A stretch of 64,000 nt of DNA, from NCBI GenBank assembly GCA_937862735.1, contig CALMDH010000243.1:1423-65422 (forward strand), written 5' to 3'. The notes below the pieces were generated by a model. That model did not search any database. It saw nothing but the letters and a program-made list of their open reading frames with translations, and had not been told where the DNA came from. The DNA comes from an uncultured Gammaproteobacteria bacterium. Its GTDB lineage: Bacteria; Pseudomonadota; Gammaproteobacteria; Chromatiales; Chromatiaceae. This document shows, in pieces, positions 1 to 64,000 of this stretch. The position numbers and the translations under genes are program-made. Each line of letters begins with the position of its first letter. Positions within the stretch are counted from its first letter, which is position 1.

Positions 1-16093: not shown

Positions 16094-16756
16094 ATGCTGC
16101 TCAAGGCCATCATCGACGATCAGGAACTCAGCCTCGAGGTCCCGGAACAAGTCCTACGGCAGGGTCAGGGCTTCTTCGCCAAGCTGGACGCCGACATGGA
16201 CCAGGGCTGGCAGATGAGCCGCGAGTGGGTCGCCCGGCCCAACCAGATCGAGCGCTGCCAGATCGTCGCTGACAAGCTCCTGACCGCCCTGGAAAAGGAG
16301 AACGAGCGGCTGGGCATGCTCATGGCCGGTTACCTGCTCAGCCGCCTGCCCGGACTGGAGGCCGTGACCCTCGACACTCAGGGCGAGGTGCAAAACACCC
16401 TCTTCACCCTCGCCGAGTCCCCAGGCGCGACACCCCTGGGCTCGGCCGTCAGCGGCCCGACCGCCAGCCCACCCCTGTCCCGGGGTGAAGAGGACGCGGC
16501 ACCCCCGGCGGAGACCTCCTTCACCCCCACGCCGGCACCCCGGGGGCTGGACAAATTCCAGGCCCTGGAGCAGGCCGGCAACGACGTCACCCCGGTCTTC
16601 AAGGTCGGCAAGGGCTACCGCTTCTCGGTCTACGATCACGCCAGCGGCCAATGGCTGGACGCCCCCCTGGTCGCCAAGGAGGCCGACGCCGAGCGCCTGC
16701 GCCAGGCGGCCTTCAAGGCGCGCTTCGAGTCCCTGCAGCAACCGCCGGGGGGATAG
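16094..16756 (+). CDS. Hypothetical protein
   Basis: Start moved to the ATG at 16094, preceded by AAGAGGA. Codon usage is GC3-rich like the core genes. No motif recognised. Confidence 0.5.
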   Translation: MLLKAIIDDQELSLEVPEQVLRQGQGFFAKLDADMDQGWQMSREWVARPNQIERCQIVADKLLTALEKENERLGMLMAGYLLSRLPGLEAVTLDTQGEVQNTLFTLAESPGATPLGSAVSGPTASPPLSRGEEDAAPPAETSFTPTPAPRGLDKFQALEQAGNDVTPVFKVGKGYRFSVYDHASGQWLDAPLVAKEADAERLRQAAFKARFESLQQPPGG

Positions 16757-16797
16757 CCATGCCTGGGTGTTCCCCAGATTTCCTATCCGTTTGCTGA

Positions 16798-18408
16798 TCA
16801 GCCTCCGGATTGCTCATGGTCCGCCGGCATGAAAATTGTAATCAACAGCGAACGCGCTCGAGTCATGCCGACGTAGTGGTCCGGGATTGACGCGTCGGGG
16901 TTTATCGGTCGGGGTAGGTCGACCAGGATCACGCATTCGTTCTCCAACCCTTTGAACTGTTTGATCTCGGCAAAGCTGATACCGCCGGGCGGGAAGCTCA
17001 GCAGCGCGTACTCGTCCAGCTCGATTATGTCCGCGGACACCCGGCCAGGTAGCAGCGAGACCGAAGATTCCGCCAATGGCAGTGGCGAGAGGAGGGTTAT
17101 CTCGCTGACTCCAAGACCTCCAGGGCCGGTGAGACGACGCAACTCATCCGCGAGAATGCTTGCTGCTGCCTCGCGATTGGCCGCGTCGCGAACAATCACC
17201 TCTGGGCCATTGCCTGTGCCGCGGCTACCCATATCGGCTCCGAGCAGAGCCTGGATCTCCCCCATAATCTGCAGGGTGTTGCGACAGTTCTTCCGCAGCG
17301 GCAGCGGAGCGGGGTCCGGACAATATGAATGCAGCAGTGCCAGTGCATCCGGGTCCGGCATCCAGTAGCCCGCCTGATTGTTGAAGTCGTGGAAGAAGCA
17401 CCAGCGACCCTGCTCCAGCCCATCCTTCAGAGCACCATTTAGTTGCTCCAGGGTGCTCATGTCCAGCAGATCCTGTCCCTCGTCGACGATCAACGCGTCG
17501 AAGTGGTCCACATGCGCCCTGCGGGCCGCGGTTCGCACGGCTCGGGCCAAACTCACCGTCACGCCAGGGATTGCGAATTTCTTCTCCAGCCAACGTTTTA
17601 ACCAGGGTGACTGGCAGGCGAGCAGGACCTTGCTGCCACTTGCGGACCAACGCCGCGCCAGCTCCAGGGCGAGAAAAGTCTTGCCGGTGCCCGCCCCGCC
17701 ACTGCAAATAACTCGTGCACGGCCTTCGACGAAATCCATCAGAGTCATCTGATCGGCCGTCAGCGACGCGACCCGCTGCTCGAGCCCATCGAGGGTGACA
17801 TGGAGCGGGATGCCGACGTCGAATTCCGGGCGTAGCAAGGCGTTGACGGCGGCAACGGCCTCGTCACCCGCGTCGCGAAGCCTGTGCTCGTCACGACCGC
17901 GCCAGAAGCGGTAGAGCCCCGTCAGCCAGCGCTCCAGGTCGCGCATTTTGCGGAAATCGGCCACCATCATCGGCTCCCACTCGACGCTGGAGATCGTCCA
18001 GTCGCAGTCCGGGAAGACCACGCCATAGCCCCAGGTGAGCTGAGACCACAAGGCTGGCGGCAGCTCGGCCTCGATGCGTTTGCGCAGCGCGTGCATGGCC
18101 GACTCTGCCTGGCTGAACGGACTCCGGTTTAGGCGGTTACGCTCGCCGAATTGATTGACGGTGAACCAATCGCCGGCCTCGCAGCTAATGCGCCCTCCCT
18201 TAACCTCGAGCACCAGGACACCGGCCGGGCCGACGATGACGAAATCGGCCTCGCCGAAGCGGTTCTCCGGATGCCGGGTCAGGTTCATCGAATGGAAGCC
18301 CGTCAGCCTGGGCCCGGAGCCGGTCTCGAACGCCATTCGGAGTCGGTCGAACAGAGCCTTTTCCGCATTGCTCCGGGTCGGGTACGGGGTGGACGGAATC
18401 ATCTTCAT
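16798..18408 (-). CDS. NERD-domain nuclease fused to an SF1 (UvrD/DUF2075-like) helicase
   Basis: 536 aa. The N-terminus (GEADFVIVGPAGVLVLEVKGG) is NERD / PD-(D/E)xK-like. Then Walker A SGGAGTGKT, Walker B ALIVDEGQDL, KNCRNT, KGLENECVILVDL and YVGMTRARSLL, the SF1 C-terminal motifs. It is the last gene of the five-gene operon. Confidence 0.75.
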   Translation of the reverse strand: MKMIPSTPYPTRSNAEKALFDRLRMAFETGSGPRLTGFHSMNLTRHPENRFGEADFVIVGPAGVLVLEVKGGRISCEAGDWFTVNQFGERNRLNRSPFSQAESAMHALRKRIEAELPPALWSQLTWGYGVVFPDCDWTISSVEWEPMMVADFRKMRDLERWLTGLYRFWRGRDEHRLRDAGDEAVAAVNALLRPEFDVGIPLHVTLDGLEQRVASLTADQMTLMDFVEGRARVICSGGAGTGKTFLALELARRWSASGSKVLLACQSPWLKRWLEKKFAIPGVTVSLARAVRTAARRAHVDHFDALIVDEGQDLLDMSTLEQLNGALKDGLEQGRWCFFHDFNNQAGYWMPDPDALALLHSYCPDPAPLPLRKNCRNTLQIMGEIQALLGADMGSRGTGNGPEVIVRDAANREAAASILADELRRLTGPGGLGVSEITLLSPLPLAESSVSLLPGRVSADIIELDEYALLSFPPGGISFAEIKQFKGLENECVILVDLPRPINPDASIPDHYVGMTRARSLLITIFMPADHEQSGG

Positions 18409-18418
18409 TGGTCCGACC

Positions 18419-20029
18419 TCATGGTTGCAGCATGTCCCGAACCCGGGCTTCGAGCTTCGTCGGCACCTCGACGGAGACCAGCTGCCGCAGCAACCGGGCC
18501 GGGTCCACTTCGGTCCGAACGGCCTTCACATCGCCGTCGAGGACCAAGTGCAAACCGCGGCCGTCCACCTGAAGTCGGTAATCGCCCTTGCCAAGGCTGA
18601 TGCGGGTGCGGAGCAGGGCCTGCCAGCCCATTTCGCGGACCAGGGTCAGGGCCGCCTCGCGTTGCTGCTTGCTCCAGTCGGCGTCCCCGGCTGACAGCAG
18701 CTCCCGCAATGGGCGTACCCGCGGTGGTGCTGGGCCCAGTTCCAGTCCGCTGTGCTGCAGCCGGTGGGCCATGGCGGCCATGCGATGGCCCGTGGCGGCT
18801 GCGAGCCCCGGGATGTCCCGCACAGACTGGGGCAGCTCCATCCAACTGCCGCGGGCGGCGAACAGTGCGGCGGCGACCAGCAGGTCCTGCTCGGAGAGCT
18901 GCGTTAATTCCTGCGCGAGCGTCAACAGATCGCCGCACCGGGGGCGCAGAAAGAATAGGATCAGCCCGCGGGACAAGGGTCGCGCATGACGCCCAAGGAG
19001 CTCCGAGACGGTGGCGTCGCCCAGGCCGAGCAGACCCTCCAGGTCCTGGATCAATCGGGCCAGGGCCTCTTGCCATTTGGGTTCGCTCAGCCCTCGGCGC
19101 TCCGTCTCCAGCGCAGCAAGCACAGCCTGATGAGTGTCCGGCGGGCACCATGGCTCGCCGGCGGCAACCATGTCGTCCGCAGCGACCTTGGCGGCGACGA
19201 CGGCCTTGAGGATCTGCGTCAAAAGGCGCGACTGGATCTCGGCCCCCGCATCGGGTTCGGCTCCCGCAGCCCAGAATAGGACCGCACGCAGCAGCGGGTC
19301 CTCGGTACCCTTTCCCTCACCGGAATCGGCCAACAAGGCCGAGGCTCGTACCAGGGCATCACCCCGGTTACCTAGCCCGGCCAACAGCCCGTGCAGCGCA
19401 CCTACCGAGAGAACTCGATGCAGCGCATGGTCGCAAGGCGGCAGCGCGGAGACATCGGGCGGCCATGCGGGGCCGCCGCGGTTGCGGAACAGGCCAACCT
19501 TGATGAGTTGCCGATAGGCAGCCAGGGGTACGTTGGCGTAGTCCGACGCCTGTTCACGGACCCTGGCGCAGACCTCCTTCGACGGGAACAGGATCGCGTC
19601 CAACCAGGTGGCAGGCAATGGCGCCGGCACGAGCAGGATCTGTTCATCGCCATCCGCCTCATCGGGCCAATCGAGGGCATGCATCCGTCCCTGTGAGTCG
19701 ACGGCTTGTACCTCGCCGCGCAACGCCCTCAGGTCCACGCTCGCCGCCAACGCTTCCAGATAGGTCTCCTCCGCAGCTGCCTGGTCCAGGGCCTCTGCCG
19801 GAATCCGCTCGGCGAACAGCGGAATCCATCCCGGCGCCGCTAACAATGGGTCGGCATAGTACTTACGCCCAAAGCCCCGTGGTCCGGTCACCAGGCCGGC
19901 GGCGAGCATGAACATCAGATTGAGCTGATTGCTCACCAGCAACCAGTGGCTGCGTGGCTTGCGGCGCGGCGCTGGAGCCGGCGAGGTCAATTCAAGCTCG
20001 GCAGATTGCTCGGACACGGTCACCTCCAA
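18419..20029 (-). CDS. Hypothetical 536-aa protein, no recognisable domain
   Basis: Long ORF in operon position 4, overlapping the upstream gene by 10 nt and ending 10 nt before the downstream start. It is Ala/Leu-rich and probably helical. I recognise no catalytic motif. Confidence 0.6.
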   Translation of the reverse strand: MEVTVSEQSAELELTSPAPAPRRKPRSHWLLVSNQLNLMFMLAAGLVTGPRGFGRKYYADPLLAAPGWIPLFAERIPAEALDQAAAEETYLEALAASVDLRALRGEVQAVDSQGRMHALDWPDEADGDEQILLVPAPLPATWLDAILFPSKEVCARVREQASDYANVPLAAYRQLIKVGLFRNRGGPAWPPDVSALPPCDHALHRVLSVGALHGLLAGLGNRGDALVRASALLADSGEGKGTEDPLLRAVLFWAAGAEPDAGAEIQSRLLTQILKAVVAAKVAADDMVAAGEPWCPPDTHQAVLAALETERRGLSEPKWQEALARLIQDLEGLLGLGDATVSELLGRHARPLSRGLILFFLRPRCGDLLTLAQELTQLSEQDLLVAAALFAARGSWMELPQSVRDIPGLAAATGHRMAAMAHRLQHSGLELGPAPPRVRPLRELLSAGDADWSKQQREAALTLVREMGWQALLRTRISLGKGDYRLQVDGRGLHLVLDGDVKAVRTEVDPARLLRQLVSVEVPTKLEARVRDMLQP

Positions 20030-21213
20030 CGTCTCAGGATGCCTTCATCGCTCGGCAGGACAGCCTCGATCGGACACGGTCGACCGGCCTGGCGTAGCAG
20101 GATCACCTGATCGCGAGCGCGAGAGATCATCACATAGAACAGGCGTCGCTTGCTGTCCATCCAGGTCTCGTCCTCCAAGTGGCAGGGGTATTGGTCAATA
20201 TCGGCCAGAAACACGCTGTCGAACTCCAGGCCCTTCGCGGCTTGGGCATTAATGACGAAGATCCCGCCCAGGCTGAAGCGATGGTCGCCGTCGGGCTCTT
20301 TACTCGAATAGGTCACGATCCGCGGTGCGCCGTGATCGAGCTGAAGCGCCGGACGGCCAACGGCTTGGCGCAACGCGTCCAGCCAGCGCCGTCGGCAGTT
20401 TTCGGTGGGCGTCAGCACCCCGATCAGCCGCTCAGGATCGCGGTCGACCAGCTTGAGTAGGCGCTCAATCACCGTCTCGAAGCTCAAGCGGCAGCCTTGT
20501 CCGTAGTCCACCAGCACCGGTGTGCTGCAGGGGCGATTACGTGGCTCCGTGACCGGCGGGGTCGCTGGGTCAGGGACGCAAAAGGCGAGCGCAAGGCGGG
20601 CAACGCGGTCGCAGTTACGGTAGTTCTCGGTCAGCACCACACGGTCTGCGGCGCTGATGGCAAGGCTGGTCACGATATCGTGCAGGCTGCTGTTCTCTTC
20701 GGTGATCTGCTGGTTCTGATCGGCGACGACATAGAAATGCTCGTAGCCGAGTTCCAGCAGGGCCTTGTAGAACGCCTTCGGCATGTCTTGCCCTTCGTCG
20801 ATGACGATGTAGGGCGTGATCGGCGGGCGTAGCTCCGCGGGGGCCGACTCCAGTGCGCTGTTCACGCCCTCCCAGTCAATCGCGTAGCTTAGGCCATCCT
20901 TGACCGGGCAGTCCCGCGCCAGGGCGTAGCGAAAAATGCTCTTGAACCGGCGAATCCAGGTGTCCGCGTTCACCGCCCCATCCACCAGCTCCCGACTCGC
21001 CTCCAGAAGGAGCCGGTTGTAGGCTAGAAAGACATAGCGCTGGCCACCCTGGTCGCGATGGTGCCGACGCACCCGCAGCAGGGCCACTACCGATTTCCCA
21101 GTGCCGGGTCCACCGACGATCAGGTGGCAACCGTCCATCGGCAGCATGCGCGCCCGCTCCTGCTCCTTGCTCAGCTCCTGAATTTCCGGGAGCCTCCAGA
21201 CTCGCGCTGCCAT
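20020..21213 (-). CDS. Compact SF1 UvrD-like P-loop ATPase
   Basis: 397 aa. Walker A VGGPGTGKS, Walker B YIVIDEGQDM, ENYRNC, KGLEFDSVFL and YVMISRARDQVIL. At this size it lacks most accessory subdomains of full-length UvrD/Rep helicases. Confidence 0.7.
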   Translation of the reverse strand: MAARVWRLPEIQELSKEQERARMLPMDGCHLIVGGPGTGKSVVALLRVRRHHRDQGGQRYVFLAYNRLLLEASRELVDGAVNADTWIRRFKSIFRYALARDCPVKDGLSYAIDWEGVNSALESAPAELRPPITPYIVIDEGQDMPKAFYKALLELGYEHFYVVADQNQQITEENSSLHDIVTSLAISAADRVVLTENYRNCDRVARLALAFCVPDPATPPVTEPRNRPCSTPVLVDYGQGCRLSFETVIERLLKLVDRDPERLIGVLTPTENCRRRWLDALRQAVGRPALQLDHGAPRIVTYSSKEPDGDHRFSLGGIFVINAQAAKGLEFDSVFLADIDQYPCHLEDETWMDSKRRLFYVMISRARDQVILLRQAGRPCPIEAVLPSDEGILRRWR

Positions 21214-21218
21214 TGGCG

Positions 21219-23183
21219 TCAGTCCTCGCCGGCGAAATCCAGCAACGGGCGGATGGCGCCATTGAGGTCACCGGCGATGAACACCCGGTCCAGCAGCAGG
21301 TTGCCGAATTGGCAGCTAGGCTCTGGTAGCAGGGTGCAGGCGTGACAGGCGGCCCGGTTGAGCTGGCTCGGCCCCTGGCCTTCATGCTCGGCGCATACCG
21401 GGTCCAGAGAGCACCAGTCGGCATGGTCGAAGACGCTGGAGAGCAGGCGCAGAAAGCGGCTCGGCTCGGCCAGCTCCTCAAGTCCGCCGAGGGAGCCGGC
21501 CAGGTCCGGCACCGCAACATAGGCAAGGATGCCGGCCATCGGCGCATCGCCCTCGGCGCAGTAGACGCGCTCGCGGATCGAGGCCGCCGGATAGCCGGCC
21601 TCTGCCTCCAGACGGCGGATCATCAGATGGGCCAGGGTGTGAAGCAGCAGGAAACGGGGCGTGATGGGCAAAGGCGGCTCGTTCACCAGCCTCAGTCCAG
21701 CACGCCGGAAGCGTTGGTCCATGGTCTCGGCGCGCTGGGCCAGCCCCTCTTGGCATTGCCAACGCCGCAATATCACCTCGTTGAGACTGAAGAAGATGCC
21801 TTCGCCGTAAAGCTCGATGGCCGGTAACCAGTCTTTGCTGTTGTCCAGATCCGCGGGCAACCAGCCGCTGCGCAGGGCCGCGGATCTCTCCTCCGTGTTT
21901 GGATGCAGGCCGTCATCAAAGCCCTGCTCGATACGGCTGAAGCCACGGAAGATGCGGACCTCGCGCAGCCGCCTCACCGCCACCAGCTGATTCACCGCAC
22001 TTCGAACGGCGGCAGCCCGATTGGCCCTTTTGTCATGGATCGGCAGGGATCGCAAGCCGTCGGTCCGATGTTCGGTGATGAAGTCCGCGCCTTCATGCTG
22101 ATCAGGAATCGGCACCGTCAGGGCGTGATACTCCTTCTCCGGCAACTGCCCGCGCGTGGCGGTTTGGCCATACAGGGGCCAGCCCTTTTCGATCTCCGCC
22201 AACGCCTCCTCCACCTGCCCCTCGGTGCAGCCGAACTCGTCGGACAGCTCCTTCAGCAGACTCAGGCGGGGCCTCCCTTCGCGAAATCGGTCGAACTTCC
22301 GTCGCGCGGCGCTGTTGCGATAGAGCCGATCCAGCACGCTGCCACGTTCAATCTGGCATTCCGGCGGGATCACTGCTAGGGCCGATTGGACGGTTGGCAG
22401 ATACAAGCGCGGGTCGCTGACCTCCAAGATCGAGAACGGCTGCTTGCTCGGGATGCCGTGCCCGGCCTCCCGCTTCTGCCAGGGTTGCAGGCGGGTGTAG
22501 CGGCCATTGAGCAGCGGCTGGCCAGGGAGGAACGTGCTGGCGCGCTTACGGCAAGTCCGGCATTGCAGTTGCCATCTCCCAGTCGTTGGGTCTCGCTGAA
22601 GGAACAGTTCCGCGTTCGGATTGGTCTTGCGGCACTGCTGAGCCTCTTCCGCAGTGGGATGGGCGAGGAAATGCCACGGCACCTCCTGCAGGCCACCTTC
22701 CGGGTGCACGAGGACCCAGTCGACCTGGCGCAGCCGCGGTTGTGATTCACAACGCAGGCAACGGGGATCCTGGTCCTCCGCCGCCTCCCCGTCGCGTCGC
22801 GAATCCCAGGGTCGATGATGCAACAGGCCACAAGCCGGGCAGCGGGTCCAGGCCGGAAACCGCACCGCGGGTACGCAGATGCCGTCGACCATGTCCTTCT
22901 CCGACAGATGCGCCATCGGTGGCTGGCGCAGGGCCTTGTCATCGAGCCCCAGGGTTGCGCGCAACAGTTCCACGTACCACAGGGGCTCGCCGGCCGGTTC
23001 GCCCTGCTTGTCCGTCCAATAGCTGATGTCCATCACCGTGAACAGAACGTTTTCGGCCCGCACCAGGGCACCGACGCCGCTGTAGCCGAGCAGGTGGGAC
23101 CAGCGTGTTGGGATATGCCGCTTCACAAGATCCGAATGACCGATGTATTTTCGACGTTGCGCATGTTGTGCAACGTCGGCCAT
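21219..23183 (-). CDS. DUF1998-domain protein, DrmB-like
   Basis: 654 aa. The N-terminus has SHLLGYSGVGALVR and Cys-pair zinc-ribbon motifs (CPACG...CLRCES, CRTCRKR). The C-terminus (FLLLHTLAHLMIRRLE...DPVCAEH...ACHACTLLPEPSCQFGNLLLDR) is the DUF1998 signature. The annotated ATG overlaps the upstream gene by 61 nt, so the exact start is uncertain. Confidence 0.8.
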   Translation of the reverse strand: MADVAQHAQRRKYIGHSDLVKRHIPTRWSHLLGYSGVGALVRAENVLFTVMDISYWTDKQGEPAGEPLWYVELLRATLGLDDKALRQPPMAHLSEKDMVDGICVPAVRFPAWTRCPACGLLHHRPWDSRRDGEAAEDQDPRCLRCESQPRLRQVDWVLVHPEGGLQEVPWHFLAHPTAEEAQQCRKTNPNAELFLQRDPTTGRWQLQCRTCRKRASTFLPGQPLLNGRYTRLQPWQKREAGHGIPSKQPFSILEVSDPRLYLPTVQSALAVIPPECQIERGSVLDRLYRNSAARRKFDRFREGRPRLSLLKELSDEFGCTEGQVEEALAEIEKGWPLYGQTATRGQLPEKEYHALTVPIPDQHEGADFITEHRTDGLRSLPIHDKRANRAAAVRSAVNQLVAVRRLREVRIFRGFSRIEQGFDDGLHPNTEERSAALRSGWLPADLDNSKDWLPAIELYGEGIFFSLNEVILRRWQCQEGLAQRAETMDQRFRRAGLRLVNEPPLPITPRFLLLHTLAHLMIRRLEAEAGYPAASIRERVYCAEGDAPMAGILAYVAVPDLAGSLGGLEELAEPSRFLRLLSSVFDHADWCSLDPVCAEHEGQGPSQLNRAACHACTLLPEPSCQFGNLLLDRVFIAGDLNGAIRPLLDFAGED

Positions 23184-26100
23184 TCACCTTTGTGCCGGTC
23201 GTCGTGGGCGTAGAGCAGACATAGGCCGCGCCTGTCGCGATTGGAACCCTTGTAGCAGAGGGCCTGCTCCTGCTTGGCGGCGCGTGCCGCCAAGGCGGCC
23301 CACTCTCTGACCAGGCGGTGGAGATCGGCCTCGGTCACGTCGCCGCGCTCCGGGTCTGCGTCGCGGCAGCGTTGGATCAGCAGCTCGATGACCTTGGCCG
23401 TCTCGGGTTTGGTCGGGTCGAAGGACGCCGCGCGGGCGTTGGCGGTGAGGTCATCGCTCGCGTGGCGCACAGAAATCACCAGGGCGGCATGCAGGGCACG
23501 TCGACGGGCTTGATAGGTGAAGGGCGTGACGCTGGTGGGCTCGACAAAGCGGTAGAAGGCCTCGTGATAGGCGCGGAAGCTCTCGTAGTGGGACAAGCTG
23601 CGGGCCTGGTCACGGTAGTAGTTGGTGATGACGATGCCGGGCACGGCGCCACGGCCGACCCGGGAGCTGGCCTGGATGTATTCGGCGGTGGTCAGCGGCT
23701 GGCCGTTGATGATCATCGCCGCCAGCCGGGAGACGTCCAGTCCCACCGAGATCATGTTGGTCGCGAGGGCGAGGTCCAGGGCCTCGAGGTCGTCGCGGGA
23801 TCGCGCCAGCCGCGCGAAGGCACGGGCGTTCTCGTCGGCAGACATGTGGCTGGTCAGGTGCGCGATCCGATCCGGCTCGACGAGTTGGCCGCGCCAGGGT
23901 TCGGGCCCCAGACCGGAGCCACCTTCGACGTCGGCGGGATCCTTTAGCTCCAGCCATTCTCGACGCAGGCGATCGATTCCATTCTCGATATCGCGCAGGG
24001 CATTACGGCTGACGCCGACGCCCTTCAGGCTGCCGTGGTAGATGAGAAGGGTCCACCAGGCATCGAGCAGGGCCTCGCGGTCGGCCGTTGCGTTGCCGAA
24101 CAAGGCCTCCGGTGCGGCAAGCAGTGCGGCGGCGAGCGGTGCCAGGCAACGTTGGCGATTGCGGGCGGGGGCCAGATAGCCAATGTAGAGCCGGCCGGGC
24201 TTGTCGTCCGTGGCGGGCACGGTGCGGGAAAAATAAGCGTCTTCGGCATTCAGGCCCGGCGGCGGGAAGATCGCGGCCTCGCGGTCATCTTGACCATCGC
24301 CATAGAGCCGCTGGCGACCGTAGAGGCGCTCCACCTGCTCGGCGGCCATCCGGATGGTCGCGGTGGAGGCGACATATTTCGGGTGCATGCCGCGTGCCCG
24401 CAGCACGGTGTCCAGCCCGGCCTCGTACAGGCCGGCGATGGAGCCCAAGGCGCTTGCAATCAGGTGCAGCTCGTCCTGGATGATCAGTTCTGGCGGCCGA
24501 TTCCCGTCGCGACCGAAGAAGGCCGAGGTATCCTCCTCCCAGGCCAGGCGGGCGAACTTGTCGATGGTTGCGAGCAACAGGGTCGGAGGTGTCTTGTAGA
24601 GGGCTGAGTCGACGACATTGCAGGGCAGGAGGCCGTCGTCCGAGACACCGAACGCGCAATCGCGGTTCGTGCAGCGAAAGTGGAAGTGCTGGTCTCCGGC
24701 ATCGAAGCCCTTACGCAGGTCAAGCGGCGATTCACACCAGGGGCATTTCTCCAGCACCAGCAGGCTCGGCGGTTGGGTCTCCCGGTTCTCGATAGCCTGC
24801 TCCAAAAGTTGCTTGGCGTCCTCGAATCGGTTGGGGCTCAATGCTCCACCGACCCAGAGCCCTAGCGTGACGGGTTCGTCTCCGAGCAATTTGGGCTGCT
24901 CCCGGCGCATCAGTTCCATGGCGCAGATGAGCCGGGCGGCGCGCAGGAACTGGTCTTTAGTCAACAGCCGCAGGGTATAGCGCATGAGCACCGTGGTACC
25001 GCCGCCGCTGGCTTTGTAACGAAGCCGCCGATACCAGATGACGAAGGCCATCAGTCCAAGATAAGCCTCGGTCTTGCCACCCCCAGTAGGGAACCAGATC
25101 AGGTCCAGGATATCGCGCTCCGGAGCGTCCTCGTCGGCCGCAGACTTGATGGCGAGCAGCAGGAAAGCGAGCTGGAATGGGCGCCAAGTCGGCGCCTTGT
25201 CATTGCGCTGTGCTTGCCGCTTCTTGGCGCCCCCTTGCATCAGGAATGCCTGGCGCATCTGGCGGGCCATCGCCAGATTGGCGAGGCCGAAGGCGCGAGC
25301 AGCAGTGTCGTCTTCACGAAGCAGGTCGACGCCGGCCTGCATACGTTCGGCGGCCCGACGCATGCGCGCCACCACGCGCTCGCCGCTGGGTCTCAGGTCG
25401 GGACCAAGGGTCGCGCACTCTGCCTGTTGTGCATCGATCCATTGACCATAGCAAGCGACGAAGCGGTCAAGCGCGGCGCAGATCGCATCCCGATGCGTGA
25501 GAATGCCTGCCAGGTCATCGACCCTCAGTGCGGCGCCATCCGCCTTGCCCGCCTCCGGATCGACCCTGGGCACCTCCACGCAGGGCAGGAATTCGGTGCG
25601 GATGCTAGTGACCCGACCATCCGTCAGGCTCCAATCCACAGCGGCACCGTGGCCGACCGCATAGATGACATGATTGCGATAGCGCAGCTCCAGCTCACGC
25701 TCCTCGTCGCTCAACAATGCCAGGTCCGTGCGCGGATAAGGGCCGACAATGCCTTTAAGTACCTGGCACGTAAGTTCGACCCCAAACAAGGCGCTTGCAT
25801 CAGCATGCTGCTCGTCGCGTCTGTCGCCGGGTCCGCCACCGGTACCTGCGTCGTCGATGCGCTGGGTATTGCTAAGGGAGATAGTGACGAGCCAACCATT
25901 GATTTGGCGGCGCCACAGGACGAACAGCTCGGCCCGGCCGTCGAAGACTGGTTGGCGCAGTGGCGGACTCCGGGGGCAAGTCGGTGCGGCGATGGTAATG
26001 GCCTCATTGCCGCCGCTGCCGAACGGCCTTGGCATCCAGGTCTCGGAGGTGAATCTTCCGGCGGCATCGCGCTCCTCACCGCGGTCGTAAACGACCGCCG

Positions 26101-35266: not shown

Positions 35267-36772
35267 TTAGACGCCCGCCTCCTCGGTAAACCAGTGTTCG
35301 CGGGCCTTCATGATGAGTTGGGCCGCCTTGTCGCCATCCAGTCCCGTGGCCTCCACCAGTTCATCCACGGACTGCTCCGCCAGATCGTCCAGGGTGCGGA
35401 TTCCCTTGCTGGCCAGGGAAAAGGCCAGGGCCTCGTCCATGCCCTCCAGGGCCAGCAGATCGGCCGCCGGTTCGCCATCGAGGGTCTCCTCGCTGGCGAT
35501 GGCCCGGGTCAGCAGGGCGTCCTTGGCCCGTTCGCGCAACTGGGTGACCACGTCCTCGTCGAACTCGGCGATGGCCAGCATCTCCGCCAGGGGCACGTAG
35601 GCCACCTCGTCGATGCTGGTGAAGCCCTCCTCCACCAGGACCGTCGCCACCTCCTCGTCGATGTCGAGCTGTTCCATGAAGGTCTCCAGGAGCTTGCGGG
35701 ACTCCTGCTCGCTCTTGGTGGCGGCCTCGGCCTCGTTCATGACGTTGAGATGCCAGCCGGTGAGCTGACTGGCCAAGCGGACGTTCTGCCCGCCGCGGCC
35801 GATGGCCTGGGAGAGGTTCTCCTCCTTGACCGCCACGTCCATGGAATTGGCGTCCTCGTCGATGACGATGGACACCACGTCAGCCGGGGACATGGCGTTG
35901 ATGACGTACTGGGCCGGGTTGTCGTTCCAGAGGATGATGTCGACCCGCTCGCCGTTGAGCTCGTTGGAGACCGCCTGGACCCGGGAGCCCCGCATACCCA
36001 CGCAGGCCCCGACCGGGTCGATGCGGGGATCACGGCTGCGCACGGCGATCTTGGCGCGGGAGCCCGGGTCCCGGGCGGCGCCCAGGATCTCGATGATGCC
36101 CTCCCCGACCTCCGGCACCTCCAGCTTGAAGAGCTCGATGAGCAGCTCAGGCCGGGTGCGGCTGACCAGCAACTGGGGGCCCCGGGGCTGGGCGCTGACC
36201 TCGTAGAGATAGCCGCGCAACCGGTCACCGGGGCGGACAGACTCCCGGGGGATGACCTGATCGCGGGGGATCAGGGCCTCGGCGTTGCCCCCCAGGTCGA
36301 GGATGATGGTGCCGCGCTCGGCCTTCTTGACCAGGCCGGTGACCAGTTCACCCTTACGGTCCTGGTAGGCCTCCACCACCTTGGCGCGCTCGGCGTCGCG
36401 GACCTTCTGGACGATGACCTGCTTGGCGGCCTGGGCGGCGATGCGGCCACCGAGTTCGATCTCGATGGCCTCCTCGACGTAGTCCCCGACCTGAAGCCCG
36501 GGGTCAAGCGCCTGGGCCGCGGACAAGACGAGCTGGCAATCAGGCAGCTCGACCTCCTCACCCTTATCGGGGTCCGCGACTACCTCCCAGCGCCGGAAGG
36601 CCTGGTAATTGCCGGTCGCGCGGTCGATCGCCACGCGGGCATCCGCCTCGCCACCCAGCTTCTTGCGGGTGGCCGTGGCCAGGGCGGCCTCCATGGCCTC
36701 GAAGATGACCTCCTTGGGGACATCCTTCTCGTTGGAGACGGCCTCGACCACTAACAGAATTTCTTTACTCAT
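35267..36772 (-). CDS. nusA: Transcription termination/antitermination factor NusA
   Basis: 501 aa: [28 protein letters not shown], then S1 and two KH domains ([17 protein letters not shown]) and C-terminal acidic repeats. Confidence 0.95.
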
Positions 36773-36854
36773 TCACCTATTCCCGAATCAACGTTCAGGC
36801 TCAGTCAGGGTGCGGTTCATCGCCAGGTCTGATGCCACGCCGGGTTCCGGCTGG

Positions 36855-37319
36855 CTAAAATTCCGGCACGAGCCGCGCGGACTCGATCATGGCCAGGGGC
36901 AGCTCGAACATCCTGCCCTCGCCCTCCAGGCGCAGGCAATCACCGACCACGCCGGCCAGCAGGCCCTCGAAATGGCGGCGGCCCTCCAGCTTGGCGCCCA
37001 GTCGCACCTTGGCGCGCCGACCGCGAAAGCGCTCGTAGTGCCCCACGCCGAAGAGGGGGCGGTCCAGCCCCGGAGAGGAGACCTCTAGATCGTAGTGGCC
37101 CGGAATGGGGTCCTCCACGTCCAGCACCCCGCTGAGTTGGTGACTGACGGCGGCGCAATCGTCCAGGTTGATGCCTTGTTCGGCGTCGATGTAGACGCGC
37201 AGCACGGCCCCCCCATGGCTACCGCCGCGCTGGGCCTGTTCCACGCCGACCAGTTCGTAGCCCATGGGTTCGACGACCGACCGGGCCAGTTCCGCCAATT
37301 TGTGTGCCGAATGCGTCAT
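36855..37319 (-). CDS. rimP: Ribosome maturation factor RimP
   Basis: 154 aa with LRVYID...INLDDCAAVSHQLSGVLDVEDPI...YDLEVSSPGLDRPL and the conserved position upstream of nusA. Confidence 0.9.
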   Translation of the reverse strand: MTHSAHKLAELARSVVEPMGYELVGVEQAQRGGSHGGAVLRVYIDAEQGINLDDCAAVSHQLSGVLDVEDPIPGHYDLEVSSPGLDRPLFGVGHYERFRGRRAKVRLGAKLEGRRHFEGLLAGVVGDCLRLEGEGRMFELPLAMIESARLVPEF

Positions 37320-37362
37320 CCGCCGCCGCTACGATCGCAATGAACGAAAAGGGGTCATAAAC

Positions 37363-37384
37363 AAAAAATGGGCCTTGAGGCCCA
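37363..37384 (-). terminator. Intrinsic terminator/attenuator T2 in the rimP-nusA-infB leader
   Basis: The minus strand reads TGGGCC-TCAA-GGCCCA-TTTTTT, about 45 nt upstream of the rimP start codon. Confidence 0.65.
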
Positions 37385-37443
37385 CTCGCTGCGTCAGGAC
37401 CCTGGCCACCCAAGGCGCCGGGGTCACGAAAAAACGAGAAACC

Positions 37444-37468
37444 AAAAAAAACCCCGGTTCCGGGGTCC
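37444..37468 (-). terminator. Intrinsic terminator/attenuator T1 in the rimP-nusA-infB leader
   Basis: The minus strand reads GACCCCGG-AA-CCGGGG-TTTTTTTT, a perfect GC stem plus eight T, about 45-70 nt downstream of the predicted promoter. Confidence 0.7.
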
Positions 37469-37512
37469 TGGTCGGTCAGAGCTCCCTCAGGAACCCCGTT
37501 CCAATCGCTGGC

Positions 37513-37541
37513 ATAATACGTCCCTTTCCGCCCCTGGGCAA
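37513..37541 (-). promoter_or_regulatory. Sigma70-type promoter candidate for the rimP-nusA-infB operon
   Basis: The minus strand reads TTGCCC-(17 nt)-TATTAT. The -35 is the complement of 37536-37541 and the -10 is the complement of 37513-37518. Confidence 0.5.
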
Positions 37542-37634
37542 GACGGCGCCGGAATATATGTCAGCATTCATCCTTTAGCCATTGGCCTTCAGCCGTTACT
37601 TTCCCAGCCATTGCCCCGCCCCGCGAAAGAGTCC

Positions 37635-38231
37635 ATGCCCCCTGCCCTTAACCCTTCATCCCCGCCCCACGCGCAGAACCTGGACGGGGCACATTCCCCC
37701 AGCCCGCGTCAGCCCCTGGAGCCGCTCATCCTCCTGGCGGGAACCCGCACCCGGACCCTGCTGGAGCGTGCCGCCCGACACTATGGTCTGTCGACGCCGC
37801 GGGTGGATATCCGCTGCGACCTGCGGGGCCGCGGGGCCGGCCAGGTCCGGCGCCAGACGGGGCAGATCTGGACGGTGCGTTACAACCCCGCCCTGCTGGC
37901 GCGCCATGGCGAGGACTTTCTGGCCCGCACCGTCCCCCATGAGGTCGCCCACGTCATCGCCTTTCACCGCCACGGCCCCCGCATTCACCCCCACGGGGCC
38001 GAGTGGCGGGCCATCATGCGCCTTTTCGGCGTCCCGCCGACGCGCTGTCACGATTACGATGTCAGCGACCTGCAAACCCGAACCCTGGACCGCTTCCCCT
38101 ACCGCTGCGGCTGCCGCTCCCACCTCCTGACCAGCATCCGCCACCACCGCATCCAGCGTGGCCAACGCTATCTCTGCCGCGCCTGCGGCCAGGCCCTGGT
38201 GCCGGCCTTGACGGCGGGAGACGGCGACTAA
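37635..38231 (+). CDS. sprT: SprT-family zinc metalloprotease-like protein
   Basis: Start moved to the ATG at 37635. It has HEVAHVIAF (HExxH) and a C-terminal Cys-rich zinc ribbon (YRCGC...YLCRACG). Its stop overlaps the convergent metA stop by 3 nt. Confidence 0.65.
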   Translation: MPPALNPSSPPHAQNLDGAHSPSPRQPLEPLILLAGTRTRTLLERAARHYGLSTPRVDIRCDLRGRGAGQVRRQTGQIWTVRYNPALLARHGEDFLARTVPHEVAHVIAFHRHGPRIHPHGAEWRAIMRLFGVPPTRCHDYDVSDLQTRTLDRFPYRCGCRSHLLTSIRHHRIQRGQRYLCRACGQALVPALTAGDGD

Positions 38232-39343
38232 AGACTTTCCCGTACGGGTTTCCCGAGGACGGATGCCTGCTCAGAACGGCCCAGACCCAGGGGATCCGCG
38301 GGGTCGACCCCGGGCATGAACGGCAGGCGGCGGTCGCTGTTGGTGACCTGATAGATGACCCCCATCCAGTTGCCGACCACCCCCTCCGCGGTGTCATGCC
38401 AGGTGTTGTCCAGGGAAGCGGCGACGCGGGCCTCCGGCACCTCGGGCGGTGTCTGGCCGCGGTCGAGGGCGGTGAGAATGCGCTGACGATGCTCCTCGAG
38501 GATGGCGCGGTCCCGCAGCCGGATATAGTGCTCGGGAAAGGGGGGGTAATCCGCGCGCTGACCCTTGATGAAGCGGCCGACCTCCCGCTTGTATTCCTTG
38601 AGTAGGGAGACGGTGTCGTATTCCGGGTGGCCCTGGAAAAAAACCAGGCGAAAGCCGTCCTCGCTCACCGCCAGGTGGACCCCCGCTTGGTCGCTTTCCG
38701 CGAGGACCCGTAGCCCGGCGGCGTCGAACTGCTGGCGGCCGATCTCGTTGAAGCGGGAATGGGGCACATCGAAGAGGGTATTGACGTTCTCCACCAGCGG
38801 ATGGCGACGGTCCACCACCCGGTGGGGGTAGACCCCCCACTTCTTGGCCGGCAGTCCGTAGCGGTGCTGCCCGTAGCGGAACTGTAGGACCGCATGGGTG
38901 GCAAGACAGGAGCAGAGGGTGGAGGTGACGTTCTCCAGCGCCCAATCGACCACCGCCCGCAGGGGTTCCCAGAAGGCTTCGTTGGAGAGGTCGGGATGGG
39001 TCACGTTGGCGCCGGTGATGATCAGGGCATCCAGACCCTCGTCCCGGATCCGGTCGAAGGACTCGTAGTAGCGCTCGATATGCGCCCGCGCCTCGGGGCC
39101 CCGCGGCAGGGTATCCAGGCTGAAGGGATGGACGTAGAACTGGGCGATCTGGTTGCTCTGGCCGACCAGGCGAAAGAACTGGCGTTCGGTGGCGGCCAGG
39201 GCCGTGTCCGGCATCATGTTGAGCAGGCCGATATGTAGCTCGCGGATGTCCTGATGCAGGGCCCGGCGGGGGTCGAGGATGTTCTGCCCCTCGGCACGCA
39301 GGCGGGCGAAGGTGGGGAGGTCGTTATGGGCGACGATGGGCAT
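38228..39343 (-). CDS. metA: Homoserine O-acyltransferase, MetA family
   Basis: 371 aa: MPIVAHNDLPTFARLRAEGQ..., IGLLNMMP, ALIITGANV, the CSCLATHAVL catalytic Cys region and FQGHPEYD. Confidence 0.85.
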   Translation of the reverse strand: MPIVAHNDLPTFARLRAEGQNILDPRRALHQDIRELHIGLLNMMPDTALAATERQFFRLVGQSNQIAQFYVHPFSLDTLPRGPEARAHIERYYESFDRIRDEGLDALIITGANVTHPDLSNEAFWEPLRAVVDWALENVTSTLCSCLATHAVLQFRYGQHRYGLPAKKWGVYPHRVVDRRHPLVENVNTLFDVPHSRFNEIGRQQFDAAGLRVLAESDQAGVHLAVSEDGFRLVFFQGHPEYDTVSLLKEYKREVGRFIKGQRADYPPFPEHYIRLRDRAILEEHRQRILTALDRGQTPPEVPEARVAASLDNTWHDTAEGVVGNWMGVIYQVTNSDRRLPFMPGVDPADPLGLGRSEQASVLGKPVRESL

Positions 39344-39515
39344 GGGTGAATCCGGAACGGGTTGGTGATGGGGCCCGCGGGGCCGGTGTCAGGGGGCCTA
39401 GATCTTGTATCGGGCGGGAATCGCGGTGGTCAGGAGGCGAATGCCGGCGGTCGGTGGCGGGTCAGGGGTAAGCCGTTGAACCTGTCCCGTTCCGACTGGC
39501 CCGGGCGAGGATTGG

Positions 39516-40370
39516 CTATCCGGCTCCGCCCTTGCGAGCGATGGCCTGTTCGACCAGGTCAAGAAAGTCCCGCTCGTCCCGCACCCGGGCCACTTCGGTG
39601 GACGAGAGGGTGTAGCCGTGGGGGCCGGCGATAGCCTCGTACCGGGGCACCCGGGAATGGAAGAGGCGCGGGAAAACCCAGCGGGTGAAATCATCGGGAT
39701 CGATCTCAGCCACGTACTCGAGCCGACGTTCGGCGAGGAAGTCCTTCACCGCCGCCGCCAGAAAGGCCGGGCGGTAATAGAGGGGCTTGGGATCGGCCTG
39801 GGCGCGCTGGATGAGCTTGATCTCATCCTCCGGCGGGACCTGGATGTAGAGAATCAGGCTCTCCCGGGCCAGGAGGTCGATGACCGCCGGCTCCTCCAGT
39901 TCACACAGGGAACCGCCGACGTCATTGACCAGGTGGCGGTAGCCATAGATCTCCCGCGCCTTGCACTTGAAGGCCGGCACATCGTGCATGGCGGCGATCT
40001 CCGCCTGCCGGTAGAGAGCCTGGCGCCGGTTGAACTCCTCCAGACCCAGCCCCCCCAGCTCCGGATTACCCAGCTTGCCGACAAAGCTCAGAACCGGCCC
40101 CAGGTCGTCGACCTTGATGTTATTGCGGATGAAGATCCAGTCCTGGCGCAACAGGTCGCGCAGGAAGGGGACCTGCATGGCCTGGCCCTTGATGAGGTCG
40201 AGGATGTGCTCATCCAGGTAGCGGGTCCCAATGCGGTAGTCCCCGGAATAATGGAACCAGTCATGCCGGCGCAGCAGGCCGGAGAGATAGGTCTTACCTA
40301 CCCCGGACATGCCGAGCAGGGTGATGCACTTGTTGTCCCAGGCGCGAAAGGCTTCGACGGTCAACTTCAC
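39516..40370 (-). CDS. P-loop ATPase of unknown function (start uncertain)
   Basis: Walker A is LLGMSGVGKTYL. The track ORF (to 40691) overlaps the upstream mtnP gene heavily in an Arg/Gly-rich stretch. A GTG at 40370 (VKLTVEAF...) is a more plausible start. No further motif recognised. Confidence 0.5.
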   Translation of the reverse strand: MKLTVEAFRAWDNKCITLLGMSGVGKTYLSGLLRRHDWFHYSGDYRIGTRYLDEHILDLIKGQAMQVPFLRDLLRQDWIFIRNNIKVDDLGPVLSFVGKLGNPELGGLGLEEFNRRQALYRQAEIAAMHDVPAFKCKAREIYGYRHLVNDVGGSLCELEEPAVIDLLARESLILYIQVPPEDEIKLIQRAQADPKPLYYRPAFLAAAVKDFLAERRLEYVAEIDPDDFTRWVFPRLFHSRVPRYEAIAGPHGYTLSSTEVARVRDERDFLDLVEQAIARKGGAG

Positions 40371-40453
40371 GGCGGCGGCCCCCGGGCCGAGGAGAGGGGT
40401 GAGAAAGGGGGTGGATGGCGGGCGGGATTTTACGCCATGCCCGCCATAACGGG

Positions 40454-41227
40454 CTACGGCGCCGGTGACGCTGCTGGCGCCACAGGGGTAACCTGGACCA
40501 CCAGGGCGGTCAGGAGGCGCTGAATCGGCGCGACGCAGGCCGCCATGTTGGCCTCGAGCTCCGCGAACAGGATCTCCTGATCGGTCTTGCCCGCCGCCCA
40601 GTTGACGACGAAGGCCAGGCTGGCATAGCAAAGCCCCAGCTCCCGGGCGAGGGCGGCTTCGGGCATCCCCGTCATGCCGACCAGGTCGCAACCGTCCCGC
40701 TCCAGACGGCGGATCTCGGCGGCGGTCTCCAGGCGCGGGCCCTGGGTCACGCCCAGGGTACCGCCGTCCACCAGATCGATCCCCGATACCCGGCCCAGCC
40801 GCAACAACTCGGCGCGCAGGGGTTCGCAGTAAGGCCAGGTGAAGTCGATATGGACGACACCGGAATCCCCTCCCTCGTGGAAGGTCTGTTCCCGGCCGTG
40901 GGTGTAATCGACCAGGTGGACCGGAACCGCCAGGACCCGGGGGGCATAGGGGGCCTGGATGCCCCCCACGGCGGCTAGCCCCACCACCCGCTCCGCGCCC
41001 AACTGCTTGAGCGCCCAGAGGTTGGCGCGATAATTGACTAGATGGGGGGGGATACGATGACCCAGCCCATGGCGGGACAGGAAGAGCAGTTCCGCGTCGC
41101 CCAGGCGGCCACGCTGGATGGGGGCCGAGGGCTGGCCGAAAGGGGTGACCGGGTTTTCCTCCCCCAGGGCCACCAGGCCCGGCAACTGGTTGAAACCCGA
41201 GCCCCCGATAACCGCGATACGATTCAT
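40454..41227 (-). CDS. mtnP: S-methyl-5'-thioadenosine/thioinosine phosphorylase (PNP/MTAP family)
   Basis: 257 aa: MNRIAVIGGSGF..., FLSRHG.GHRIPPHLVNYRANLWALK and GMTGMPEAALAREL, typical of MTAP-type phosphorylases. Confidence 0.75.
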   Translation of the reverse strand: MNRIAVIGGSGFNQLPGLVALGEENPVTPFGQPSAPIQRGRLGDAELLFLSRHGLGHRIPPHLVNYRANLWALKQLGAERVVGLAAVGGIQAPYAPRVLAVPVHLVDYTHGREQTFHEGGDSGVVHIDFTWPYCEPLRAELLRLGRVSGIDLVDGGTLGVTQGPRLETAAEIRRLERDGCDLVGMTGMPEAALARELGLCYASLAFVVNWAAGKTDQEILFAELEANMAACVAPIQRLLTALVVQVTPVAPAASPAP

Positions 41228-41288
41228 GACGTACTCCCCGGCGATGATGAGCCGGGAAGTTTACCGGGAAACCAGGCTGGGGCCGAAT

Positions 41289-41732
41289 TCAGGCCCTGGC
41301 CTCCTGAAGGAGCCCGATCTCCACCAGTTTGGGAAAGAGGACCTGATTCTCACGGTCGATGCGCTCGGCGACCATCTGGAAGATGCCGCGGCTCTCGTCG
41401 ATGAACTCCTGGGTGAAGTTGAAATCGCAATTCTTCAGCCAGCGGCGGTGATACTCGTCGAAGGCGCGGCGCAGGGGCTTTTCGCCATTGATGAACCCCC
41501 AGGCCAGGGACTTGACCCGCGGGTCCTCGTGGATGAGCAGGCTGGGATAGACCCCACGGTCCTCCTCGCCGAGGTGGGCCTTGACCTTCGCCCCCAGCTC
41601 ACACAGGAGCTGGTAGGCCGTCTTGGCGTTGGGGCGGATTTTGAGCATGTCAGGGGTCAGGAGCGACTGCAGATCGGCGATCATCTGCCGTAGCTCGCCA
41701 TGGCTGTCGTGATAGTGGGCCAGGTCGTGCAT
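41289..41732 (-). CDS. Hemerythrin-like (HHE cation-binding) domain protein
   Basis: His-rich helical motifs (HDLAHYHDSHGEL..., KAHLGEEDRGVYP). I prefer the second ATG (41732) because AGGAGG lies 8 nt upstream of it. The track start is 41762. Confidence 0.55.
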   Translation of the reverse strand: MHDLAHYHDSHGELRQMIADLQSLLTPDMLKIRPNAKTAYQLLCELGAKVKAHLGEEDRGVYPSLLIHEDPRVKSLAWGFINGEKPLRRAFDEYHRRWLKNCDFNFTQEFIDESRGIFQMVAERIDRENQVLFPKLVEIGLLQEARA

Positions 41733-41982
41733 GGGACCATCCTCCTCTCGTCTTCTAGTCATTATGCGGACGGTAACGGTGGCGGAGACTCCCCGTGTCC
41801 CCGCACGGGAGGTTTAGGGCGACGGGGCCCCCGCTTGCCCCTTTTCGTACGCCAAAAACCCCACGATGTCAACAGGTATATAATTTAATTAGCTTTTTAT
41901 TAAATGCCCTACGGCCCGGGGTCCGGGCCGGGCGGCAACACGCGGGGCCGGGGGTGGGCATCGCGCTGGCCCACCACCCGCC

Positions 41983-42543
41983 CTAGCCGGCATCCTCCTC
42001 CGCCACCGCGTAGATCCCCGCCGCGTTGCGGAAATAATTCCGGTAGTCCAGGCCGTAACCGAAGAGGTAACGATCAGGGGTGCGGATGCCGACGTAATCG
42101 GGACGCAGGGTGGAGTTTCGCGCCCGGTCCTTTTCCACCAGCACGGCGCAGCGGACGCTGGCCGCGCCGTCGTCCCGACAGGCCTGGACGGCCGCCTCCA
42201 GGGTCAGCCCCTCATCGAGGATGTCATCCACCAGCAGGATGTGACGGTCGTGGATATCGGCACTGGGCCGATGGACCCAGGCGAGATCACCCCCTCGGGT
42301 CGCGCCCTGGTAGCGGGTGGCATGGAGGTAGCCCAGGCGGAGTTGGAAATCCAGCCGCGGCAGCAACCGCCCGGCGACGATCACGGCCCCGGTCATCAGG
42401 CACAGGACCAGGGGATCGCTGGCCTCCAGGTCACGGCTGATCTCCCGGGCCATGCGGTCCAGGGCCCGCTCCACCTCTTCACCGCTAATCAGCAACTCGG
42501 CCCGGGCCGCGACGGCGGCATAGGCTTCAGGGGTCAGGGACAT
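41983..42543 (-). CDS. hpt: Hypoxanthine-guanine phosphoribosyltransferase
   Basis: 186 aa. The PRPP-binding motif HILLVDDILDEGLTL is in the right position for type I PRTases of the Hpt family. Confidence 0.75.
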   Translation of the reverse strand: MSLTPEAYAAVAARAELLISGEEVERALDRMAREISRDLEASDPLVLCLMTGAVIVAGRLLPRLDFQLRLGYLHATRYQGATRGGDLAWVHRPSADIHDRHILLVDDILDEGLTLEAAVQACRDDGAASVRCAVLVEKDRARNSTLRPDYVGIRTPDRYLFGYGLDYRNYFRNAAGIYAVAEEDAG

Positions 42544-42566
42544 GGGGCATCTCCAGGGGTAATGAG

Positions 42567-43613
42567 TCAGAGCGCCAGGTCAAGGGAATGAGTCTCCAAC
42601 AGTGCGCCCGCCGCCCTCACCCCCCGCTGCCAGCGGGGGTCCAGATGCAGATGGGCACGATCCACCTGGCCACGGCCATGCATGCGCAGACACCGCAGGT
42701 GGCTGGTGGGATCATCGTGATGACGTAGCGTCTCGACGATCTCCAGGGCCGCCGGCCGGTTCTGGCAGATCAGTAGCACATCGCAGCCGGCGGCCAGGGC
42801 GGCCCGGGCCCGGTCGGCATAGCCCCCACCCGCCGCGGCGGCCCCCATGTTGAGGTCGTCACTGAAGATGACCCCCTGAAAACCCAGCCGGTGACGCAGC
42901 ACCTCCTTGAGCCAGAAGGGTGAGAAGCCCGCCGGCCGGGGATCGACCCGTGGATAGAGGACATGGGCGGGCATGACCGCCTCCAGGCCATGGTGGATCA
43001 GGCGCTGGAAGGGCACCAGATCGTCACTGGCGATGGCCTCGTAGTGGCGCTCGTCGACCGGCAGTTCGGCATGGGAATCCGCGGCCACCCCCCCATGCCC
43101 GGGAAAGTGCTTGCCCACCGCCGCCATGCCCGCAGCCCGCGCCCCGTCACACCAGGCGGCGGTCAGATCGGCGACGGCATTCACGCCAGCGGCGAAGGCG
43201 CGGTCACCAATGACGGTGTTGAGGCCGCGGTCCAGATCCAGCACCGGGGCGAAGCTGAAATCCACCCCCACCGCGCGTAACTCGGCGGCCATGAGCCAGC
43301 CCACCGCCTCCGCCGCCTGCCGGGCCTGATGGGGGTGATGCTGGGCCAGGGCCCCGAAGCGGGCCGCCGGCGGCAGGGGGGTGAAGCCCGAGCGGAAGCG
43401 CTGCACCCGCCCCCCTTCCTGATCGACGGCGATCAATAAATGGGGGTCCCGCAGGGCATGAATCTCCGCCGTCAAGGCCGCCACCTGTTCGGGGTCCTGA
43501 AAGTTGCGGCTGAAGAGAATGACCCCACCCACCGCGGGTTGGCGCAGCAGGTCAAGCTCCTCCGCGCTGAGTACAGGCCCCTCGAGATCGAGGATGACGG
43601 GACCGAGGGACAT
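42567..43613 (-). CDS. nagZ: Beta-N-acetylhexosaminidase NagZ (GH3)
   Basis: Start moved to the ATG at 43613 (MSLGPVILDLEG). Motifs: GGVILFSRNF, IAVDQEGGRVQRF, KHFPGHG and VIFSDDLNM. Confidence 0.85.
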   Translation of the reverse strand: MSLGPVILDLEGPVLSAEELDLLRQPAVGGVILFSRNFQDPEQVAALTAEIHALRDPHLLIAVDQEGGRVQRFRSGFTPLPPAARFGALAQHHPHQARQAAEAVGWLMAAELRAVGVDFSFAPVLDLDRGLNTVIGDRAFAAGVNAVADLTAAWCDGARAAGMAAVGKHFPGHGGVAADSHAELPVDERHYEAIASDDLVPFQRLIHHGLEAVMPAHVLYPRVDPRPAGFSPFWLKEVLRHRLGFQGVIFSDDLNMGAAAAGGGYADRARAALAAGCDVLLICQNRPAALEIVETLRHHDDPTSHLRCLRMHGRGQVDRAHLHLDPRWQRGVRAAGALLETHSLDLAL

Positions 43614-43775
43614 GATGCCAAGACCTCCAGGGGTGAGCGCTAACGACCAGGCCGCCAGCATAACGACCCGGAAACACGGGGGCCAGCGCCAAGGCCCTCA
43701 AAGCCAAGGCACTCAGGTAAATCATGAGGGGTTCAGGGCGGCGGGGCCGACGCCCGCTCCCGCCCCCTTCGCACC

Positions 43776-44699
43776 CTATTCCGCCTGGCGCACGTCCAGC
43801 CAGTCCCGCAGACGGTCCCCGAGAAGATTGATCGCGAACACCACCGCGGCAATGGCGATACCGGGGGCCAGCACCAGATGGGGTGCCACCAGCATGTAGC
43901 CGACCCCCTCGCGGATCATGCTGCCCCAGGAGGCCTGGGGGGGCTGCACCCCCAAGCCGAGAAAGGATAGCCCGGCCTCCGCGACCACCACCCCGGCGAC
44001 GCCGAAGGTCGCCTCGACGATGAGCGGCGCCAGGGCCAGGGGGAGCAGGTGACGCACCAGGATACGCCCCGGGCCGACCCCCAGGGCCCGGGCCGCCAGG
44101 ACATGATCCCGCTCCTTGAGGGTCAGGATCTGGGCGCGGGTCAGGCGGGCGTAGCCCACCCAGCCGGTGGCGGACAGGGCCAGGATGAGGTTGTCGATGC
44201 CAGGCCCGAGGATCCCCGCCAGGGCGATGGCCAGCAGGATCCCGGGGAAGGCGAGAAAGACGTCGATCAGGCGCACGAGAAACAGATCGACCCAGCCGCC
44301 GGCGAAGGCCCCCACCCCGCCGATCAGCACCCCGATGACGGTGGAGAGGGCGACGACGCCGAAACTCACCACAAAGGCGATCCGCGCCCCCACCAGCAGC
44401 CGGTCGAGGATGGGGCGGCCCAGATCGTCGTTCCCCAGCGGCGACCCGGGGCCGGGACCCGCCAGGATCCCCGGCAGATCGACCGCGTCCGGCGTCAGGG
44501 GCAGCCAGGGCGCGGCCAGGGCGAGTAGGGCCCAGCCGAGCAGGAAGGCCGCCGGCAAACCCCAGGCCCGCCCCCCGGTCTTGGCCCCGGTCTTGGCCCC
44601 GGTCTCGGCCCCAGCCTTGGCCCTGGCACCAGAATCGGCACCGGACCCAGCACCGGCCCCAGTATCGGCCCCAGCGCGGTGGTCACTCATGAGCGCCAA
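43776..44699 (-). CDS. ABC transporter permease (DppC/OppC-like) with a repeat-encoded N-terminal extension
   Basis: The C-terminal 260 aa are typical binding-protein-dependent permease. They include the EAA-loop region ALGVGPGRILVRHLLP. The N-terminal GADTGAGAGSGADSGARAKAGAETGAKTGAKTGG is encoded by the 12-nt repeat array. Confidence 0.8.
   Translation of the reverse strand: MALMSDHRAGADTGAGAGSGADSGARAKAGAETGAKTGAKTGGRAWGLPAAFLLGWALLALAAPWLPLTPDAVDLPGILAGPGPGSPLGNDDLGRPILDRLLVGARIAFVVSFGVVALSTVIGVLIGGVGAFAGGWVDLFLVRLIDVFLAFPGILLAIALAGILGPGIDNLILALSATGWVGYARLTRAQILTLKERDHVLAARALGVGPGRILVRHLLPLALAPLIVEATFGVAGVVVAEAGLSFLGLGVQPPQASWGSMIREGVGYMLVAPHLVLAPGIAIAAVVFAINLLGDRLRDWLDVRQAE
44573..44675. 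repeat. 12-nt tandem repeat array (about 8.5 units; the first two are identical, CCCCGGTCTTGG)
   Basis: ccccggtcttgg / ccccggtcttgg / ccccggtctcgg / ccccagccttgg / ccctggcaccag / aatcggcaccgg / acccagcaccgg / ccccagtatcgg / ccccagc. It lies in-frame inside the 5' end of the permease gene on the minus strand. Confidence 0.8.
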
Positions 44700-45610
44700 T
44701 GGATGCGCGGATCGACCCAGCCATAGACCAGATCGGTGAGGGTATTGACCAGCACGTAGCTCAGGCTCACCAGCAGCACGCAGGCCTGGACCACCGGGTA
44801 ATCCCGGCTCTGGATCGCCTCCACCAGCAGACTGCCCACCCCCGGCCAGGCGAAGACCGTCTCGGTGATGACGGCCCCGCCGAGCAGTCCGCCTAACTGC
44901 AGGCCGATAAGGGTCAGGACCGGCAGCCAGGCATTGCGTAGGGCATGCCCCCAGAGCACCCGGCGCTCCGACAAGCCCTTGGCGCGAGCGGTACGCACAT
45001 AGTCCTCGCCCAGCACCTCCAGGATGCTGCCCCGCACCATGCGCGCCAGGATGGCCGCCATGCCCGTGCCCAGGGTCAGGGCGGGCAGGATCAGGCTGGC
45101 CGGCCCCTCGCGCCCGCTCACCGGCGTCCAGCCCAGCCAGAGGGAAAAGACCAGGATCAGCAGGGGACCAAGCCAGAAATTGGGGATGGAGACACCCACC
45201 AGCGAGAGGCCCATGGCCCCCGTGTCCAGGGGGCTGCCGCGATGGCGCGCCGCCAGCACCCCCAGGGGCAGGGCCAGGGTCAGGGCCAGGGCCAGGGCGG
45301 CGAGGGTCAGCTCCAGGGTGGCCGGCAGGCGCTCGCCGAGGATGGCGGCCACCGGCCGGCGCTCCTGAAAGGACAGCCCCAGGTCAAGACGGGCCAGGCG
45401 TTGGAGATAGTCCAGATATTGCTCACCCAGGGGCCGATCCAGACCCAGGGCCTGACGCAGGGCCTCCCGGTCCGCCACCTGGGCGTTTTCCCCCAGCATC
45501 GCCTCGACGGGGTCCCCCGGCACCAGGTGAATCAGCAGGAAGACCAGGGTGCAAACCCCCAGCACCACGACCAGGGCCGAGACCAGGCGCGTCAGCAGGA
45601 GTGAAAACAC
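44687..45610 (-). CDS. ABC transporter permease (DppB/OppB-like)
   Basis: 307 aa. The N-terminus LLTRLVSALVVVLGVCTLVFLLIHLVPGDPV is the DppB/OppB signature. A 13-nt overlap with the downstream permease gene indicates an operon. Confidence 0.8.
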   Translation of the reverse strand: MFSLLLTRLVSALVVVLGVCTLVFLLIHLVPGDPVEAMLGENAQVADREALRQALGLDRPLGEQYLDYLQRLARLDLGLSFQERRPVAAILGERLPATLELTLAALALALTLALPLGVLAARHRGSPLDTGAMGLSLVGVSIPNFWLGPLLILVFSLWLGWTPVSGREGPASLILPALTLGTGMAAILARMVRGSILEVLGEDYVRTARAKGLSERRVLWGHALRNAWLPVLTLIGLQLGGLLGGAVITETVFAWPGVGSLLVEAIQSRDYPVVQACVLLVSLSYVLVNTLTDLVYGWVDPRIHWRS

Positions 45611-45734
45611 CTACGCCGCCGCCATCGAGCAGGAGCTTGGGGACCACCTTGGTATCCCCCGCCCACGGGCACCCAAAACCGCAAAACTGAGCATGAATTG
45701 GCAAGGAGTATCAGCACGGATAGGCAATGCGCGC

Positions 45735-46289
45735 TCAGCGAATCTCCACCAGGGTGCCCGCGGGCGCCAGGTCGAAGAGTTGCAGCAGTTCCCGGTCGTG
45801 CATGCGGATACAGCCATGGGAGAGGGGGACGCCCAGGGAGACCGTCTCCGGACAGCCGTGGATGTAGATATAGCGCCGGAGGGTATCGACGTTCCCGCCG
45901 CGATTGCGGCCGGGCTCCAGCCCCGTCAGCCAGAGGATGCGGGTCAGGATCCAGTCCCGCTCCGGGAAGCGCGCCGCCAGTTCGGGGCCATGGATCTCCC
46001 CGGTGGGCCGCCGGCCGACGAAGACCGTTCCCGGGGGACAGCCGGCGCCGATGCGGATGCGGACCCGATGCAGGCCCCGGGGGGTGCAGCCCGAGTCCCG
46101 CCGCTCCCCCGGGCCCTTGAGGGCGGTCGACACCGGCGCCTCCAGGCGCGTCCTGGCACCCTCCAGGAACCAGAGACGCTGGCTGGCCAGGTCGATCAGA
46201 ATCCGCCCGGCCGTCTGGGCACTGGCCGCCCGCTCAGCGCGGACCCGTTCTCCGTCCATCTTCACCCTGCGTCCCTTTCCGACCGCCAC
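45735..46289 (-). CDS. L,D-transpeptidase (YkuD) domain protein
   Basis: The active-site motif IYIHGCPETVSLGVPLSHGCIRM (HG...SHGCIR) is present. The start codon is not verified. Confidence 0.7.
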   Translation of the reverse strand: MAVGKGRRVKMDGERVRAERAASAQTAGRILIDLASQRLWFLEGARTRLEAPVSTALKGPGERRDSGCTPRGLHRVRIRIGAGCPPGTVFVGRRPTGEIHGPELAARFPERDWILTRILWLTGLEPGRNRGGNVDTLRRYIYIHGCPETVSLGVPLSHGCIRMHDRELLQLFDLAPAGTLVEIR

Positions 46290-46389
46290 TGTCCGGGAAG
46301 AGCGGCACCCGCAAGGTCCGATCTCAGCCGCCTGCCGATCATGAGACCGCTGCCGCCCCGCCCGTGCCTAGCCCCATAGCGCCCCAAAC

Positions 46390-46968
46390 TCAGGCCGTGC
46401 CCAGGGGGGAGACGCCAAAGAGCCAGGCATGGGCCCAGAAGAGGAAGCCCAGGTAGAAGGCCAGCCCGAGGACGATGGCGATCAGGTCGTTGGCCTTGCC
46501 GGGGGGTGCCCCCTGGACCGGGGGGGCGACCCGGTAAAAGAGGGAGATCCGGTCCGCCAGGGCCCAGATCAGGAAGGCGCCGAAAAGCACCAGATCCGCC
46601 AGGTTACCGTTGGCGAGGAGATGGGCGAGGGCCCAAAGGATGACCGCGGTCAGCATGGGGTGGCCCACCGCGGCCTTGATCCGCCCGGGCAGATAGGCGG
46701 CAAAAAACAGGGGAAAGGCCGGAAGCATCACCAGCAGGCCCAGGTGGCGGGTCCAGACCGGCGGCGCGAACAGGGGCACGGGCACGGCCCGCGCCTGGCC
46801 ATAACCCCAGACGATGAGGACAAGCCCGGCCAGGGCGACCAGCCCCGCCAGGCCCTGCCAGCCGTTATTGCCGAGACGGTCGATCAGGCCCTGACGCCAG
46901 CCGGGGGCGAGAAAGCCAAGGGAATGGACGCCGAGAAAAATCACCAGGCCGATAATCAGGATGGTCAT
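46390..46968 (-). CDS. NnrU-family membrane protein
   Basis: Start moved to the ATG at 46968 (MTILIIGLVIFLGVHSL...). It is multi-TM and resembles NnrU proteins as I remember them. Confidence 0.55.
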   Translation of the reverse strand: MTILIIGLVIFLGVHSLGFLAPGWRQGLIDRLGNNGWQGLAGLVALAGLVLIVWGYGQARAVPVPLFAPPVWTRHLGLLVMLPAFPLFFAAYLPGRIKAAVGHPMLTAVILWALAHLLANGNLADLVLFGAFLIWALADRISLFYRVAPPVQGAPPGKANDLIAIVLGLAFYLGFLFWAHAWLFGVSPLGTA

Positions 46969-47102
46969 GCGTGCCTTCTCCGGTAAAAGACGGGGACCGC
47001 TGGCGGACTGCGGCCAGGGTTGGGACAATGCTACCCGAAGCGGCGCCATGTTGCCCTTCCGCCGCAACCGCCACCCCCGGAAACCAAGGGAAACCACTCA
47101 CC

Positions 47103-47984
47103 ATGGACAGCCTCATCGCCGCCCGGAATCTGGTCAAGACCTACCCTGGCGTCCGCGCCGTGGACGGGATCAGCTTCGCCGTGGCCCCCGGCCGGTGTTT
47201 CGGCCTCCTCGGCCCCAACGGCGCGGGCAAGACCACCACCCTGGAGATGCTGGAGGGCATCCAGCCCCCCACGGCCGGGGAGGTCCTCTACCGTGGCCGC
47301 CCCCTGGACCGGGCCTACCGGGAGGTCATCGGTATCCAGTTCCAGGCCACCGCCCTCCAGGACTTCCAGACCGTGGCCGAATCCCTGGCCATGTTCGCCG
47401 CCCTCTACCCGCGGACCGCCTCGCGGGAGGAGCTAATCCGGCTGTGCAACCTGGATGATCTTCTCGACCGTGACACCCGCCAGCTCTCCGGTGGCCAGCG
47501 CCAGCGCCTGCTGCTGGCCATCGCCCTGGTCAACGACCCGGAACTAGTCTTTCTCGACGAACCCACCACCGGCCTCGACCCCCAGGCGCGGCGCAACTTC
47601 TGGGGCCTGATCGAGACGGTGCGGGGCCGGGGCACCACTGTGCTCCTGACCACCCACTACATGGAGGAGGCCGAGCACCTCTGTGACGAGATCGCCATCG
47701 TCGACCACGGCCGGATCATCGCCCAGGGCAGTCCGGCGCATCTGGTCCGTGCCCACTTCCCCGCCACCGTCGTCCGCCTGCCGGAGGCCGCCTGGCCCGC
47801 GGCGGCCCCCTTGCCGGACGGGGCCCTGCGCCATGACGGCGAAATCAAGCTCTTCGCCGCGGACGTGCCCGACCTGCTGGGGGACCTGGCGCGGGTGGGC
47901 GCCGACCTGCGCGAGCTGCGCGTCGCCTCCCCCAATCTGGAAGACCTCTTCCTCAAGCTCACCGGCCATGACCTGCGCGCCTGA
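47103..47984 (+). CDS. ABC transporter ATP-binding protein (ABC-2 subfamily)
   Basis: Start moved to the ATG at 47103. Walker A is GPNGAGKTT, the signature is LSGGQRQRL and Walker B is LVFLDEPTTGLD. Confidence 0.9.
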   Translation: MDSLIAARNLVKTYPGVRAVDGISFAVAPGRCFGLLGPNGAGKTTTLEMLEGIQPPTAGEVLYRGRPLDRAYREVIGIQFQATALQDFQTVAESLAMFAALYPRTASREELIRLCNLDDLLDRDTRQLSGGQRQRLLLAIALVNDPELVFLDEPTTGLDPQARRNFWGLIETVRGRGTTVLLTTHYMEEAEHLCDEIAIVDHGRIIAQGSPAHLVRAHFPATVVRLPEAAWPAAAPLPDGALRHDGEIKLFAADVPDLLGDLARVGADLRELRVASPNLEDLFLKLTGHDLRA

Positions 47985-48022
47985 GAGGCCCGGCCACCCT
48001 TCACGATCGTCAGGAGTCCGCC

Positions 48023-49225
48023 ATGTGGCGTCGCATCCTCGCCATCTTCGTCGCCCGCAATCGGGAGTTCTACCGCGACCGTGCCGGCCTGGGCTGGAAC
48101 ATTTTCATGCCGATCCTCATGGTCCTGTCCTTCGCCTTCATCTTCAGCGGTGAACCCCAGGCCCCCTTCAAGGTCGGGGTACTGACGGCGGACGGCACCC
48201 TGCCCACGCCCAGGACCGGCCCGCTGGCCCTGGAGCATATTCAGTTCATTCCCGTGACGGACCTGGCGGCCGCTCTCGCCAAGGTGGACCGCCACCAGCT
48301 CGACCTGCTGTGGGACCCCACCCCCGCGCCGGGCGCCTATTGGGTCAACCGGGAGTCCCCCCAGGGCTATCTGGCGGAACGGCTCCTGGTGGGCGCCGCG
48401 ACCGGCGGGACCCGGGCCGTGGGGCTGACCGCCCCGGCGCTGGATAAGGCCGCTCCCGCGGGTAAGGGACCAGGCTCGGCCTTGGCCCCCGATCCCGGCG
48501 CCGATCCTGGTCCTGAGCGCGGTCCCGAGCCCGAGCAGGAGCTCAAGGCCGGGGGGATGATCGGACCCTCCCCGGCCCCAGGCCCAACGCTTGCGCCACC
48601 CCGGCGCCACGAGCGCAGCGGTACCGCCCTGCGTTACGCCGACTGGGTCCTTCCCGGCATCCTGGCGATGAACATCATGTTCTCCAGCCTCTGGGGGGTG
48701 GGCTGGGTCATCGTGCGTTACCGCAAGAATGGCGTCCTGCGCCGGCTCAAGGCCACGCCCCTCTCGCCCTTCGAGTTCCTCACCGCCCAGATCCTCTCCC
48801 GGCTGGTGGTGGTGATGAGCGCCAGCCTGATCGTCTATGGCGGCGCGGCCCTGATCCTCGACTTTCCCATGCGCGGTTCCCATGTCGCCCTGGCGCTGAT
48901 CTATCTCGCCGGCGCCCTGTGCCTCATCAGCCTGGGGCTCATCGTCTCGGCCCGGCTGCGCACCGAGGAACTGGCGGACGGCATTCTCAACCTCATCTCC
49001 TGGCCCCTGTTGCTGCTCTCCGGGGTCTGGTTCTCCATGGAGGGGACCAGCGCCGCCGCCCGATTCTTCTCGCAACTCTCGCCCCTGACCCACCTGGTGG
49101 ACGGTGCCCGCGCCATCATGATCGACGGCGCCCAAACGGCGGACATCCTCCCCCAACTCTTCTTGCTGACGGCCCTGGCCCTGATCTTTCTCGCCATCGC
49201 CGCGCGGCTGTTCCGTTGGGAATAG
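48023..49225 (+). CDS. ABC-2 type transporter permease with a low-complexity loop insertion
   Basis: The N-terminal TM segment, long extracytoplasmic loop and five C-terminal TM segments are typical of the ABC-2 membrane domain. The loop contains the repeat-derived GKGPGSALAPDPGADPGPERGPEPEQE. Confidence 0.75.
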   Translation: MWRRILAIFVARNREFYRDRAGLGWNIFMPILMVLSFAFIFSGEPQAPFKVGVLTADGTLPTPRTGPLALEHIQFIPVTDLAAALAKVDRHQLDLLWDPTPAPGAYWVNRESPQGYLAERLLVGAATGGTRAVGLTAPALDKAAPAGKGPGSALAPDPGADPGPERGPEPEQELKAGGMIGPSPAPGPTLAPPRRHERSGTALRYADWVLPGILAMNIMFSSLWGVGWVIVRYRKNGVLRRLKATPLSPFEFLTAQILSRLVVVMSASLIVYGGAALILDFPMRGSHVALALIYLAGALCLISLGLIVSARLRTEELADGILNLISWPLLLLSGVWFSMEGTSAAARFFSQLSPLTHLVDGARAIMIDGAQTADILPQLFLLTALALIFLAIAARLFRWE

Positions 49226-49319
49226 GTATCAGCAGGTTAACAGCCCAAGGCTCCAGTGATTTGCCCACGCGGTTTTCGACCCTGCGGACTGGTCTGGTCA
49301 TTTGTTCAGGAATACGCCC

Positions 49320-50588
49320 ATGAAAGTTGACGTCATCGTGATCGGCGCCGGTCTTTCCGGCCTGGCCTGCGCCCTGACCCTGCAAGCGCGGGGCCTCACC
49401 CCCCTGGTCCTGGAGGCCAGCGACGGCATCGGTGGCCGGGTGCGCACCGACCAGCATCAGGGCTTTCTTCTCGACCGCGGGTTTCAGGTCTTGCAGACCT
49501 GGTACCCCGAGGCGCAACGCTGGCTGGACTACGGTGCCCTCGACCTGCGCCCCTTCTACCCCGGGGCCCTGGTGCGCAGTGGGGGGGGCTTCCACCGCGT
49601 CAGCGACGTCTGGCGTCGTCCCTGGCGACTGCCGGAGATGCTCCTGTCGCCCATCGGCACCCTTGGCGACAAGCTGCGCCTACTCGGGCTGCGTCACAGT
49701 TGCCTGCGGGGGACCATCGCCGACCTTTACGCTCGCCCGGAGACCACCGCCCTGGCCCGCTTGCAGGCACGCGGTTTCTCCACGCGGATGCTGGATCGGT
49801 TCTTCAAGCCCTTCTTCAGCGGCGTCTTCTTCGATCCCGACCTGGGCGTCTCCTCGCGCACCTTCGAGTTTCTGTTTCGCGCCTTCGCCCTCGGCGACAC
49901 CGCCCTGCCGGCGCGGGGCATGGGGGCGATCCCGGCCCAACTGGCCGCCCGCATGCGGGGCGAATGGCTACGCCTCGGCTGTCGGGTGACCGGGTTGGAG
50001 CAAGGCCAGGCGGTGCTCGACGGGGGAGAACGGATTGATGCCCGGGCCCTGGTGATCGCCACGGACCCGTGGGAGGCGGCACGCCTCCTTGGGCATGCCC
50101 GGCATGCCGGCGACCGCCAGCGCCCGCCACCAGCCCGCGGCACCACCTGCTGCTACTTCGCCGCGGATGCCCCGCCCTTCCGAGGCCCTTACCTGGTCCT
50201 GAATGGCGAAGGCCGGGGGCGGATCAATAGCATCCAGTGTCCGAGCAACCTATCCGAGCACTATGCCCCGCCGGGCAAGGCCCTGATCACGGTCAACTGC
50301 CATGGCGTCGGCGAGGACCCGGACCGCCTGGAGGCCAGGATCCGACGGGAACTGGGCGACTGGTTCGGCCCGCCGGTGGCCTCCTGGGAACGGCTGGCCA
50401 TCTACCCGCTCCCCCAGGCCCTGCCCGTCCAGGCCCCGCCGGTGGCTGATCCGGCTACCATTCCCCAACGGCTGGCCTCGGGGCTCTGGGTCTGTGGTGA
50501 ATACCGGGCGGCCCCTTCCATCCACTGGACGCTACACTCCGGACGCCGGGCCGGTGAGGATATCGCCTTTTCCCTCAGCGCTGGCTAG
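49320..50588 (+). CDS. FAD-dependent oxidoreductase (amine oxidase / phytoene desaturase-like fold)
   Basis: Start moved to the ATG at 49320. The dinucleotide-binding motif is VDVIVIGAGLSGLACA...LEASDGIGGR, and the C-terminal FAD-binding region is LWVCGEY. Confidence 0.7.
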   Translation: MKVDVIVIGAGLSGLACALTLQARGLTPLVLEASDGIGGRVRTDQHQGFLLDRGFQVLQTWYPEAQRWLDYGALDLRPFYPGALVRSGGGFHRVSDVWRRPWRLPEMLLSPIGTLGDKLRLLGLRHSCLRGTIADLYARPETTALARLQARGFSTRMLDRFFKPFFSGVFFDPDLGVSSRTFEFLFRAFALGDTALPARGMGAIPAQLAARMRGEWLRLGCRVTGLEQGQAVLDGGERIDARALVIATDPWEAARLLGHARHAGDRQRPPPARGTTCCYFAADAPPFRGPYLVLNGEGRGRINSIQCPSNLSEHYAPPGKALITVNCHGVGEDPDRLEARIRRELGDWFGPPVASWERLAIYPLPQALPVQAPPVADPATIPQRLASGLWVCGEYRAAPSIHWTLHSGRRAGEDIAFSLSAG

Positions 50589-50793
50589 CCCTCACCCCGG
50601 GATACATCCGTTTTGGCGCGGTGGGGGCGGCGCCCTTGAGGGCGCTCTCAATTCGGAAAATCATTGCTGGGACCGGCCTTAGGCACCGCCGCGAGAAATT
50701 CGGGAACTAATTGATCTACAGGGTCTAAGCAACACCGTTGGCGAGGCTTCGCTGCAGACCAACGAGACATGAAGCGGCCCCGATTGATCATTA

Positions 50794-51447
50794 CTAGGGG
50801 CTGACCCGCTGATCGATCCAGGCGATGACCTCATCGAGATTGGCCTGCTTGCTGGGGTCGAGACGCTTGGCCTCCACCATGGCGGCGCGGGCCTGGCCGA
50901 AGCGGCCGCTATGCAGGTAGGCCATCCCTAAGCCGACAAAGGCGGCGGCATTGGTGGCGTCCAGGCTGATGGCGCGCTGGAAGCTCTCGACACTGCCGGC
51001 ATAATCCTGGCTCATCAGCAGGGCGCCACCCAGGCGCTGGAAGGCCTGGGCGGACTGGGGCTCAGCCGCCACCGCCTCTCGTAGGACCGCCACGGCTTCG
51101 GGCAGCTTGCCTTCGTTGAGTAGGGCCTCGCCGCGTTGGAGGAGACCCGGGCCGGCGTTTTCGGCCGGGGCCGGAGATGGAACCGCTGACCCGGCCCGCA
51201 CCCCGGCGGGTGCCGGCGGCTGGGCCGGGATTATCAGGGGTGGCTGGGCTTGGGGCGATACCTGGGTTGATCCTGGTGCCACGGCTGGCGCCGGTGGTTG
51301 AGCCTGAGCCTGGGTCTGAGGGGGTACTTGAGCCCCGGCTGGTGCCAGCGAGGGGTTCTGGGACTGGGCCCCATCGCCGGTCTGCGCCTGAAGCGACGGC
51401 ACGACCGAGCAGATGAGGAGGAGGGCGTAAAAGGGACGAATTGTCAT
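50794..51447 (-). CDS. Secreted TPR-repeat protein
   Basis: It has a signal peptide (MTIRPFYALLLICSVVPSLQA), a Pro/Ala/Gln-rich linker and C-terminal TPR-like repeats (AEPQSAQAFQRLGGALL..., NAAAFVGLGMAYLHSGRFGQA). Confidence 0.65.
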   Translation of the reverse strand: MTIRPFYALLLICSVVPSLQAQTGDGAQSQNPSLAPAGAQVPPQTQAQAQPPAPAVAPGSTQVSPQAQPPLIIPAQPPAPAGVRAGSAVPSPAPAENAGPGLLQRGEALLNEGKLPEAVAVLREAVAAEPQSAQAFQRLGGALLMSQDYAGSVESFQRAISLDATNAAAFVGLGMAYLHSGRFGQARAAMVEAKRLDPSKQANLDEVIAWIDQRVSP

Positions 51448-51558
51448 GTTCTCAACCCATCACTATGACCTGGCAACAAAAATCCCGCGCGGGACCCGAG
51501 GCCCCGCGCGGGATCTGGCCTCCGTTAGGTGGAGGCAGTGGGCAACGCATGCCTGGGC

Positions 51559-53064
51559 TTACTTCAGGGCACCTTTGCCGTAGCGGGCCTCGAAGCCGGC
51601 GCGCACCTTCTCCAGGGCCTCCTTGTTCATGCCGCTGAAGTACCAGTCATGCCCCTCGATGGGCTTGAAGTATTTCTCCAGCAGGGCATTGGCGGCCTTG
51701 TCGTTCTTGTCCTTGTGGATGACCACCTCCTTGAGCTCGGGAATCCACTCAAAGTAGGTGTGTTTGGCCACCTCGTAGATACCGTGCCACCAGGTGTAGT
51801 CCGGGCCCATCATGGCGGCGCCATGACGACCGCGACGACCCTCGTGGTGCCAGATCTCCCACCAGGTCCACTCGATAGGCTCGTCAAAGGGCGCGGGGGT
51901 GATGTACCCCTTGTCCTTGAGCTCGCCCATGATGGCGGCGATGGGCTTGGCGAACTTCTCGTTGTAGAGGTCGACCACGTCGTCAAACTGCTTGTAATGG
52001 CCCTCGATGACGCTGGTGGCATGGCAGCCGAAGCAGATGCTCTCCATTTTGGCGCGGCGATCCTTCCAGGTCAGGACCTCGACGACCTTGGAGCCCTTGG
52101 CCTCGTCGCCGACCTTGGGAATCTCCTTGCCCTCGGGAACGTCGAACTCGTTGCCGTTCTCCAGCTTGACCAGGTTCATCTTGGTGGAGATGGGCGGCCG
52201 GAGGGTCCAGGAGATGCGTTCGCCGACATTGTGGGTCTTGGGCTGGTTGACGCCGGCGCTCATGTGGCAGGTGGCGCAGGTGGGGGCGGCGGAGTAATCG
52301 ACGCCGGCGATCCACTTGTCGGAGTCCAGGTTCATCTCATCGATCTTGGCGCGATAGATGATGCCGTGCTTGGACTCGTTGTAGACCTCGATCTGGGGAT
52401 GGTCGGGGCCCACGTGGCACTTGCCACAGGTGTCCGGGGTGCGGGCCTGTTCGCGGGAGAAGCGGTGACGGCCGTGGCAGGCGGTGCAGGAGCCCTTGGA
52501 GCCGTCGGGGTTCAACCGGCCAATACCCGTATTGGGCCAGCTACCCGGCAGGGGACGCCCCTTGTCCTTACCCTCGGTGATGAATTCCAGCTTGCCGCCA
52601 TGGCACTGCCGACAGCCGGCGTTGACCGCGGCGGGACCGCCCACCACTTCGCCCATCAGGTTGTCCAGGGAGGCGAGGATGTCACCGGCCTTGGAGTGAT
52701 GGGAGCCGTCCATCTCCTCGAATTCGGTGGTATGGCACTTGGAGCAATCCTTGGGTGTGACGACGATGGAGATCAGGGCGCCTTCATGGGTGAAGGCGTC
52801 GACATCCCCCTCCTTCGCCTCATGGCAGTCCAGGCAGTTGACCCCGTTCTGGCCATGCTGGCTGTGGTTCCATTCCCAGTAGAGGCCAGGATTCTCCGAC
52901 ATGTGGCAATCGACGCATTCCTGACCGGCGGGATTCCCCCAGTCAACACCGACTTTACCCGCCGGGCGATCGGCTTGGACTGGCCCATTGGCCAGTAGCA
53001 GGGCCAATCCAGCCAGGCTGGTAGTGAGCCAAGCGACCTTGCGGACTTGGCGACTGGTTTTCAT
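51559..53064 (-). CDS. Octaheme c-type cytochrome, hydroxylamine oxidoreductase (HAO) family
   Basis: Start moved to the ATG at 53064, which gives a signal peptide. Eight CxxCH motifs are present: CVDCH, CLDCH, CSKCH, CRQCH, CTACH, CGKCH, CATCH and CFGCH. The C-terminal WWEIWHHEGRRGRHGAAMMGPDYTWWHG is typical of HAO-like proteins. Confidence 0.75.
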   Translation of the reverse strand: MKTSRQVRKVAWLTTSLAGLALLLANGPVQADRPAGKVGVDWGNPAGQECVDCHMSENPGLYWEWNHSQHGQNGVNCLDCHEAKEGDVDAFTHEGALISIVVTPKDCSKCHTTEFEEMDGSHHSKAGDILASLDNLMGEVVGGPAAVNAGCRQCHGGKLEFITEGKDKGRPLPGSWPNTGIGRLNPDGSKGSCTACHGRHRFSREQARTPDTCGKCHVGPDHPQIEVYNESKHGIIYRAKIDEMNLDSDKWIAGVDYSAAPTCATCHMSAGVNQPKTHNVGERISWTLRPPISTKMNLVKLENGNEFDVPEGKEIPKVGDEAKGSKVVEVLTWKDRRAKMESICFGCHATSVIEGHYKQFDDVVDLYNEKFAKPIAAIMGELKDKGYITPAPFDEPIEWTWWEIWHHEGRRGRHGAAMMGPDYTWWHGIYEVAKHTYFEWIPELKEVVIHKDKNDKAANALLEKYFKPIEGHDWYFSGMNKEALEKVRAGFEARYGKGALK

Positions 53065-53392
53065 GTGCGCTCTCCTCAACAGGTAGGACAAACTCCCGCG
53101 GCCCCACGGACCTCGCGAGAGGCAATACTCCGAGATTGGGAAAGCAGCACGACCGCGCCGCTCATTCCTGCCCTTTGGTGTACAACTTCCTACTTGCGCG
53201 CCCCTATGTGTTGTTGTGCGGCGCTCGCTCCACTCCCCCACTGACAGTTTGACAGGCGTCCAAGGAACCGCCTTGATTTAGGTCAAATCAGAGCGAGGGA
53301 TCCATGGGCCCCCAACTGCGGGCCCATTGGCGAGGCCAACAGCGGGGCAGTGCGGGGCGGTGCGGGACGTCACGCCAGCGAGCCCAGGCGCG

Positions 53393-54409
53393 CTACCTAG
53401 CCGGCGGCGCCGAGGGGGTTAGCGCCAGGGCCTCCGCCGCCTGCTGGTCGGCGTGGTAAGAGGAGCGCACCAGGGCACCGCTGGCGATGTGGGTGAATCC
53501 CAACGCCTCTCCCGCCTGACGCAGGGCCCCGAACTCATCCGGGGTCCAGTAACGGCGGACGGGTAGGTGGGCGCGGCTGGGGGCCAGGTACTGACCGAGG
53601 GTCAGCATGTCGCAACCGTGTGCGCGCAGGTCGGCCATCACCGCCAGGACCTCTTCCGCCTCCTCGCCCAGGCCGAGCATGAGCCCGGACTTGGTAGGGA
53701 TGTCCGGGTGGCGCTCCTTGAAGGCGCGCAGCAGGGCCAGGGAGCCGGCATAGTCGGCGCCGGGGCGGGCCTGGGGATAAAGGCGGGGTACCGTCTCCAG
53801 GTTGTGATTGAAGAGGTCCGGCCGGCCAGCGCCGCTGAACTGATCCAGGGCCAGGGCCTCACGACCGCGAAAGTCCGGGACCAGCACCTCCAGACGCGTC
53901 TCCGGACTGCGCCCGCGAATGGCGCGCAGGCAGGCGGCGAAGTGGCCGGCCCCACCGTCGCGCAGATCGTCGCGGTCCACGGAGGTGATGACCACGTAGC
54001 GCAGGCCAAGGGCGGCGATGGATTGGGCCAGGTGCGCGGGCTCCTCGGCATCCACCGGCGCCGGGCGACCATGGGCGACATCGCAGAAGGGACAGCGGCG
54101 TGTGCAGACATCGCCCAGGATCATGAAGGTGGCGGTGCCGTGGTTGAAGCACTCGCCCAGGTTGGGGCACTGGGCCTCCTCGCAGACGGTGGCGAGCCGG
54201 GCCTCGCGCAGCAAGCGCTTGATGCGCGTCACCCCGGGGCCGATGGGGGCGCGGGCGCGAATCCAGCTCGGTTTGCGCAGGGGCACCGCCAGGGGCTCGA
54301 CCTTGACCGGGATACGCGCCACCTTGTCCTGGCCCCGGTGGTGGGTCTCCGGGGTGGCGCGGGAGGGAGCGTCCAGGAAGGGCGAGGGGATTTGGCTTTC
54401 AAGTGGCAT
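53393..54409 (-). CDS. lipA: Lipoyl synthase
   Basis: Start moved to the ATG at 54409. It has [13 protein letters not shown] and the radical-SAM motif [10 protein letters not shown]. Confidence 0.9.
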
Positions 54410-54606
54410 GGACTTATTTCCTGGGGCAATCACTTTTTTGGCCCGTGGCGGGGAAGCCGCGGCGGCTGCGCGGCTCAGGCCCCGGCCGGGCACTCACTCT
54501 TCGCAACGCCTGGCTTTCCGCAACGCGGAGTCAGGGTCGGGGGCAAAAGGCTTGCTGAGCTCCGTACATTTCACCCGGCGTGCCTGATGGCGCTTGGGGG
54601 GGGAAC

Positions 54607-55299
54607 TCAGGCCAGCGCTGGAGGCGGATCGGCGGTATCGCCCTTCACCCGGACCAGGACCAGCAGTTCCTTGGGGCCATGGACGCCATAGGCCAGGGTC
54701 TGCTCGATGTCGGCGGACTTGGAGGGCCCGGAGATGAGCAGGGCATTGGTCGGCAGGCCCCGGCCCGCCCAGTCCTCCGCGACCAGGAATTCATGGAAGG
54801 TCGAGCGGATGCGGTCCGCCTCCAGGACCACGGCATGGATCGGGGGGACCAGGGACAGGAGACGGGGCTCCTGGATACTGGGCCAGAGCACCAGGGTCCC
54901 GGTCTCGGCAATCCCGCCCAGGCAACCGGTGAGGCTGGCGTCGGTGGCACTGAACAGCTCGGCCCGACAGGCCTCGATCGGTTGGTCGTGGGGGATCAGG
55001 GTGATCGCCCCCCGGTCGGGCCAGGCCGCCGCCAGTTCCGCGCCCAAGGCCGTGGCGGGGGCGAAACGCAGATTGGTCGCGCCCTTGGCGGACAGGCGGG
55101 AGAAAAGGGTAGCAGGCCAATCGTCGCCCACGGGGATCACCTCACCGCGTACCGCCGTCAGCGCCGCCGTGAAGCGCCGCAATCGTTCCGGTGGCGACCA
55201 GTCGAAGCGGCGCACCGGATTCTCCGGAGCCGGGCGTGGTCCGGTGGCGACCCCGCGCCGCAGACGCTGGAGGATGGCCTCCCGGGCCGGGCTACTCAT
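54607..55299 (-). CDS. lutC: LutC/YkgG-family (LUD domain) lactate utilisation protein C
   Basis: I prefer the second ATG (55299), which overlaps the lutB stop by 8 nt. It is the third gene of the lutABC arrangement, and its C-terminus has LISGPSKSADIEQTL. Confidence 0.65.
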   Translation of the reverse strand: MSSPAREAILQRLRRGVATGPRPAPENPVRRFDWSPPERLRRFTAALTAVRGEVIPVGDDWPATLFSRLSAKGATNLRFAPATALGAELAAAWPDRGAITLIPHDQPIEACRAELFSATDASLTGCLGGIAETGTLVLWPSIQEPRLLSLVPPIHAVVLEADRIRSTFHEFLVAEDWAGRGLPTNALLISGPSKSADIEQTLAYGVHGPKELLVLVRVKGDTADPPPALA

Positions 55300-56704
55300 G
55301 GGCGAAGCCCTCCGCCCGCGCCAGTTCATGCAGGCTGCGCGGGGCGATGACCGGGGCGGCGCGGGTCCGCGCCCAAGGCCCCAGGCCGGTCGGGACCAGC
55401 CAGCGCAAGCGGGTGGCCAGGTGGGTCGCCAGCCGATAGAGCGCGGGATGGGCGTGCGTCAGGCGCCAAAGTGTCCAGATGAGGCGCTGCGGGGCCTTGC
55501 GTCGACTGCCACGCCCCGGGACCCCGGCGTCCTCCCCTTCTCCTGCGCCCTCGGCGCGCAGTCGCCGCAGTAGGCCGGGCAAGGGGATGCGCACCGGACA
55601 GACCTCGCCGCAGGCGCCACAGAGACTCGAGGCCTCCGCCAGTTCCCCCTGCCGCTCCAGGCCCTGGAGCTGGGGTTCGAGGACGCTGCCGATCGGGCCG
55701 GGATAGACGGTGCCATAGGCATGACCGCCAAGGCGGGTGTAGACCGGGCAGTGATTCATGCAGGCGCCGCAGCGGATGCAGCGCAACGTGGCCCGCAACT
55801 GCCGATCCCGATGCATGCGGGAGCGGCCATTGTCGAGCAGGATGAGGTGCACCTCCCGGGGACCGTCGCGTTCTCCCGCCCGCCGAGGCCCACTGATCAG
55901 GTTGACGTAGGTGGTGATGGGCTGGCCGGTGGCGGACCGGGTCAGCAAGGTCAGGAGGGGCGGCAACTGGTCGAGGCGGGCGATGACCTTCTCGATACCG
56001 CACACGGCGATATGGAGGTCCGGCGCCGTGGTGCAGAGGCGGCCGTTGCCCTCGTTTTCCACCAGGCACAGGGTACCGGTCTCGGCGATGGCGAAGTTGA
56101 CGCCCGACAGGCCGGCGATGGCCTGGCCGAAGTGCTCGCGCATGATGCGACGGGCGATGGCCGTCAGGCCCTCGATGTCCTCGGTGTAGGGATACTCCGG
56201 GAAATGGGCGGCGAAGAGGGCCGCGATCTCCCGCCGGTCCTTGTGGATGGCCGGGGCGATGATGTGGGAGGGGCGTTCCCCCGCCAGTTGCAGGATGAAC
56301 TCCCCCAGGTCGGTCTCCACCGCCTGGATGCCCTGGGCCTCCAGATGGTGGTTCAGACCCATCTCCTCCGAGACCATGGACTTGCCCTTGATGACCCGCC
56401 TGGCGCCCTGGCGGCGTAGCAGGTCGAGGACGATGGCGTTGCCCTCCGCCACCGTCTCCGCCCAGTGGACCCGGATGCCGTTGCGCTCGCAGTTGGCCTC
56501 CAGTTCCAGCAGCAGGTCCGGCAGGTTGGCCAGGGCCTGAGCACGAATCAACTTGCCGCGCCGGCGCAGGACGGCCAGTTCATGGATATCGGGAAAGGCC
56601 TGACGGCGCTTGGCGACCAGCCCATCCATGGTCCGGCGGAGGTTGCGCCGCAGGCGTTCATTGTCCAGGGCCTGACCGACGCGGACGGCGAACTCAGGGG
56701 GCAT
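55292..56704 (-). CDS. lutB: LutB/YkgF iron-sulfur lactate utilisation protein B
   Basis: 470 aa with two 4Fe-4S ferredoxin motifs, CIRCGACMNHCPVY and CGACGEVCPV. Confidence 0.8.
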   Translation of the reverse strand: MPPEFAVRVGQALDNERLRRNLRRTMDGLVAKRRQAFPDIHELAVLRRRGKLIRAQALANLPDLLLELEANCERNGIRVHWAETVAEGNAIVLDLLRRQGARRVIKGKSMVSEEMGLNHHLEAQGIQAVETDLGEFILQLAGERPSHIIAPAIHKDRREIAALFAAHFPEYPYTEDIEGLTAIARRIMREHFGQAIAGLSGVNFAIAETGTLCLVENEGNGRLCTTAPDLHIAVCGIEKVIARLDQLPPLLTLLTRSATGQPITTYVNLISGPRRAGERDGPREVHLILLDNGRSRMHRDRQLRATLRCIRCGACMNHCPVYTRLGGHAYGTVYPGPIGSVLEPQLQGLERQGELAEASSLCGACGEVCPVRIPLPGLLRRLRAEGAGEGEDAGVPGRGSRRKAPQRLIWTLWRLTHAHPALYRLATHLATRLRWLVPTGLGPWARTRAAPVIAPRSLHELARAEGFAHE

Positions 56705-57563
56705 GGGTGCGCTCCCACAACAATTCAGCGATGTGCTTGACCACCGGACCTTGGGCTAAAGGCGCCGGCTGGCGCGTGACCCGGCCACTCCCGTCATGAT
56801 TGGCCGCCCCCCGGGCCGCCGGCGCGACACCCCTCGCCCCGGGATCGGCCCCCTGCCAGGACTGACCCACCCCGGCCTGAGGGTGGCGGTGGGCCAGGGT
56901 ACCCCCCAGATTGAGGAGGCAACCGCAATCCTGCCCCACCAGGACCCGGGCACCCGTCGCCAGGATGGCCGCCGCCTTGTCCGCCGCCATGGCCGCCGAG
57001 ATCTCCGGCTGCTTGACGGCGAAGGTGCCACCGAAACCGCAGCACTCCTGGGCGTGATCCGGTTCCACCACCTCCAGGTTCGCCAGGCGGGCGAGCAGCT
57101 CCGCCGCCGCGCCGGCAACGCCCATCTCCCGGCGCGCGGAACAGGAGTGATGGAGCGCGACCTTGAGGGGAGGTCCCAGGTCGGGGTGCCGCCAATCCAG
57201 GACCCGCGCCAGATAATCCGTCAGTTCGTGGACCCGCCCCGCCAGGCGCCGGGCGCGCTCCTCGTCGGGAGTGCCGGCGAACAGCTTGGGATACTGAACC
57301 TTGAGCATGCCCGCGCAGGAGGCCGAGGGCACCAGGATGGGGTAATCCTCCGGGAAGGTGTCCAGTTGCCGCCGGGCGACGTCCCGGGCCGCGGCCTCGT
57401 AGCCGGAGTTGTAGGCCGGCTGACCGCAGCAGGTCTGCCCCTGGGGATAGATGACCTCCAGGCCCTCGCGACGCAGCAGACGCATGGCCGCCAGACCGGC
57501 CTGGGGAAAGATCAGGTCGATCAGGCAGGTGCCAAAGAAGTAGACGCGTGGGGAATGCGGCAT
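56694..57563 (-). CDS. lutA: LutA/YkgE (Fe-S) oxidoreductase, CCG-domain protein
   Basis: Start moved to the ATG at 57563 (MPHSPRVYFFGTCLIDL...). It has the two CCG motifs CCGQPAYNSGY and CCGFGGTF. Confidence 0.8.
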   Translation of the reverse strand: MPHSPRVYFFGTCLIDLIFPQAGLAAMRLLRREGLEVIYPQGQTCCGQPAYNSGYEAAARDVARRQLDTFPEDYPILVPSASCAGMLKVQYPKLFAGTPDEERARRLAGRVHELTDYLARVLDWRHPDLGPPLKVALHHSCSARREMGVAGAAAELLARLANLEVVEPDHAQECCGFGGTFAVKQPEISAAMAADKAAAILATGARVLVGQDCGCLLNLGGTLAHRHPQAGVGQSWQGADPGARGVAPAARGAANHDGSGRVTRQPAPLAQGPVVKHIAELLWERTHAP

Positions 57564-57726
57564 GGGCGATGGGGAAAATCCTTGCTGGCTCGCTTTGAGG
57601 GGACACCGGGATCTGGTTTTGGCCCCCGACCCTGAATCTTCCGCGCCGATCACCGCGGTGTGGCTGGTATTGGGGGTGAGTTGGCGTATAGCATAGCCAG
57701 GACTGGCAGCCGACCGCGACAAACTT

Positions 57727-58857
57727 TTGTTTATGCCCGACCACGCTCAATCCCCGCACCCGTCCCGGTTGGCGGTGCTCGCCTCCTTCTCTGGCAGCGG
57801 CGGGGTGGAGCGGATGCTGGTCAATCTCATCGCTGGCTTCGTCACGGCTGGCCGGGAAGTCGACCTGCTGCTGATCCGCGATCAGGGCCCCCACCTGGCG
57901 GGACTGCCGCCGGCGGTCAACCGCATCCCCCTGGGCAGCAACCATAGCCTGCTGGCCATTCCGGCCCTAGCCCGCTACCTCCGCCAGGCCCGACCGCGGG
58001 CCCTGCTGGCGGCCAAGGACCGGGCCGGACGGGCGGCGGTGCTGGCACGGGCCCTGGCGGGGGTCGACACCCGCCTGGTCTTGCGTCTGGGGACCAACCT
58101 CTCCGCCTCCCTGGCGGGCCGTTCGGCCCTGCGCCGGGCCTGGCGCTATTGGCCCATTCGCCGCCTCTACCCCCACCTCGACCACATCGTGGCCGTCTCC
58201 GCGGGGGTCGCGGCGGACACCGCGACCATCGCCGGCCTGCCGTGGGAGGCCATCACGGTCATTCGCAACCCGGTGATCACCCCCGACCTGCGCCAGCGGG
58301 CGACGGCGCCCTGCCCCCACCCCTGGTTCCAGGGCGAGGGCCCCCCCGTCCTCCTCGGGGCTGGCCGGCTGCAACGGCAGAAGGACTTCCCGACCCTGAT
58401 CCGAGCCTTCGCCCGGGTGCGTCAGGTCCACCCCTGCCGGCTGGTGATCATCGGCGAGGGGCAGGAGCGCCCGGCCCTCACCGCCCTGATCGGCCAACTG
58501 GGCCTGGCGAACCAGGTCGATCTGCCCGGCTTTCAGGCCCAGCCCCTGCCCTTTCTGGCCCGGGCCAACCTTTTCGTGCTCTCCTCCGCCTGGGAGGGAT
58601 CGCCCAACGTGCTCACCGAGGCCATGGCCCTGGGGACCCCGGTGGTGGCGACCAACTGCCCGAGTGGTCCGGCGGAACTGCTCGACGGGGGCCGCATCGC
58701 CCCCCTCGTTCCGGTCGGAGATGTGGAGGCCCTGGCCGCCGCGATCCTGGCCACCCTGGACCAGCCGCCCCCCCCGGACCGGCTCCAGGACGTGGTCGCG
58801 GATTACGAGCAGGCCTATAGCGCCCAGCGGTATCTGGCGGTACTTGAGCCAGGATAG
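57727..58857 (+). CDS. Glycosyltransferase family 4 (GT-B fold)
   Basis: 376 aa: SGSGGVERMLVNL at the N-terminus and the EGSPNVLTEAMALGTPVVATN motif (E-x7-E region) at the C-terminus. Confidence 0.75.
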   Translation: MFMPDHAQSPHPSRLAVLASFSGSGGVERMLVNLIAGFVTAGREVDLLLIRDQGPHLAGLPPAVNRIPLGSNHSLLAIPALARYLRQARPRALLAAKDRAGRAAVLARALAGVDTRLVLRLGTNLSASLAGRSALRRAWRYWPIRRLYPHLDHIVAVSAGVAADTATIAGLPWEAITVIRNPVITPDLRQRATAPCPHPWFQGEGPPVLLGAGRLQRQKDFPTLIRAFARVRQVHPCRLVIIGEGQERPALTALIGQLGLANQVDLPGFQAQPLPFLARANLFVLSSAWEGSPNVLTEAMALGTPVVATNCPSGPAELLDGGRIAPLVPVGDVEALAAAILATLDQPPPPDRLQDVVADYEQAYSAQRYLAVLEPG

Positions 58858-58869
58858 GCAGGCACCGGC

Positions 58870-59436
58870 TCAGAAGTCCTCATGCAGCCCCTTGGCCTGA
58901 GCCTTGCGGGACCAGACCCAGACGTACTGAAGGCCACTGACGAGGATGGTCACGAGACAGGCCCAGGTGAGGAGGGCGATCAAGCCGCCGGGCAGGGGCA
59001 CGGGCCCGGCGTTGGCGATGACCGCCACGACCAGGGCGATCTGCATCAAGGTATTGAGCTTGCTTGCCCAAATGGGAGCGGCATGGAGTTCCTCGACGCG
59101 GAAATGATAGAGGGTGGCGCCCCCGACGATGACCAGATCACGACCGACGGCGGCGACCACCAGCCAGATGGGGATCAGCTTGAGGGCACCCAGCACCAGG
59201 AAGCAGGCCACCAGCAGCGTCTTGTCCGCCAAGGGGTCGAGGATGCCACCCAACCGGCTCTGCCAGTGATAATGCTTGGCGAGCCAGCCATCGAGCCCAT
59301 CGGACAGACCGGCGATGGCGAAGAGCAGCAGGGCCCAGCCAAATTCGCCCTCCAGCAGCAGCAGGACCACCGGCATGACCGCCAGCAGGCGCAGGAAGCT
59401 GATGAGGTTGGGTAAATCCCGGGGACTGAAGACCAT
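58870..59436 (-). CDS. CDP-alcohol phosphatidyltransferase (PgsA-like)
   Basis: 188 aa, multi-TM, with the signature DGLDGWLAK...GGILDPLADK (D-G-x2-A-R/K...G-x3-D-x3-D). Confidence 0.75.
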   Translation of the reverse strand: MVFSPRDLPNLISFLRLLAVMPVVLLLLEGEFGWALLLFAIAGLSDGLDGWLAKHYHWQSRLGGILDPLADKTLLVACFLVLGALKLIPIWLVVAAVGRDLVIVGGATLYHFRVEELHAAPIWASKLNTLMQIALVVAVIANAGPVPLPGGLIALLTWACLVTILVSGLQYVWVWSRKAQAKGLHEDF

Positions 59437-59529
59437 GAACGCTCAGGCGGGCGGGGAAAACGAGTGCCGGGATTTTATTCTCCCCGCCGCCGTGTTGTCC
59501 AAGCACGGGCGCCGGGAAGGGCGGGCAAA

Positions 59530-64000
<4,471 letters not shown>

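Follow-up and report, generated by a model that had tools for sequence, protein, structure and literature searches.

A protein with DarT-like and ARH-like folds, lacking the canonical catalytic residues, in a predicted methylase-free DISARM-like cassette

The minus-strand open reading frame at positions 18419–20029 of the window, i.e., the whole analysed stretch of 64,000 nucleotides from an uncultured Chromatiaceae bacterium, raised the question of what kind of protein is encoded between a compact SF1 ATPase and a NERD-helicase. The sequence-only reading had described the product as an operon member with no recognisable domain, which could be a specificity, sensor or scaffold subunit standing in for missing DISARM components. 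The ORF, called here gene X, was present in the ORF list of the sequence with 536 codons counted from a TTG at 20029. All features described below lie on the minus strand.

With the TTG taken as the start, gene X overlaps the SF1 ATPase gene by 10 nt up to the end of its TGA (20020–20022), and the ATG of the NERD-helicase gene (18408) is found 10 nt beyond the TGA of X (18419–18421), both distances agreeing with those reported earlier. A Shine–Dalgarno-like GGAGG, read from the sequence at 20023–20027 within the final SF1 ATPase codons, is followed by a GTG at 20017, located 5 nt past this motif and 2 nt past the ATPase stop. The GTG is likely a better start than the TTG, and the resulting 532-aa form is the one present in a public protein collection (P0001, 100% identical) and in the ESM Atlas. 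Whichever of the two is used, X and its neighbour genes are, by their spacing, tightly coupled.

The word-indexed search revealed 275 homologues of X, and 628 clusters were counted at 50% identity. On the conservation check proposed for the ORF, the frame was intact in 80 genome loci at 32–61% identity, which places it far beyond chance. No fused forms were seen above 939 aa, which is weak evidence, and shorter matches were mostly fragments located on short contigs. A tblastn search of plasmids gave no match, and there were no relatives among IMG/VR viral contigs. Metatranscriptome contigs covered parts of the operon thinly and may reflect DNA carry-over, hence they are no proof of expression.

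Upstream of X, the SF1 ATPase gene (20020–21213) encodes a compact UvrD-like protein of 397 aa with matches to Pfam UvrD_C and AAA_19 and to PADLOC GajB. It is preceded by a drmB gene (21219–23183), whose product of the OB-CON-DUF1998/MZB type scored 316.8 bits against NCBIfam DrmB_fam (cut-off 240) and E 1.2e-54 against PADLOC DrmB, and by a gene for a DrmA-type YprA-family SF2 helicase (23123–26464; PADLOC DrmA E 4.7e-199), which reached 822.6 bits against NCBIfam DISARM_DrmAS, under the equivalog cut-off of 950. Downstream of X, the gene at 16798–18408 encodes a fusion of a NERD (PD-(D/E)xK) nuclease domain with an SF1 helicase (Pfam NERD E 2.1e-9, AAA_30; PADLOC RTasNERD-Hel E 3.2e-45) and represents a frequent fifth gene.

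The operon membership claimed for X was confirmed by synteny. The order DrmA-DrmB-SF1 ATPase-X was kept in 66 of 70 testable loci, with the ATPase, which resembles DarH of DarHTG, directly upstream of X throughout. The NERD-helicase gene followed X in 55 of 76 loci and otherwise no neighbour recurred. The loci belonged to Pseudomonadota, Desulfobacterota, Acidobacteriota, Chloroflexota, Binatia, Verrucomicrobiota and one Clostridia MAG, and the distribution was patchy, the cassette being found in 11 of 151 genomes of the same order. In agreement with the suspected absence of DISARM components, no recurring methylase or PLD gene was detected beside the cassette in 80 loci. X was the fastest-evolving of the five proteins, with a mean identity of 39.6% versus 46.6–50.3%. 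By gene order and content, X belongs to the constant core of a methylase-free cassette that is widespread, has no name and is predicted to act as a DISARM-like defence system.

DISARM classes 1 and 2 were reportedly described by Ofir et al. in 2018. The cassette resembles both classes in its core, consisting of the split DrmA helicase and DrmB (DUF1998), the structure of which was presented by Bravo et al. 2022 (PMC9142583). In contrast to DISARM, the window showed no DrmC (PLD), DrmMI/DrmMII or DrmD/DrmE, none of these recurred beside the cassette in the 80 loci, and none of the five operon proteins matched a model for them. The SF1 ATPase, X and the NERD-helicase are present instead, and X may be a substitute for missing components, as the earlier reading proposed. 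A survey of the YprA family lists “many uncharacterized DISARM-like classes” with no mention of ADP-ribosyl domains, and TALON, the one NERD system that it contains, has another gene make-up (10.1101/2025.09.15.676423).

Searches of X against Pfam, NCBIfam, PADLOC and PHROG models gave zero matches, and its profile revealed nothing meaningful among PDB sequences. The family has hundreds of members in many phyla and no Pfam, NCBIfam or PADLOC model, and present finders of defence systems that depend on models of this kind would give it no name. The DarT HMM (PF14487) did not match X of the window at E up to 10 and matched 1 of 39 relatives (E 0.21), and the ADP-ribosylglycohydrolase HMM (PF03747) matched none of 39 family members at E up to 10. 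A faint signal came from Pfam 2CompART (PF22546; cut-off of 27 bits), a name for which no relevant literature was found. It had no match in X of the window and gave sub-threshold matches in 10 of 39 relatives (best E 1.4e-5). No protein exceeded the cut-off in 300 genomes of the same class, and the only sub-threshold matches there were L081, a divergent cassette member with 22.3 bits over profile positions 2–101, and L082, a weak match with three internal stops.

The fold was more informative. The AlphaFold model of X (pLDDT 89.1, pTM 0.88) is predicted to consist of three parts, namely a DarT-like ADP-ribosyltransferase (ART) fold, an ADP-ribosylhydrolase (ARH)-like fold and a small C-terminal domain. 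The Foldseek search suggested in the earlier reading was run on this model and placed DarT entries at the top, with 7omv as the best (E 6.5e-5, probability 1.0). The DarT-like part covers residues ~20–185 (19475–19972) and aligned with DarT in VIA-align at Z 11.3 over 157 residues (rmsd 3.4); 7omu, 8baq, 7yk3 and Tpt1 (Z 8.9) were also matched. The independent ESM Atlas model of X also matched DarT clusters over residues 20–187. The helical ARH-like domain (residues 202–428, 18746–19426), which is hypervariable at residues 226–300, was recognised by VIA-align and Foldseek. Its VIA-align scores were Z 14.0 for ARH3 6g1p (206 residues aligned), 13.0 for 8za7, an ART-ARH immunity protein, 12.9 for 1t5j, 11.9 for 2cwc and 11.2 for Tri1 6dre, and ARH3/Tri1 were also listed by Foldseek. 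The C-terminal domain (residues 430–536, 18422–18742) is composed of helices and a four-stranded beta-meander, gave pLDDT 93.7 when modelled alone and contains conserved W469, T475, G482 and G499. Its best VIA-align match was Z 4.5 (FAN1/PIAS SAP-like helices), with none in Foldseek at E 0.001. The statement that X has no recognisable domain holds for sequence models and fails for the fold, and the view that nothing nucleotide-related was visible is not supported, given the two folds and the sub-threshold 2CompART matches. X is not a housekeeping protein.

To map the residues, DarT sequences from 19 loci were compared with X by hhalign in local mode and column frequencies were calculated from 225 family sequences. 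DarT is the toxin of DarTG toxin–antitoxin systems (PF14487; PDB 7OMV–7OMY, 8BAQ, 7YK3). In the Thermus protein, H13 binds NAD, Y71 stacks the nicotinamide and E160 is catalytic, while T15 and N19 hold the adenosine ribose of NAD+ (PMC9967889). The beta1-alpha1 motif of X, W-x-L-x-(T/S)-N-x-L-N-L...A-G-L (residues 29–46, 19892–19945), is the counterpart of Y-H-x-T-H-x-x-N-L...G-G-L in DarT. In this motif the place of H13 is taken by L31, where the 225 sequences have L, F, M, Y or I and never H or R, and the T15 and N19 counterparts are kept as T/S33 (96%) and N37 (97%). Y71 is represented by F72 (F in 96%, Y in 2%). The loop equivalent to the R51 loop of DarT is ~17 residues shorter in X and reads G-F-G-x-K-Y-Y-x-D (residues 52–60, 19850–19876). 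It holds K56 (95%) and D60, the sole fully invariant residue (225/225). N34 (94%), E87 (92%) and N166 (97%) complete the near-invariant set. The strand and motif (E/D)-x-h-L-L-V-P-A-P-L-P...I-x-F (residues 129–148, 19586–19645) corresponds to Q-A-E-h-L-L..P-I-P..I..I.V of DarT, the P-x-P...I..I part past the ARTT region being shared. E160 aligned with I131, a position always hydrophobic (A/V/L/I/M), with the placement of low confidence (hhalign E 0.004 and 0.036, from alignments with a DarT profile and with the DarT of a DarHTG-type locus). At E129, the closest candidate for an acidic residue, 73% of members have one. In total, 18 positions of the ART-like domain reach 90% or more and conservation is strongest in the ART cleft, which fits a catalytic site and a binding site equally well.

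The ARH-like domain is similarly degraded. It resembles the ARH/DraG family (PF03747; ARH3 6G1P, Tri1 6DRE, 8ZA7) in the helical fold, with Z 11–14 over about 190–206 aligned residues, and differs in its smaller size (about 227 residues), its degenerate metal-binding motifs and the predominance of Arg among its conserved polar residues. Among the di-metal ligands (G-D-A-L-G, D-D and D-T-D-T), the Asp of “GD” falls on position 211 of X, which is G or A in 225/225, and position 264 is acidic in 67%. The D-T-D-T motif appears reduced to D382 (96% acidic) followed by hydrophobic residues, by a placement partly inferred from motif comparison, the profile alignment having put this region elsewhere. 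When the X profile was compared with a single DarG3 sequence, the ARH parts did not align. As judged from these columns, the canonical catalytic residues of both DarT and ARH are absent across the 225 members. ART folds without such triad residues are generally taken as inactive, PARP13 being an example. The PARP domain of PARP13/ZAP, an antiviral protein in which selection has presumably preserved the ART fold although the H-Y-E triad is missing, was a weak fold match of X (4x52, Z 4.5, VIA-align), with no sequence relation shown.

Among the closest known systems is DarHTG (Liu-DS3; Nucleic Acids Res 2026, PMC13069673), in which DarH, a UvrD-like helicase devoid of a 2B domain, accompanies DarT and DarG3, an antitoxin of the ARH type. 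The substrate of DarT is ssDNA; within DarHTG it depends on the helicase, and the defence is abolished by a DarT active-site mutant (PMC13069673). In a DarHTG-type locus, L163, the genes encode DarH of 466 aa, DarT of 236 aa and DarG3 of 601 aa, the latter two keeping the canonical residues and passing the Pfam models (PF03747 4.6e-39 for DarG3). The cassette likewise has a compact UvrD-like ATPase, then a DarT fold and then an ARH fold, in the same order as L163. The ATPase showed 28% identity to the DarH-like protein of L163 (BLASTP, E 2e-13), a similarity no higher than its PADLOC score to GajB (about 58 bits each). The L163 gene was the only DarH example among 55 DarT loci, with a similar neighbour in 0 of 24 loci of the same phylum as the window and in 1 of 31 in Desulfobacterota. 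In contrast to DarHTG, T and G form a single 532-aa polypeptide here, which has a further domain at its C-terminus, lacks the canonical catalytic residues and fails both Pfam models, and the ATPase and X sit between DrmAB and the NERD-helicase, whereas DarHTG stands alone. On the basis of the shared folds and gene order, we infer that X descends from a DarT/ARH toxin–antitoxin pair, since fused.

Taken with the loss of the canonical catalytic residues, these data fit the sensor option of the earlier proposal, and the reading that we prefer, and to which we give about an even chance, is that X is a DarT/ARH-derived non-catalytic sensor or adaptor, the fourth core subunit of the methylase-free DISARM-like cassette. 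A DarT/ARH pair would have fused and then lost both its transferase and its hydrolase chemistry, with a cleft for a nucleotide or ssDNA probably retained. X would have the compact SF1 motor as its partner, much like DarT has DarH, and would couple DNA sensing by DrmAB to an effector, i.e., the NERD nuclease-helicase at loci having that gene. At the quarter of loci without it, X itself could be the effector.

The missing nuclease gene at those loci also suits a different and rather unlikely reading, in which X is an active non-canonical ADP-ribosyltransferase of exposed ssDNA or, like Tpt1, of a DNA or RNA end. Here D60, K56, N34 and E87 would replace H-Y-E, the helicases would unwind invading DNA and the ARH-like part would restrain or gate the activity as an antitoxin. 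The ssDNA substrate of DarT and its need for a helicase in DarHTG (PMC13069673) are consistent with such a scheme, as are the invariant Asp, the 18 conserved ART-domain positions, the adenosine-ribose counterparts T/S33 and N37 and the stacking aromatic F72. The missing Glu is no proof of inactivity because Tpt1, an active ART-fold enzyme whose structures match the fold of X, likewise has its third triad position occupied by a hydrophobic residue (PMC9967889). Nevertheless, H and R never occur at the first triad position, the Glu position is hydrophobic, the DarT Pfam model fails to recognise the family, and the ARH-like domain has lost its metal ligands too, a loss which is expected if X is inactive, as there would be no toxic activity left to reverse.

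X could also be a ligand-free structural scaffold, with two dead enzyme folds bridging DrmAB, the SF1 ATPase and the NERD-helicase. This would accord with the degeneracy of both active sites and with the pTM of the model, which points to several domains packed tightly into a rigid whole, and inactive ARH-like structural subunits occur among the fold matches (8xks_Q of the Orf2971-FtsHi complex and 6sga_FP of the mitoribosome assemblosome). A scaffold would more likely show conserved surface patches; X evolves faster than its four partners, yet its cleft residues are nearly invariant, and the best-conserved polar residues occupy NAD+-pocket positions of DarT (T/S33 and N37, together with F72) or lie near them in sequence (N34, K56, D60), which makes this explanation improbable. 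It is more improbable still that a self-sufficient DarHTG-like module, made up of the SF1 ATPase and X, merely adjoins DrmAB and the NERD-helicase within a defence island. DarHTG works by itself in E. coli (PMC13069673), L163 has no DrmAB within the 10 kb fetched, and another locus, L045, carries X and a partial SF1 ATPase gene without DrmAB. However, chance neighbours do not keep such synteny, with the same order in distant phyla and genes overlapping or abutting, and the searches revealed no second conserved context for homologues of X.

The DrmAB core of DISARM recurs in many unnamed cassettes. In this one it is paired with a protein made of both halves of a DNA ADP-ribosylation toxin–antitoxin pair. 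Under the preferred sensor/adaptor reading, a toxin–antitoxin module would have become the regulatory subunit of a larger immune machine, and if X were active, its catalytic site would be of a type new to the ART superfamily, and X would be a novel effector of DISARM-like systems. A wider proposal, which we regard as unlikely, is that of a helicase-driven immunity, where a triad-less DarT relative performs chemistry with the new set N34/K56/D60/E87, for instance by marking unwound phage ssDNA or DNA ends with ADP-ribose, or else reads NAD+/ADP-ribose-type signals which license the nuclease. Were either version true, ADP-ribose biology instead of methylation would provide the logic of a DISARM-type system.

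The N-terminal part of X had been described as a hydrophobic-looking segment. In the model it corresponds to strand beta1 and helix alpha1 of the ART fold, with pLDDT of about 96, and a membrane segment considered at residues 28–50 was rejected, as this stretch is the beta1-alpha1 element and the most conserved motif of the family. Some X homologues possess an apparent N-terminal helix-turn-helix extension, judged by eye, which is a putative link to DNA.

The minus-strand region 16798-26464 contains five co-directional genes, coding for a 1113-aa helicase identified as DrmA (PADLOC E 4.7e-199), a 654-aa DrmB (NCBIfam 316.8 bits, cut-off 240), a 397-aa compact UvrD-like SF1 ATPase, the protein of 18419-20029 (536 codons, referred to here as X) and a 536-aa NERD-helicase combining a NERD nuclease domain with an SF1 helicase core. 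The sequence-only reading had placed the X start over the ATPase stop and the X end 10 nt short of the NERD-helicase start. Both held, with a TTG at 20029 against the ATPase TGA at 20020-20022, and the X stop at 18419-18421 followed by an ATG at 18408. A GTG at 20017, located 5 nt downstream of a GGAGG (20023-20027), is the more likely start and gives a 532-aa X, the very form found in the public protein collection (P0001) and the ESM Atlas. Under either start, X is tightly coupled with its neighbours.

Further upstream, the end of drmA overlaps the start of drmB (23123-23183). The overlap, about 57-61 nt, has the same size across many related loci (e.g., L001 6862-6919, L002 3812-3869 and L005 6859-6916) and is probably real and conserved rather than a miscalled start. 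In the window (e.g., 18405-19151, minus strand) and in related loci, long shadow ORFs also overlap X and the gene of the NERD-helicase, read in a different frame or from the opposite strand; one family of them clusters over 43 loci. Such ORFs are expected at 66% G+C and were rejected as genes.

The X gene is real and conserved. A word-indexed search returned 275 homologues, almost all of 515-550 aa and every one unnamed, and 628 clusters were matched when 1.84 billion cluster representatives were searched with a profile. Intact X frames were present at 80 loci of the genome collection (identity 32-61%), in Gamma-, Beta- and Alphaproteobacteria, Desulfobacterota, Acidobacteriota, Chloroflexota, Binatia, Verrucomicrobiota and one Clostridia MAG. 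X is single-copy in its own genome and has a homologue in 11 of the 151 genomes of the same order, a patchy occurrence typical of mobile defence genes. It evolves fastest of the five operon proteins, with a mean identity of 39.6% versus 46.6-50.3% for the other four.

The five window proteins were mapped onto the 80 loci and the remaining neighbour ORFs were clustered. The DrmA-DrmB-ATPase-X order was kept in 66 of the 70 loci with sufficient upstream DNA, and because this order recurs across taxonomically diverse loci, X is a core component. The NERD-helicase followed X in 55 of the 76 loci with sufficient downstream DNA; X is thus the more constant of the two. Four-gene cassettes ending with X (L034, L036-L039, L043, L044, L049, L051-L053, L056, L064, L067, L074 and L075) came mostly from Acidobacteriota, Binatia and Chloroflexota, with some from Proteobacteria, and no conserved gene occupied the NERD-helicase position in the loci lacking it. 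The clustering revealed no further recurring gene, and notably none for a methyltransferase or a PLD nuclease. In one Alphaproteobacteria MAG (L045), X is accompanied by an SF1 ATPase truncated to its first 224 residues, with a 546-aa ORF upstream in place of DrmA/DrmB; this may be a disrupted cassette.

X had been described as a protein without a recognisable domain. The window X drew no match from the Pfam, NCBIfam, PADLOC or PHROGs models, whereas its AlphaFold2 structure, predicted from a 30-sequence alignment with good confidence (pLDDT 89.1, pTM 0.88), revised that description, as it contains DarT-like and ARH-like folds. [quoted passage not shown] The Foldseek-independent VIA-align also matched this region to DarT (Z 11.3, 157 aligned, rmsd 3.4), with more DarT entries and Tpt1 lower down, and matched residues 202-428 to ARH3 (Z 14.0, 206 aligned), an ART-ARH immunity protein (13.0), MJ1187 (12.9) and Tri1 (11.2). 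The Atlas's own ESM model of X matched DarT clusters over residues 20-187. A chance fold match is unlikely, since both domains match ADP-ribosylation families, each through several independent members. The Pfam ADP-ribosyltransferase model 2CompART gave sub-threshold matches in 10 of 39 diverse X relatives (best E 1.4e-5) and only two, also sub-threshold, in whole genomes, the stronger being a divergent member of the X cassette (L081). The C-terminal 107 residues, folded alone (pLDDT 93.7), formed helices and a four-stranded meander with no convincing fold match (best Z 4.5; none in Foldseek at E 0.001 or better).

Canonical DarT sequences gathered from genomes, together with the DarT of a DarHTG-type locus, were profile-compared with the X family. 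The comparisons were weak overall (E 0.004 and 0.036), but local motifs were clear: Y-H-x-T-H-x-x-N-L...G-G-L of DarT corresponds to W-x-L-x-(T/S)-N-x-L-N-L...A-G-L in X, V-P-F-Y-F to W-I-P-L-F, and Q-A-E-h-L-L..P-I-P..I..I.V to (E/D)-x-h-L-L-V-P-A-P-L-P..h..I.F. In DarT, H13 binds NAD, T15 and N19 contact the adenosine ribose, Y71 stacks on nicotinamide and E160 is catalytic (PMC9967889). Combining these roles with a 225-sequence X alignment placed L31 (L/F/M, never H or R) at H13, T/S33 (96%) at T15, N37 (97%) at N19 and F72 (96%) at Y71. The E160 position, placed from weak alignments and our own motif reading, falls on I131, hydrophobic throughout, and the sole acidic position nearby is E129 (acidic in 73%). 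The DarT loop with R51 is about 17 residues shorter in X and reads G-F-G-x-K-Y-Y-x-D, with K56 kept in 95% and D60 in 225 of 225 sequences; N34 (94%), E87 (92%) and N166 (97%) are also near-fixed. A new site under strong conservation lies in the ART-like domain.

In the ARH-like domain, the Asp of G-D-A-L-G is G or A in every family sequence, and 67% have an acidic residue at the D-D position. From D-T-D-T, D382 alone is kept by our own motif comparison; the profile alignment put this region elsewhere. Arginines (R354, R362, R393, R/K404 and R416) make up most of the conserved polar residues, and residues 226-300 are hypervariable and insertion-rich. Because the losses recur across the whole alignment, both canonical active sites appear to be missing family-wide rather than through decay in a single lineage, which argues against labelling X a plain DNA ADP-ribosylating enzyme.

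The closest parallel is DarHTG, a three-part DarTG variant comprising DarH, an essential UvrD-like helicase without a 2B domain, an active DarT and DarG3, a new antitoxin of ARH-like type; the system protects E. coli against T4, T5, T7 and SSL_2009a and requires both helicase ATP binding and DarT catalysis (PMC13069673). One DarHTG-type locus was found among Desulfobacterota DarT loci (L163, 2989-6846, minus strand). Its UvrD-like helicase has 466 aa and its DarT, in which the H-x-T, Y and Q-A-E motifs are canonical, has 236 aa; a third protein, of 601 aa, contains a strong ADP_ribosyl_GH domain (E 4.6e-39). The latter protein ends in a glyoxalase/VOC domain, a fusion that we did not see mentioned in the DarHTG paper (PMC13069673). 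The window ATPase shares 28% identity with this helicase (E 2e-13), a genuine but unspecific similarity. The X cassette has the same parts in the same order (compact SF1 helicase, DarT fold and ARH fold); unlike in DarHTG, the latter two are fused in X, which lacks the canonical catalytic residues and carries an additional C-terminal domain, and the ATPase-X pair is embedded between DrmAB and the NERD-helicase. ARMADA, BRIGADE and TALON are the systems named in a YprA-family survey, which refers to "many uncharacterized DISARM-like classes" but leaves ADP-ribosyl domains unmentioned; TALON, its sole named NERD system, is a different cassette (10.1101/2025.09.15.676423). The McrBC-linked "DISARM-like" cassette that an earlier paper described is apparently what was later called ARMADA. 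The literature search found no paper describing the X cassette, which joins a DISARM-like core to a DarHTG-like module, both of known kinds.

Bravo et al. 2022 reportedly found that DISARM DrmAB loads onto ssDNA and stays auto-inhibited until DNA has entered. The ATPase and X could form a DarH/DarT-like pair no longer carrying toxin chemistry, in which an adenosine-ribose-type ligand or ssDNA might still fit into the X cleft, and the Arg-rich ARH-like domain and the C-terminal domain would provide further binding surfaces. X would act by sensing or holding what DrmAB and the SF1 motor produce, and would relay this signal to the NERD nuclease-helicase. We give such a sensor/adaptor role roughly an even chance. 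The idea of a sensor or scaffold was partly supported. A pure scaffold is judged quite improbable.

X could instead be a non-canonical active transferase, given that Tpt1 functions without the Glu, that the conserved X site is located in the cleft and that one quarter of the loci have no nuclease gene; set against the family-wide absence of both canonical sites, this is rather unlikely. That ATPase-X acts as an independent DarHTG-like module is very doubtful, the pair keeping its place behind DrmAB in 66 of 70 testable loci.

In a subgroup of X homologues (P0205, P0215, P0222, P0227 and P0228), the N-terminus is extended by 100-220 residues. To the eye, the extension resembles a short helix-turn-helix with a low-complexity linker behind it; a true helix-turn-helix would point to contact with DNA. 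In the database protein P0236 (761 aa), a C-terminal portion of DrmA, the last third of X and the bulk of a NERD-helicase share one frame; it is either a cassette deletion derivative or an assembly artefact.

Near-identical copies of the window region 16500-26700 were detected in wastewater, sludge and freshwater-sediment metagenomes of 15 studies. Transcription of the operon is only weakly hinted at, since DNA carry-over is possible in metatranscriptome contigs; four runs (two samples of two studies) yielded short and thin contigs that cover parts of it, and two of these contigs span the ATPase/X junction (19961-20137 and 19834-20078).
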